Of a stretch of 64,000 nucleotides of DNA, positions 1-64,000 are shown piece after piece (the first letter of the stretch is position 1; each line of letters begins with the position of its first letter). The notes beneath the pieces are model-generated. The model was not told the DNA's origin. It searched no databases and saw only the letters and a program-made list of their open reading frames with translations. This stretch comes from Gammaproteobacteria bacterium (GTDB taxonomy: Bacteria > Pseudomonadota > Gammaproteobacteria > JAKDMP01): the NCBI GenBank assembly GCA_049581885.1, contig JBAUSV010000014.1:20872-84871 (forward strand). Direction: 5' to 3'. The position numbers and the translations under genes were made by a program.

Positions 1-929
1 AGCTGGCTGATACGGTGATCGCTTACGGTCAACTCGTGCCTGCGCCGGGCAGTATCGAATGGTTGAGTGCAGCTCGGACGGGACGGATTTCAGCCGTGCT
101 CGTTACGCAGGGTGGCCGGGTGAATAAGGGGCAGAGCCTGGTGCAAATAGAGACGACTCCGCAAACGCAAGCGACCTACCAGAGTGCAAAATCCGCTCTG
201 AGTTCGGCTCGGACAAAACTCGAGCAAACGCAGTCACTGGAAAAAAACGGACTCGCTACCCGCTCCGATCTGGCCACGGTGCAGGATGCCTTTGACAGTG
301 CAAAGGCTCGCCTGGCAGCACTTGAGGCCGAAGGCGTAGGCTCGCACGTCCAGACCCTGAAGGCCTCGGCAGCCGGTGTCGTCACACAGTTAGCCGTATC
401 GCGTGGCGAATGGGTCAGTGTGGGTGCCCGCATTGCCGCGCTCGCTCCGGTGGGAGCCCTGTGGGTGCGTTTGGGGCTTACGCCGGAGCAGGCCGCAGCC
501 GTCAAGCCGCAGGCCAGAGTCAGCCTCAGTCCTGTCTTCGGGGCAGGTAAGCCGTTGGTGAGTCACGTCGTCAGGGTGGCTGCGCAGGCCGATTCGAAAA
601 CCGGACTGATCGATGCCGAGGTGCCGTTGCCGGCAAGTCAGGCGGGGCCGTTTGCCGGCGAATGGGTGCGTGGCACCATTACGCTGCACAGCGACGAGTT
701 ACCTACCGTGGCTCGCTCGGCCGTGCTCCATGATGCTCGGGGATTCTATGTATTTGTGGTGCGTCATGGAACAGCTCACCGCGTGAGCGTCAAACCGCTT
801 ATACGTACGCACGGTCTGGTCGGTCTCAATGGCATTGAGCCGGGCGATGTGGTGGTTACGCAGGGCAATTTTGAATTGAGCGATGGCGCTGCCGTGCGGG
901 TAACCAAGGCGAAGGATTCCGGTTCGTGA
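1..929 (+). CDS. Efflux RND transporter periplasmic adaptor (membrane-fusion) subunit, 5'-truncated by window edge
   Basis: The reading frame is open to the window start; the first in-frame GTG is at 15. The translation has HlyD/biotin-lipoyl-like adaptor character, with coiled-coil and beta-barrel segments. It overlaps the downstream RND permease start by 4 nt (926-929), the typical adaptor-pump coupling. Confidence 0.7.
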   Translation, partial: LADTVIAYGQLVPAPGSIEWLSAARTGRISAVLVTQGGRVNKGQSLVQIETTPQTQATYQSAKSALSSARTKLEQTQSLEKNGLATRSDLATVQDAFDSAKARLAALEAEGVGSHVQTLKASAAGVVTQLAVSRGEWVSVGARIAALAPVGALWVRLGLTPEQAAAVKPQARVSLSPVFGAGKPLVSHVVRVAAQADSKTGLIDAEVPLPASQAGPFAGEWVRGTITLHSDELPTVARSAVLHDARGFYVFVVRHGTAHRVSVKPLIRTHGLVGLNGIEPGDVVVTQGNFELSDGAAVRVTKAKDSGS

Positions 930-3900
930 GGGTTTCTCTGGTCGAATGGATCGGACGCCACCGGCGTTCGTTGGTTTTTCTGGCGTTGATTCTCACCGCG
1001 GGCGGCATCTACAGTGCGCTCGGGCTGCCGGTGTCGCTGTTTCCGCATGTGCAGTTCCCGCGCATCCGGATCAGTCTTGATGCCGGCGATCGCCCGGCTC
1101 AGCGCATGGAGCTGCAAGTTACGCGTCCGATGGAATTGGCCGTGCGCAGCGTGCCTGGGGTCAAGGCCATTCACTCCACCACCAGCCGCGGTTCTACCGA
1201 AATCATCGCTGATTTCAAATGGGGCACCGACATGGTGCGCAAGCAGCTCGAGATCGAGGGTGCAGTCAGCAGTACGTTGCCCAAGGTGCCGCCGGGTACC
1301 ACCTTCGATGTCCAGCGCATGGAAACCAACCTGTATCCGGTGACAGGCTACAGTCTGACCTCGAAAACCGAATCGCCGGTGGCCTTGCGCAACCTGGCCG
1401 AATTCCAGCTCCGGCCGTTGCTCTCGAGCATTCCCGGCGTGGCGCACGTCGAAGTGCAGGGCGGACAGATTGCCGAATACCATGTCGATGTCAATCCGGC
1501 GCGTCTACAAGCGCTCGGCCTTGGCTTCAAGGACGTCTCCAATGCGTTGACTGCGCAGAACGTGTTCACCTCCATCGGCCGCTTGCAGGATCACTACCAG
1601 CTTTATCTCACCGTGGCCGACAGTCGGCTGGAAAACCCGCAGGACATAGGTGACGTCGTCGTCAAGCACGGAGCGGACGGCGTCGTACGGTTGCGCGATA
1701 TCGCAACTATAAAAACTTCGGTCGTGCCGCGCTGGGTCAGCGTGCGCGCCGACGGGCATAAGGCGGTACTGGTTAACATCTATCAACAACCCGGTGGCGA
1801 CACGATCGCAATTGCCCATGCGGTCGCGGCCAAACTGGCCGCCAATCGGAACCTCCTGCCGAACGGCGTTCAATTGCACCAGTGGTACGACCAGAGCGAA
1901 CTGGTGGCGGCATCGGCAGCCAGCGTACGCGATGCCATGATCATCGGCGTACTCATTGCCGCCTTGATCCTGTTTGTTTTTCTGCGCAGCTGGAAGGTGG
2001 CGTTGGTGGCGGCCGTGGCTGTACCTGTCGTGCTCGCCATTACCACGTTATTGCTGAAAGTTTTTGGGCAAGGCTTCAATATCATGACGCTTGGGGGCAT
2101 GGCTGCTGCGATCGGGCTATTCATCGACGATGTCGTGGTGATTGTGGAGCATCTAGTACGCCGCATGCGTGAAACGGGCAGCCATACTCCGGCAACCCTG
2201 TTCTCGGCAACGCGCGAATTTACCAAGCCGCTCATGGGCTCTTCACTTTCCACCATTATCATCTTTGCGCCGCTGGCCTTTCTCACAGGCGTGACAGGTG
2301 CTTTCTTTTCCGCCCTGTCTTTCACTATGGCGAGCGGGCTCATCATTTCCTTCTTCATTGCCTGGCTTGTGGTACCCGTGCTGGCGAGCTGGCTGCTCAG
2401 GCAGAAGGATGCCGGCATGGACCGCGACGGATTCATAGCGCGTCACTTCAAGACGCGCTACCGAATGGCGATGAGCATTGTGCTGCGCCGTCCGTGGTGG
2501 CTGCTTGCCGGGCTTATTCCTTTGCTTGTACTTGGATTCGTGGGTTACAAGCAGGTTGGCTCCGGCTTTCTGCCGCCGATGGATGAGGGCGGTTTCGTTC
2601 TCGATTACCTGGCGCCGCCGGGCGCTTCGCTCAAGGAGACCAATCGACTGCTGGCTCAGGTGGCAAAGATCATAGATCACGATCCCGCGGTGGCGACTTG
2701 GTCACTACGTACTGGCACTCAGCTCGGTGGCGGCATTACCGAGGCCAACACCGGGGATTTTTTCATCAAGTTGAAGCCTTTCCCGCGTCCGCCCATACAG
2801 AAAGTGATGGATCGCATCCGGGTGCGGATCCAGAACCGGGTGCCGTCTCTCGACATTGATACGGGCCAGCTCATGGAAGACATCATTGGCGATCTTACAT
2901 CCCAGCCACAACCCGTGGTGATCAAGCTGTTCGGTGACAACAATCAGCAGCTATTGAATCTGGCGCCGAAAATTGCACAACGTGTTTCTAAAATACGTGG
3001 CGTTGTGGAAGTGCGCGATGGGGTTGTAGTGGCCGGTGACGCACTCGATATACAGATAAACCGCACGCGGGCCGCGCTCAAGGGCATGATTCCGGCTGCG
3101 GTCAGCGCACAAGTCGAGTCGTACATGCAGGGTACGGTCGCCACCCAGGTGCAGAAGGGCATTCAGTTTGTGGGCGTGCGGGTATGGGTGCCCAAGTCGC
3201 AACGGGCGACAACCGAACAGGTGTCGGGGCTTTTGATCCGGTCTCCCAATGGGGACGTATTTCCGCTGAATCAAGTCGCAAAAGTAAAAGAGATTACAGG
3301 CCAACCCGAAATTACGCGCGAAGACCTCAAGCGCATGGTTGCGGTTTCGGGCCGTATCAGTGGACGCGATCTCGGCTCCACCATAGCTGCCGTCAAGAAG
3401 GCACTGAACAAGCCCGGCGTTATTCCTCATGGCGTGTACTACAAACTCGGGGGACTGTATCAGCAGCAGCAGGTAGCCTTCCACGGACTGATCGTCGTGT
3501 TTGCTACCGCCCTTGCGCTGGTCTTCGTTTTGCTGCTTTTTCTCTACGAACGCTTCCGCGTCGTGTTGGCAATTATTCTGCAACCGCTGCTCGCCATCTT
3601 CGCCGTTTTCTTCGGGCTATGGATTACCGGCACCGAACTCAATATTACGGCGATGATGGGGCTCACCATGATTATCGGCATCGTCACCGAAGTCGCGATC
3701 TTCTACTTCTCCGAATTCTACGATCTGGAAGGCTCCATGCCGCTCCCCGAGGCCATCGTACAGGCGGGCATCAATCGTGCCCGACCGATAGCCCTCACCA
3801 CGCTGGCCTTCATGCTCGCGCTCCTGCCGCTCGCGCTCGACATCGGCCGTGGAGCAGGAATGCTCGCTCCACTCGCCCGCGCCATCGTCTTCGGTCTCGC

Positions 3901-3982
3901 TGTTCAGCTTGGTCTCGTACTGGTAGTCATGCCCACCCTCTACTTCTGGATGAACCCGCGCCGCCGGCGCAACGCCAGCTAG
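926..3982 (+). CDS. Efflux RND transporter permease subunit (AcrB/CusA/CzcA superfamily, 1018 aa; N-terminus and TM4 region resemble heavy-metal-efflux type)
   Basis: 1018-aa ORF with a 12-TM-like hydrophobic pattern and two large periplasmic loops. It carries a 'GLFIDDVVVIVEH' TM4 motif, and its N-terminus 'VEVQGGQIAEYHVDVNPARLQALGL' resembles CusA/CzcA. Confidence 0.85.
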   Translation: MRVSLVEWIGRHRRSLVFLALILTAGGIYSALGLPVSLFPHVQFPRIRISLDAGDRPAQRMELQVTRPMELAVRSVPGVKAIHSTTSRGSTEIIADFKWGTDMVRKQLEIEGAVSSTLPKVPPGTTFDVQRMETNLYPVTGYSLTSKTESPVALRNLAEFQLRPLLSSIPGVAHVEVQGGQIAEYHVDVNPARLQALGLGFKDVSNALTAQNVFTSIGRLQDHYQLYLTVADSRLENPQDIGDVVVKHGADGVVRLRDIATIKTSVVPRWVSVRADGHKAVLVNIYQQPGGDTIAIAHAVAAKLAANRNLLPNGVQLHQWYDQSELVAASAASVRDAMIIGVLIAALILFVFLRSWKVALVAAVAVPVVLAITTLLLKVFGQGFNIMTLGGMAAAIGLFIDDVVVIVEHLVRRMRETGSHTPATLFSATREFTKPLMGSSLSTIIIFAPLAFLTGVTGAFFSALSFTMASGLIISFFIAWLVVPVLASWLLRQKDAGMDRDGFIARHFKTRYRMAMSIVLRRPWWLLAGLIPLLVLGFVGYKQVGSGFLPPMDEGGFVLDYLAPPGASLKETNRLLAQVAKIIDHDPAVATWSLRTGTQLGGGITEANTGDFFIKLKPFPRPPIQKVMDRIRVRIQNRVPSLDIDTGQLMEDIIGDLTSQPQPVVIKLFGDNNQQLLNLAPKIAQRVSKIRGVVEVRDGVVVAGDALDIQINRTRAALKGMIPAAVSAQVESYMQGTVATQVQKGIQFVGVRVWVPKSQRATTEQVSGLLIRSPNGDVFPLNQVAKVKEITGQPEITREDLKRMVAVSGRISGRDLGSTIAAVKKALNKPGVIPHGVYYKLGGLYQQQQVAFHGLIVVFATALALVFVLLLFLYERFRVVLAIILQPLLAIFAVFFGLWITGTELNITAMMGLTMIIGIVTEVAIFYFSEFYDLEGSMPLPEAIVQAGINRARPIALTTLAFMLALLPLALDIGRGAGMLAPLARAIVFGLAVQLGLVLVVMPTLYFWMNPRRRRNAS

Positions 3983-3990
3983 GTCTTTGA

Positions 3991-5403
3991 TTATTCTATT
4001 TTGTCTTGTTCTGGGGTGGTGATGGTTCGGGTGGTGCGGCCGATGCGTTTGACGTCGATTTCATTCTCGGAGTTGCCGATGCTCAGGTCCTGAAAGCGCC
4101 TGGCGGAGACGAGGACGCGCGATTCCAGTGTGCCCACGGATCTGTCGTAGGCGTCCACGGCCTGATTGAGGCGTTGGCCGACCGCACTCCAGTGCGAGGC
4201 GAGGTTGCCGATGCGGTCGTAGAGTTCCTTGCCGAGTTTGGCGATGTCCTGTGCATTGCGGGCCAGCGCTTCCTGACGCCAACCGTAGGAGACGGCCTTG
4301 AGCAGGGCGATAAGGGTAGTCGGGCTGGCCATGATGACGCGCTGTTCGGTGCCGTATTCGATCAGTCCCGGGTCTTGCATGAGTGCAGCGGAGAAGAAGG
4401 CCTCGCCGGGAACAAACAACACGGCGAACTCGGGAGCGGGGTCGAACTGGTCGAAGTAGCGTTTGCTGCCGAGTTTGACAATGTGGTCGCGCACCTGTCG
4501 GGCGTGGGCGACGAGGTGTTGTTTGCGGGTGGCATCCTCGTCGCTTTCGATCGCTTCCAGATAGGCTTCGACCGGCGCCTTGGCATCGACCACGATGTGG
4601 CGTCCGCCTGGCAAGTGTACTATAAGATCCGGACGCAGGCGGCCGTCTTCTGTGGTGGCGGAGACCTGCTCCTTGAAGTCGCAGTGCTCACTCATGCCGG
4701 CCATTTCCACCACGCGTTTCAGTTGTACCTCGCCCCAGCGGCCACGGGTTGCTGGTTGGCGCAGGGCTTTCACCAGTTGCGAGGTCTGGTCGCGCAGGTG
4801 CGGAATGTGGTCGTTGACGAGCGAACGCACCTGTTCGCTAAGCTCGCTGTAGGCGCCGACGCGGCTCTTTTCCAGGTCGTTTAGCTTGGTGTCGAATTTT
4901 TCGAGACGCTCGCGGATGGGCTGCGTCAGTTGTTCGATGGCCTTCTGCCGGTTGCCGAGATCGTCCTTCGCGCCTTTCTGAAACGATTCCAGCGAAGTTC
5001 TTGCCAGTTTCAGGAATTCTTCATTATTGGATTTGAGCGCCTCGGACGATAGCGCCTTGAAGGCATCCGACAGGTTGACGCGCGCTTGTTCCACCAATTT
5101 CAGCTTTTCTTCCGATTGCTGTTGTTGTTGTTGCAGCCGTTCCCGGAGTTCGGCCTGGCTGGCGCCGAGTTGCGAGACGTCAATCCGCTTGGCTTCCAAC
5201 GCCTGTTCGCTCTGGGTAAGACGCTCGCGCAGTTGCGCGGTTTCAGATTGTGCCACTTTCAGATCGGTTTGTGTCTGCGCCGATTCGCTTGTGCCATCGC
5301 GGTGGCCGGCCTGGTAGCGTGTGCGGGCGAGTATGAACCACGGCACGCTGGCCGCGGCTATGCCGATAGAGATCCCGACAAGTAGTGCTATCCAGCCGCT
5401 CAT
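3991..5403 (-). CDS. rmuC: DNA recombination protein RmuC
   Basis: 470 aa with an N-terminal TM helix, a long Q/E-rich coiled coil and a C-terminal RmuC nuclease-like domain ('GRHIVVDAKAPVEAY'). Confidence 0.85.
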   Translation of the reverse strand: MSGWIALLVGISIGIAAASVPWFILARTRYQAGHRDGTSESAQTQTDLKVAQSETAQLRERLTQSEQALEAKRIDVSQLGASQAELRERLQQQQQQSEEKLKLVEQARVNLSDAFKALSSEALKSNNEEFLKLARTSLESFQKGAKDDLGNRQKAIEQLTQPIRERLEKFDTKLNDLEKSRVGAYSELSEQVRSLVNDHIPHLRDQTSQLVKALRQPATRGRWGEVQLKRVVEMAGMSEHCDFKEQVSATTEDGRLRPDLIVHLPGGRHIVVDAKAPVEAYLEAIESDEDATRKQHLVAHARQVRDHIVKLGSKRYFDQFDPAPEFAVLFVPGEAFFSAALMQDPGLIEYGTEQRVIMASPTTLIALLKAVSYGWRQEALARNAQDIAKLGKELYDRIGNLASHWSAVGQRLNQAVDAYDRSVGTLESRVLVSARRFQDLSIGNSENEIDVKRIGRTTRTITTPEQDKIE

Positions 5404-5461
5404 GCGAACTTACTCGACGCTTGCGATGCACATAGATTAACGGGTTTGAATCTGTGTCGTG

Positions 5462-6997
5462 TCAGTCATTGGTCAGGCCCATGTTCCGGGCTTTTTTGCG
5501 TTCGTCCTCGAGGGCTTTCTTGTGCCGCTCGACCAGGGTTCGCTGCACCGGAGTGAGTTTGGGGTCGCGCAGAACCAATCGCAATTGAATGATGGCGCTG
5601 TGAAAATCGCCAACCAGATTATAGGCGTAGGCCATGGCGCGCAAGGCGAGTATTTTGTCGCCGGTCTTGTTGGCGGCAGTTGCAAGCAACTGATACAGAT
5701 CCGGATCGAACACGGACGCGTCGGGGTCCATTATCGGTTTGAGAACAACCACCGCCTTCGATGCCTGGTCGGCGTTGATCAGGGCACGCGCGTAGGCGCT
5801 GATAACCGCCCGGTTGTCAGGGTAAAGCGTATGGTCCTGCGCAAGCGCGTCCAGGCCGGCCTTGCCCTGGCCGGCCGCGATCAGCGATTCGGCCAGGCCG
5901 AGTTGCAATGCGATGTTATTGGGATGTGAATCGGTCAACGGCCGAATCAGTTTCAGCGCACGCTTGCCCGAGTCCAGGCGATTCAGACACAGCACCATGC
6001 CGTAAACGGCGGCCTCGCGATACCAGGGTTTATTCTCGGTTTTGACCTGGCCCTCGAACCAGGCCAGCGTGCTGGCCAGGTCATCGGAAGTCAGTACGCG
6101 GATGCGAGCCCGTACAAGGGCGTAGTTTGGGCTTTCCGTCAAAGGGTGGATATGCAGGTCCTTGGCACGGTTTTCGGCTTCGGCGATGCGGGTAATATCA
6201 AGGGGGTGATTGCTCAGGAACTGCGGAAGCTGGTAACCGGACAGCTCGGCCTGGCTTTCCATGTATTTAAAAAAATCGACCATGCCCTCGGGATTGAAGC
6301 GGGCGCGGGCAAGGATCATGATGCCGACGCGGTCCGCTGCAAATTCATCGGCACGCGTATAGTTGATTCCGTGCTGCATGCTCCCGCCAATGCCGCCCAT
6401 GACAGCGCCTACGCCAATGGCGGGTACGGCCACGGCCGCGGCTATGCCGCCGAGTATCATGGCCAGATCGATCAGATTGTTATAAGTGGCATCGGCCATC
6501 TGCCGGGCGATGTGACGTAGCGAGACGTGTGCGGTTTCGTGGGCCATTACGCCCGCCAGCTCGTCCTCGCTCTGGGTCACGAGAATCAGGCCATAGTTGA
6601 CGCCCACGAACGCGCCCGGCAGGGCAAAGGCGTTGACGTCCGGGTCCCTCACGACGAAGTAGTGGTAGGGTTCATCCGGGCCTTGCGCGACCGAGGATAG
6701 CCGATGGCCCACATAGTTCACATAGCTTTCCACCAACGGATCGTTAAGCACTCCGTCCTCGCCCTGAATCAGGTGGAAAATCTGCTCGCCCATGAAGTGC
6801 GCTTTCCACAGTGGCAATGCGACGCCGCCCGCGATGCCGAGTTGGGGCAGGGAGTAATCGGTGGCAGCAGCGGAAGTTGCGGACAGGGCGGCTGCCGTGG
6901 TGCCCGTAGCCGAGGCGGCGCTGGGCGCCCCCGCATATGCGGCAACGTTCGCGAGCAGGCAGCAGGCGATGGTGGCGAGAGCGGTCAGGTAACGCAT
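5462..6997 (-). CDS. bepA: Periplasmic M48 family metallopeptidase with C-terminal TPR repeats (BepA/YfgC-like)
   Basis: Signal peptide, an HEXXH motif ('HETAHVSLRH') in the N-terminal half and a TPR-like C-terminal half. The 511-aa length matches BepA. Confidence 0.65.
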   Translation of the reverse strand: MRYLTALATIACCLLANVAAYAGAPSAASATGTTAAALSATSAAATDYSLPQLGIAGGVALPLWKAHFMGEQIFHLIQGEDGVLNDPLVESYVNYVGHRLSSVAQGPDEPYHYFVVRDPDVNAFALPGAFVGVNYGLILVTQSEDELAGVMAHETAHVSLRHIARQMADATYNNLIDLAMILGGIAAAVAVPAIGVGAVMGGIGGSMQHGINYTRADEFAADRVGIMILARARFNPEGMVDFFKYMESQAELSGYQLPQFLSNHPLDITRIAEAENRAKDLHIHPLTESPNYALVRARIRVLTSDDLASTLAWFEGQVKTENKPWYREAAVYGMVLCLNRLDSGKRALKLIRPLTDSHPNNIALQLGLAESLIAAGQGKAGLDALAQDHTLYPDNRAVISAYARALINADQASKAVVVLKPIMDPDASVFDPDLYQLLATAANKTGDKILALRAMAYAYNLVGDFHSAIIQLRLVLRDPKLTPVQRTLVERHKKALEDERKKARNMGLTND

Positions 6998-7026
6998 TGG
7001 CTGATTTGACCTCCGCTCGATGGAAA

Positions 7027-7770
7027 TTACGTCACGTTCCGTATCATATTACGTGGCAAACGGCCGCGTGCCGCCTGCCACGCTGCGAATACGCGGCGTG
7101 GATCATGTCGTTGTGCGGATATGGATGACGTGCGGTCGGCATTTTTACGCCAGGCGAGGGCTGCGAGTACACGCAAGGGCGCTGGGGCCGCGACGATCAT
7201 GCGGGATTCGGCGGCCAGCAGCTTTCCCACCTCTGCCGAGATATGCTGCCGCGCTTCTCGGTCGAGTCCGTCTGCATGCAGCAAGCGTGTCAAGCCGACC
7301 GCCGTACCCAGAGGCGTGTAGTCTCCGGCCGGTGCGGATGCGTTGCCGAACAGTTGCGCAAAAGCCACCATTAAACGCGCAAGCCCGCGTTCGGCTCGCA
7401 TCTGTGCGGTGGCGAGATCGGTCACCGGGTCTTCGAGCAGTATCAGTTCCATCCCGGTCACCAGGTCAGCAAGCAGGAGGTGCGATGTATCGGCGTTGCC
7501 TTGAGCGAGTATTTTCGTAACGGGATGGCCAGGGCTGCCTGCGTCCAGACGTTCCAGCTCGTCGCGCCACCAGGCAAGTTTGGTGCGTGCGATAGTGAGG
7601 TCGCGAAAGCGGGTGGCTATGGCTTCCAATTCGATGAACAACGCCGCAGCGGCGCGTACAGTAGGACGCATTTCATGCGGGGAAAACAGCACGGCGAAAT
7701 AGAGGTCGTCGGCGGGGTCGGCGAGGCGTTCGTCACACCAGTTCCGGGTGCTGTGCGCGCCGGATTGCAT
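7027..7770 (-). CDS. Squalene/phytoene synthase-fold family protein (COG1562/NDUFAF6-like), function unknown
   Basis: Contains 'LYFAVLFSPHE...ARTKLAWWRDEL', characteristic of the trans-isoprenyl diphosphate synthase head-to-head family. The ORF track extends it to 7842, but the likely start is ATG at 7770, overlapping the upstream gene's stop (TGATG). Confidence 0.55.
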   Translation of the reverse strand: MQSGAHSTRNWCDERLADPADDLYFAVLFSPHEMRPTVRAAAALFIELEAIATRFRDLTIARTKLAWWRDELERLDAGSPGHPVTKILAQGNADTSHLLLADLVTGMELILLEDPVTDLATAQMRAERGLARLMVAFAQLFGNASAPAGDYTPLGTAVGLTRLLHADGLDREARQHISAEVGKLLAAESRMIVAAPAPLRVLAALAWRKNADRTSSISAQRHDPRRVFAAWQAARGRLPRNMIRNVT

Positions 7771-8450
7771 CAGGCCGTGGCGGCTTTGGCTTGCAGGGAG
7801 AGTACGAAGGTGCGCAGCTCGGCGACCGTGTCCGCATAGCAATCCGGCTGCCAGGTGCGCACAGTGGCTTCGTTCGGTGCGTAACCGAAGCCGACGATGG
7901 CGACGGGCATGCTGGCGGCCTGTGCCGCACGCACATCGATTTCGGCATCGCCTACGTAGAGCGTTTCTCCGGGGGGAATGCCGGCGGTTTCACAGGCATG
8001 CAGCAAGGGCAGGGGGTCGGGCTTTTTGGCCGCCACGCTGTCGCCGCCCAATACGCACACGGGTGAAGGCGTGAGTTTCAGAGCGTTGACAATCGGGCGC
8101 ACCAGCGCTACGGGCTTGTTGCTCACGATGCCCCAGCTTAAATCGTATCCGGCGAATTCGCCAATGAGCATATCGAGTCCGCCAAAAACGCGGGTGTGTA
8201 CTGCAGGCCGTTCGCCGTAGTGGGCGAACAGGCGGGCCGTGAGCCGATTAATGTCGGCTTCGCTCGCGTCGCCGTCGAAACTCGAAGCGAGGAGCTTGCG
8301 TGCGCCCGAGGATACCAGCGCGCGAACCTGGGCCACCGTGAGCGGAGGCCGGCCGTCCTCGGCCAGCGCCAGATTGGTGGCGAGCGCGATGTCCTCGGCC
8401 GTATCGGCCAACGTGCCGTCTAGATCGAACAGAACCATACGCAAACTCAT
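7770..8450 (-). CDS. HAD-superfamily phosphatase (phosphoglycolate phosphatase Gph / MupP-like)
   Basis: 'MVLFDLDGTLADT' HAD motif I plus downstream motifs. The start at 8450 overlaps the ubiG stop (ATGA). Confidence 0.75.
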   Translation of the reverse strand: MSLRMVLFDLDGTLADTAEDIALATNLALAEDGRPPLTVAQVRALVSSGARKLLASSFDGDASEADINRLTARLFAHYGERPAVHTRVFGGLDMLIGEFAGYDLSWGIVSNKPVALVRPIVNALKLTPSPVCVLGGDSVAAKKPDPLPLLHACETAGIPPGETLYVGDAEIDVRAAQAASMPVAIVGFGYAPNEATVRTWQPDCYADTVAELRTFVLSLQAKAATA

Positions 8451-9154
8451 GTCGCCATTTTCCGGTAGGCAGCGAGGTAGTTGACGTCGACGTTTTCGAC
8501 CAGGCACGCCTGTTTGCGCCAGGGTTCGTAGTGCAGGCCCGCGGTTTCGATCAGCTCCAGGCCAGCGGCGCGGGCCCAGGTATCGAGTTCGCTGGGGCGG
8601 ATAAAGCGGGTGTAGTCATGCGTGCCGCGCGGGATGAGATTGGTCAGGTATTCGCCGCCGACGATGGCGAGCAGCCAGGCGCGGGGCGTGCGGTTGAGGG
8701 TGGAGAAACAGGCGACGCCACTGTTTTTCAGCAGGGTGGCGCAGGCCGTGACGACGGAGGCCGGGTCGGGCACGTGTTCCAGCATTTCCGTGCACGTTAC
8801 CAGGTCGCATGCTCCGGGGCTTTCGGCAGCCATGTCTTCGGCTGCGATGTTGCGATATTCCACCTGAATGCCCGATTCGATGCCATGCAGGCGTGCTACT
8901 TCGAGCAAGGAATCGGCGAGGTCGATGCCGGTAGTGCGGGCGCCGGCAAAAGCCAGCGACTCGCTGAGTATGCCGCCTCCACAGCCGACATCCACTACTC
9001 GTGTTCCTTTTAACGCGGCGTGGCGCCGGATGAACTCGAGCCGCACGGGGTTGAGTTGATGAAGGGTGCGGAATTCGCCGTCCATATCCCACCAGCGCGA
9101 GGCCAGCGCGTCGAAATGGGCCAGTTCGGCGCTGTCGGCATTACGTTCAGCCAT
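8447..9154 (-). CDS. ubiG: Bifunctional 3-demethylubiquinone 3-O-methyltransferase / 2-polyprenyl-6-hydroxyphenol methylase
   Basis: SAM-binding motif 'VVDVGCGGGILSE' with full-length similarity to UbiG. Likely start is at 9154 (MAERNAD...). Confidence 0.9.
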   Translation of the reverse strand: MAERNADSAELAHFDALASRWWDMDGEFRTLHQLNPVRLEFIRRHAALKGTRVVDVGCGGGILSESLAFAGARTTGIDLADSLLEVARLHGIESGIQVEYRNIAAEDMAAESPGACDLVTCTEMLEHVPDPASVVTACATLLKNSGVACFSTLNRTPRAWLLAIVGGEYLTNLIPRGTHDYTRFIRPSELDTWARAAGLELIETAGLHYEPWRKQACLVENVDVNYLAAYRKMAT

Positions 9155-10469
9155 GGAGCGTTGCCTCCCGAATGCGCGTGCCCCAGGTATCGAGGCGCGC
9201 GCGTAAATCGTTTTCGTCAAGCCCGATGACGTTGCCGGCCTGCACGCGTTGTTCGCCGGCTACCCACACCTCACTTACGTCCTGCGCCGTGCAGGCATAA
9301 ACCAGTTGCGAGAGCGGATCGTGGACGGGATGCAGGCGTGTGGCCGCGAGATTCACCGCCGCCAGATCGGCCCACTTGCCGGGCGTGAGGCTGCCGATCT
9401 GCGTCTCCAGGCCAAGTGCGCGGGCTCCGCCAAGGGTGGCCGCGTGCAGCGCGGCGGATGCGTTCAGGGCGGTGGGGTCGCCCGCGACACCCTTGGCGAG
9501 CAGGGCGGCAGTGCGCATCTCGCCGATCAGGTCGAGGTCGTTGTTGCTCGCCGCGCCGTCGGTGCCGAGTGCGATATTTACGCCGGCGTCCTGGAGGCGC
9601 TTGACGGGGCAGAAACCGCTGGCAAGTTTCAGATTGGATTCGGGGCAGTGAATGACGCTTGCCTTGTGTCGGACGAGTGTTTCAATGTCCGCATCTTCCA
9701 CTTGTGTCATGTGCACGGCAGCGAACCCGGGTCCGACCAGGCCGAGTGCAAGCAGGTGAGCCAGCGGACGGGCGCCGTGCCGGTCGAGTCTGTCGTGGAC
9801 TTCCCGCGCCGTTTCGTGCAGGTGGATCTGTACCGGCAGGCCGATTTCGCCGACGTAACTGGCGATTTTGGCGAGCGTGGTTTCATCCACCGTGTACGGC
9901 GCGTGCGGGGCGAACATGAAGGAGACAAGAGGGTGCACGCGGTATTTGTCGTTGAGCGCGAGTCCCTTGTCGAGATACTGTTGCGCATCGGCAGCATAAC
10001 TGCTGGGAAAGTCGATCACGATGATGCCGGAGACAATGCGTTGCCCGAGTTCCAGTGCGGCATCGATGGCGGCGCCGGGGAAAAAGTACATGTCGGCAAA
10101 CGTGGTGGTGCCGCCGGCTAGCATTTCTGCACAGGCGGCCAACGTGCCGTCGCGCACATACTCGGCGCTGACCCACCGCGTCTCGGCTGGCCAGATATGA
10201 TTCTGGAGCCAGTCCTCGAGCGGCAGATCGTCGGCATAGCCGCGGAGCAGCGTCATGGCTGCGTGCGTGTGGGCGTTGATCAGTCCCGGAATCAGCAGAT
10301 GAGTGGGCAGTTCGACGACCCGCTGCGCCTCGATACTGTGTTCGGCTTCCGCTGTGGGCAACACCGCCGTAATGCGGCCATCGGTCACGGCAAGCGCGTG
10401 ATCGGGCAACAGTTCGGGCGGATCCACCGGCGCGATCCAGCGCGCCTTGATAAGCAATTCGGCCTGCAT
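9147..10469 (-). CDS. mtaD: TRZ/ATZ-family amidohydrolase (5-methylthioadenosine/S-adenosylhomocysteine deaminase MtaD-like)
   Basis: 'LIPGLINAHTHAAMTLLRG' metal-binding HxH motif of the amidohydrolase family. Its position next to ubiG matches the Pseudomonas arrangement. Likely start is at 10469. Confidence 0.7.
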   Translation of the reverse strand: MQAELLIKARWIAPVDPPELLPDHALAVTDGRITAVLPTAEAEHSIEAQRVVELPTHLLIPGLINAHTHAAMTLLRGYADDLPLEDWLQNHIWPAETRWVSAEYVRDGTLAACAEMLAGGTTTFADMYFFPGAAIDAALELGQRIVSGIIVIDFPSSYAADAQQYLDKGLALNDKYRVHPLVSFMFAPHAPYTVDETTLAKIASYVGEIGLPVQIHLHETAREVHDRLDRHGARPLAHLLALGLVGPGFAAVHMTQVEDADIETLVRHKASVIHCPESNLKLASGFCPVKRLQDAGVNIALGTDGAASNNDLDLIGEMRTAALLAKGVAGDPTALNASAALHAATLGGARALGLETQIGSLTPGKWADLAAVNLAATRLHPVHDPLSQLVYACTAQDVSEVWVAGEQRVQAGNVIGLDENDLRARLDTWGTRIREATLHG

Positions 10470-10692
10470 ACTGCAATTATAGAGGGTTGGGCATCTCCCC
10501 ACACGCATCCCTTGATTCCCGCGCAGGCGCGGCCACGTGCTATTTAGGCATGGGTTCCAATGACGAGATCGCTGCCGAGTCAAGGATCTGTGCCGATTGC
10601 CGAATACCCGGCCTGCCACGGATAGGGAAGGCCGTGCACAGCGCTGAAACGCGCTATCATGAAAACGTATCTACCTTTGAGGTAAAGTTCCC

Positions 10693-11106
10693 ATGAAACC
10701 GCTTATGAAAATCCTCGCTGTTGCGCTGGTGGCCGGCGCCTTTTCGGCCGCCGCGTTTGCCGCCAGTCCAGCGCAACAGGAAGCCGCCACGGCGCTTGAA
10801 CATGCCGACTTTGCCGCACAGGCGAATCAGGTGGCCACGGTGCACCTGCACTTGCATCATGTCGTTAACTGTCTGGTCGGTGAGCATGGAAAGCAGTTTT
10901 ATGCTCCCGCCGGCGATCCCTGCAAAGGCATGGGTCGCGGGGCCATCTACGACGTTGGAGCACACACCGCGCTTAAAGCCCGGCTGGAGAAGGTCCTGGT
11001 CATGGCGGAGCGCGGCCTGACGGAAAACAAGCTGGAGAATGCGCGCGCATCGGCTCTGCACGTTAAGCAGATGCTGAAACAGGTGCTCGCGACAATGAAA
11101 AAATAG
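10693..11106 (+). CDS. Hypothetical secreted protein (signal peptide, His-rich segment, two Cys), unknown family
   Basis: Good RBS (GAGG 8 nt upstream) and a signal peptide ending '...AAFA'. The mature protein of about 114 aa is predicted helical and contains 'HLHLHH'. I recognise no family. Confidence 0.5.
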   Translation: MKPLMKILAVALVAGAFSAAAFAASPAQQEAATALEHADFAAQANQVATVHLHLHHVVNCLVGEHGKQFYAPAGDPCKGMGRGAIYDVGAHTALKARLEKVLVMAERGLTENKLENARASALHVKQMLKQVLATMKK

Positions 11107-11148
11107 GCAAGCTCCAGCTGCAGACTCCGGCACGCCTCCGGGTTTTGC

Positions 11149-13293
11149 TTACGTCGAAGCCGACGATGGGGATCTGGCGGATGCGGTCGTGGCGGGGGCT
11201 GGTTTATAGCGGGCGTATTTTTTGAGCAATGCCTGAAAGCGCGGGTCGTGACGTATCGGGTCCCAGGCTGGATCGAGCCACAACAGCACGGGCGAGTAGC
11301 TCACGCCACTGCCGGGGGTGGCGAGCGCCTTTTCGAGCAGCGGCACGGCGAGGCCGGGTCGCCTGGTCTCGGCGTAGAGGCTGGCATTGAGTTCCGTCGT
11401 AGCCGGACCGGACACTCGATCCTCGTCATGGGCCACGAGCGCCTGCGATTTTTCAATGGCGGCGAGTGCTTCGCCGGTGTGGCCGAGACCCAGTTCGGCT
11501 TGGGCAACGTAGCTCCAGACTAGGCTTTCATTGCGGGCGCTGCCGGCTTGGGCTTTGAGTTGCGCACGGGCGATCGGTAGGGCTCGGGTGTACAGCGGCC
11601 TGGCGTTCGCGACATCGCCCGCCAGCCGGTACAGCTCGGCCTGCTGCAGCGCCTTGGAGTCACTGAGGAAAGAGAAGTTGTCGGGCGTGTCGGGAATGCC
11701 CTTGAGTAGAGCGAGCGCCTCGCGATATTTGCGCTGTAAGGTCAGCAGGTACACGCGTTGCGACTTCAGTTGTGGATTGTCGCCCTGCACTGCGGCCAAG
11801 GCGCGTGTCACGTCACCAGTGCGGTACAGGATGGAGCTGGAGTATTGGAATTTGGCCCGGACGTTGTCGGGATCCAGCGCCAACGCCTGCTGGGAGAGCC
11901 GTTCGGCCTCGGCGTAGCGGCGCGTCAACATGTACGTCGTGCCCAGCTCGAAGGTCAGCGCGGTATTACGCGGATCGAGTGCAAGCGCTTGTTGCATCGC
12001 ACTGGTGGCTGCATCGAAATGCCCTTGCCGGCGGAGCACGTAGCCTGTCGCCGCGAGCGCATCGACGTCATTGGGCTGCGACTTGAGTGCGGCTGCGAAG
12101 GCGCCAAGCGCGGCCGTGTAATCCTGCTTGCCCCAATAATCGCTGAAACCGATTGCCAGGTGGGCGGCAGCCAGATCCGGCGCCAGCGTGAGCGCCCGCT
12201 CGGCCTGGCTGCGCGCATCGGTCCGGAGCTGCTGGACGTCTTCGCCGCCGCCGCCGAACCAGGCGAGGAGACTTTCGACATAGGACAGGCGCGCCCGCGC
12301 CAGGGCAAAGCCCGGGGCCTTCGCGATCGCCTGGTGATACAACGGAATCGCCTGCTTCCACGATGCTGTGTCGTAGTTGATGGCGCCCTGGTTGGTGAAG
12401 TACTCGGCGCGCAGGAACAGATCGTTGGCAGACGGATTGTTGCTGAGCGCCGTGGCCAGGCGTCTGGTTTCCGTGGGCGAGAGCTTCGCCTTGAGCGCCT
12501 GGGCAATCTGTTCGGCCACCTCGCCCTCAACGCCGAACACGTTTTCCAGTGTGCGTTGGTAACTCTGGGCCCAGATGTGGTTGTCCGTGTGCGCATCGAT
12601 CAGCTGCACTTCGATCAGCACTTGGTTGCCGTCCTTTTGCACGCTGCCTTCGAGCAGGGTCGCCACGCCGAGCTGCTTGCCAACGAGGGTCAGATTCTGG
12701 GGGTGGCTGCCGTAGCTAAGCGTCGAAGTACGCGAAATGACCTTGAGATCGCCGATGTCGGCGAGTTTGGTCAGGATCAGGCCCTGCATGCCGGCCACGA
12801 AATAGGCGTTGCCCTTGTCTGCGGAGAGGTTCTCGAACGGCAGCACGGCGATGGACTTGGCGGGAATCGCGCTCGCCGTGGTGGGTGCGGCGACAGATTT
12901 TACAGGCGCCACCACCACCGCGGCGCTCGGATGCGATTGGGTGCTTAGTTGCCAGGCGAGCACGCCGACGGCAGCCACGAGAATGACAATGATGACGATA
13001 TTGAGCGTCTGTCCCACACGGCGATGGGTTCGTGCCGGGCGCGGCTCATCGGAATCGACCGATTCGGTGGGTCGCACCCCCTCGGGCGTGACCTCGAAGG
13101 CCCAAGCTAGCAGAAGCGCTACCGGGAAACCGAGCACCACAAAGCCCAGTAGCACCCTCTCGCACCAATCAGGGGCGTGAAGTGTAGGGAATATGATCGC
13201 ACCGAGCTGAAGCAACAGCCACGCCGTCACCGCATAGGCAATGGCCACGCGGTATACGTGGCGACGCTTGAGTTCGGTCAGGAACTGGATCAT
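11149..13293 (-). CDS. Membrane-anchored TPR-repeat protein with TolB-N-like periplasmic domain
   Basis: N-terminal hydrophobic region ('RHVYRVAIAYAVTAWLLLQ', 2 TM). It is followed by 'IAVLPFENLSADKGNAYFVAGMQGLILTKLADIGDLKVISRTS', a TolB_N-like motif. Multiple TPR repeats follow. No output domain is present. Confidence 0.7.
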   Translation of the reverse strand: MIQFLTELKRRHVYRVAIAYAVTAWLLLQLGAIIFPTLHAPDWCERVLLGFVVLGFPVALLLAWAFEVTPEGVRPTESVDSDEPRPARTHRRVGQTLNIVIIVILVAAVGVLAWQLSTQSHPSAAVVVAPVKSVAAPTTASAIPAKSIAVLPFENLSADKGNAYFVAGMQGLILTKLADIGDLKVISRTSTLSYGSHPQNLTLVGKQLGVATLLEGSVQKDGNQVLIEVQLIDAHTDNHIWAQSYQRTLENVFGVEGEVAEQIAQALKAKLSPTETRRLATALSNNPSANDLFLRAEYFTNQGAINYDTASWKQAIPLYHQAIAKAPGFALARARLSYVESLLAWFGGGGEDVQQLRTDARSQAERALTLAPDLAAAHLAIGFSDYWGKQDYTAALGAFAAALKSQPNDVDALAATGYVLRRQGHFDAATSAMQQALALDPRNTALTFELGTTYMLTRRYAEAERLSQQALALDPDNVRAKFQYSSSILYRTGDVTRALAAVQGDNPQLKSQRVYLLTLQRKYREALALLKGIPDTPDNFSFLSDSKALQQAELYRLAGDVANARPLYTRALPIARAQLKAQAGSARNESLVWSYVAQAELGLGHTGEALAAIEKSQALVAHDEDRVSGPATTELNASLYAETRRPGLAVPLLEKALATPGSGVSYSPVLLWLDPAWDPIRHDPRFQALLKKYARYKPAPATTASARSPSSAST

Positions 13294-13357
13294 TGTTCTA
13301 TCCCTGTCCGCTTAATCCGAACACGCTTCGTGGATTATATAGGGTTTCGTCTGATAA

Positions 13358-13389
13358 CACCTTGAATGCCTGGAAATCGTCCCCAGAAA
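13358..13389 (+). promoter_or_regulatory. Putative sigma32 (RpoH) heat-shock promoter of grpE
   Basis: 'CCTTGAA' (13360-13366), a 14-nt spacer, then 'CCCCAGAAA' (13381-13389). This fits CTTGAA-N13-15-CCCCATnTA and lies about 40 nt upstream of grpE. Confidence 0.5.
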
Positions 13390-13426
13390 GGGAGTTAAGA
13401 CGGATTTTCACGTTTCAGGAGAGAGC

Positions 13427-13972
13427 ATGACCAAGGACCCGGACCCTAAAGCCGAGGCCCAGGAAGATATGGCGCCCGGCACTGCAAGCACTCCCGAGGC
13501 CAAAGCACCATCGGAGTTGGAGACGCTCAGGGCCGAGACGGCGGAGCATCGCGAGCGCGCGTTGCGTCTGGCCGCCGAGATGGAAAATGCGCGCCGACGG
13601 TCCGCCCGTGAACTGGAGACCACGCGCCGTTTTGCGCTGGAGCGTTTCGCGTCCGAATTGCTGCCGGTGGTCGACAGCCTGGAACTGGCACTGGCGGCGG
13701 CCGAAAGTGTGCCCGAAGGGCTCGCAATGACGCTAAAGCTCCTGCGCGAAATTTTGGCGCGGCACGACATGAAAGCTGTCACGCCGCCCGTGGGCGATGC
13801 CTTCGATCCCAATCTGCACGAAGCGATGGCTACCCAGCCCAGTACGGAGGTAGCGCCGGACCATATTTTGCAGGTGGTGCAGAAAGGCTACCGTCTCCAC
13901 GACCGTCTGCTGCGTCCGGCTCGGGTGATCGTTGCCCGGGCGCCTGATGCGGCTCCGGCGCCGGACGCTTGA
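13427..13972 (+). CDS. grpE: Nucleotide exchange factor GrpE
   Basis: 181 aa with full-length GrpE similarity; the RBS is GGAGAGAG. Confidence 0.9.
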
Positions 13973-13997
13973 AAGCGCGCCCGGACGACCCCACATA
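13969..13997 (+). promoter_or_regulatory. Putative sigma32 heat-shock promoter of dnaK (overlaps grpE stop codon)
   Basis: 'CTTGAA' (13969-13974), a 14-nt spacer, then 'CCCCACATA' (13989-13997). It lies about 50 nt upstream of the dnaK ATG. Confidence 0.55.
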
Positions 13998-14048
13998 CAC
14001 AACAGTAACGGTTTTCAATCCCAGCCAGAACATAAGCGGAGAGTATTC

Positions 14049-15980
14049 ATGGCCAAAATTATCGGTATCGACCTCGGGACCACTAATTCCTGTGTCGCCG
14101 TCATGGAAGGCGGCAAGGCCCGGGTCATCGACAACAGCGAGGGCGATCGGACCACGCCGTCCATCGTGGCTTTCAGCAAGGACGGCGAGGTACTGACCGG
14201 TCAGCCGGCCAAGCGCCAGGCGGTTACCAATCCAGCCAACACGCTGTTTGCAATCAAGCGCCTGATCGGACGCAAGTTTGACGACCAGATGGTGCAAAAG
14301 GACATCGACATGGTGCCCTACAAGATCGTGAAGGCTGACAATGGCGATGCCTGGGTCGAGGCGGGCGGCAAGAAAATGGCGCCGCCGGAGATTTCCGCGC
14401 GCGTGTTGCAGAAAATGAAAAAGACCGCCGAGGATTATCTCGGCGAGCCGGTCACCGAAGCCGTGATCACGGTGCCGGCGTACTTCAATGATTCGCAGCG
14501 CCAGGCCACCAAGGATGCCGGCAAGATCGCCGGCCTCGAGGTCAAACGCATCATCAACGAGCCGACCGCGGCGGCGCTCGCCTATGGACTGGACAAAAAG
14601 CGCGGAGACCAGAAGATCGCGGTCTACGACTTGGGTGGGGGCACCTTCGACATCTCCATCATCGAGATCGCCGAAGTGGACGGCGAGCACCAGTTCGAAG
14701 TGCTGGCGACCAACGGCGATACCTTCCTTGGTGGCGAAGACTTCGACAAGCGCGTCATCGACTACTTGGCCAAGGAATTCGAGAAGGAACAGGGCATGGA
14801 CGTGCGCAAGGATCCGCTCGCCATGCAGCGCCTGAAGGAAGCGGCCGAGAAGGCCAAGATCGAGTTGTCTTCGGCACAGCAGACCGAAGTCAACCTGCCC
14901 TACATTACCGCCGATCAGAACGGGCCCAAGCATCTCAACGTGAAGCTCACGCGGGCCAAGCTCGAGGCGTTGGTGGAGGATCTGATCGAGCGTACGCTCG
15001 TGCCGTGCAAGACGGCGCTCAAGGATGCCGGCCTCTCGGTCTCTGATGTAAATGAAGTGATTCTGGTCGGTGGTCAGACACGCATGCCCAAGGTGCAGGA
15101 AGCGGTGAAGGACTTCTTCGGCAAGGAAGCGCGCAAGGACGTGAATCCGGACGAGGCGGTGGCGGTCGGCGCCGCGACTCAGGCCGGCGTGCTCGGTGGC
15201 GACGTGAAGGATGTGTTGCTGCTTGACGTGACGCCGCTCTCGCTCGGCATCGAAACGCTGGGCGGTGTGATGACCAAGCTCATCGACAAGAACACCACGG
15301 TGCCCACCAAGGCGAATCAGGTGTTCTCCACTGCCGACGATAATCAGACCGCGGTGACGGTACACGTGCTCCAGGGCGAGCGCGAAATGGCGAACGCCAA
15401 CAAGTCGCTCGGCCGTTTCGATTTGAGCGATATTCCGCCGGCGCCGCGCGGCATGCCTCAGATTGAGGTGACTTTCGATATCGACGCCAACGGCATCCTG
15501 CACGTTTCGGCCAAGGACAAGGCCACAGGCAAGGAAAACCGCATCGAGATCAAGGCCTCTTCGGGTTTGAGTGAAGAGGAAGTGGAGCGCATGGTCAAGG
15601 ACGCTGAGGCGCACGCCGAAGAGGACAAGAAGACGCGCGAGTTGGTGGATACCCGTAATCAGGCGGACGGACTGGTGCATGCGACCGAGAAATCGCTCAA
15701 GGATCTGGGCGACAAGGTCGAGGCGTCGGAACGGGCCGATATCGAAGCGGCGATCTCCGAACTCAAGGAGGCGCTCAAGAGCGACGATAAGTCGCGTATC
15801 GAGACCAAGTCTTCAGCGTTGGAAGAGCATTCTGCGAAGCTCATGCAGCGCGTCTATCAGGACGAGGCCGCGAGCGAAGCCGAGGCCGCCGAGCATAATA
15901 AGGACGGCGCCGGGCCGGGCAGCCCGGAGGATGTGGTGGATGCCGAGTTCGAGGAAGTCAAGGACGAGAAAAAAGGCTGA
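14049..15980 (+). CDS. dnaK: Molecular chaperone DnaK (Hsp70)
   Basis: '[18 protein letters not shown]...' is a canonical Hsp70. The ATG at 14049 has a GGAG RBS. The ORF-track start at 13932 is a 5' over-extension. Confidence 0.97.
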
Positions 15981-16010
15981 TCCGGTCAACCGGCACAGAG
16001 GCGGGTGTCC

Positions 16011-16032
16011 GCAGGCGACGCCTGCCTTTTTG
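16011..16032 (+). terminator. Intrinsic terminator/attenuator hairpin downstream of dnaK
   Basis: Stem GCAGG (16011-15), loop CGACG, stem CCTGC (16021-25), followed by CTTTTTG. Confidence 0.5.
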
Positions 16033-16051
16033 TGCATGATGGAGGGAGCGC

Positions 16052-16633
16052 GTGAAAACCAGCCGTCTCGAGGCCTTTAGTGACGGCGTTATCGCCATCA
16101 TCATTACCATCATGGTGCTGGAATTGCGGGCACCGTCCGGGGAGGCCGCCAGTTTTGATGAGTTGATACCATTGTTACCGGTGTTTTCGAGTTATGTGCT
16201 GAGCTTTCTTTATGTTGGCATCTACTGGAATAATCACCATCACATGTTGAATGCCACTGACCGGATCAACGGCGGCATTCTGTGGGCCAACCTGCATTTA
16301 TTGTTCTGGCTTTCCCTGTTCCCGTTCGTAACGGCGTGGACGGGTGAGCACCGTTTCGCCGAAGTGCCCACCGTGCTTTATGGTGTTGTGTTGTTGATGG
16401 CGTCCATTGCTTACTTTATTCTGCAGCGCAGCATCATTGTGCATAACGGACGCACATCGAAACTGGCGCAAGCCATCGGACGCGACACGAAGGGCAAACT
16501 ATCCACGGTAGCCTATGCGCTGGGTATCGCATTGGCCTTCATCAATTCGTGGGTGGCTAACGGGATTTTCTTGCTGGTCGCGCTGATGTGGCTGGTGCCC
16601 GACCGCAGAATCGAGAACAGGATCGGAGTATGA
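16052..16633 (+). CDS. DUF1211 / TMEM175-family putative potassium channel
   Basis: GTG start with a GGAGGGA RBS. The '[21 protein letters not shown]' signature (RxxxFSDG on TM1) and the overall 6-TM-like, 193-aa architecture match bacterial TMEM175 homologues. Its stop overlaps the dnaJ ATG (ATGA). Confidence 0.8.
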
Positions 16634-17772
16634 GCGAACAGGATTATTATGAGACTTTGGGCGTCAAGCGCGGCGCGACCCAGGCTGACATCAAGAAGGC
16701 CTACCGGCGGCTTGCCATGAAGTACCACCCGGATCGCAACCAGGGGGATGCGGGTGCGAGCGACCGTTTTAAGGAAATCAACGAAGCCTACGAGGTGTTA
16801 AGCGACGATCTGAAGCGCGCCGCCTACGATCAGTTCGGCCATGCCGGAGTGAATCGCGGTGGCGGAGGCAGACCAGGTGCAGGTGGTTTCGGCGGTTTCG
16901 GGGACGGTGATCCGGGCGATATATTCGGAGACATATTCGGCGATATTTTCGGCATGGGCGGGGGCACGCGCCGGACCCGCCGTGGTGCCGATCTCAAGTA
17001 CACCCTCGCCGTCACGCTCGAGCAGATTGCGCGTGGCGAGGAAGTCACCATCGAGGTGCCGCGGCACACGCCCTGCGAGCATTGCGGCGGCAGCGGCGCC
17101 AAGCCCGGCAGCAAGCCGCAAACGTGCAGGACTTGCGGTGGCCAGGGGCAGGTGCGCATGCAGCAGGGCTTCTTCACCCTCCAGCAGACCTGTCCGGACT
17201 GCCGTGGCCGCGGCGAAATCATCACCGAGCATTGCCCGGAATGCCATGGCAGCGGGGTGGAGCGCACGATCAGCAAGCTCAAGGTGCGGATTCCGGCCGG
17301 AGTGGACGACGGTACTGCGATCCGTCTCTCCGGCCAGGGCGAAACGGCGGGTTCGGGTGGAATCGCGGGCGACCTGTACGTGGAGATCCGCATTAAGCCG
17401 CATTCGATCTTCCACCGTGAAGGCGCGCACCTGGTTTGCGAGCTGCCGATCAGTTTCGCCACCGCCGCACTCGGCGGCGAACTGGAAATCCCGACGCTGG
17501 AAGGAGAAGGGCGGCTCAAGATCCCGGTCGGCACCCAGAGCGGCAAGCGGATGCGGGTACGCGGCAAGGGATTGCCCCTGCCGGGTGGCGCGAAGGGCGA
17601 TCTGTTCTGCCTCGTGAGGGTGGAAACGCCGGTCAATCTGACCGAGGAGCAGAAGCAGCTGATCAGCGACCTGGATGCCAAGTTGAGCGCCGACGGCAAG
17701 CGGCATAAACCGGCGGAACACGAGGGCTGGGCAAGCAAGCTGAAGAACTTCTTCGAGCAGTTGGCCGGATGA
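16630..17772 (+). CDS. dnaJ: Molecular chaperone DnaJ
   Basis: J-domain (HPD motif), a G/F-rich linker with a [13 protein letters not shown] repeat, and four CxxCxGxG zinc-finger repeats. Confidence 0.95.
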
Positions 17773-18560
17773 GCGTGCCGGCACCGCTTCGTATCGCAGT
17801 CGCCGGCGCCAGCGGGCGTATGGGCGGCGAACTGGCGCGCCTGCTGGCGAGCGATGCTGAACATTACCGGTTGACGGCTGCCTGGGTCGGCACTGGCAGC
17901 AGCGCATTGGGACGGGACATGGGTGAACTGGCTGGAATCGGTGTGATGGGTGTCGCCTGCAGCGCGAACGGTGATACGAACGCTGAAGTGGATGCGGTTA
18001 TGGATTTCTCTACGGTGACTGCTACACCCGCTGTGGCACGTGCCGCCGAGGCCCGCGGAGCGGCCCTGATCAGCGGAGTCACCGGTCTCGACGCGGCAGC
18101 GCATGCGGCACTGGCCGAAGCCGCACGCCGCGTGCCGGTGCTGCACACCGACAATTTCAGCCTGGGCGTAGCCGTGCTGAAGGAACTGGCGGTGTTGGCC
18201 TGCGAACGGCTGGGCAGCGGCTTCGACATCGAAATCAGCGAGGCGCACCACCGCGGCAAACGCGACGCGCCATCGGGAACCGCGCGCATGCTGGGCCGGG
18301 CCCTGGGAGATGAACAGGGCCGCATCCGCACCGGTGCGCGCGACGGGAGTGAAATCGGCTATTCGGTGCGCCGAGGCGGCAACGTAATCGGCGAACATAC
18401 CGTCAGTTTCCTGGGTCCCCACGAAAGGCTGGAACTGACACACCGTGCCGAAGACCGGTCGCTTTTTGCCTCCGGAGCGCTGTTCGCAGCCCGGTGGCTG
18501 GTGACGCAACCGCCCGGGCAATACACGCTCGAAGACAGTATCGCGCGCGACGGCGATTGA
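17769..18560 (+). CDS. dapB: 4-hydroxy-tetrahydrodipicolinate reductase
   Basis: '[11 protein letters not shown]' Rossmann motif with DapB-wide similarity. There is a 4-nt overlap with dnaJ. Confidence 0.9.
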
Positions 18561-18653
18561 TCGCGCCGCCGGCGGCCTCTAAAATGGGCGTCGTTTGTGC
18601 GTTGGCATGCGGGGATTCCTCTCCGCGACGCGTTCTGACCTAACGGGGGTTGA

Positions 18654-19756
18654 GTGTCCAAACCAGCCATACTTGTCCTGGAAGACGGTACCAGCTTCCG
18701 GGGCGTGTCGTTCGGTGCGCCCGGCTGTGCGGTAGGAGAGGTCGTGTTCAACACGGCGATGTCGGGCTACCAGGAAATACTGACCGACCCGTCCTATGCC
18801 CGCCAACTGGTCTGCCTGACTGCTTCCCATGTCGGCAATGTCGGTGTCAACGCTGCCGACATGGAATCGGACCGCATTCATACCGAGGGCCTGATCGTGC
18901 GCGCGGCCTCGCCCGAACCGTCAAGCTGGCGGGCGGAAGGGTCGCTGAATGAATGCCTGACTGCCGCCGGCCGTCCCGCCATTGCAGAAATCGATACCCG
19001 GCGCCTGACGCGGCACCTGCGCACCCGGGGGGCGCTTAGCGGGTGCCTGGCGACCGGCATGGACGAATCCGAAGCGCTGGTGCGGGCCCGCGAATTCCCC
19101 GGCCTGCTGGGCATGGATCTGGCCGCCGCGGTCAGCTGCGATAAACCCTATACCTGGGACGAGGCGCCGTGGGATAGCGAGCTCGCGCCGGCGCGTTTCC
19201 GCGTCGTGGTGTACGACTTCGGAGTCAAGCGCAACATCCTGCGCTGCCTGGTAGGTCACGGGTGCAGCGTCGAAGTGGTACCGGCGAAGACTCCCGCCGC
19301 CGATGCGCTGGCCATGAAGCCGGACGGTATCCTATTGTCCAATGGTCCGGGTGATCCCGATGCCGCTGTGTATGCGATAGACACGGCCCGCGAGTTGCTT
19401 GAATCGGGTATTCCGATCCTGGGCATCTGTCTTGGCCATCAGCTCTTGGGATTGGCCAGCGGCGCGAAGACGGTCAAGACCAAGTTCGGTCATCACGGTG
19501 CCAATCATCCCGTGCTCGATCTCGATACCCGGCAGGTCTGGATTTCGAGCCAGAATCACGGCTTTGCCGTCGATGCTGACAGCCTGCCGGATACGCTGCG
19601 TACCACGCACGTCTCGCTGTTCGATGACACGCTACAGGGCATGATTCGCACCGACACGCCCGCCATCGGTTTCCAGGGCCACCCCGAGGCGAGCCCCGGG
19701 CCGCACGATGTGTTGCCCATCTTCGAACGTTTTGTCAGTCTCATGGAGTCCAACTG

Positions 19757-19757
<1 letters not shown>
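18654..19757 (+). CDS. carA: Carbamoyl-phosphate synthase small (glutamine amidotransferase) subunit
   Basis: GTG start; GATase class I motifs ('GICLGHQLL') and a CarA N-terminal domain. Confidence 0.93.
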
Positions 19758-22971
<3,214 letters not shown>

Positions 22972-22975
<4 letters not shown>

Positions 22976-23448
22976 ACCGTGTTCCATTGACGGTACGCGG
23001 CGCCGGACTGCTGCGCTCTGAACTCAAGCGGCTGAAAAGCCGGGATCGCCCGCAGGTGGTGACCGCGATTGCCGAAGCCCGTGCCCATGGCGATTTGAAG
23101 GAAAACGCCGAATACCATGCGGCGAAGGAGCAGCAGGGCTTTATCGAGGCACGCATCCGCGATATCGAGGGCAAATTGTCGCAGGCCGAAATCATCGATG
23201 TGACACGACTTAATCGCACTGGGCGTGTGGTGTTCGGCGTGACAGTGGTGGTGGCCGATGTGGAGTCCGGTGAAGAGCATACCTACCAGATCGTGGGCGA
23301 AGACGAAGCCAACATCAAGGAAGGCCGCATTTCCGTGAGTTCGCCGTTGGCACGAGCCCTGATTGCGCATGGCGAAGGCGATGAGGTGCATTTGGCGACG
23401 CCGGGTGGCGAGCGCGACGTGGAGATTGTCGCTGTCCGTTACGAATGA
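22972..23448 (+). CDS. greA: Transcription elongation factor GreA
   Basis: '[13 protein letters not shown]...[16 protein letters not shown]' is the GreA coiled-coil plus FKBP-like domain. The ATG at 22972 has better RBS spacing than the one at 22966. Confidence 0.9.
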
Positions 23449-24071
23449 CATCGAAGCGTGGCAATAAATCCAGACGCTGGGCTGCGGCGCAGACGCGTGA
23501 TCCCTGGGTGCGCAAGGCTCGTGCACAGGGTCTGCCGGCGCGTTCGGCCTTCAAGCTTGAAGAGGTCATTCAGCGTTTCAAGTTGCTGAGTGCAGGGCAG
23601 ACGATACTGGAACTGGGTTCGGCACCGGGTGGCTGGACCCGGTTGGCCGTCAGGGCGGTTGGCAACTCCGGGCAGGTGGTTGGTATCGATCTGCTGGAGA
23701 TGGAGCCGGTGCCCGGGGCTACCCTTCTGATCGGCGATCTGTGCGACGAAAACGATTGCGCACGGGTGCTGGAAGTGCTGGGAAGGCCAGCGGATGTTGT
23801 ACTTTGCGATATTGCCCCCAACATAACCGGTATACGTGAGGTGGATGAGGCCCATCAGGCTGAACTGGCTGCGGTGGCGAGCGATATGGCGGCTACGGCG
23901 CTGAAATCCGGAGGCGCCTTTTTGATCAAGGCCTTCGAGGGCGAGGCCAGCACCGAGTTGCGGCAGCGCCTGAAGCGTGAATATGCCACGGTAAAGCGCC
24001 TGAAACCGGCGGCATCGCGGGCGCAGAGCAGCGAATTTTACCTGTTGGCGCAAGGCCTTAAGGGGCGTTGA
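23445..24071 (+). CDS. rlmE: 23S rRNA (uridine2552-2'-O)-methyltransferase RlmE (FtsJ)
   Basis: 'RSAFKLEEV...[10 protein letters not shown]' FtsJ motifs, immediately upstream of ftsH. Confidence 0.9.
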
Positions 24072-24173
24072 AGGCTCGCGTCAGAGCGTTCGGCGCTGTA
24101 TAGTGGAAGTCAAACCCGAATGGGTCGCACATTCCCCGGATCGCCCGGTGCAGGGCAGGGGTAAGAGGACACA

Positions 24174-26114
24174 GTGAAATTTAACGAAATCTGGAAACAA
24201 GCTCTTATTTGGGGCATCATCATCATCGCGTTGATATTTATTTTCAACGCTTTCCGGCCGAGTCCGCCGGAAGCGAAAAAACTGGCGTATTCGGCGTTTC
24301 TTGCCGATGTGACCAGTGGCAATGTCGGTTCGGTTACCTTCGAGAAGAACAATATCAGCGGCGTGCTGACCTCGGGCCAGAAGTTCGAGACTTATAGCCC
24401 GGACAGCGTTCATACGGGTTTGGTCGCGACGCTGGTCAAGAACAATGTCGAGGTGAATGCCGAGCCGCCGAAGCAGCCTTCGTTGTTCATGCGCATCCTG
24501 CTGAGTTGGGGGCCATGGATATTGATCATTGCAATCTGGATATTCCTGATGCGCCATCTCATGCAGGGCGCAAGCGGCGGGCGCGGTGCAATGTCGTTCG
24601 GCAAGAGCAAGGCCCGGCTGATGACCGAGGAGCAGATCAAGGTGACCTTTGCCGACGTGGCCGGCGTGGAAGAGGCCAAGGACGAAGTCTCGGAGCTGGT
24701 CGAATTTCTGCGTGATCCGGGCAAGTTCCAGCGTCTGGGCGGGCGCATTCCCAAGGGCGTGCTCATGGTGGGCGCGCCGGGCACCGGCAAGACGCTGCTG
24801 GCGCGGGCCATTGCGGGCGAGGCCAAGGTGCCGTTCTTCTCGATTTCGGGCTCAGACTTTGTGGAAATGTTTGTCGGTGTGGGCGCGAGCCGCGTACGAG
24901 ACATGTTCGAGCAGGCCAAAAAGCACGCGCCGTGCATCATATTCATTGACGAAATCGATGCTGTTGGCCGCCACCGCGGCGCGGGGCTCGGCGGTGGTCA
25001 CGACGAGCGCGAGCAGACGCTGAATCAGTTGTTGGTGGAAATGGACGGTTTCGAGGGTACCGAAGGCGTGATCGTGATCGCCGCTACCAATCGTCCCGAC
25101 GTGCTCGATCCGGCGCTGTTGCGCCCTGGCCGTTTCGATCGTCAGGTTGTCGTGCCCCTGCCCGATGTGCGCGGCCGCGAACAGATACTCAAGGTGCACA
25201 TGCGCAAACTGCCGCTGGCCGACGACGTGCAACCGATGATCATCGCCCGCGGGACGCCCGGCTTTTCGGGAGCGGACTTAGCGAACCTGACCAACGAGGC
25301 AGCACTGATCGCCGCACGCGGCAACCGGCGTGCCGTCGCGATGGAGGAGTTCGAGCGCGCCAAGGACAAGATCATGATGGGCGCCGAGCGCCGCTCCATG
25401 GCGATGAGCGAAGAGGAGAAACGCCGTACCGCCTTTCATGAAGCGGGGCATGCGATCGTGGGGCTCTCCGTGCCTGAACACGACCCGGTGTACAAGGTGA
25501 CGATCATTCCGCGTGGCCGGGCTCTGGGTGTGACCATGTTTCTGCCCGAAGAGGATCGCTACAGTGCGAGCAAGCAGCGCCTGAACAGCCAGCTTGCAAG
25601 TCTGTTCGGCGGGCGTCTGGCCGAGGAAATCGTGTTCGGCCCGGATAATGTCACCACCGGTGCCTCGAATGACATCGAACGGGCTACCGAGATCGCCCGC
25701 AACATGGTGACTCGTTGGGGCCTGTCCGAAAAGCTGGGGCCATTGTCCTATACCGAGGAAGACGACGAAGTATTCCTCGGCCGTTCGGTCACCCGGCACA
25801 AGCAGGTTTCTGACGAGACCGCGCACACCATCGACGAGGAAGTGCGCACCGTCATCGACACGGCCTACACTCGGGCTCGCAATATTCTCACCGAGCAGCG
25901 CGAGAAGCTCAATGCCATGGCTGAAGCGCTGATGCGCTACGAAACCATTGATGCGGGGCAGATTGCCGACATCATGGCCGGACGCAACCCACGAGAACCC
26001 AAGGACTGGACCGACCCCGGCGGTCCCACTGACGAGGTTTCGGATCCGGCGGCGGATAAGAGTGGCGGACGCGAGTCGGGTGGGACGCTTGGTGATCCTG
26101 CGAATCAACATTAG
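24174..26114 (+). CDS. ftsH: ATP-dependent zinc metalloprotease FtsH
   Basis: GTG start with an AAGAGGA RBS; AAA+ Walker motifs; an 'HEAGHA' zinc site; near-identical blocks to E. coli FtsH. Confidence 0.97.
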
Positions 26115-26218
26115 GGTGCTGAAAAGCTACTGCGCTCTAGTCACGCCCATCTGCCTTCGCTCGCTACGCTTTTCAGCAGCCTGTTAATCTTGATGTATTG
26201 CGTCTTCGAGACTGTGAC

Positions 26219-27103
26219 ATGACGCTAGCCAGGGCTTCTGCTTGGGCACCCCAGGTACAGTGGCGAAACGGGGGGCTGGAATTCGACGCTCCGCGTGTGA
26301 TGGGGGTGCTTAATATCACCCCGGACTCCTTTTCCGACGGCGGCCGTTTCCTGGAGCCCGAAGCGGCTGTGGGGCATGCGTGTGCGATGGTTGAGGCAGG
26401 TGCCGCGATCATCGACATCGGCGCCGAATCGACACGGCCGGGCGCGTCACCGGTATCCGCATCCGAAGAGCTCGATCGTTTGTTGCCGGTACTGGAACGC
26501 CTTGTTTCAGAACTCAAGGTGCCGATTTCGGTCGATACCAGCAAGGCCGAGGTGATTACGGCCGTCACGGCTTCGGGCGCTAGCCTCATTAACGATGTGT
26601 ATGCCCTGCGGGCTCCGGGCGCGCTCGAAGCTGCGGCGGCAGCGGAGTGCGCGATTTGCCTGATGCACATGCAAGGCGAACCGCGCACCATGCAGATCGC
26701 TCCTCATTACGACGATGTAGTGGGCGAAGTCTGCGATTTTCTCGAAGCGCGTGCTAATGCCTGCGAGGATGTCGGTATCGCCCGCGATCATCTGCTGCTT
26801 GATCCGGGCTTCGGTTTCGGCAAAACGAGTGCGCACAATCTGTCGCTGCTGCGTCATCTTCCCGAACTGCTGGACCTGGGCTATCCTGTGCTGGTGGGGT
26901 TCTCGCGCAAGTCGATGATCGGCGAGTTGAGCGGCGTGATGGATCCCGAGGCCCGCTTGGCAGGGTCGCTGGCGGCCGCTTCGCTGGCCGTCTGGCTGGG
27001 AGCGAGTATGGTGCGCGTGCATGATGTGACCGCTACCGTCGAGGCACTGAGCATTATTCACGCGGCCAGGAGTCTGTCGGACTCCTCTAGGAGGCAAGCA
27101 TGA
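26219..27103 (+). CDS. folP: Dihydropteroate synthase
   Basis: Pterin-binding domain ('MGVLNITPDSFSDGG'). The start could be ATG at 26198 or 26219. Confidence 0.88.
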   Translation: MTLARASAWAPQVQWRNGGLEFDAPRVMGVLNITPDSFSDGGRFLEPEAAVGHACAMVEAGAAIIDIGAESTRPGASPVSASEELDRLLPVLERLVSELKVPISVDTSKAEVITAVTASGASLINDVYALRAPGALEAAAAAECAICLMHMQGEPRTMQIAPHYDDVVGEVCDFLEARANACEDVGIARDHLLLDPGFGFGKTSAHNLSLLRHLPELLDLGYPVLVGFSRKSMIGELSGVMDPEARLAGSLAAASLAVWLGASMVRVHDVTATVEALSIIHAARSLSDSSRRQA

Positions 27104-28461
27104 GCGACAACGGTCCACGTCAGTGGTTCGGTACGGATGGCATCCGTGGCCGGGTAGGTGAGCCGCCGCTCACGCCCGAGTTTGTTCTGCGTCTGGCGTG
27201 GGCGGCGGCACACGTGCTGAATCATGGGGAGGGCGGGGGGCTGGCCGTGGTGGGCAAGGACACGCGGCGTTCCGGTTACATGTACGAATCGGCTCTTGAA
27301 GCCGGTTTTTCGGCTGCCGGCATGGACAGCCGCCTGCTCGGTCCGGTGCCGACGCCGGCCGTGGCCTACCTCACCCGCACGTTTCGCGCCAACGTCGGGG
27401 TGGTCATCAGTGCCTCGCACAATCCCTATCAGGACAATGGCATCAAGTTTTTCGGCCCCGACGGACGCAAGCTGGACGATGCGACCGAGCACGCGATAGA
27501 AGCAGCGCTGGCATCTGAACGCCTGGTGGCCGATCCCGAGCGCATTGGGCGTGCCAGGCGGGTTGAGGACGCGCGTGGGCGCTATATCGAATTCTGCAAG
27601 GCTTCGGTGCCGCACGGGTTGTCACTGGCCGGGCTCAAACTGGTGCTCGATTGCGCCAATGGCGCAACCTACGCGGTAGCTGAGCACGTGTTCGCCGATC
27701 TTGGCGCCGAAACGGTGCTGGTGGCGGCGGAACCCAACGGCTTCAATATCAACGTCAATTGCGGTTCGACCTGCCCCGAAAATGTTGTGCAGGCGGTCAG
27801 GGATCACGTTGCCGACTACGGCCTGGCCTTTGACGGCGATGGTGATCGGGTGGTGGCGGTCGATGCCACGGGGCGCATTTTTGACGGCGACGATCTGCTT
27901 TATGTTATTGCCAGCGAGAGAGCCGCACGCGGCGTGCTGAACGGTCCCGTAGTGGGAACAGTGATGAGTAACATCGGCTTGGAACAGGCGCTTGCGGCCC
28001 GGGGGATTGCATTCGAGCGCGCGTCGGTCGGCGACCGGTATGTACTGGCGCGTATGAGCGAAGTCGGTGGTGACCTGGGGGGGGAAAGCTCGGGCCATAT
28101 CGTATGCCTCGATTCTTCGACCACTGGTGATGGCATCATTGCCGGGCTGGCGGTATTGGCGGCAACGGTGACGCACGGACGTTCCCTGGCCGAGCTGTGC
28201 GCGCCGTTGGTCAAACATCCTCAAGTGCTCAAGAACGTTACGATCAACGGGGCTGATAAAAGCACGGTATTAAGCGATGCTCGCCTGGAAGCTGCGGTAT
28301 CCGAAGTGGAGCGGCATCTGGCCGGCAATGGCCGGGTACTGTTGCGGGCTTCGGGGACTGAGGCGCTGATCCGCGTCATGGTGGAAGGCCCGGAGGTGGC
28401 ACTGACCGAAGTCTGTGCCGAGGAGATCGCCAATGTAGTTCGCCAAATCGCAGGCCCCTGA
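27100..28461 (+). CDS. glmM: Phosphoglucosamine mutase
   Basis: 'SASHNPYQDNGIKFF' active-site serine loop. There is a 4-nt overlap with folP. Confidence 0.93.
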   Translation: MSDNGPRQWFGTDGIRGRVGEPPLTPEFVLRLAWAAAHVLNHGEGGGLAVVGKDTRRSGYMYESALEAGFSAAGMDSRLLGPVPTPAVAYLTRTFRANVGVVISASHNPYQDNGIKFFGPDGRKLDDATEHAIEAALASERLVADPERIGRARRVEDARGRYIEFCKASVPHGLSLAGLKLVLDCANGATYAVAEHVFADLGAETVLVAAEPNGFNINVNCGSTCPENVVQAVRDHVADYGLAFDGDGDRVVAVDATGRIFDGDDLLYVIASERAARGVLNGPVVGTVMSNIGLEQALAARGIAFERASVGDRYVLARMSEVGGDLGGESSGHIVCLDSSTTGDGIIAGLAVLAATVTHGRSLAELCAPLVKHPQVLKNVTINGADKSTVLSDARLEAAVSEVERHLAGNGRVLLRASGTEALIRVMVEGPEVALTEVCAEEIANVVRQIAGP

Positions 28462-28557
28462 AGAGCTGTCGGCTTTTCAGGGGCCTGCGGGCATCCGAAA
28501 CATTGATTTGAGGCCGCCGCGTCGATAAAATGGCGTGTTTTCTGCCCAAGTTTCCTG

Positions 28558-29331
28558 ATGCGTACCCCACTCGTTGTCGCCAACTGGAAGATGCATGGCC
28601 GCGCTGCCGCGCTCGAGGCCTATGTCTCCGGGCTCGCTTCGGGGTTGGCGGAGGTGGGTAACGTGCAGTGTGTGGTGTGCCCTCCGCTGCCATACTTGCG
28701 GGCTCTGGGAGTCCAGTTGGGTGAGACAGTGCTGGGTGAACGGGTAGAACTGGGTGCGCAGGATTGTTCCGCTGCGGCCGAAGACGGAGCCTATACCGGC
28801 GAAGTTGCTGCGGCCATGCTGGCCGAGGTGGGATGCCGTCGGGTTATCGTCGGACATTCGGAGCGCAGGCAACGACAGGGCGAGACGGATGCCGTGGTAG
28901 CGGCCAAGTTCGAGGCCGCGCTGGCTGCGGGACTTGCGCCCGTGCTGTGCGTAGGCGAAACGGAGGAGCAGCGGCAGGCAGGCAATGCCGAGGCGTGTGT
29001 AGGTACGCAGCTCGATGCCGTACTGAAGCGGGTCGGTGGCGACCGCCTGGCACTGGGTGCCGTGGCGTATGAGCCGATCTGGGCCATCGGTTCCGGGGAA
29101 TCGGCTACACCGGCGGTAGCCGAGTACATGCACCGCATGCTACGCCAGCGCATTGCGGCGCAGTCGGATGCGGCGGCAGAGACCGTTTGCATTCTTTATG
29201 GGGGCAGTGTCAAACCTGACAATGCCGCCGAATTTTTTGCCGAGCCGGATATTGATGGAGCCCTGGTAGGGGGGGCCTCACTGGATCCGGCCGCTTTTTG
29301 CGCCATTGCGGCGGCGGCACGAGCCGTCTGA
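28558..29331 (+). CDS. tpiA: Triose-phosphate isomerase
   Basis: 'VVANWKMHG...', 'GHSERR' and 'AYEPIWAIGSG' motifs. Confidence 0.93.
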   Translation: MRTPLVVANWKMHGRAAALEAYVSGLASGLAEVGNVQCVVCPPLPYLRALGVQLGETVLGERVELGAQDCSAAAEDGAYTGEVAAAMLAEVGCRRVIVGHSERRQRQGETDAVVAAKFEAALAAGLAPVLCVGETEEQRQAGNAEACVGTQLDAVLKRVGGDRLALGAVAYEPIWAIGSGESATPAVAEYMHRMLRQRIAAQSDAAAETVCILYGGSVKPDNAAEFFAEPDIDGALVGGASLDPAAFCAIAAAARAV

Positions 29332-29348
29332 TACAACCGGGGATAGAC

Positions 29349-29735
29349 ATGCTGTTTTCCATTCTTATTGCGTTAATGGTGCTGCTCGGCATCATTCTGA
29401 TCGTGCTCATTCTGCTGCATCAGGGCAAGGGTGCCGATGCTGGGGCCCAGTTCGGCAGCGGCGCTTCGGGCACGGTGTTCGGCTCGCGCGGCTCCTCATC
29501 GTTCTTGACACGCACCATTGGCGTGCTGATGACGCTATTCGTAGTGCTTGCGCTGGTCATGGTATGGCTTGCACGGCATGGTGCCGTACATACCAACAGT
29601 GTCATGGCTGCCGCGGGGGCGCCAGCCAGTGCCTCGGCTGCAAAGGCTTCAACGACCGCAACACCGGGTGCAATGACGCATGTACCAGCGCAACCAGCGG
29701 CAAGTAGCCGGCCGCCGGCTGCGGCAACCAAGTAA
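29349..29735 (+). CDS. secG: Preprotein translocase subunit SecG
   Basis: 'MLFSILIALMVLLGIILIVLILLHQGKGAD' is a SecG N-terminus. The ORF-track start at 29298 is an over-extension. Confidence 0.85.
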   Translation: MLFSILIALMVLLGIILIVLILLHQGKGADAGAQFGSGASGTVFGSRGSSSFLTRTIGVLMTLFVVLALVMVWLARHGAVHTNSVMAAAGAPASASAAKASTTATPGAMTHVPAQPAASSRPPAAATK

Positions 29736-29778
29736 AATGAGATATTCGAATCCACACTCACGGATTCAACGCAATATT

Positions 29779-29863
29779 GCGGATGTGGTGGAATTGGTAG
29801 ACACGCTGTCTTGAGGGGGCAGTGGCTCACGCCGTGCCGGTTCGACTCCGGCCATCCGCACCA
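29779..29863 (+). tRNA. tRNA-Leu (anticodon GAG), class II with long variable arm, CCA encoded
   Basis: Near-identical in arms to E. coli tRNA-Leu(GAG). The acceptor stem GCGGATG/CATCCGC, the anticodon stem CTGTC/GGCAG with loop TTGAGGG, a long variable arm and a TTCGACTCC T-loop all fold as expected. Confidence 0.85.
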
Positions 29864-29870
29864 ATTCGAC

Positions 29871-29896
29871 AACCGGCTGCTCGCAGCCGGTTATAC
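29871..29896 (+). terminator. Hairpin after tRNA-Leu (weak terminator/processing signal)
   Basis: AACCGGCTG-CTCG-CAGCCGGTT is a 9-bp stem, followed by the AT-rich TTATAC. Confidence 0.35.
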
Positions 29897-29975
29897 ACTC
29901 ACGGCACGGTTTGTTGCTCGAGGCAGCAATTTTTTCGTGCTGTAGAATAGACGGGATTGATTCGGCGCACAGCCC

Positions 29976-30332
29976 ATGCTTGAAAACTACCTCTCGGTAC
30001 TGATTTTCATTATTGCCGGTGCTGCGCTCGGCGCGGTGTTGATCGTGGCGGGCCTGTTGCTGGCGCCGCATCGCGCCGACGACGAAAAATACTCGCCCTA
30101 CGAATGCGGTTTCGAGGCTTTCGAGGACAGCCGCATCCGCTTCGATGTGCGTTATTACCTGGTGGCGATCCTGTTCATCATCTTCGATCTGGAGATTGCC
30201 TTCCTGTTTCCGTGGGCGGTCTCTATCAAGCATATTGGGATTTTCGGTCTGCTGGCAATGGCGGTGTTTCTGGGAGTGCTGATCGTGGGCTTTATCTACG
30301 AATGGAAGCGGGGAGCTCTGGAATGGGAATAG
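29976..30332 (+). CDS. nuoA: NADH-quinone oxidoreductase subunit A
   Basis: 118 aa with 3 TM and a 'YECGFE' motif. Confidence 0.93.
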
Positions 30333-30799
30333 AGGGCGCGCTGCCGCAGGGCATGCTGACCACGACCGTGGACAAGGTCGTGAACTGGGCGCGGACCGGT
30401 TCGCTGTGGCCGATGACGTTTGGCCTGGCCTGCTGCGCGGTGGAGATGATGCATGCCGGTGCCGCACGTTATGATCTCGATCGTTTCGGCGTGATTTTCC
30501 GCCCCAGCCCGCGTCAATCCGACGTCATGATCGTGGCCGGTACGCTGGTCAACAAGATGGCCCCGGCGCTGCGCAAGGTCTACGATCAGATGGCCGAGCC
30601 GCGCTGGGTGATCTCCATGGGGTCGTGTGCCAATGGCGGCGGCTACTACCACTACTCGTATTCGGTCGTGCGTGGTTGCGACCGCATCGTACCCGTGGAT
30701 GTCTACGTGCCGGGGTGCCCGCCTTCTGCCGAGCAATTGCTCTATGGAGTGATTCAGTTGCAGAAGAAAATTCGTCGCACCAGCACGATTGCACGTTAA
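30323..30799 (+). CDS. nuoB: NADH-quinone oxidoreductase subunit B
   Basis: 'LACCAVEMM...[10 protein letters not shown]...VPGCPP' N2 cluster motifs. The ATG at 30323 follows a GGGAG RBS; the ORF-track start at 30104 is an over-extension. Confidence 0.93.
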
Positions 30800-30808
30800 G
30801 GCTGACTT

Positions 30809-31504
30809 ATGAGTGAAACGCTGGAAATACTGGCCACCGAGATCGGTGAACGTTCCCCCTCTCTGGAGCGGGTGGCATCCATCTGCGGCGAATTGACCTA
30901 TGAGGTGCCGGTCGCAGAATTGCTGGACGTCGCGGCAATTCTTCGCGACGAAGCCGTATTCCACTTCGAGCAACTGATCGACCTCTGCGGAGTGGATTAC
31001 CTCTCCTACGGCACCGACGAATGGCGCGGCGAGGGGGCGACGGCCACCGGTTTCTCGCGTGGCGTCGATCGGCAGTTACCGACCCGTATGTTGGGCGCAC
31101 CGCGGCGCTACGCTGTGGTGATTCACCTGCTGTCCATCGAGCATAATCGACGACTGCGTCTCAAGGCCTATTGTCCGGATGACGATTATCCGGTGTTGCC
31201 ATCACTCACCTCGATTTGGCCTTCGGCCAACTGGTTCGAGCGCGAAGCCTTCGATCTGTTCGGCATCCTGTTCGACGGTCATCCCGATCTGCGACGAATT
31301 CTGACCGACTACGGCTTTGTGGGTCACCCTTTCCGCAAGGATTTCCCGCTGTCTGGACATGTGGAAATGCGCTACGACCCCATCGAACGGCGGGTGGTGT
31401 ACGAACCGGTGAACATTACGCCGCGTGTCCTGGTGCCCCGCGTGATTCGCGATGACAGTCGCTATACGAATGTACTAACCGGTGTGAGGGCAGGCGATGA
31501 GTGA
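30809..31504 (+). CDS. nuoC: NADH-quinone oxidoreductase subunit C (unfused)
   Basis: 231-aa 30-kDa subunit, separate from nuoD. Confidence 0.93.
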
Positions 31505-32750
31505 ATTCCAGTCCTTCACGATGAATTTTGGCCCGCAGCATCCGGCGGCCCACGGCGTGTTGCGTCTGGTGCTGGAGATGGAAGGCGAGGTAATTTACAA
31601 GGTCGACCCGCACATCGGTCTGCTGCATCGCGCGACGGAAAAACTCGCCGAGAACAAGCCCTATAACCACTCGATCGGCTACATGGATCGGCTCGATTAC
31701 GTGTCGATGATGTGCAACGAGCATGCCTACGTGCTCGCGATCGAAAAGCTGCTAGGCATCGAGCCGCCGCTCAGGGCGCAGTACATCCGCGTCATGTTCG
31801 ACGAAATCACGCGTATTCTCAATCACCTGCTGTGGTTGGGCGCGCATGCGATGGATATCGGCGCCATGACGGTGTTTCTTTATTGCCTGCGCGAACGCGA
31901 AGACCTGATGGACTGCTACGAGGCAGTATCGGGCGCGCGCATGCATGCGACTTATTACCGTCCGGGTGGTGTGTACCGCGACCTGCCAGAGGTGATGCCG
32001 AAATACCTCGCCTCAAAGTGGCATAACGAGCGCGAAACGAAGATGCGCAACGAGTGGCGTGAAGGTTCGCTGCTCGACTTCATTGAGAATTTCACGGATC
32101 GGTTCCCGGCGCTGGTTGATGATTACGAGAGCCTGCTCACCGAGAACCGTATCTGGAAGCAGCGCACCGTAGGTATCGCCGTGGTCGAGCCGGAACGCGC
32201 CCTGGCGCTGGGGTTCACCGGGCCGATGATCCGCGGTTCCGGTATCGAATGGGATCTGCGCCGCACCCAGCCGTACGAAGTCTACGACGAGCTGGATTTC
32301 AAAATCCCGGTGGGTGTCAACGGTGACTGTTACGACCGTTACCTGGTGCGTGTTGAAGAGCTGCGCCAGTCTTGCCACATAGTCAGGCAGTGTGTCGACT
32401 GGCTGCGCAAGAATCCGGGGCCGACCATGCTGGCCGATGCCAAGGTGGATCCGCCCAAGCGCGAAGTCATGAAACGCGACATGGAGGCGCTGATTCATCA
32501 TTTCAAGCTGGCCACCGAAGGCTACAGCGTGCCCGCGGGCGAAGCCTATGCAGCGGTCGAAGCGCCCAAGGGCGAATTCGGAGCCTACATCGTGTCCGAC
32601 GGATCGAACAAGCCGTTCCGCCTTAAGTTGCGTGCGCCGGGGTTCGTGCATATGTCGGCACTGGATGAAATGACACGTGGCCACATGCTGGCCGATCTGG
32701 TGGCGATTATCGGCACCCAGGACATCGTATTCGGCGAGGTGGATCGATGA
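31497..32750 (+). CDS. nuoD: NADH-quinone oxidoreductase subunit D
   Basis: 417-aa 49-kDa subunit ('[16 protein letters not shown]'). Confidence 0.95.
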
Positions 32751-33250
32751 TGGATCGTGAGCAGGCCGTAGCGGTGCTCGGAACGCACGCGTGCGAGGAA
32801 ATCGACAGCTGGGTTGCCAAGTTTCCGGAAGGGAAGCAGCGCGCGGCTTCGATCGCGGCACTCCGCGTCGTGCAGCACGAAAACAAGGGATATCTGACCG
32901 TCGAGTTGATGGATGCTGTTGCGGCGTATCTCGGCATGGAGCCGATCGCCGTGTACGAAGTGGCTACGTTCTATTCGATGCTGGAGACCAGCAAGGTCGG
33001 CCGGCACAGTGTGTCGGTATGCACCAACATTTCGTGCATGCTGTGCGGCGGCGAAGAGATACTGTCTCATGTGGAGCGCAAGCTCGGCATCAAGGTGGGT
33101 GAATCAACGCCCGACGGACGCATATTGCTCAAGCGAGAGGAAGAATGCTTGGCGGCCTGCAGCGCGGCGCCGATGATGATGGTGGACCATGTGTATTACA
33201 CCGATCTCACGCCCGAACGGGTAGACGAGATCCTGGACGGGCTGGAGTAG
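32747..33250 (+). CDS. nuoE: NADH-quinone oxidoreductase subunit E
   Basis: 24-kDa subunit with 2Fe-2S Cys motifs. Confidence 0.9.
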
Positions 33251-33255
33251 CTGGC

Positions 33256-34566
33256 ATGGAGCAAAATCAGGTCTGTTTTGCGACGCTTGGTTTCGACGAG
33301 CCGTGGACGCTTGAGAATTATCTCAAGATCGGCGGATATCAGGCATGGGAACGCATTCTGAAGGAGCGTCCGGAGCCGGCTGCGGTGGCTGAAGAGGTCA
33401 AGAAGGCCGGTTTGCGCGGCCGTGGTGGCGCTGGCTTCCCGACGGGCGTCAAATGGACCTTCATGCCCAAGACGCCGCCCTCGCCAGACAAGTATGTGGT
33501 GTGCAACTCCGACGAGAGCGAACCGGGCACATGCAAGGACCGTGACATTCTGCGTTTCAATCCGCATGCACTGATTGAGGGCATGGCAATTGCCGGCTAT
33601 GCGATGAATTCCGAAGTCGGCTACAACTACCTGCGCGGCGAATTCATGGACGAGCCTTACAAGCGTTGCGAGGCGGCGCTCAAGGAAGCCTATGAGCGGG
33701 GTTGGCTGGGGCGGAACATCAAGGGCAGTGGCATCAATTTCGAATTGCACACGGTGTTGGGTGCGGGCGCCTATATCTGCGGTGAAGAAACCGGCTTGCT
33801 GGAGTCTCTGGAAGGCCGCAAGGGTATGCCCCGTTTCAAACCGCCGTTTCCCGCCCAGCATGGTGTCTGGGGGCAACCGACCACGGTGAACAATACCGAG
33901 ACACTGGCCTCGGTGCCGACCATCATGCGCAATGGCGCTGAGTGGTTCAGCAAAATAGGCAAGGACGAAAAGAACGCGGGCACCAAGATTTTCTCGGTAT
34001 CCGGTCATGTCGCCAAGCCGGGAAACTTCGAGGTGCCGCTGGGTATTCCGTTCAAGGATCTGCTGGAATTGGCAGGCGGTATGCGAGGTGGCAGGAAATT
34101 GAAGGCAGTAATTCCGGGCGGCTCATCGGTGCCTGTGCTGCCGGCCGAAACCATGCTGAACTGCGACATGGATTACTCGAGCATCCAGGAAGCGGGTTCC
34201 ATGCTCGGTTCCGGCGCTGTGATCGTGATCGACGAAGATACTTGCATGGTACGTGTGCTGGAGCGTATCGCGCGTTTCTACTACGCCGAGTCCTGCGGAC
34301 AGTGCACGCCGTGCCGCGAAGGTACCGGCTGGCTTTATCGTGCGCTGAGCCGCATCGAGAACGGTACGGGCGCGCAGGACGATCTGGATCGTCTGGTCGA
34401 TGTGGCTCATCACATCGAGGGCCACACCATTTGCGCATTGGGCGATGCCGCCGCAATGCCAGTGTGGAGTTTTATCAAGCATTTCCGCGACGAATTCGAG
34501 TATCACATTCGTGAAGGCTGTTGCCTGGTCGGTCCGGGCGCTGCGAGTCGCACCGAAGCGGCCTGA
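33256..34566 (+). CDS. nuoF: NADH-quinone oxidoreductase subunit F
   Basis: 51-kDa subunit with FMN/NADH motifs ('[10 protein letters not shown]') and a C-terminal 4Fe-4S motif. The ATG is at 33256; the ORF track is over-extended. Confidence 0.95.
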
Positions 34567-34575
34567 GGGGTAAGG

Positions 34576-36948
34576 ATGAGTGAGGATCGCGTCAAGCTGA
34601 CAATCGACGGCCGCACGCTGGAGGCGCCGAAAGGGGCCATGGTTATCCAGGTGGCTGACGAGGCCGGAATCTATATTCCGCGTTTCTGTTATCACCATCG
34701 GCTCAAGGTGGTTGCCAATTGCCGCATGTGCCTGGTGGACGTGGAGGGTGCGCCCAAGCCCGCTCCAGCCTGCGCCACGCCGGTGAGCGATGGCATGAAG
34801 GTGCAGACGCGCTCCGAACGCGCGCTCGATGCCCAGCGCGCCACCATGGAATTTCTGCTTATCAATCACCCGCTCGATTGCCCGATCTGCGATCAGGGCG
34901 GCGAGTGTGAATTGCAGGATCTGGCCTTGGGTTTCGGACGCGGCATTTCGCGTTACAACGAAGGCAAGCGGGTCGTTGCCGACAAGAGTCTGGGCTCGCT
35001 GGTGCAACCCGAAATGACGCGCTGCATCCATTGTACGCGCTGCATTCGAGTGCTCGAGGAAGTGGGTGGCCGTCAGGAAATGGGCGCCACGGGCCGTAGC
35101 GAACACATGAAGGTGGGTACTTATATAGAGAGCTCGCTGGATTCCGAGCTCTCGGGCAACATTATCGATGTGTGCCCGGTCGGCGCACTCAACTCCGCGC
35201 CGTTCAACATGCGCGCCCGCGGCTGGGAGCTGCTTGCGCACAAGACGGTGGGGGCGCACGACTGCGTCGGTTCCAATCTTTACGGTCATTCCCTGCGCGG
35301 GCATTTCCTGCGTGCCGTACCGCGCGAAAACGATTCGATCAACGATTGCTGGATTTCCGATCGCGACCGCTTCAGCTATTGCGGTCTGGGTTCACCTGAC
35401 CGTGCACTCAAGCCGATGTTGCGCAAGGACGGCAAGCTGGTCGAAGTGAGTTGGGACGAGGTCATCCCCGCAGCCGCGCGCCTGTTGAGCGATGCCGGTG
35501 CAGAGTTGGGAACGTTGGTGTCACCCAACGCCACGTGCGAGGAAATGTATCTGGCGCAGAAATTGACTCGGGCGCTGGGTTCGCGTCACATCGATTCCCG
35601 CTTGCGGCAAGGTGATTTCCGCGACGATGCTGGAGATCCGCGTTATCCCTCACTCGGCGGCGGTATCGATGAACTGGAACACGCATCGGCGATTTTGCTC
35701 GTCGGCTCGCACTTGAACAAGGACGCTCCGATCCTCGGCTACCGTGTACGCCGTGCCGCGATGGCGGGCACGGCTGTGCTCACCATCAATCCGCGCCGTT
35801 TCGACATGGCGATGAGCGTCGCCGTTGAGCATACGGTGCATCCCGATGACATGGTAGATGCGCTGGCGCAACTGGCGCATACGCTGGTAGCCAAAACCGG
35901 TGTGAAGATGCCCGCATTTCTTGCGCGTTTCGAGCGTCGCGAGGACGACCGGATCACAGCCATTGCCGATAAATTGACTGGTGACGGGTCGCCAAGGTTG
36001 TTGCTCGGACAGCTAGCGATTCAAAATCCGGCCTTTGCCGATCTGCGTCGCCTTGCTTTGCTCATCGGTGAGTGCGTCAAAGGACGGGTCGGCTATGTGA
36101 CCGAAGGGGCCAATCAGGCCGGTGCTTATCTCGCCGGCGCGGTGCCGCACCGCGGGCCGGGCGGAGTACCGATGGAAAGCGGACGCAATGCGCGCAGCCT
36201 CTTCGAGACGCCGTTGACCGGCTATCTTCTGCTCGGCGTGGAGCCGGAGCTGGATTGCTGGGATGGAGCGGCCGCCCAGGCGGCGTTGAGCCGGGTCCCG
36301 GTGGTCAGTCTCACGAGTTTCCTGTCGCCGGCGATCCGCGAGTATGTCGATTGCGTGCTGCCGCTGGGCGCCTTCGGTGAAACGCCTGGCTCGTTCGTCA
36401 ATGGCGCCGGCACCTTGCAGCGTTTCGATGCCGTTAGTGTGCCGCCAGGCGATGCCCGTCCCGGTTGGAAGATTTTGCGCGCGTTGGGCGGTGCAACGGC
36501 TGCTGATCATGGTTTCGAGTTTGTTTCGTTTGCTGAAGCGCATGCGCAGTTGATCGACTCCGTGGGAGAGGTGAATATCAACGAAGCGATGGCGGCTTAC
36601 GGGGGAGATTGGGAGCCGACGCCGTGGGATGCCGAACGGCCGGCACTGCGTGCCCTCACTGAGGTGGGTGCGTATGTCGCCGATGCGCTGGTACGTCGTT
36701 CCCTGCCGTTGCAGGACACCCCGGACGCGCAGGCCAATGCGCGCATATGGCTGCATCCCGGGGATGCCGAGACACAGGGTCTGGCAGCCGATTCCGAAGT
36801 GCGGGTCATGTCCGAGCAGGGCGCCTTTGAGGCGGTGCTCGGTCTCGATACGGGTGTGGTACCGGGCACGGTCTGGTTGCCGTCGAATAACATTGCCTTG
36901 TGGACAACGGCTTCACTCGAAGCTGTGGCCCAGGCGGCCGAAGCCTGA
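34576..36948 (+). CDS. nuoG: NADH-quinone oxidoreductase subunit G
   Basis: 790 aa with N-terminal 2Fe-2S/4Fe-4S motifs and a molybdopterin-like domain. Confidence 0.95.
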   Translation: MSEDRVKLTIDGRTLEAPKGAMVIQVADEAGIYIPRFCYHHRLKVVANCRMCLVDVEGAPKPAPACATPVSDGMKVQTRSERALDAQRATMEFLLINHPLDCPICDQGGECELQDLALGFGRGISRYNEGKRVVADKSLGSLVQPEMTRCIHCTRCIRVLEEVGGRQEMGATGRSEHMKVGTYIESSLDSELSGNIIDVCPVGALNSAPFNMRARGWELLAHKTVGAHDCVGSNLYGHSLRGHFLRAVPRENDSINDCWISDRDRFSYCGLGSPDRALKPMLRKDGKLVEVSWDEVIPAAARLLSDAGAELGTLVSPNATCEEMYLAQKLTRALGSRHIDSRLRQGDFRDDAGDPRYPSLGGGIDELEHASAILLVGSHLNKDAPILGYRVRRAAMAGTAVLTINPRRFDMAMSVAVEHTVHPDDMVDALAQLAHTLVAKTGVKMPAFLARFERREDDRITAIADKLTGDGSPRLLLGQLAIQNPAFADLRRLALLIGECVKGRVGYVTEGANQAGAYLAGAVPHRGPGGVPMESGRNARSLFETPLTGYLLLGVEPELDCWDGAAAQAALSRVPVVSLTSFLSPAIREYVDCVLPLGAFGETPGSFVNGAGTLQRFDAVSVPPGDARPGWKILRALGGATAADHGFEFVSFAEAHAQLIDSVGEVNINEAMAAYGGDWEPTPWDAERPALRALTEVGAYVADALVRRSLPLQDTPDAQANARIWLHPGDAETQGLAADSEVRVMSEQGAFEAVLGLDTGVVPGTVWLPSNNIALWTTASLEAVAQAAEA

Positions 36949-36972
36949 TCGGGCGCAGGGAGAGCGCGTTAC

Positions 36973-38025
36973 ATGCATCAGTTCGCACATTTTTTCATCG
37001 AGCTCTGGCAGCAGATTCCGGAGTGGGGGCAGTATCTGTTGGGAGTGATTGGTGGTTTGATCGCCATTGCCGTGCCGCTGATTCTCACAGTGGCCTACCT
37101 GACCTATTTCGAGCGCAAGGTCATTGGATACATGCAGACGCGCATCGGCCCCAACAGGGTCGGTTTCCGCGGATTGCTGCAGCCGTTTGCCGATGTGATC
37201 AAGCTGGTGATGAAGGAAGTGATCCTTCCGGCCAACGCCAACAAGGCTCTGTTTTTCATCGCGCCTGTGCTTTCAATCATGCCGGCGATTGCGGCCTGGG
37301 TGGTCATTCCTTTTTATCCCGGTGTGGTCGTCGCCAATGTCAATGCCGGGCTACTGTTGATTCTGGCTGTGACGTCCATTGGTGTTTACGGCGTCATTAT
37401 TTCGGGCTGGGCCTCCAATTCCAAGTACGCCTTTCTCGGCGCCATGCGCTCTGCCGCGCAGATGGTCGCTTATGAAATCGCCATGGGCTTTGCCATCGTG
37501 GGTGTGCTGATGGCAGCGCAGACACTGAATCTGACTGCTATCGTTCAGCATCAGGTCGGTGGCATCTGGCACTGGTATTTCATACCCCTGCTGCCGTTAT
37601 TCGTGGTGTATTTCGTCTCCGGCGTGGCCGAAACCAATCGCCTGCCTTTCGATGTCGCCGAAGGTGAGTCCGAAATCGTGGCCGGTTTCCATGTCGAGTA
37701 TTCGGGCACGGCCTTCGCGGTGTTTTTCCTGGCCGAATACGCGAACATGATTCTGATTGCAGCGATTGCTTCGCTGCTGTTCCTCGGCGGCTGGCTCTCG
37801 CCCTTCGAGGGCATCCCCTGGATCGGGCAACCGAGTGCCTTCTGGATGTTTTTAAAGATGGCCTTTTTCCTGTTTCTTTATTTGTGGTTCCGCGGTACGT
37901 TTCCGCGTTATCGCTACGATCAGATCATGCGTCTTGGCTGGAAGATATTCATTCCCGTGACGCTGGTGTGGATTTTTGTGGAAGGCGCCCTGATTATTGG
38001 GCACGTTCATCCGTGGTTTGCCTGA
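36973..38025 (+). CDS. nuoH: NADH-quinone oxidoreductase subunit H
   Basis: 350-aa ND1 homologue. Confidence 0.95.
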
Positions 38026-38041
38026 CAGGTTGTCCCGAATT

Positions 38042-38530
38042 ATGCAGCGCATCAAGGAATGGATTCGGAGTTTTCTGCTCGTCGACCTGCTGATAGGTCT
38101 ATCGGTGACTTGGCGTTATTTCCTCAAACGCAAGGTGACGGTGCAGTTCCCCGAGGAGCACACACCCAAGTCGCCGCGCTACCGCGGGTTGCACGCATTG
38201 CGTCGTTACGCCAATGGAGAGGAACGCTGCATTGCCTGCAAGCTGTGCGAGGCGGTATGCCCCGCGCTGGCTATCACTATTGATTCGGAACGCCGCGAAG
38301 ACGGTACGCGGCGCACCACGCGCTACGATATCGACTTGTTCAAGTGTATTTATTGTGGCTTCTGTGAGGAGGCCTGTCCGGTGGATTCCATCGTCGAAAC
38401 CGGAATCACGGATTTTCATTTCGAGCAGCGGGGCCAGCAGATCATGAGCAAGGACAAGTTGCTCGCTGTAGGCGACATGTACGAACCGCAAATCGCCGCA
38501 GATCGCGCGGCCGATGCGCGCTACCGCTGA
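38042..38530 (+). CDS. nuoI: NADH-quinone oxidoreductase subunit I
   Basis: Two CxxCxxCxxxCP 4Fe-4S motifs; the likely start is MQRIKEW at 38042. Confidence 0.93.
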
Positions 38531-38542
38531 GGCCGGGGACTT

Positions 38543-39172
38543 ATGTCAGCAAGCAACATCATTTACCAGACTCTGTTTTACCTGTTTGCCGGCGCGCTGG
38601 TGCTTTCGGCGCTGCGCGTGATTACCGTCAAGAACCCGGTTCACGCGGTGCTGTTCCTGGTGCTGGCCTTTGTCAATGCGGCCATTTTGTGGGTGCAGAT
38701 GGGAGCGGAATTTCTCGGCATCATTCTGGTGCTCGTGTACGTGGGTGCCGTGATGGTGCTGTTCCTGTTTGTAGTGATGATGCTCGACATCAATACGGCC
38801 ACGCTGCGCGAAGGGGTAACCCGCTATGCGCCGCTGGGGCTCATTGTGGCCGGAATTATCGCCGCCGAGGTAGCGTGGGCCGTGTGGGGGCAGCATCTGG
38901 GGCTTGCGAACTCGCCCGCACCGGCGGCACCAGCTGCGCACTTGAGTAATACGGCTGAGCTCGGGCAGGTGCTGTATACACATTATGTGTATGCCTTCGA
39001 GATTGCGGCCGTGATTCTTCTGGTGGGCATCGTTTCGGCCATTGCATTGGCGCTGCGCTGGCGCCCGGACACAAAACACCAGGATCCGTCCGCGCAGGTG
39101 CGAGTGCGCAGCACGGTCGGGCGTGTGAGGCTTGTAGATCTGCGCTCCGGCAAGGAGGGCGAAAACAAATGA
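38543..39172 (+). CDS. nuoJ: NADH-quinone oxidoreductase subunit J
   Basis: 209-aa membrane ND6 homologue. Confidence 0.9.
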
Positions 39173-39474
39173 TCGGTTTGTATCACTATCTTGGGCTGGC
39201 CGCCGTATTGTTTGCTATCGGTGTAGCGGGCATCTTCATCAATCGCAAGAACATGGTGCTGCTGCTGATGTGCATCGAGCTGATGCTGCTCGCGGTGAAT
39301 TTCAACTTCATCGCTTTTTCGCGCTTCAGCGGCGATATAACCGGACAGATATTCGTTTTTTTCATTCTCACCGTGGCCGCGGCTGAAGCGGCGGTGGGGC
39401 TGGCCATTCTGGTCGTGCTGTTCCGTAATCGGGGCAGTATCAACGTCCAGGAAATCAATCGCCTGAAAGGTTAG
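39169..39474 (+). CDS. nuoK: NADH-quinone oxidoreductase subunit K
   Basis: 101-aa ND4L homologue. Confidence 0.93.
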
Positions 39475-39486
39475 GGGAAGCGCTCG

Positions 39487-41439
39487 ATGGAAGCCATGCT
39501 GCTTGTTATCCTGCTCGGGCCGTTTGTCGCAGCGGCTCTAATTCTGCTTGCAGGGCAGTACATGAACCGCCGGGTTGCGCATTCCCTTGCCATCGCGGCG
39601 GTATTTATCTCGATGTGTCTGTCCTTTTACGTGTTGTATCTGAGTATCTGGGGCGGGCTCGGCCGTTACGAGCAGATTGTCTATACCTGGGGCACCGGAG
39701 GTTCTTTTAGCTTCAATATCGGCTTCTTGATTGACCGCTTGAGTGCTTTGATGCTCGTGGTGGTGACATTCGTCTCTTTCACGGTGCATATTTTCACTAT
39801 CGGTTACATGGCCGACGATCCCGGCTACAAGCGTTTCTTCGGCTACATCGCGTTGTTCACCTTCTCCATGTTACTGCTCGTCATGGCGAACAATTTCCTG
39901 CAGTTGTTTATCGGCTGGGAAATGGTGGGACTGGTTTCATATCTTCTGATCGGTTTCTGGTATACCAAGGAAAGCGCGATCTTTGCCAACCTCAAGGCGT
40001 TTATCGTCAACCGGGTAGGGGACTTCGGTTTCCTGCTCGGTATTGCCGCCGTGCTTTATTTCGCAGGTACATTGAATTACGGGCAAGTATTCGCACAGGC
40101 GCCGCTGCTCACGCAGAAGCACTTGTGGCTTACCGGCCATTTCGCGGTCGCTGCACCTACCATTATCTGCATCCTGCTGTTCGTCGGCGCGATGGGCAAG
40201 TCGGCCCAGATACCGCTGCATGGCTGGCTACCGGATTCTATGGAAGGCCCGACGCCGATCTCGGCCCTGATTCATGCCGCCACCATGGTGACGGCGGGCA
40301 TTTTCATGGTGGCGCGCATGTCGCCTCTGTTCTCGCTCTCTGTGCCGGCCATGACACTGGTGATGTTCATCGGGGCGACCGGGGCTTTCTTCCTGGGACT
40401 CGTCGGCATCGTCCAGGACGACATCAAGCGGGTCATAGCCTATTCCACGCTGTCGCAGCTCGGTTATATGGCAGCAGCACTGGGTGCCGGCGCATATGCC
40501 GGAGGTATTTTCCACCTCGCTACACATGCGTGCTTCAAGGCGCTGCTGTTTCTCGGTGCCGGTTCGGTCATCATCGCCATGCACCACGAACAGGATATGC
40601 GCAAGATGGGCGGACTGGCCCGCTATATGCCCGTGACCTACGTCACGTTCATCATCGGCTCCCTGGCGCTGTGCGGGTTTCCCGGCTTTGCGGGCTATTT
40701 CTCAAAGGATGCGATCATCGATGCGATCCGCGTCAGCACCACACCGGGTGCTGACTACGCGTATTGGTGCGCTCTGCTCGGAGTGCTGGTTACCACGGTC
40801 TATACCTTCCGCATGATTTTCCTTACCTTCCACGGCAAGCCGCGCATGGATACCCATACGCGCGAGCACCTGAAGGAATCGCCTTGGGTGATCACCGTGC
40901 CCTTGGTTTTGCTGGCCATTCCGTCCGTGCTGCTCGGTGGGGCGGGGATTTCCTGGCTTGATTATGGCCATTTCTTCGGGGCCTCTATCGTCAACCGGGT
41001 CGGCAATAATCCCCTGCTGCTGGGGGCTGAAGATTTTCATGGTGTCTGGCAATTCCTCCTGCAAGGCTTTACCACGCCGGCCTTTTTCCTGGTGCTGGCC
41101 GGTATTGCCATGACCTGGGCATGCTATATCTGGCGACCGGCATGGCCCAGAGTGTTGCGCAAGTGGTTCTACCCGGTGGTCTATGTGCTGGAGCGCAAGT
41201 ATTTCTTCGACGACATTTACTTCCAGGGCTTTTCCATGGGTGCTCGGCGTTTGGGCAATCTGCTCTGGCATTATGCAGACGATGGGCTCATCGACGGTCT
41301 GATGGTGAACGGCTCTGCGCGCCTCGTCCGGGTCGGTTCCGTGCTGCTGCGCCATCTGCAATCCGGCTATCTTTATCACTATGCTTTTGCAATGGTGATC
41401 GGCATTGCCATCATGGTTGGCTGGTTGGTCTGGAGGTGA
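39487..41439 (+). CDS. nuoL: NADH-quinone oxidoreductase subunit L
   Basis: 650-aa ND5 antiporter-like subunit. Confidence 0.95.
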   Translation: MEAMLLVILLGPFVAAALILLAGQYMNRRVAHSLAIAAVFISMCLSFYVLYLSIWGGLGRYEQIVYTWGTGGSFSFNIGFLIDRLSALMLVVVTFVSFTVHIFTIGYMADDPGYKRFFGYIALFTFSMLLLVMANNFLQLFIGWEMVGLVSYLLIGFWYTKESAIFANLKAFIVNRVGDFGFLLGIAAVLYFAGTLNYGQVFAQAPLLTQKHLWLTGHFAVAAPTIICILLFVGAMGKSAQIPLHGWLPDSMEGPTPISALIHAATMVTAGIFMVARMSPLFSLSVPAMTLVMFIGATGAFFLGLVGIVQDDIKRVIAYSTLSQLGYMAAALGAGAYAGGIFHLATHACFKALLFLGAGSVIIAMHHEQDMRKMGGLARYMPVTYVTFIIGSLALCGFPGFAGYFSKDAIIDAIRVSTTPGADYAYWCALLGVLVTTVYTFRMIFLTFHGKPRMDTHTREHLKESPWVITVPLVLLAIPSVLLGGAGISWLDYGHFFGASIVNRVGNNPLLLGAEDFHGVWQFLLQGFTTPAFFLVLAGIAMTWACYIWRPAWPRVLRKWFYPVVYVLERKYFFDDIYFQGFSMGARRLGNLLWHYADDGLIDGLMVNGSARLVRVGSVLLRHLQSGYLYHYAFAMVIGIAIMVGWLVWR

Positions 41440-41482
41440 TCATGGGCAGCAAACTGAATCTACGCCGCGCGACACAAGGGAG

Positions 41483-42994
41483 ATGGTTTTGCCGTATCTG
41501 AGTCTCGTTATCTGGGTGCCAGTGCTTGGAGCATTGGCCGTACTGGCCGCAAACCGCGTCAAGGGGCTTGACGTGCGCTGGGTTGCGCTGGGCTTTTCGA
41601 TACTGGTGTTTGCGCTTTCGATTCCACTCTACACTGGTTTCGATACCGCAACAGCCTCGATGCAGTTCGTAGAGAAATTGCCTTGGATCGCCACCTATCA
41701 TGTGAACTATTTTTTGGGTGTGGACGGAATTTCCATGCCGCTCATTCTGCTCACCACCTTCACGACCATTCTGGTTGTCATAGCGGGTTGGCGCGTCATC
41801 GACCACAAACTGGCCCAGTACCTGGCCGCCTTCCTCATTATGGAAGGACTCATGAATGGTGTTTTCGCTGCACTTAATGCGGTGCTGTTCTACCTGTTCT
41901 GGGAAGCCATGCTGATTCCGATGTTCCTCATTATCGGTATATGGGGCGGGCCGCGCCGTGTTTATGCGGCGATCAAGTTCTTTCTCTACACCTTTCTCGG
42001 TTCGGTGCTGATGCTGGTGGCCTTCATCTGGCTGTACGAAAAGTCCGGCAATTTCAACATCCTCGATTTTGCCCGCATGCATATCGGACCGACGGCTCAG
42101 ATCCTCCTCTTTATCGGCTTTCTGGTGGCCTTTGCGGTCAAGGTTCCAATGGTGCCGGTACATACCTGGCTGCCGGATGCGCATGTCGAGGCACCGACCG
42201 GCGGTTCGGTCATCCTGGCTGCCATCCTGCTGAAAATGGGCGCTTACGGTTTTCTGCGTTTCAACCTGCCGATCGCGCCGCTTGCGAGTGAGCGTTTGCA
42301 GTGGCTGATGATTGCGCTTTCGCTCATTGCCATTGTTTATATCGGTCTGGTGGCGCTGGTCCAGAAGGACATGAAAAAACTCGTTGCGTACTCTTCCATT
42401 GCGCACATGGGTTTTGTCACGCTCGGTTTTTTTGTGGTGTTCCTGATCTGGACGCACACCCACAGTCTCAATGCGGCACGCCTGACAATGGAAGGCGGCC
42501 TGGTGCAGATGATTTCACACGGTGTGGTTTCGGGAGCCTTGTTCCTTTGCGTTGGCGTGTTGTATGACCGCATGCACACCCGCGACATGAGCGATTATGG
42601 TGGCGTGCTCAACACCATGCCAAAGTTCGGCTACTTTTTCCTGTTCTTTGCGCTGGCCAATGCCGGCTTGCCCCTGACTTCAGGTTTCGTTGGCGAATTC
42701 ATGGTGACGCTGGGCTCTTTCCACGCCAATTTCTGGATCGCCGCGCTGGCGGCCCTAGCCCTGATTACAGGCGCCTCGTATTCGCTGTGGTTGATCAAGA
42801 AGGTGGTTTTCGGTCAGGTCGGCAATGATCGCGTAGCCGCACTGAAGGACATCACGCCGCGCGAGGCTTTGATTTTGACTCTGGTGGCCTTGCCGACTCT
42901 GTTGATCGGCTTCTATCCCGAGATTCTTCTTCGTGTCATGCATGCCACGGTTACTCACCTGCTGATGCAGGTCGTTCCGGCGGCCTTGGGTTGA
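41483..42994 (+). CDS. nuoM: NADH-quinone oxidoreductase subunit M
   Basis: ND4 homologue. The ATG at 41483 follows an AAGGGA RBS; the ORF track is over-extended. Confidence 0.93.
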   Translation: MVLPYLSLVIWVPVLGALAVLAANRVKGLDVRWVALGFSILVFALSIPLYTGFDTATASMQFVEKLPWIATYHVNYFLGVDGISMPLILLTTFTTILVVIAGWRVIDHKLAQYLAAFLIMEGLMNGVFAALNAVLFYLFWEAMLIPMFLIIGIWGGPRRVYAAIKFFLYTFLGSVLMLVAFIWLYEKSGNFNILDFARMHIGPTAQILLFIGFLVAFAVKVPMVPVHTWLPDAHVEAPTGGSVILAAILLKMGAYGFLRFNLPIAPLASERLQWLMIALSLIAIVYIGLVALVQKDMKKLVAYSSIAHMGFVTLGFFVVFLIWTHTHSLNAARLTMEGGLVQMISHGVVSGALFLCVGVLYDRMHTRDMSDYGGVLNTMPKFGYFFLFFALANAGLPLTSGFVGEFMVTLGSFHANFWIAALAALALITGASYSLWLIKKVVFGQVGNDRVAALKDITPREALILTLVALPTLLIGFYPEILLRVMHATVTHLLMQVVPAALG

Positions 42995-43001
42995 GGTTTA
43001 T

Positions 43002-44450
43002 TTGATGTCACCGACTGCCAACGACTATATCGCGGCGCTCCCGCAGATTTTCCTGCTGGGCATGAGCTGCGTGCTGCTCCTTGCAGCACTGTTCCTCAAC
43101 CGTTCGCGTGATTCCGTTTTGCATTATGGCTCGCTGGGCACGATCGCCGGGTTGGCGATCATCACCGGGTTTCTCTTCCGTGGTCATTCGACACTCGCCT
43201 TCAACGGCATGCTCATACAGGATTCTATGGGCGATGTGCTGATGCTGTTTGCCTACGCCATTACCGGCGCGGTTATCGTTTACAGCCGGACGTACCTGAA
43301 GGATCGCGGGCTATTGAGTGGCGAGTTCTATCTGCTGATTTTGCTGGCATTGCTCGGTTCGATGATCATCATTCAGAGCTATAACCTGATAGTGCTCTAT
43401 CTGGGTATCGAGTTGCTTGCGTTGAGCCTGTATACCCTGGTTGCGTTGTCGCGCGAGGACGGCACGGCTTCGGAAGCGGCCATGAAATTCTTTGTCCTCG
43501 GCGCCATAGCCTCCGGCACTCTGCTGTTCGGGATGTCGCTGATCTACGGGTTGACCGGCACGCTCAATATCGGCGTGCTTTCGGCACACTTGGCGGGCAG
43601 CAAGGACATTGGGCTCGGCATCTGGATCGGGCTGGGTTTCGTGGTGGTGTCCATGGCCTTTGAGCTGGGGGCCGTGCCTTTTCACATGTGGCTGCCGGAC
43701 GTGTACGAGGGTGCGCCCTCCAGCATGGCAATTTTTGTAGGTTCGGTGCCGAAACTCGCCGCCTTCGGATTTATCATGCGCCTGCTGGTGCAGGGGTTGG
43801 GTGATCTGCAACACGCATGGATGGGACTTCTCGTCGTTATCGCCATTGCCTCGCTGGCTATCGGAGCGATCGTTGCTATAGTGCAGACCAACATTAAGCG
43901 TATGCTGGCGTATTCGACGATCAATCATGCGGGATTCATCCTGCTCGGTATCCTTTCCGGTACCGTCGAAGGGTACCGAGCGGCCATGTTCTATACCATT
44001 GCCTATGTGATCATGTTTGCCGGTGCTTTCGGCGTCATTATCCTGCTTTCCCGTGGCGGTTTCGAGGCCGAGCGTATAGAGGATTTGAAGGGGTTGAACG
44101 AGCGCAGCCCATGGTTCGCCTTTGTCATGCTCATGATGATGTTCTCGATGGCGGGCGTTCCGCCGTTCATCGGCTTTTTTGCGAAGCTGGATATTATTCG
44201 GGGGCTGATTGGCAGCGGATTGACCTGGCTGGCGATCGTGGCGGTGATTTTTGCGGTCATAGCCGCTTTCTACTATCTCTATATAGTGAAAGTGATGTAT
44301 TTCGATCACGCTGAAGGTGAAGTATCGCAAGGGTTGGAGGGGCCGGCGGATATGAAGCTGGTGCTCAGCCTCAATGGTCTGGCAGTACTTGGCTTGGGGA
44401 TTTTCCCCGGCGGGTTGCTCGCGCTGTGCAAGGCGGTTATCGGCTTCTGA
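43002..44450 (+). CDS. nuoN: NADH-quinone oxidoreductase subunit N
   Basis: 482-aa ND2 homologue. Confidence 0.93.
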   Translation: MMSPTANDYIAALPQIFLLGMSCVLLLAALFLNRSRDSVLHYGSLGTIAGLAIITGFLFRGHSTLAFNGMLIQDSMGDVLMLFAYAITGAVIVYSRTYLKDRGLLSGEFYLLILLALLGSMIIIQSYNLIVLYLGIELLALSLYTLVALSREDGTASEAAMKFFVLGAIASGTLLFGMSLIYGLTGTLNIGVLSAHLAGSKDIGLGIWIGLGFVVVSMAFELGAVPFHMWLPDVYEGAPSSMAIFVGSVPKLAAFGFIMRLLVQGLGDLQHAWMGLLVVIAIASLAIGAIVAIVQTNIKRMLAYSTINHAGFILLGILSGTVEGYRAAMFYTIAYVIMFAGAFGVIILLSRGGFEAERIEDLKGLNERSPWFAFVMLMMMFSMAGVPPFIGFFAKLDIIRGLIGSGLTWLAIVAVIFAVIAAFYYLYIVKVMYFDHAEGEVSQGLEGPADMKLVLSLNGLAVLGLGIFPGGLLALCKAVIGF

Positions 44451-44556
44451 ATCCGATTCGGGGCGTCAATTCGGCTTAATGGCGGGGGTGCTTGCATGTG
44501 CGCTCAACTGCGACTAAAGTAAACAGTTAATCTTGTAACCTACTGAAAGATAAGGC

Positions 44557-44880
44557 ATGGCTATCACACTCAGTGAATCTGCAGCGCACCGGGTACGGCA
44601 CTTCATGGCCACGCGAGAAGGTGTGACGGGCCTGCGTGTAGGCGTCAAAAAAAGCGGCTGCTCCGGTTTTTCCTATGTGCTTGATTATGCCCGTGAGGCT
44701 GGGCCGGACGATGCCGTATTCGAGGATCAGGGCGTGCGCATCGTGGTCGACCGCAAAAGCTTGTCGCTGATCGACGGCACCCGGGTGGATTTTGTCCGCG
44801 AGGGATTGGGTCAGACTTTTCGGTTTGATAACCCCAATGTGAGCGATGCCTGTGGTTGCGGAGAAAGTTTCAACGTATAG
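44557..44880 (+). CDS. iscA: A-type Fe-S cluster carrier (IscA/HesB family)
   Basis: 107 aa, collinear with E. coli IscA ('MAITLSESAA...SGCSGFSY...CGCGESF'). Confidence 0.85.
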   Translation: MAITLSESAAHRVRHFMATREGVTGLRVGVKKSGCSGFSYVLDYAREAGPDDAVFEDQGVRIVVDRKSLSLIDGTRVDFVREGLGQTFRFDNPNVSDACGCGESFNV

Positions 44881-44949
44881 TTTGCTCTCACGCTCGACAA
44901 TTTCCCCTTTTGCGCCGGACTGACCGGCGTTTCTTTACTGGAGACTTAC

Positions 44950-45381
44950 ATGGCCCTGGAACGTACCCTCTCTATCGTCAAACCCGATGCCGTTGCCAAG
45001 AACAAGATCGGTGCCATACTGTCCCGCTTCGAGGAAGCTGGCTTGCAGGTCGTTGCCGCCCGTATGCTGCATCTCGGCCAGAGTCAGGCCGAAGGGTTTT
45101 ACGCCGTGCACCGCGAGCGTCCGTTTTTCACCGATCTGGTCAAATTCATGACTTCCGGACCAGTCTTGGTGCAGGTGCTGGAGGGCGAGAACGCAATTGC
45201 CCGTAACCGCGAGGTGATGGGCGCGACTGATCCGAAACAAGCGGGAAAAGGCACGATCCGGGCCGACTTTGCTTCGAACATCGAAGAAAATGCCGTACAT
45301 GGTTCGGATGCGCCGGAAACGGCGGCACAGGAAATTGCCTATTTCTTTCCCACTCTTGATCTGTGCCCGCGCACCCGGTAA
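44950..45381 (+). CDS. ndk: Nucleoside diphosphate kinase
   Basis: '[11 protein letters not shown]...NAVHGSD' with the active-site His. Confidence 0.95.
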
Positions 45382-45388
45382 GTAAGCC

Positions 45389-46504
45389 GTGATCGCAACC
45401 CGGTTGTCCACGCGCACCAACCTGCTCGGTCTTGATCGGGCTAGGCTTGAGGCGTGGTTCGCTGAACGTGGCGAACCCGCCTTTCGTGCGCGGCAATTGA
45501 TGAGCTGGCTGTACCGGCGGGGCGAGAGCGATATCACAGCCATGACCGATCTGGCCAAGAGCCTGCGTGAGCACCTGCAGGCCGAAGCTACGGTGGAATT
45601 ACCGCGGATTTTGCGCGATGAGCATGCTACTGACGAGACGCGCAAGTGGTTGCTTGCCACGGGATCCGGTACCGGCATCGAAATGGTGTACATCCCGGAA
45701 CCGGAGCGCGGCACACTGTGTGTATCGAGCCAGGTCGGGTGTGCCATGGATTGTGCCTTCTGCGCGACCGGTGCCCAAGGCTTTAACCGTAATCTTGACA
45801 CCGCTGAAATCGTGGCTCAGGTCTGGCTCGCAAACAAGCTCTTGCCGCCACGCGCACCGGATAGATCGGCGGTCTCCAACGTGGTGTTCATGGGCATGGG
45901 TGAACCGCTGGCCAACTATCGCAATCTGGTGCCAGCGCTGCAACTGTTGACCGATCCGCTGGGTTTCGGTCTGTCCAAGCGACGGGTGACAGTAAGCACT
46001 TCAGGGCTGGTGCCGGCCATGGATCGCCTGGCCGAGGACTGCGATGTGGCGCTGGCTATTTCGCTTCATGCCCCGGAGGATAGCTTGCGCGATGTACTTG
46101 TGCCCATCAATCGCCGCTATCCGATTGCCGAGCTGATGGCTGCGTGTCGGCGCTATGTGGGGCGGAACCCGCATCGCCATATCACGGTCGAATACGTGAT
46201 GCTGGATGGCGTCAACGACAGTGACCGTCACGCCCGGCAGTTGGTTCGTTGCCTGGATGGGCTCAGCGCCAAGGTGAATCTGATCCCGTTCAATCCGTTT
46301 CCGGAGACCCGCTTCCGTACCTCTCCGCAAGCGCGTATAGACCGCTTTCGTGACATAGTGATCAGGGCCGGATACATGACGGTAACGCGCCGGACGCGGG
46401 GCGACGATATCAGCGCGGCCTGCGGGCAGTTGGCAGGACAGGTTGAAAACCGGGTGCGGCATCGTTTGGGAGCGCGAAGGCACAGTGTAGAGGTGAATAC
46501 ATGA
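45389..46504 (+). CDS. rlmN: Dual-specificity 23S rRNA/tRNA A2503/A37 C2-methyltransferase RlmN
   Basis: Radical-SAM 'CAMDCAFC' motif and an RlmN N-terminal domain; GTG start. Confidence 0.93.
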
Positions 46505-47277
46505 GATCTACTATTGCCTGCGCGGCAAGCCTCCTGACCCTGACGCTCGTTGGATGCGTCACATCGAGTTCCTCTCCAACGCCGCAGAGCAAGTCTTCGC
46601 CCCGGCTCGCCGCCAAGTACAATGCGCGGCTCGCGATGGGCTACATGCAGCAAGGGCACATGGATCTCGCCCAGAGCAAATTGGCTGAAGCTTTGCGGCA
46701 AGGCCCCAAAATGCCTCTGGTACATAACGCCTTGGCGCTGTATTACGAGCGTACCGGTCGACCCGCGGAGGCCGACCACCAATACAAGCTGTCTCTGGGC
46801 TACGATCCGGGCAACCCGAATACACAGAACAATTATGGCGCTTTTCTTTGCCGGCAAGGTAAATACCGTCAGTCGATCGGGTATTTCGTCAAGGCCAGCA
46901 ACAACCTCGATTACAGTACACCGGACGGTGCATTGGCGAATGCTGGATTGTGCGCCCTCGAGATTCCCGACAAGGCGCTGGCCAGAAAATATTTCATGCA
47001 AGCGCTGGCGATCAATCGTGATCAGAACCAGGCGCTCTGGCATCTGGGCCTACTCGGCTTTGAGGCAAATGATTACAGCGTCGCCAATAATTATCTGTCG
47101 CGCTTGATAGACCTGGTGCCGCACCCATCGGCCCTCATGCTTTGGGTCGCTATCGAGGCGGCATGGGCTTCGGGGCATAAGACACAAGCCCAGCATTACG
47201 GGCGTGAATTGCTCAAGCTGTATCCGAATTCTTCGGAAGCGCAAAAGTTTATTCACTTGGTGGGTGCCGGATCATGA
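46501..47277 (+). CDS. pilW: Type IV pilus biogenesis/stability TPR lipoprotein PilW (PilF)
   Basis: Lipobox 'LVGC', TPR repeats, and a position between rlmN and rodZ exactly as for Pseudomonas pilF. Confidence 0.75.
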
Positions 47278-48122
47278 GCGAGTCGGAACAGGATCGTGGC
47301 GATTTGCCGATTGAATCGCCGGGGGCGGCACTGGTAGCGGCACGCAAGGCCCAGGCGCTGGAGTTGGAAGCGGTTGCGGAGTCGACCGGTGTACCACGCG
47401 ACGTGTTGCTGGCGTTGGAATCCGACGATTGGGAACGGTTGGACGCACCGGTGTATGTCCGGGGCTACCTGCGCAAGTACGCACGACTTCTGGGGCTGGA
47501 CGAAGAAGCAATCCTGGGCGCGTATGAGGCGAGCGCCGCACCGCACGATCCAGCCATTCGCGCGCATGTAACCCGGGGGCTGGGCGGTCATCGCGATGTA
47601 CGCTGGTTGATCCCCGTGACGGGACTGATAGTCGTTGTTGCCTTGATCCTTGTTGGATTATGGGGCTGGCACCATTGGCATGCAAAATCTTCGCAGGCGC
47701 TTGTGCCGGAGACCGCCGCTTCGGCGATGATGGCGCCAAACAACGGGCCACCCGCACCCCAGTCTGGCCTGGACGCGGCAGCAAGCAGTACGCAACTGAA
47801 AGCCACCGCAAGCGGTTCGTCGCCCACCCCGGCTGTTTTGCCCGACGGTATTCACCTAAGCCTGCAGATAATCAAGCCGTCGTGGATTGAAGTCTATGGT
47901 ACCGGGCACAAGAGACTTTATTACAATCTGGCGGCCGCCGGCACAAGTCTGCATTTCGATACTGCAAAGGGACCGTTAAGTGTGTTCCTGGGCAATGCAT
48001 CGGGTGTAAAAATCAAGCTCAACGGTGAAGAGTTTGAAGTCCCGAAAGCAGACGTTACCGGCAAAACTGCACGCTTCGAGTTGCATCTTAAAAAGGCGCT
48101 GAACGCAGGCGCAACACCGTGA
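47274..48122 (+). CDS. rodZ: Cytoskeleton protein RodZ-like (HTH + TM + C-terminal DUF4115)
   Basis: N-terminal Xre-type HTH, a single TM ('LIPVTGLIVVVALILVGLW'), and a C-terminal periplasmic domain. Confidence 0.7.
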   Translation: MSESEQDRGDLPIESPGAALVAARKAQALELEAVAESTGVPRDVLLALESDDWERLDAPVYVRGYLRKYARLLGLDEEAILGAYEASAAPHDPAIRAHVTRGLGGHRDVRWLIPVTGLIVVVALILVGLWGWHHWHAKSSQALVPETAASAMMAPNNGPPAPQSGLDAAASSTQLKATASGSSPTPAVLPDGIHLSLQIIKPSWIEVYGTGHKRLYYNLAAAGTSLHFDTAKGPLSVFLGNASGVKIKLNGEEFEVPKADVTGKTARFELHLKKALNAGATP

Positions 48123-49426
48123 GCGAAAATCTGCACGCGGTGCGTGGCTTCAACGATATTCTGCCTCCCGCATCCGCTCACTGGCAATTTGTGGAAAATG
48201 CGGCATGCGAGGTACTCGAACAGACGGGTTACGGCGAAGTGCGTTTGCCTCTGATCGAGGCGACGGCTCTGTTTGCGCGCTCGATCGGTGCGAGTACCGA
48301 TATCGTCGAAAAGGAAATGTACACTTTTACGGACCGCAACGGCGACTCCCTGAGTCTGCGCCCGGAAGGCACAGCCAGTTGCGTACGCGCAGGCATCAAC
48401 CATGGTCTGTTCAATGGTAGCCAGCAGCGTTTATGGTACCGCGGTCCGATGTTCCGTCACGAGCGTCCGCAGAAGGGACGCTACCGCCAATTTCATCAGA
48501 TCGGTGCCGAAGCGTTCGGCGTGAGTGGCCCCGATGTCGAGGCTGAATTGATCGCGGTGACGGCGCGCCTGTGGAAACGCCTCGGGCTGGAGCGCGTTCG
48601 GCTTACGCTTAATTCTCTGGGCGGAACCGGCGATCGCGGACGTTACCGCATTGCGTTGGTGGAGTATCTGAAACGCCACGAAGAGGCGCTCGACGAGGAT
48701 AGTAAACGCCGCCTGGAAACCAATCCGTTGCGTGTTCTCGACAGCAAGGTCGAGGCGACGCGCGAGATATTGTCTGCCGCGCCGCGCATAACCGATTTTC
48801 TGGATGACGAATCGCGAGCGCATTTTTCCGAGCTGTGCAAACGCCTGGATGCGCTTTGCATTGCGTATGAAATCGATCCATTTCTGGTTCGTGGGCTCGA
48901 TTACTACACCGGTACCGTATTCGAATGGACATCCGATGCCCTGGGTGCCCAAGATGCGGTATGTTCCGGTGGGCGTTATGATGGACTGGTAGAACAACTG
49001 GGCGGGCGTCCCACGCCGGCTGTAGGCTGGGCGTTGGGCATGGAACGCCTGATCCTGCTCGCTGAAGCACACGGAAATTTGCCGAAGGTGGTAGCGCCAC
49101 ATGCCTACCTTGTAGCGCTCGGCGAGGCCGCCGAATGCGAGGCCATGGCGCTTGCCGAACGTTTGCGCGAGCGGCTGCCCCGATTGCGTTTGACGCTGAA
49201 CGTGGGCGCGGGCTCCATGAAGGCGCAGTTGCGGCGGGCCAACCGGCTGGAAGCCGAATTGGCCTTGATCGTCGGGGATGCCGAGCTCGCAGACCGGAAA
49301 GTTACTCTCAAGTTTCTGCGCCAGGATGCGGAGCAGGAAACGGTTGCCATGGACGATTTGTCACATGTGTTGATGCATCGCATGGAGAATGCGGGGCTAA
49401 TGGATACGGAAATAAAGAAACTCTGA
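48119..49426 (+). CDS. hisS: Histidine--tRNA ligase
   Basis: Class II aaRS motifs and an HisRS anticodon-binding domain; GTG start. Confidence 0.93.
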   Translation: MSENLHAVRGFNDILPPASAHWQFVENAACEVLEQTGYGEVRLPLIEATALFARSIGASTDIVEKEMYTFTDRNGDSLSLRPEGTASCVRAGINHGLFNGSQQRLWYRGPMFRHERPQKGRYRQFHQIGAEAFGVSGPDVEAELIAVTARLWKRLGLERVRLTLNSLGGTGDRGRYRIALVEYLKRHEEALDEDSKRRLETNPLRVLDSKVEATREILSAAPRITDFLDDESRAHFSELCKRLDALCIAYEIDPFLVRGLDYYTGTVFEWTSDALGAQDAVCSGGRYDGLVEQLGGRPTPAVGWALGMERLILLAEAHGNLPKVVAPHAYLVALGEAAECEAMALAERLRERLPRLRLTLNVGAGSMKAQLRRANRLEAELALIVGDAELADRKVTLKFLRQDAEQETVAMDDLSHVLMHRMENAGLMDTEIKKL

Positions 49427-49448
49427 AGATTGATCAGGAGATGTAACC

Positions 49449-50165
49449 TTGGAAGGCTATACGACGGAAACCGAGCAGCTACAGGCGCTCAAGAAGTGGT
49501 GGGATCAAAACGCCAAATGGATTATCGCCGGCCTTGTGATTGCGGCCCTCGTAGTGGGCGGCTGGCGGTTATGGGGCTATTGGAAAAACGAGCGCTCAAG
49601 CGAGGCTGCGGGCCTGTATGCGGCTGTGATACAGGCCGAAGGGCAGGGCAGCAATGCCGCAGTGGAAGCTGCGGCCAAAAAACTGGTTCGAGCCTTTCCC
49701 GATACGGCCTACGGCGCGTTGGGCGGATTGGCGCTAGCCAAGTCCCAGTTTGCCCAGCAGCATATGAGCGATGCCGAAAGCAGCCTGCGTGCCGTTATTG
49801 CACATTCGCCCGACGAGGGATTGGCGCTGATTGCCCGCGTACGTCTGGCCAGGGTGCAGTTGCAGCGCGGCAGCCCAAAAGATGCCCTGACCACCTTGAA
49901 GGGCCAGGGAAAGGGTTCGTTTGCCGCTACCATGCAAAGCCTGCGTGGCGATGCGCTGCTGCAATTGGGCGATACGGAAGCCGCCCGTACGGCGTACGAA
50001 CAGGGATTGGCAGAGAGCGATGCGCAGAGCGGTTTGCATCAGTTGCTGGCCTTGCGTCTGGCCAGTTTGCCGACCGATCATCCGATGAGTGTGGCACCCG
50101 CGTCCGCCACCGCGGCGGCTAGCGACGTCCAGACCGCACAAGCTGCCACGGGAGGCAAATCATGA
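49449..50165 (+). CDS. yfgM: YfgM-family TPR membrane protein (ancillary SecYEG translocon subunit)
   Basis: The N-terminus is collinear with E. coli YfgM ('...ALKKWWDQNAKWIIAGLVIAALVVGGWRLWGYW'). Probable TTG start. Confidence 0.7.
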   Translation: MEGYTTETEQLQALKKWWDQNAKWIIAGLVIAALVVGGWRLWGYWKNERSSEAAGLYAAVIQAEGQGSNAAVEAAAKKLVRAFPDTAYGALGGLALAKSQFAQQHMSDAESSLRAVIAHSPDEGLALIARVRLARVQLQRGSPKDALTTLKGQGKGSFAATMQSLRGDALLQLGDTEAARTAYEQGLAESDAQSGLHQLLALRLASLPTDHPMSVAPASATAAASDVQTAQAATGGKS

Positions 50166-51319
50166 GGGTTTTACGCACCGGTTTTCTCTTGGCCTTCATT
50201 GCAGCGCTTACGGCCTGTTCGAGTTCCGCCAATCTGCCTCCGCCCAGACCCTTGCCGGTAAATCCCCACCAGATTGCAGTGCATACGCAATGGTCGCTGG
50301 ATGTCGGCGGCGGTGGAGGGGATCAGTTGCTGGGTCTTGCTCCCGATGCCAGTGGAAGCATGGTGGTTGCGGCGAGCAAGGGCGGACACGTGGTTGCGGT
50401 TAATGCGAGTAACGGGCATATCGAGTGGCAGCGCCATGTCAAAGCCAAGTCCCAGTTGTCCGGCGGTCCGGCAATCGCCGATGGCCTGATTGCGCTGGGA
50501 ACACGTTCGGGAGAGGTCATTGCGCTGGATGCGGCAACCGGGAAAACCCAATGGACCCAATCGGTCGGAGCGCCCGTTATCGCCAGCCCTGCGATTGGTA
50601 ACGGTCAGGTGGTGGTCACCACCCTGGCCGGCGATCTGTTGGGACTGGATGAGAAAACGGGGGCAGAACAATGGACCCAGAGCAATCCCGCGCCAGATTT
50701 GGCGTTGCGTACGGCAACGCGTCCGCTGATTGTAAATAGCGTTGCCTATGGCGGTTTTGCCGACGGCAAGGCTATGGCAGTCGACATGACCAGCGGTAAA
50801 CAGCTTTGGATCAAGCAAATCGCAGCAGGCGAGGGCGGCAATCTGGTGGCGAACCTGGTGGATGTAGGACACCGCATGGCCTATGCGGGCGGTAATCTTT
50901 ACGTTGCCACCTATCAGGGGAATCTGTCAGCACTCGTCGCAAGCAACGGACAGGTGGTATGGAATAGAAAATTATCCTCCTATACGGGCGTCACGCTCGA
51001 TGCCGCGCACCTGTATGTAAGCGATGCAGACGGTAGCATTCATGCCTACGATCTGGTGACCGGTGTGCCTACCTGGAGATATTCCAAGCTGGGGTATCGT
51101 GCTCTTTCAGCCGCCGTAGCCTACGGTTCCCTGGTGGTGGTGGGCGACCACTTCGGTTTTCTGCACTTCCTCGACCGCAACACCGGTCATTATCTGGGGC
51201 GCATCAAGATGGGTGACGGCGCTATACGCATGGCACCGCTTGTGGTCGGCAAAAACCTGATCGTGCTCGGTGGAGGAGGCGAACTTGTCGCCTATCGGGT
51301 CGCTGCCAAGGGTAAATAA
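50162..51319 (+). CDS. bamB: Outer membrane protein assembly factor BamB
   Basis: Lipobox 'LTAC' and PQQ-like beta-propeller repeats, upstream of der. Confidence 0.85.
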   Translation: MRVLRTGFLLAFIAALTACSSSANLPPPRPLPVNPHQIAVHTQWSLDVGGGGGDQLLGLAPDASGSMVVAASKGGHVVAVNASNGHIEWQRHVKAKSQLSGGPAIADGLIALGTRSGEVIALDAATGKTQWTQSVGAPVIASPAIGNGQVVVTTLAGDLLGLDEKTGAEQWTQSNPAPDLALRTATRPLIVNSVAYGGFADGKAMAVDMTSGKQLWIKQIAAGEGGNLVANLVDVGHRMAYAGGNLYVATYQGNLSALVASNGQVVWNRKLSSYTGVTLDAAHLYVSDADGSIHAYDLVTGVPTWRYSKLGYRALSAAVAYGSLVVVGDHFGFLHFLDRNTGHYLGRIKMGDGAIRMAPLVVGKNLIVLGGGGELVAYRVAAKGK

Positions 51320-51349
51320 GCGGCCAAGAGAACTGGGAGTGTCACGCTA

Positions 51350-52732
51350 ATGTTGCCGGTTCTTGCCTTGGTGGGTCGCCCCAATGTTGGCAAGTCGACT
51401 CTGTTCAACCGCCTGACGGCATCCCGCGACGCCCTGGTGGCGGACATGCCAGGACTCACGCGCGACCGTCAATACGGTTACGCGCAGATTGAGGGCAAGC
51501 GTGCGATTCTGATCGATACCGGCGGTCTGGCGGGCGAGGGTGGCCTGGCCGAGGCCGCGGAGGTTCAGACCTGGCAGGCCGTGGCCGAGGCCGATCATGT
51601 GCTGTTTATGGTCGATGCGCGGGTCGGGTTGGCACCGCCCGACGTCGAATTGGCACAACGTTTGCGCGCGAGCGGCAAGCCAGTGTGGGTGCTGGCCAAC
51701 AAGGCCGAGGGGTTGGGGTCTGATACGCTAGGAGAATTTCACTCCCTGGGTTTTCTCCATCTGTATCCGATTTCTGCCGAACGCGGATCGGGTTTACCGG
51801 CGTTTACCGCAGCCTTGGCTGCCGAATGCACCGATGCCGGCGAGATGGAGGCGGACGATCCGGATGCGCTCGCCGTGACCGTGCTCGGGCGTCCCAATGT
51901 CGGCAAATCCACCCTGGTCAACCGCCTGCTGGGCGAGGATCGACTTGTTGCTTCGGATGTGCCGGGCACCACGCGCGATGCCATCCGCGTTCCGCTTGAA
52001 CGCGATGGGCGGCGTTATGTTCTGATCGATACGGCCGGTTTCCGGCGCCGCACCAATGTGGAAGCCGGCGCGGAGCGGTTGGGCGTTCTGGCCGCCGTTC
52101 GCGCCTTGGAAAGCGCAACCGTCGCCATCATCATGACCGATGCGACGGAAGGTATTACCAGCCAGGATCAGCGGCTCATTCGTCTGGCGCTGGAACGTGG
52201 ACGGGCCGTGGTCGTCGCGCTCAACAAATGGGACGGTCTGGCTGCCGATTCGCGCCATCATGCCACGGTTACGGCCGACCGTCGCCTGGCCTTCGCTCCG
52301 TTTGTGCGTCAACTGCGCATCTCCGCCCTGCATGGGACAGGGCTGCGTGAATTGATGCGGGCGGTGAACGAAGCGGGCAAGGCTGCCAAAACCGAATTCA
52401 CTACGGCGCGTCTCAACCGGGCGCTCGAATTGCTGGTTGCGGCCAACGAACCGCCACTGATGCGGGGCCGGCGCATTAAAATTCGCTATGCTCACCCGGC
52501 AGGAACCAACCCGCCACGCATCGCGATTTCCGGCACCCAGGTCGAACGCTTGCCCGCTTCGTACAAGCGTTATCTTGCGAACGGTTTCCGCGAGAAATTC
52601 AATCTGATGGGTGTACCGCTCGCATTGGAATTCAGGAATGCATACAATCCGTATGCCGAGAAATCTGCCGGCCGGCGCACTCCCGAAGATCCCCGAAAAA
52701 TCCGCCGGAAACCTCGTGAAAAAAAACAGTAG
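51350..52732 (+). CDS. der: Ribosome biogenesis GTPase Der (EngA)
   Basis: Two tandem GTPase domains ('GRPNVGKST' twice) plus a KH-like C-terminus. Confidence 0.95.
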   Translation: MLPVLALVGRPNVGKSTLFNRLTASRDALVADMPGLTRDRQYGYAQIEGKRAILIDTGGLAGEGGLAEAAEVQTWQAVAEADHVLFMVDARVGLAPPDVELAQRLRASGKPVWVLANKAEGLGSDTLGEFHSLGFLHLYPISAERGSGLPAFTAALAAECTDAGEMEADDPDALAVTVLGRPNVGKSTLVNRLLGEDRLVASDVPGTTRDAIRVPLERDGRRYVLIDTAGFRRRTNVEAGAERLGVLAAVRALESATVAIIMTDATEGITSQDQRLIRLALERGRAVVVALNKWDGLAADSRHHATVTADRRLAFAPFVRQLRISALHGTGLRELMRAVNEAGKAAKTEFTTARLNRALELLVAANEPPLMRGRRIKIRYAHPAGTNPPRIAISGTQVERLPASYKRYLANGFREKFNLMGVPLALEFRNAYNPYAEKSAGRRTPEDPRKIRRKPREKKQ

Positions 52733-52752
52733 GAGCCGGAGTTTGTTCGCTC

Positions 52753-53565
52753 CTACGAACGAGATGTCACCAGTACAGGTGCAGCTTTATCTCCGATAAT
52801 TTCGCTTACCGTAATCGGTTGTAATCCGCGTTGAGAAAGTACCGGCAGGATCAAATCCAGGGCTTGAATAAGCGCCATGTCACGCTGTTTTCCGTCGAGA
52901 TCGTGGCCATCGTGGAAGACAACGATATCGCCGGCACGAATGCGGCGCAGAACACGGCCAGCGATTTTCCCTGCAGTGTGTCCGTGCGTGTCGCGCGCAT
53001 GCAGCGACCAGGCCACGACGCGCAAACCCATCCGTTTCTGCAGGCTGGCCAGCGCTGGGTTCTTGAGTCCCATCGGCGGTCGGTAAAGCGTTGGCGACAC
53101 ATCCGGGCTCAGCCGCTTAAGAGCTTGCACGCCACGTAATATTTCTTCTCTCATGGCTTTGTGGAACCGAACGTTCAGAAACCGCGAATGGTGGTAACTA
53201 TGATTGACGATTTCATGCCCTTCGTTCACCATGCGGCGGATCAGTTCGGGGTGGGTTTCGGCATGGCGGCCGATAATGAAAAAAGTTGCACGCGCCTTAT
53301 GCCGTTGCAGTGCATCGAGCACCAGTGGGGTTAGTGCCGCATCCGGGCCGTCGTCGAAACTCAGCGCCACCAATGGATTGTCACGATCTCCATGCCGGAT
53401 AACCGGCATGAGCCAGCCCGAACCGGGGCGCAGAGCGCCGTCACCAGCCAGCACCACGTAGGCGATCACTGGGGGCAGCAGTATCCAGAGGTGAGCGCCT
53501 GCAAGCACCAGACCGATCCCCAGCCACAGCAGACAAACGGCACGCAGGACATCGCAACGGGTCAT
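52753..53565 (-). CDS. Membrane-anchored polysaccharide deacetylase (NodB-homology, CE4) family protein
   Basis: N-terminal TM segments followed by 'LSFDDGP...FFIIG...HEIVNHSYHH' CE4 motifs. Confidence 0.75.
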   Translation of the reverse strand: MTRCDVLRAVCLLWLGIGLVLAGAHLWILLPPVIAYVVLAGDGALRPGSGWLMPVIRHGDRDNPLVALSFDDGPDAALTPLVLDALQRHKARATFFIIGRHAETHPELIRRMVNEGHEIVNHSYHHSRFLNVRFHKAMREEILRGVQALKRLSPDVSPTLYRPPMGLKNPALASLQKRMGLRVVAWSLHARDTHGHTAGKIAGRVLRRIRAGDIVVFHDGHDLDGKQRDMALIQALDLILPVLSQRGLQPITVSEIIGDKAAPVLVTSRS

Positions 53566-53608
53566 GGCGTTTCCACGGGATCGGGGGGCGGTAATTCTAG
53601 CAACTGTG

Positions 53609-55015
53609 TTATCGGGCGCGTCCCAACAACCAGCGCAACATATACCTGAAGCGTGCGCCGTAGGGCGGGCTCAGCAGCGGGAAACCGCTCAAGCGAGATT
53701 GGCGAAACACGGGAGTCATCCGGGAAAACGTGCGGAATCCTGTTTCGCCATGATAACTGCCCATGCCCGAGGGGCCGACACCGCCAAACGGCAGGTGGGA
53801 CTGGGTGATATGGCAGAGCGTGTCGTTGATGGTGACGCCGCCCGCACGAGTACGCTCCAGTGTCCTGCGTAACCGTGCCTGGTTGTCATCGAACAGATAC
53901 AGGGCCAGCGGATGGGGTCGCGTCGCGATAAAGGTCAACGCTTCGTCGAAGTCGTCGTAGGGAATCAGCGGCAGCCAGGGTCCGAAAATTTCCTCTTGCA
54001 TGAGAGGGCTATCCGTTGCCACATCACTGAACAGCGTGGGCGCCAAGCGGCGGCCGGTTCCTGGCGAATCGCCGAGTGAATGCGGGTTCGCACCTGCGGC
54101 TATGGCCGTTTCATAGAGCCGCTGCAGGCGTGCATGGTGTGCGTCATCAATGATCCCGGCGTACTGCCGATTGGACGCAAACTTTGGGTAGAGTCGTGTG
54201 AATTGTTGGCGTGCCGTCTCTATAAACTCCTGCACATGCGTACGCGGCAGCAGGACATAATCGGGCGCGATGCAGGTTTGTCCGGCATTGAAACACTTGC
54301 CGACCAGGATGCGTTTTACCGCGTGTTCAAAACGGGCGTCGGGGCCGATAATGGCCGGCGATTTGCCGCCCAGTTCCAATGTCACCGGAGTTAGATTGGC
54401 GGCGGCGGCACGCATCACTTGACGACCGACTCCAGTGGATCCTGTAAATAGAAGGTGGTCGAAGGGGAGTGCCGAGAAGGCTTTTCCGACCTCGGCATCG
54501 CCGGTTACCGCACGTACTTCATTGCCCGGGAAATAGAGCTTGAGGAGTTCGGAAAACACGGTCGCAAAATGTGGCGTGAATTCCGACAGTTTCAGCAAAC
54601 AGCCGTTGCCCGCGGCAATAGCGTCGGTCAATGGTCCGATGGACAGATACAGGGGATAATTCCACGGCACGATAATACCGATGATGCCGAGCGGTTGAGG
54701 CAGCAATTCGGTTCGCGCCGGAAGAAACCAGAATTCGGCGAAGCGACGACGGGTACGCATCCAGCGTCGCCCATGCTTCAGCGTATGTCGGATCGCCGAC
54801 AGCGAAGGGAACAATTCCAGCAGTGCCGTTTCCTCGGGAGGGCGGCCACCGAAATCGGCATCGATCGCCTCCGCAATCGCATCGCGATTCTCCAGCAGCA
54901 GTTTTTCCAGTGTACGCAGCCTCTGTTTACGCATCTCCCAGTTGGGGCAATGCTCGGCTCCATACGCTTCGCGTACCCGGGTAAACTCGTTATTTGGTGA
55001 TGATATATCTGGCAT
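53609..55015 (-). CDS. Aldehyde dehydrogenase, ALDH3/coniferyl-aldehyde dehydrogenase-like
   Basis: 'ELGGKSP' Glu motif and 'GQTCIAPDY' catalytic Cys motif; 468 aa. Confidence 0.85.
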   Translation of the reverse strand: MPDISSPNNEFTRVREAYGAEHCPNWEMRKQRLRTLEKLLLENRDAIAEAIDADFGGRPPEETALLELFPSLSAIRHTLKHGRRWMRTRRRFAEFWFLPARTELLPQPLGIIGIIVPWNYPLYLSIGPLTDAIAAGNGCLLKLSEFTPHFATVFSELLKLYFPGNEVRAVTGDAEVGKAFSALPFDHLLFTGSTGVGRQVMRAAAANLTPVTLELGGKSPAIIGPDARFEHAVKRILVGKCFNAGQTCIAPDYVLLPRTHVQEFIETARQQFTRLYPKFASNRQYAGIIDDAHHARLQRLYETAIAAGANPHSLGDSPGTGRRLAPTLFSDVATDSPLMQEEIFGPWLPLIPYDDFDEALTFIATRPHPLALYLFDDNQARLRRTLERTRAGGVTINDTLCHITQSHLPFGGVGPSGMGSYHGETGFRTFSRMTPVFRQSRLSGFPLLSPPYGARFRYMLRWLLGRAR

Positions 55016-55114
55016 GATCTACGAAGTGTACATTAAGCATTGTACTTATAATACAAATCCGCCATAGTGGATTGCACTTTTCATGGGCCGGACGAATTGT
55101 TGCACGTGCTAAAT

Positions 55115-55158
55115 GCACGACTTGAATTATCCCGGGTTTCTCGTGCTCCGTTTTTTTT
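55115..55158 (+). terminator. Orphan intrinsic-terminator-like element (GC stem + T8 tract) in divergent intergenic region
   Basis: GCACGA (55115-20) pairs with TCGTGC (55141-46), followed by TCCG-TTTTTTTT (55151-58). No plus-strand gene lies upstream of it. Confidence 0.3.
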
Positions 55159-55274
55159 AAAGAGCCGGGGGCGGTTCAGTCATAGATCAAGCGTATCTAT
55201 TAGAGCCGGGGTAGTCTACATTGGACCACTCGGCTCTGCTATGTTGAATTAGTCTACCTCAGAGTACTGGACAC

Positions 55275-56333
55275 ATGCCCATCAAATCCAATGCAACGTT
55301 GCGTTCGCCGGCGATTCGCTGGGACGGGGATCGTCTGAGTCTGCTTGATCAGCGCTTGCTGCCTGCCGAGATTCACTATGTCGAGTGCACCACAGCAGTG
55401 GAGGTGGCAACCGCTATCCACGACATGGTGGTGCGCGGTGCGCCGGCCATCGGAATCGCCGCGGCCTATGGGGTGGCGCTCGCCGTGCGTGAGCATGAGT
55501 CATTGCCGGCGGCTGCTCGCGTCGCGGCGCTAAATGCCGAACTGGAAACGCTGGCCGCGGCACGGCCGACGGCGGTCAATCTGGACTGGGCACTGGCATG
55601 CCTGCGTCCTCTGATCGAGCGTGGCGCCGGTTTCGCGGAGGTGGCGGCTGCCGCCGAGGCGTTGCACGACGAAGACGTGGTGACGAACCGGACGCTGGCC
55701 CGCCTGGGTGCCTCGCAACTGGGTCCGGCCTCGCGAGTGTTGACCCACTGCAATACCGGGTCTCTGGCCACCGGCGGTGTGGGTACGGCATTGGGCGTGA
55801 TCGTCAGTGCGTGGCGCGCCGGCAAGCTCCGCGAGGTGCGCTTTACCGAAACCCGACCTTGGCTGCAGGGGGCACGCCTGACGGCCTGGGAGCTGGCTGC
55901 CGCCGAGGTGCCGGCCACCCTGATGACCGAATCCGTCGCGGGTGGGCTCGCCGCACGCGGCGAGATCGACTGGTTGATCGTCGGGGCCGACCGGATTGCC
56001 GCCAACGGCGATGTGGTGAACAAGGTGGGTACGTTTCCGCTGGCCGAACTGACCCGCTTGGGTGGGGGCAGGGTGATGGTGGTGGCACCGTTTTCAACGG
56101 TGGATCTCGCTCTGGCCTGCGGCAGCGAGGTGGTGATCGAGCAGCGGGCGGGCGAGGAAGTATGGCGCGGTACGCAGGCAGCCGACGTGCCGACCGGCAT
56201 TACCATCGCCAATCCCGCCTTTGATGTAACGCCTGCGCAACGGGTCGACTGTCTGGTGACCGAAAGAGGCCTGATTTCCCCGGCAGAAGGCGAGTTTCCG
56301 GGGCAGCTCGAAGCGCCCGGCATGGTAAAATAA
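55275..56333 (+). CDS. mtnA: S-methyl-5-thioribose-1-phosphate isomerase
   Basis: eIF-2B alpha/beta/delta-like fold ('RGAPAIGIAAAYG', 'HCNTGSLAT'), immediately upstream of gyrA as in Pseudomonas. Confidence 0.85.
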   Translation: MPIKSNATLRSPAIRWDGDRLSLLDQRLLPAEIHYVECTTAVEVATAIHDMVVRGAPAIGIAAAYGVALAVREHESLPAAARVAALNAELETLAAARPTAVNLDWALACLRPLIERGAGFAEVAAAAEALHDEDVVTNRTLARLGASQLGPASRVLTHCNTGSLATGGVGTALGVIVSAWRAGKLREVRFTETRPWLQGARLTAWELAAAEVPATLMTESVAGGLAARGEIDWLIVGADRIAANGDVVNKVGTFPLAELTRLGGGRVMVVAPFSTVDLALACGSEVVIEQRAGEEVWRGTQAADVPTGITIANPAFDVTPAQRVDCLVTERGLISPAEGEFPGQLEAPGMVK

Positions 56334-56363
56334 ACAACTCGATTTTCCGCGCAAATCAAAGAG

Positions 56364-58925
56364 TTGCCCATGGCTGAATTCGCGAAAGAACTCACGCATA
56401 TCACGCTGGAAGAGGAGATGCAGCGTTCCTATCTCGATTACGCCATGAGCGTGATCGTGGGGCGCGCCCTGCCGGACGTGCGTGATGGCCTGAAACCCGT
56501 GCATCGGCGAGTGCTTTACGCCATGAAGCAGCTCGGCAACGACTGGAACAAGCCCTACAAGAAATCGGCGCGCGTGGTTGGCGACGTGATAGGCAAATAC
56601 CATCCGCACGGCGATTCGGCGGTATACGACACGATTGTGCGCATGGCGCAGCCGTTCTCGATGCGCCATCTGCTGGTGGACGGACAGGGCAACTTCGGTT
56701 CGGTGGACGGCGATTCCCCGGCGGCGATGCGTTATACCGAAGTGCGCATGGCGCGCCTGGCGCACGAGTTACTGAGCGACATCGACAAGGAAACGGTCGA
56801 TTACCAGCCCAATTACGACGGTTCCGAAACCGAGCCGACTGTGTTGCCGACGCGGGTGCCCAATCTGCTGGTCAATGGGTCTTCGGGTATTGCGGTGGGC
56901 ATGGCGACCAATATTCCGCCGCACAACCTGGGCGAAACGGTCAGTGCGGCACTCGCCCTGCTGGCCGATCCGGATCTGGACGTCGAAGGTTTGATGCAAC
57001 ATCTGCCGGGGCCGGATTTTCCGACTGCCGCGATCCTGTCCGGGCGCCGCGGGATCCTCGAAGCCTACCGCACCGGACGCGGACGCATTTTTCTGCGGGC
57101 GCGGGCGCACATCGACGAGAAGGTCAAGAGCGGGCGGGCGGCGATTATCGTCAACGAACTGCCGTACCAGGTCAACAAAGCGCGGCTGATTGAGAAAATT
57201 GCTGAGCTGGTCAAGGACAAGAAGCTCGACGGCATCGCCGAGCTGCGCGACGAGTCCGACAAGGATGGCCTGCGCGTCGTCATCGAGATCAAGCGCGACG
57301 CCGTGCCCGACGTGGTGCTCAACAATCTCTACCAGCACACTCAGATGCAGACGGTATTCGGCATCAATATGGTGGCGTTGTGCGACGGCCAGCCCCAGTT
57401 GCTTGGACTCAAGGCCATGCTCGAAGCCTTCCTGCGTCATCGCCGCGAAGTGGTGACGCGGCGCACTGTCTACGAATTGGGCCAAGCCCGTAAACGCGCG
57501 CATGTATTGGAAGGTCTCGCGGTTGCCCTGGCCAACCTCGACCCGGTGATTGCCCTGATCCGCGCGGCCAAGACGCCGCAGGAAGCCAAGGACGGTCTGC
57601 TCGGCCGGACCTGGGAGCCGGGCGCCGTGGTGGGCCTGCTTGAACGCACCGATGCGGCGCTCACACGCCCGGCCGATGCGCCGAAGGAATCGGGTCTGCA
57701 TGAGGGGCGCTACCGCTTGTCGCCGGCTCAGGCCCAGGCCATCCTGGAACTGCGCCTGCATCGTTTGACCGGACTGGAGCAGGAGAAGGTCGTTTCCGAA
57801 TACCAAGGGCTGATCGAGACCATTGTCGATCTGCGTGAAATCCTGTCCGACCCGGAGCGGCTGCGTTTCGTGATTCGTCAGGAACTGGAAGAACTGCGTG
57901 CTCAGTATGCTGACGAGCGACGCACGGAAATCTCCGATCAGGCCATCGATCTGGAAGACGAGGATCTGATTGCTGATGAGGAAGTCGTGGTGACTTTCTC
58001 GCACCGCGGTTACGTCAAGTACCAGATGCCCGACGTGTACCAGGCGCAGCGTCGCGGAGGGCGGGGCAAGCAGGCCGCGGCGGTCAGGGACGAGGATTTT
58101 GTGGAGCAGCTCTTTACTGCGCGCACCCACGACACACTGCTTTGCTTCTCCAACACCGGCAAGCTGTACTGGCTGAAGGTGTACAAGTTGCCGCAGGCGA
58201 GCCGCGGTTCGCGCGGACGTCCGATCGTCAATCTGTTGCCGTCGATGGAAGAGCACGAACGCATCACGGCGTTGCTGCCGGTGCGCGAGTTCAGCGAGGA
58301 CCATTTCGTGTTCATGGCCACGCGTCAGGGCACCGTCAAGAAGACCTCGCTGGAAGCGTTTTCGCGTCCGCGTTCCAACGGCATTATTGCGCTCGGCCTG
58401 CACGAAGGCGACGAGCTGATGGGGGCCGTGCTGACCGACGGCGACCAGGACCTGATACTGGTCTCAAGCACGGGCCGTGCGATCCGCTTTGCCGAAAGCG
58501 ATGTGCGAGCGATGGGGCGTACCGCAGCCGGGGTTCGTGGCAAGCGGCTTGAAGGCGACCATACGCTGATTGCGTTGCTGCGCGCCGCCGACGGTGACAT
58601 CCTGTTCGCATCTGAGCATGGCTACGGAAAGCGTACCATGGCCGACGAGTTCCCGGTGCAGCGCCGCGGTGGGCGGGGTGTCATCGGCATCCGGATCAGC
58701 GAGCGCAACGGTAATGCCGTTGGTGCGCTGTCTGTAGCCGAAACCGACGACCTGATGCTTATCAGCGCAGGCGGGACCCTGGTGCGTACCGCCGCCGCGG
58801 AAGTGTCCACGCTCGGACGTAACACCCAAGGCGTGCGCCTGATCCGTCTCGGTGACGGTGACCGTCTGGTAGGCATTGCACGCATTGCCGCCGATGAGGA
58901 CGAAGACGGCGGCGAGACCGGGTGA
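56364..58925 (+). CDS. gyrA: DNA gyrase subunit A
   Basis: The active-site Tyr region, a QRDR-like segment, and C-terminal beta-pinwheel repeats. Confidence 0.97.
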
Positions 58926-60028
58926 TGCCGCGAGAAGACCGAGCGCCGGTTTACAACTTCAGTGCCGGGCCGGCCTGCCTTGCGGAATCGGTTATGGTGC
59001 AGGCACGGGACGAGTTCCTGGACTTTGCCGGCACTGGTCTGTCGATACTTGAAACCAGTCACCGCAGCACCGCCTTTTCCGAGGTAGTGGCGCGCACCGA
59101 AGCCGATTTGCGCGCGCTGCTCGGTTTGACCGATGACTACGCCGTGTTCTTCCTGCAAGGTGGGGCGACGCTGCAGTTTCTGATGACGGCGCTCAATCTG
59201 GCGCGCGCGAATCAACCGACGGCTTACGTGGAAACGGGGCAATGGTCGCGCAAGGCGATTGCCTGTGTGCGTGAAGTGCGCCCGGTCGAAGTGGTGGTCA
59301 GCGCAGCCGACACCGACTATTCATGCGTGCCCGAACAATCCGCGTGGAAAGCGTTGCCGACCGATGCGGCGTATCTGCATTACACGCCTAACGAAACCAT
59401 CGACGGGTTGGAATTCGATTTCATTCCCGAAACGGATGGAGCACCGTTGCTTGCCGATATGTCCTCGACCATCCTGTCGCAACCGATGCCGGTCAAACGT
59501 TTCGACTTGATCTATGCCGGCGCACAGAAGAATCTCGGACCTGCTGGTTTGTGCCTGGTGATTATGCGCCGTGAATTGATCGAGCGGGTCGGTGCGGAGG
59601 TGCCGAGCCAATTGAGCTACCGGGCGCAGATTGCTGCCGGTTCCCTGTTCAATACGCCGCCCACGCTGACCTGGCGACTGATCGGTCTGGAACTGGCTTG
59701 GGTGCGCGGGCAGGGCGGACTGGAGGAGATGGCCCGGCGTGCGCGGCAGCGTTCCCGCCTGATTTATGAAGTCATTGACGAATCGAATGGGTTTTATACC
59801 AACTTGGTGCAGCCCCGGTCGCGTTCGCGCACCAATATTCCGTTCGGCATAGACGATACGGCACTTGAAACACGATTCCTGGCCGAAGCCGACGGTGCAG
59901 GCCTGAAACAACTTCAGGGGCATCGCAGCAAGGGCGGCATGCGAGCCAGCTTGTACAATGCCATGCCCGTGGCGGGCGCTGAAGCGCTGGCCGCATTCAT
60001 GCGCGAATTTGCCCGCCGTCACGGCTGA
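58922..60028 (+). CDS. serC: 3-phosphoserine/phosphohydroxythreonine aminotransferase
   Basis: 'YNFSAGPA' N-terminus with class-V aminotransferase motifs. There is a 4-nt overlap with gyrA. Confidence 0.93.
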
Positions 60029-60071
60029 GGCATACGCTGCAAATCACGATCAATAGGGAAACCGGTTACCG

Positions 60072-61211
60072 ATGACCACGCAAGAATTCGATCCCGTGCA
60101 ATGGTGCGTGCCGGGGGTGCGCCAACTCAAGCCTTACGAACCCGGCAAGCCGATTAGCGAGCTTCAACGCGAGTTGGGCCTCGACGACATTATCAAACTG
60201 GCCTCCAACGAAAATCCGCTGGGTCCGAGCCCGCGTGCCGTGGAGGCCATGCGCCAGGCACTCGATGAGGTGGCGCTCTATCCCGACGGTAGCGCCTATG
60301 CACTCAAGCAGGCGCTGGGCGAATATCATGAAATCGGTGAGGAGCGCATTACGGTGGGCACCGGATCCGATCATATTCTCGAACTGATCGCGCACGCTTT
60401 TCTGGGGCCGGATCGTTCGGTCGTGTTTGCACGTCATGCTTTTGCCATTTATGCCATTGTTAGCCAGGCGACCGGCGCCGAACTGCGCGTTGCCGATGCG
60501 CATGCACCCGACCATCCGCACCAGCCCTATGGCCATGATGTCGATACGTTGCTAGCCGCTGTGAACGATTCGACGCGCGTGGTATTCGTGGCCAACCCGA
60601 ACAATCCCACCGGCACGTATCTGACGCAGGCCGAAATGGAGCGGTTGCTGGCAGGTGTATCGGGGAACACCGTGGTGGTGATCGATGAGGCATATTTCGA
60701 CTACGCTGCGCCTTATGCTGCGGATTATCCAAATACCCGCTATTTGCTGGAACGTTATCCGAACCTTATCGTGCTGCGTACCTTCTCCAAGGCCTACGGC
60801 CTGGCCGGTGTGCGCGTCGGTTACGCGCTCGCCAGTGCCGCCATGTCCGATTGCCTGAATCGGGTACGCCTGTCGTTCAATCCGAGCAGTCTGGGTCAGG
60901 CGGCAGCAGTCGCAGCTCTGGCCGATCGCGAACATGTTCGACGCACGGTGGAACTCAACCACTCCGAGCGGAAAACGTTGGATACGGCACTGCGGGATCT
61001 GGGTCTGGGAGTCATTCCGTCGGTTTGCAACTTCGTTACCGCCGACATGGGTCGCCCAGGGCGTGAGTTATTTCAGCAACTGTTGCGTGAGGGTGTGATT
61101 GTGCGCCCGCTCGATGGCTATGGACTCGCGAACCATCTGCGTATTTCAGTCGGCCTGCCGAAGCACAATCGGCGTTTTATTCAAGCTTTGCATAAAGTGC
61201 TGGCGCAATGA
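60072..61211 (+). CDS. hisC: Histidinol-phosphate aminotransferase
   Basis: 'KLASNENPLGPSP' and PLP-lysine 'FSKAYGLAG' motifs. Confidence 0.9.
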   Translation: MTTQEFDPVQWCVPGVRQLKPYEPGKPISELQRELGLDDIIKLASNENPLGPSPRAVEAMRQALDEVALYPDGSAYALKQALGEYHEIGEERITVGTGSDHILELIAHAFLGPDRSVVFARHAFAIYAIVSQATGAELRVADAHAPDHPHQPYGHDVDTLLAAVNDSTRVVFVANPNNPTGTYLTQAEMERLLAGVSGNTVVVIDEAYFDYAAPYAADYPNTRYLLERYPNLIVLRTFSKAYGLAGVRVGYALASAAMSDCLNRVRLSFNPSSLGQAAAVAALADREHVRRTVELNHSERKTLDTALRDLGLGVIPSVCNFVTADMGRPGRELFQQLLREGVIVRPLDGYGLANHLRISVGLPKHNRRFIQALHKVLAQ

Positions 61212-62518
61212 ATACGCCGAAAGGTGCATCCGTATTGCGGGTTGCGCCGGGCGGGCCTTTGTCCGGCACGCTGGTGGTGCCAGGTGACAAGTCGATCACC
61301 CATCGTGCACTCATTTGTGCTGCGCTGGCCCGCGGCGAATCCGTAGTGCATGGTGCACTGGATGCCGCCGACACCCGGGCCACGGCCAAGGCCTTGCAAA
61401 CGCTGGGAGCACGCATCGACTGGCAGAAGGATGCGCTGCGTATCGAAGGCACCGGTGCACGGTTCACACCACCTCAACAGCCGCTGGACCTGGGCAATTC
61501 GGGCACCGGGTTGCGTCTGCTGAGCGGTGCGCTGGCGGGGTGTGGGGTGGCGTTGACCCTGACCGGCGATGCGTCCCTGTGCCGTCGTCCGATGACACGT
61601 ATTACCGAACCTTTGGTGGCCATGGGGGCTGACATTACGAGCACGCACGGGCATGCACCATTGACGCTGCGGCCGACCGAGTCTCTGCAGGGGCTCAACT
61701 ACCGGTTGCCTGTGGCCAGTGCCCAGGTGAAATCGGCCGTGTTGCTGGCCGGGTTGGGCGCGGACAGCGAGACCGCCATCGAAGACCCTTTTCACACACG
61801 CGACCATACCGAACGCCTATTGCCGAGCTTTGGTGCCCGGCTTGTGCGTGACGGCATTACGACGCGGCTGAGTCCGGGTGAACTGACCGCAACTACCGTG
61901 GAGGTGCCTGGCGATTTTTCTTCGGCGGCCTTCTTTATCGCTGCCGCCCTGCTGGTGCCTGAATCGCGCCTGGCCCTGACCGCAGTGGGGATCAATCCGA
62001 CGCGGATTGGCCTGTTGTCGGTACTGGAGCGCATGGGCGCGCGTATCGAGCTGCGTAACCGATGTGTCTACGGAGCGGAGCCGGTCGCGAACATGCACAT
62101 TGAGGGCGCTTCGCTGAGAGGTGTTCGAGTCGGTGCGGGGGAGATTCCGTCGCTGATCGATGAACTGCCGATGCTGATGGTGCTGGCAGCTGCGGCCGAA
62201 GGGCCGAGCGTGATGGAGGGTGTGGGCGAATTGCGGCACAAGGAAAGCGACCGTATTACCGCGATGCAGGTTGGGTTGGCTGCGGCGGGCGTGGAGATGA
62301 CCGTGGACGGCGACAATGTGCATCTGGCGGGCGGTGGTTTCAAGCGTGGAGGGCAGGTGGCCAGCGCGGGCGATCATCGCGTGGCGATGGCATTGGCGGT
62401 GGCGGGTCTCGCTGCGCCTTCGCCGATCAGCGTGACCGATGCCGGCTGGGTCGCGACGTCCTTTCCCGAATTTTCATCGTTGCTGCAGACGGCAGGAGGA
62501 CAGGTGGAGGCCGCATGA
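61208..62518 (+). CDS. aroA: 3-phosphoshikimate 1-carboxyvinyltransferase (EPSP synthase), monofunctional
   Basis: 'PGDKSITHRALI' and 'LGNSGTGLRLL' motifs. At 436 aa there is no fused TyrA domain. Confidence 0.93.
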   Translation: MNTPKGASVLRVAPGGPLSGTLVVPGDKSITHRALICAALARGESVVHGALDAADTRATAKALQTLGARIDWQKDALRIEGTGARFTPPQQPLDLGNSGTGLRLLSGALAGCGVALTLTGDASLCRRPMTRITEPLVAMGADITSTHGHAPLTLRPTESLQGLNYRLPVASAQVKSAVLLAGLGADSETAIEDPFHTRDHTERLLPSFGARLVRDGITTRLSPGELTATTVEVPGDFSSAAFFIAAALLVPESRLALTAVGINPTRIGLLSVLERMGARIELRNRCVYGAEPVANMHIEGASLRGVRVGAGEIPSLIDELPMLMVLAAAAEGPSVMEGVGELRHKESDRITAMQVGLAAAGVEMTVDGDNVHLAGGGFKRGGQVASAGDHRVAMALAVAGLAAPSPISVTDAGWVATSFPEFSSLLQTAGGQVEAA

Positions 62519-63186
62519 ATCACGTCCCCGTTCTCACGCTAGACGGTCCCGGTGGCGCCGGCAAGGGTACGGTGGGACGTCGGGTGGCCGCGCGTCTGGG
62601 TTGGCATTATCTCGACAGTGGTGCGCTGTATCGGGTGGTAGCGCTAGTCAGTCTCCGCCATGGGGTGGGTGCGGAAGATGCGGCGACCGTTGCTGCGGTT
62701 ATTCCCGGTCTGCAGGTGGTTTTCGAGGACGAACATGTTGTGCTCAATGGCGAGGACGTGAGCCACGAACTGCGCACGGAAGCGGTGAGCCGCAGGGCAT
62801 CGGCATTGGCGCCGGCATCCGTCGTACGCGCAGCACTGGTCGAGCGCCAACGTGCCTTGCGCAAGTTGCCGGGGCTGGTGGCCGATGGGCGCGATATGGG
62901 CACGGTGGTTTTTCCTGATGCGCAGGTGAAGGTGTTCCTGGACGCCAGTCCCGCGGAACGTGCATTTCGGCGCTATAAACAGTTGAAAGAGCAAGGATTT
63001 AATGCTAATCTACCCAGCCTCACCGAAGAGTTGCGCAAGCGTGACGAACGCGACGCGAACCGTGCGGTGGCGCCGCTCAAACCTGCCGTGGACGCCGAGG
63101 TGATAGACACCACGGGACATCCGGTCGACTGGGTGGTGGAAAGGCTTCTTGCCCTCGTGACGAACGCGGGTGGAAGCGGGGGTTGA
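62515..63186 (+). CDS. cmk: (d)CMP kinase
   Basis: P-loop 'DGPGGAGKGT' with Cmk-wide similarity. Confidence 0.93.
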   Translation: MNHVPVLTLDGPGGAGKGTVGRRVAARLGWHYLDSGALYRVVALVSLRHGVGAEDAATVAAVIPGLQVVFEDEHVVLNGEDVSHELRTEAVSRRASALAPASVVRAALVERQRALRKLPGLVADGRDMGTVVFPDAQVKVFLDASPAERAFRRYKQLKEQGFNANLPSLTEELRKRDERDANRAVAPLKPAVDAEVIDTTGHPVDWVVERLLALVTNAGGSGG

Positions 63187-63322
63187 TATTCATCGGGAGG
63201 CAGGAGGCCACCTTTAACAGACGCAAGCGATCCGCCGGGAGGGCGGCAGCGCGGCACACACACATTCCGGACCGCCTTGTTTACCTTGCGGATGCATTAC
63301 GGCGGCGGAGAAAGAGAAATTA

Positions 63323-64000
63323 ATGGCTGAATCTTTTGCAGAACTCCTTGAGGAGAGCCTAGGTAGTTCCTGGGTCCAACCCGGCTCGCTGGTCACCGCC
63401 AAAGTGGTTTCCGTGGGCCCTGATTTTGTCCTGGTGGATGCCGGACTCAAATCCGAAAGTGCTATTCCAACCGAACAATTCAAGCGCGAGGACGGCGAAC
63501 TCGACGTTGCTGTCGGCGATGAGGTTGAAGTTGCGGTTGAAGCACTGGAAGACGGTTTCGGAGAGACGCGACTGTCGCGCGAAAAGGCGCGCCGCTTGCG
63601 TGCCTGGGAACACCTGAAAACGGCATTCGAGGCCGAGGAGAGCGTGACCGGTTACATTTCCGGCAAGGTCAAGGGCGGCTTCAGCGTCGACCTCGACGGC
63701 ATTCGTGCCTTCCTGCCCGGTTCGCTGGTAGATGTACGCCCCGTGCGCGATCCCAGCTATCTCGAGGGCAAGCCGCTCGAATTCAAGATCATCAAGCTCG
63801 ATCAGCGCCGCAACAACGTAGTCGCCTCGCGCCGGGCCGTGGTGGAGAAGGAATTCAGCGCAGAACGCGAGGCCCTGCTTGAGCGCCTGACCGAGGGTGC
63901 CGTGCTCAAGGGCATCGTCAAGAATATGACCGATTACGGAGCCTTCGTTGATCTCGGCGGCATCGACGGGCTACTGCACGTCACCGACATGGCGTGGAAG
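63323..64000 (+). CDS. rpsA: 30S ribosomal protein S1, 5' part (runs off window end)
   Basis: The ATG at 63323 follows 'GGAGAAAGAG'. The translation '[13 protein letters not shown]...[18 protein letters not shown]' is the canonical S1 N-terminus with a first S1 domain. There is no stop before the window end. Confidence 0.9.

Follow-up and report, generated by a model that had tools for sequence, protein, structure and literature searches.

The window analyzed here, a 64,000-nt stretch of gammaproteobacterial DNA, contains a chaperone gene cluster in which grpE, dnaK, dnaJ, dapB, and carA lie on the same strand, with a gene for a 193-amino-acid membrane protein placed between dnaK and dnaJ (Table 1). 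This placement had been pointed out in an earlier note on the same DNA, and the Pfam identities of the two neighbors bear it out. The note also described two overlaps of the form ATGA, and both are present in the sequence: the stop codon of the embedded gene (TGA, 16631-16633) shares bases with the start codon of dnaJ (ATG, 16630-16632), and an overlap of this form also joins the end of dnaJ to the dapB ATG (17769-17772). Between dnaK and the embedded gene there are 71 nt. We found no mobility genes or repeats at the junctions of the embedded gene, and an Rfam scan of the 64 kb returned one tRNA only, with no RNA family (tpke11 included) in the spacer that follows dnaK. The remaining window is ordinary core chromosome, with acrB, rmuC, ftsJ, ftsH, nuo genes, and gyrA.

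Table 1. Coordinates of genes and signals at the dnaK-dnaJ locus (window positions)
Feature	Position	Strand	Evidence
sigma32-type motif before grpE, CTTGAAT-N13-CCCCAGAA	13361-13385	+	Pattern match
grpE	13427-13972	+	Pfam GrpE, E = 4e-46
sigma32-type motif before dnaK, CTTGAAA-N14-CCCCACAT, overlapping the grpE stop	13968-13993	+	Consensus match
dnaK (Hsp70)	14049-15980	+	Pfam HSP70, E = 2.4e-271
GC-rich hairpin with U5 tail, terminator-like	15997-16031 (stem 15997-16029, core 16000-16026; U5 16027-16031)	+	Fold and terminator scan
Shine-Dalgarno GGAGG of the TMEM175 gene, 6 nt 5' of GTG	16041-16045	+	Read from sequence
TMEM175-family channel gene (193 aa, GTG start)	16052-16633	+	Pfam PF06736, 108 bits
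ATGA overlap, TMEM175 stop/dnaJ start	16630-16633	+	Sequence
dnaJ	16630-17772	+	Pfam DnaJ, DnaJ_CXXCXGXG, and DnaJ_C domains
dapB	17769-18560	+	Pfam DapB_N and DapB_C; start overlaps dnaJ stop
carA	18654-19757	+	

The embedded gene product matches the TMEM175 profile PF06736 at every profile position (1-88 of 88) with 108.1 bits (E = 3.1e-31; the curated cut-off is 25 bits), which upholds the TMEM175/DUF1211 assignment made in the earlier note. More than 8000 homologues are found at E < 1e-5, annotated as "TMEM175 family protein"; no NCBIfam model matches the 193-aa protein. A phmmer search of the PDB aligns residues 2-180 with CmTMEM175 (5vre, E = 2e-15) and also finds human TMEM175. The RxxxFSD signature of the family is present on TM1 as R5-LEA-F9-S10-D11-G12 and aligns to R12...F16-S17-D18 of 5vre. 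An AlphaFold2 model (50 homologues, pLDDT 74.7) has six long helices (residues 5-24, 35-68, 74-99, 104-132, 146-162, and 166-181), in agreement with the six-TM, RxxxFSDG-bearing protein originally described. When this model is compared with the PDB by Foldseek, 5vre_A is the top match (TM-score 0.78 over 185 columns), TMEM175 structures fill the first 16 ranks, and there are no other significant matches. Profile, signature, and predicted fold all indicate that the protein is a clear single-repeat, six-TM member of the TMEM175 family, and an ordinary member of a known family.

Human TMEM175, a K+/H+ channel of lysosomes, is intensively studied and is a risk gene for Parkinson's disease. Residues invariant in the alignment of 50 homologues are R5, F9-S10-D11-G12, A15, I16, T19, and W59-x-N61-H62-H63-H64. 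Counted from the FSD motif, R5, D11, A15, I16, T19, and W59 correspond to R24, D30, A34, L35, T38, and W74 of MtTMEM175, and I16 occupies the position of the hydrophobic gate, where it aligns with the I23 constriction of CmTMEM175. In MtTMEM175, L35 is the gate, and T38 is the most conserved residue and is required for K+ selectivity (PMC7176437). The protein would presumably form a homotetramer with a pore lined by TM1. Tested bacterial TMEM175 homologues have a PK/PNa of ~2-4 or are K+-selective; according to a 2023 review, the physiological role of prokaryotic TMEM175 proteins is not known (PMC10216561). For the protein studied here, "K+/H+ leak channel" is a label given by homology.

The spacer that follows dnaK contains a GC-rich hairpin (-22.4 kcal/mol, z = -3.3), flagged as terminator-like by a consensus scan, with the stem-loop directly 5' of the U tract. 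The earlier note was correct about its presence but not about its coordinates: 16011-16032 covers the inner part of the stem only, and the hairpin ends 22 nt, not 20 nt, from the start codon of the channel gene. In this window the hairpin looks like a competent intrinsic terminator, and read-through could be small. Per-sequence folds, on which our view of its conservation is based, place a hairpin of differing sequence at the same site in the relatives that carry the embedded gene and in most of those that do not; RNAalifold returned no consensus structure across clades, the spacers being too divergent to align. Since it occurs after dnaK in carriers and most non-carriers alike, these folds indicate that the hairpin is an ancestral feature of the spacer and that insertion of the channel gene took place 3' of it. 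Although the position of the stem is conserved, the U tract of the relatives is mostly two to four U or absent, which makes terminator function across the clade doubtful. The hairpin is probably an attenuator or a 3' stabilizer of the dnaK message.

Promoter signals were searched for in the form CTTGAAA, 13-17 nt, CCCCATnT for sigma32. The pattern CTTGAA-N12-17-CCCCA has two matches in the 64-kb window, against 0.13 expected, and these lie before grpE and dnaK only. The match before dnaK agrees with the sigma32 consensus at 13 of 14 positions, the best on the + strand of the window, and is kept at L001, L004, L005, L037, and L043 (loci are numbered throughout with the prefix L) as well as at many loci without the insertion; the match before grpE likewise recurs at the same position in related loci. 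At none of the loci examined does a sigma32-type motif precede the channel gene or dnaJ. We found no sigma70-like site within 13000-18556 and no sigma32-like site within 15400-16700. Control by CIRCE/HrcA was rejected because a CIRCE element is missing from the window. At L004, L005, and L169, but not in the window, grpE is preceded by hrcA.

With sigma32-type motifs before grpE and dnaK only and no promoter-like site between dnaK and dnaJ, expression of dnaJ, and with it that of the channel gene, would most plausibly depend on read-through of the hairpin from the dnaK promoter. The common strand, the short spacer, and the ATGA junction are compatible with a single transcript, but a terminator-like hairpin lies in between. 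The proposal in the earlier note that the channel is co-induced with the chaperones on heat shock is strengthened by this distribution of motifs; it is not thereby proven, as a weak or non-consensus promoter within the 3' end of dnaK is possible.

The ATGA junction makes translational coupling of the channel gene to dnaJ possible. Such coupling would not be obligatory, because dnaJ has an AGGA of its own at good spacing, 7 nt 5' of its ATG and within the channel gene. The 4-nt overlap is common to most of the embedded relatives; at L043, L054, and L169 the channel gene and dnaJ are separated by 64-130 nt.

The closest homologues of the channel (96% identity, then 76-71%) are all encoded between a dnaK and a dnaJ (L001, L004, L005/6, L167/8, L169, and L171). 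A scan of species-representative genomes with DnaJ, comprising 80 loci, added eight more carriers (L007, L008, L010, L013, L037, L043, L054, and L070), all of them metagenome-assembled genomes (MAGs) of uncultured Gammaproteobacteria, and the arrangement is also present at L097, L136, L170, and L175/6. Because all relatives are MAGs or metagenome contigs, some of these details could be assembly errors. In trees of DnaJ and of DnaK plus DnaJ, the carriers make up the whole of the clade of uncultured Gammaproteobacteria to which the window belongs (clade A), whose sister L009 is without the gene, and a large part of a second one (B), where the gene is missing from L034, L046, and L051. The order dnaK-TMEM175-ATGA-dnaJ recurs in a distant host (L175/L176, DnaJ 51% identical), and at L097 a chimeric ORF that still ends in the DnaK C-terminal tail comes before TMEM175-ATGA-dnaJ. 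At L167/L168 a four-helix-bundle gene (TIGR02436/PF05635) stands between dnaK and the TMEM175 gene.

Approximately 65 of the 75 resolved dnaK-dnaJ loci have a spacer of -1 to 253 nt with no gene inside, among them those of Steroidobacteraceae, Methylococcales, Nitrosomonas, Neptuniibacter, and Burkholderiales. Among 80 close TMEM175 relatives from metagenomes, dnaJ adjoins the gene in only two of the 66 that have enough downstream sequence, the other 64 being located elsewhere. The 71 same-strand neighbors of the non-embedded relatives are heterogeneous (DLH-type hydrolase six times, DsbA three times, OsmC twice) and include no Hsp70 or DnaJ, and on the grounds of this heterogeneity a general link of the TMEM175 family to stress genes was rejected. 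Other homologues have LPS glycosyltransferases as neighbors, are flanked by IS110 transposases, or are set in a Bacteroidota-like context. The arrangement had been called unusual, which is apt for bacteria at large but not for the clade of the window, in which it is universal. This universality, and its recurrence in other lineages, mark it as a conserved clade trait rather than a one-off insertion: as judged from these gene neighborhoods, the linkage is rare for the TMEM175 family and for proteobacteria, yet is a conserved trait of particular lineages.

The channel gene has a dN/dS of 0.085 in comparison with its 96%-identical orthologue at L001, of 0.136 with L005, and of 0.135-0.17 within clade B. 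The first of these values, together with the large number of homologues, indicates that the reading frame is not a chance one. The ratios are similar to those of dnaJ, and dN increases in step with that of dnaJ, which means that within each clade the gene is inherited vertically and is under purifying selection.

Decay of the gene is also seen. At L012, the sister of the carrier L013, only a 33-codon in-frame remnant is left (MGKGRLEAFSDDVLAVII|WFVPDQRIGRVLLI), in a scar that keeps the hairpin, the Shine-Dalgarno sequence, the start codon, and the ATGA junction. At L007 an in-frame deletion of 141 nt, flanked by ATTCTG microhomology, has removed TM3-TM4; here, too, the start codon, Shine-Dalgarno sequence, and junction are retained. 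That neither event breaks the frame leading to the dnaJ start agrees with the expectation from translational coupling; it is suggestive only, since there are two events and the probability of this by chance is ~1 in 9. Loss or breakage has occurred several times (L012 and L007, and absence from L009, L034, L046, and L051 within or beside the carrier clades), so the gene is dispensable, and the linkage is not essential.

The data are compatible both with one old insertion, with many later losses and transfer outward, and with a permissive slot at which capture or replacement has happened repeatedly. Neighbor-joining trees of the TMEM175 sequences (~190 aa) recover group A in 35 of 40 bootstrap replicates, group B in 40 of 40, and A plus B in none of 40, and quartet analysis is star-like (50%). 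Identity between the A and B channels is 62%, in line with ~57% for DnaJ. The host of L008 belongs to clade A (DnaJ 82%), yet its TMEM175 allele is divergent (~61% identical), and the copies of P0017 and L097 cluster with non-embedded sequences at ~75% identity. Transfer of the cassette by recombination in conserved flanks was rejected, as the dnaK 3' and dnaJ 5' segments have no excess similarity among carriers.

Our preferred explanation, to which we assign a probability of roughly 0.6, is that the gene encodes a functional TMEM175-type cation channel that is an internal cistron of a sigma32-driven dnaK operon, with attenuated expression in common with dnaJ and dapB and with translation that runs up to the dnaJ start. 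Transcription would start at the heat-shock promoter before dnaK, and most transcripts would probably end, or be trimmed, at the hairpin 3' of dnaK; the fraction that reads through would carry TMEM175, dnaJ, and dapB. The channel would be translated from its own ribosome-binding site, and ribosomes finishing it would terminate on the dnaJ start, so that translation of dnaJ may be at least partly coupled. The product would then be made at a low level that rises with DnaJ under heat or proteotoxic stress and, as in the characterized bacterial relatives, is expected to be weakly to moderately K+-selective.

A functional channel might also occupy this place without any functional tie to the chaperones, having entered a permissive spacer by accident and been kept there since its excision would put dnaJ expression at risk, with co-regulation merely tolerated. 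The repeated loss and decay of the gene fit such a history, as does the scarcity of chaperone neighbors in the family at large (2/66), where hydrolases, DsbA, OsmC, and LPS genes are found instead. The family is mobile, with 65-70% identity across phyla and one copy between IS110 transposases, and the four-helix-bundle gene of L167/L168 demonstrates that the spacer takes other cargo. We regard this as a possibility to be taken seriously, albeit an unlikely one, for the gene order endures, under purifying selection, in lineages with no more than 51-58% identity between their DnaJ proteins. In addition, several distinct TMEM175 lineages (A, B, L008, P0017, and L097) are found in this one slot and share the ATGA junction; were these independent captures, they would argue for selection.

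In the Bacillus subtilis dnaK operon there is an internal vegetative promoter before dnaJ. A comparable layout here would have the hairpin end the dnaK message efficiently and an unrecognized housekeeping promoter, located in the 3' end of dnaK or immediately beyond it, transcribe TMEM175-dnaJ-dapB, so that the channel would not be heat-induced. The strength of the stem and its U5 tail are in keeping with this, and the lower GC3 of the channel gene (0.68 vs. 0.71-0.80 in the flanks) suggests modest expression. However, no sigma70- or sigma32-like site is found within 15400-16700, and with 22 nt after the hairpin the promoter would have to lie upstream of it, leaving these transcripts to cross the hairpin all the same. 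Weak or absent U tracts in most relatives, and the presence of the same hairpin where dnaK and dnaJ are directly adjacent, likewise speak against efficient termination as the basis of a separate unit, which we consider improbable.

The G+C content of the channel gene is 0.53, compared with 0.60-0.65 in the flanks; in clade B its GC3 equals that of the flanks. Recent horizontal transfer as the reason for the low G+C was rejected: both divergence and dN/dS run parallel to those of dnaJ, and there is no GC3 difference in clade B. It is hardly credible that the gene is a recently acquired island or a decaying pseudogene without current function in this genome, as its composition and the decay seen at L007 and L012 might suggest, given an intact 193-codon frame with all invariant family residues, low dN/dS with divergence in step with dnaJ, flank-like GC3 in clade B, and junctions free of repeats and mobility genes.

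The internal-cistron explanation, which we favor, can be extended to an adaptive one, in which TMEM175 would belong to the chaperone regulon under sigma32 induction, having been recruited to the dnaK-dnaJ slot on more than one occasion. A small burst of K+ (or H+) conductance, at a time when heat makes the membrane leakier and unfolds proteins, would then help to re-establish membrane potential, cytoplasmic pH, or K+. This extension seems doubtful to us; if true, it would provide the first physiological role for any prokaryotic TMEM175. Rationales for it are speculative: K+/H+ conductance might be of use when heat perturbs the membrane, or the channel might supply K+ to the Hsp70 ATPase, which depends on this ion. 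The conserved slot in a heat-shock operon, held under purifying selection, is nonetheless a testable lead for a role of this channel family under heat or proteotoxic stress, and also raises the question of whether K+ or H+ flux matters to chaperone function. For operon biology, the locus is a clean natural case of a foreign gene placed between two essential partners that are translated together, and its in-frame decay scars suggest that selection may preserve translation into dnaJ. If mere hitch-hiking were the explanation, what remains would be an ordinary gene-order variant.

As a protein, the channel resembles CmTMEM175 (Chamaesiphon minutus, PDB 5VRE) and MtTMEM175 (Marivirga tractuosa, PDB 6HD8), which likewise consist of a single 6-TM repeat of ~190-230 aa, with RxxxFSD on a pore-lining TM1, a bulky hydrophobic gate (I16/I23/L35), and a conserved threonine (T19; Mt T38). 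It differs from both in sequence, being 28% identical to the Cm and ~15% identical to the Mt channel. Our search of the structural papers on these two channels met no discussion of operon context, and the literature that we searched contained neither an ion channel between dnaK and dnaJ nor any connection of TMEM175/DUF1211 with dnaK or with heat shock in bacteria.

Additional non-chaperone cistrons are known in other Hsp70 operons, such as hrcA-grpE-dnaK-dnaJ-prmA-yqeU-yqeV of Bacillus subtilis and dnaK-grpE-dnaJ-dafA of Thermus thermophilus, where they are co-transcribed with the genes of the Hsp70 system and where hairpins or internal promoters lead to differential expression. In contrast to the gene described here, those extra genes follow dnaJ or encode soluble factors. 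With the canonical proteobacterial sigma32 genes, the locus shares sigma32-type -35/-10 motifs before grpE and dnaK, a structured dnaK-dnaJ spacer, and a dnaJ without a recognizable promoter of its own, and with dapB-carAB downstream it has the Pseudomonas-type order grpE-dnaK-dnaJ-dapB-carAB. In E. coli, dnaK and dnaJ form a dicistronic message whose spacer is structured, and the dnaK-only band predominates (PMC3082872). Unlike that canonical pair, in which the spacer is that of tpke11, the locus in the window has a 582-nt membrane-protein cistron between the hairpin and dnaJ, joined to the latter by ATGA, and its architecture is a previously undescribed variant of a very well known operon.

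In L012, a MAG locus that is sister to the carrier L013 (carriers have TMEM175 between dnaK and dnaJ), the dnaK-dnaJ spacer holds a TMEM175 remnant consisting of the first 18 and the last 14 codons of the gene. The GC-rich hairpin just after dnaK, the Shine-Dalgarno sequence, the start codon, and the ATGA overlap with dnaJ are all retained. The remnant is clearly a deletion scar.

A shortened allele occurs in L007, the closest species-level relative (DnaJ 90%). Here 141 nt are deleted in frame, removing TM3-TM4, and ATTCTG microhomology is found at the deletion flanks. The allele is also a mosaic, its 5′ part resembling the allele of the carrier L005 and its 3′ part that of the window. Since contig coverage is ~1x, an assembly artefact may be involved.

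Two further carriers have a rearranged or apparently disrupted locus. In L097 the order is an FAH-family hydrolase gene, a 116-aa ORF, a perfect 11-bp hairpin, TMEM175, and dnaJ. The ORF has a signal-peptide-like N terminus and, at its other end, the C-terminal tail of DnaK (DDVVDAEFTEVKDDGKV). Most of dnaK has been lost by rearrangement, leaving the TMEM175-dnaJ pair in place. In L004, dnaJ is seemingly 5′-truncated (domains called: DnaJ_C and part of the zinc-finger only), with a 190-aa ORF on the opposite strand and dapB absent; indel errors of the long-read contig, or real disruption, may account for this picture.

In one sublineage, an additional gene lies between dnaK and TMEM175 and encodes a four-helix-bundle protein (PF05635 23S_rRNA_IVP/TIGR02436; the Avd-like match is weak). 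The dnaK-dnaJ spacer therefore takes other cargo besides TMEM175. In the non-carrier L014, a single long, near-perfect palindrome (−98 kcal/mol) makes up nearly the whole spacer and may be a REP/MITE-like insertion.

Coordinates of features in the window and in related loci
Locus	Position	Feature
L012	3879-4067	186-nt spacer with in-frame 33-codon TMEM175 remnant
L007	1028-1468	Shortened TMEM175
L097	690-1037	116-aa ORF
L004	6516-7714	dnaJ region
L167	3535-3894	Additional gene (106-119 aa)
L168	74-394	Additional gene (106-119 aa)
L014	4852-5000	149-nt palindromic spacer
Window	11149-13293 (-)	714-aa membrane-anchored TPR protein
Window	18557-18585	Sigma70-like match TTGATC-17-TAAAAT, right after dapB, before carA
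L177	2455-8319	P0018 TMEM175 gene and transposase genes
L173	2840-4582	Glyco_transf_9-TMEM175 pair
L172		Glyco_transf_9-TMEM175 pair
L093	2027-2713	Distant J-domain protein

Upstream, hrcA lies directly 5′ of grpE in several carriers (L004, L005, and L169); in the window, as in L001, a TPR protein gene in divergent orientation occupies that position instead. No CIRCE element was found anywhere in the window. Downstream, the sole sigma70-like promoter match within window positions 13000-19000 sits between dapB and carA, which suggests that the unit running from dnaK stops after dapB and that carAB begins a new one.

Outside the operon, the P0018 homologue gene (68% identical) lies amid four IS110-family transposase genes. 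The genes for the non-embedded homologues P0077 and P0068 lie in an LPS-core/sugar-epimerase cluster, where each directly follows a gene of the Glyco_transf_9 family (LPS heptosyltransferase type). Another non-embedded gene has, ~1.3 kb upstream, a J-domain protein 30% identical to DnaJ, probably by coincidence. Among same-strand neighbors of TMEM175 in the metagenome set, 6/71 are dienelactone-hydrolase-type enzymes. The annotated sources of homologues with 65-70% identity include Acidobacteria, Nitrosotalea (archaea), and Alphaproteobacteria; the subfamily appears to move horizontally between soil microbes.
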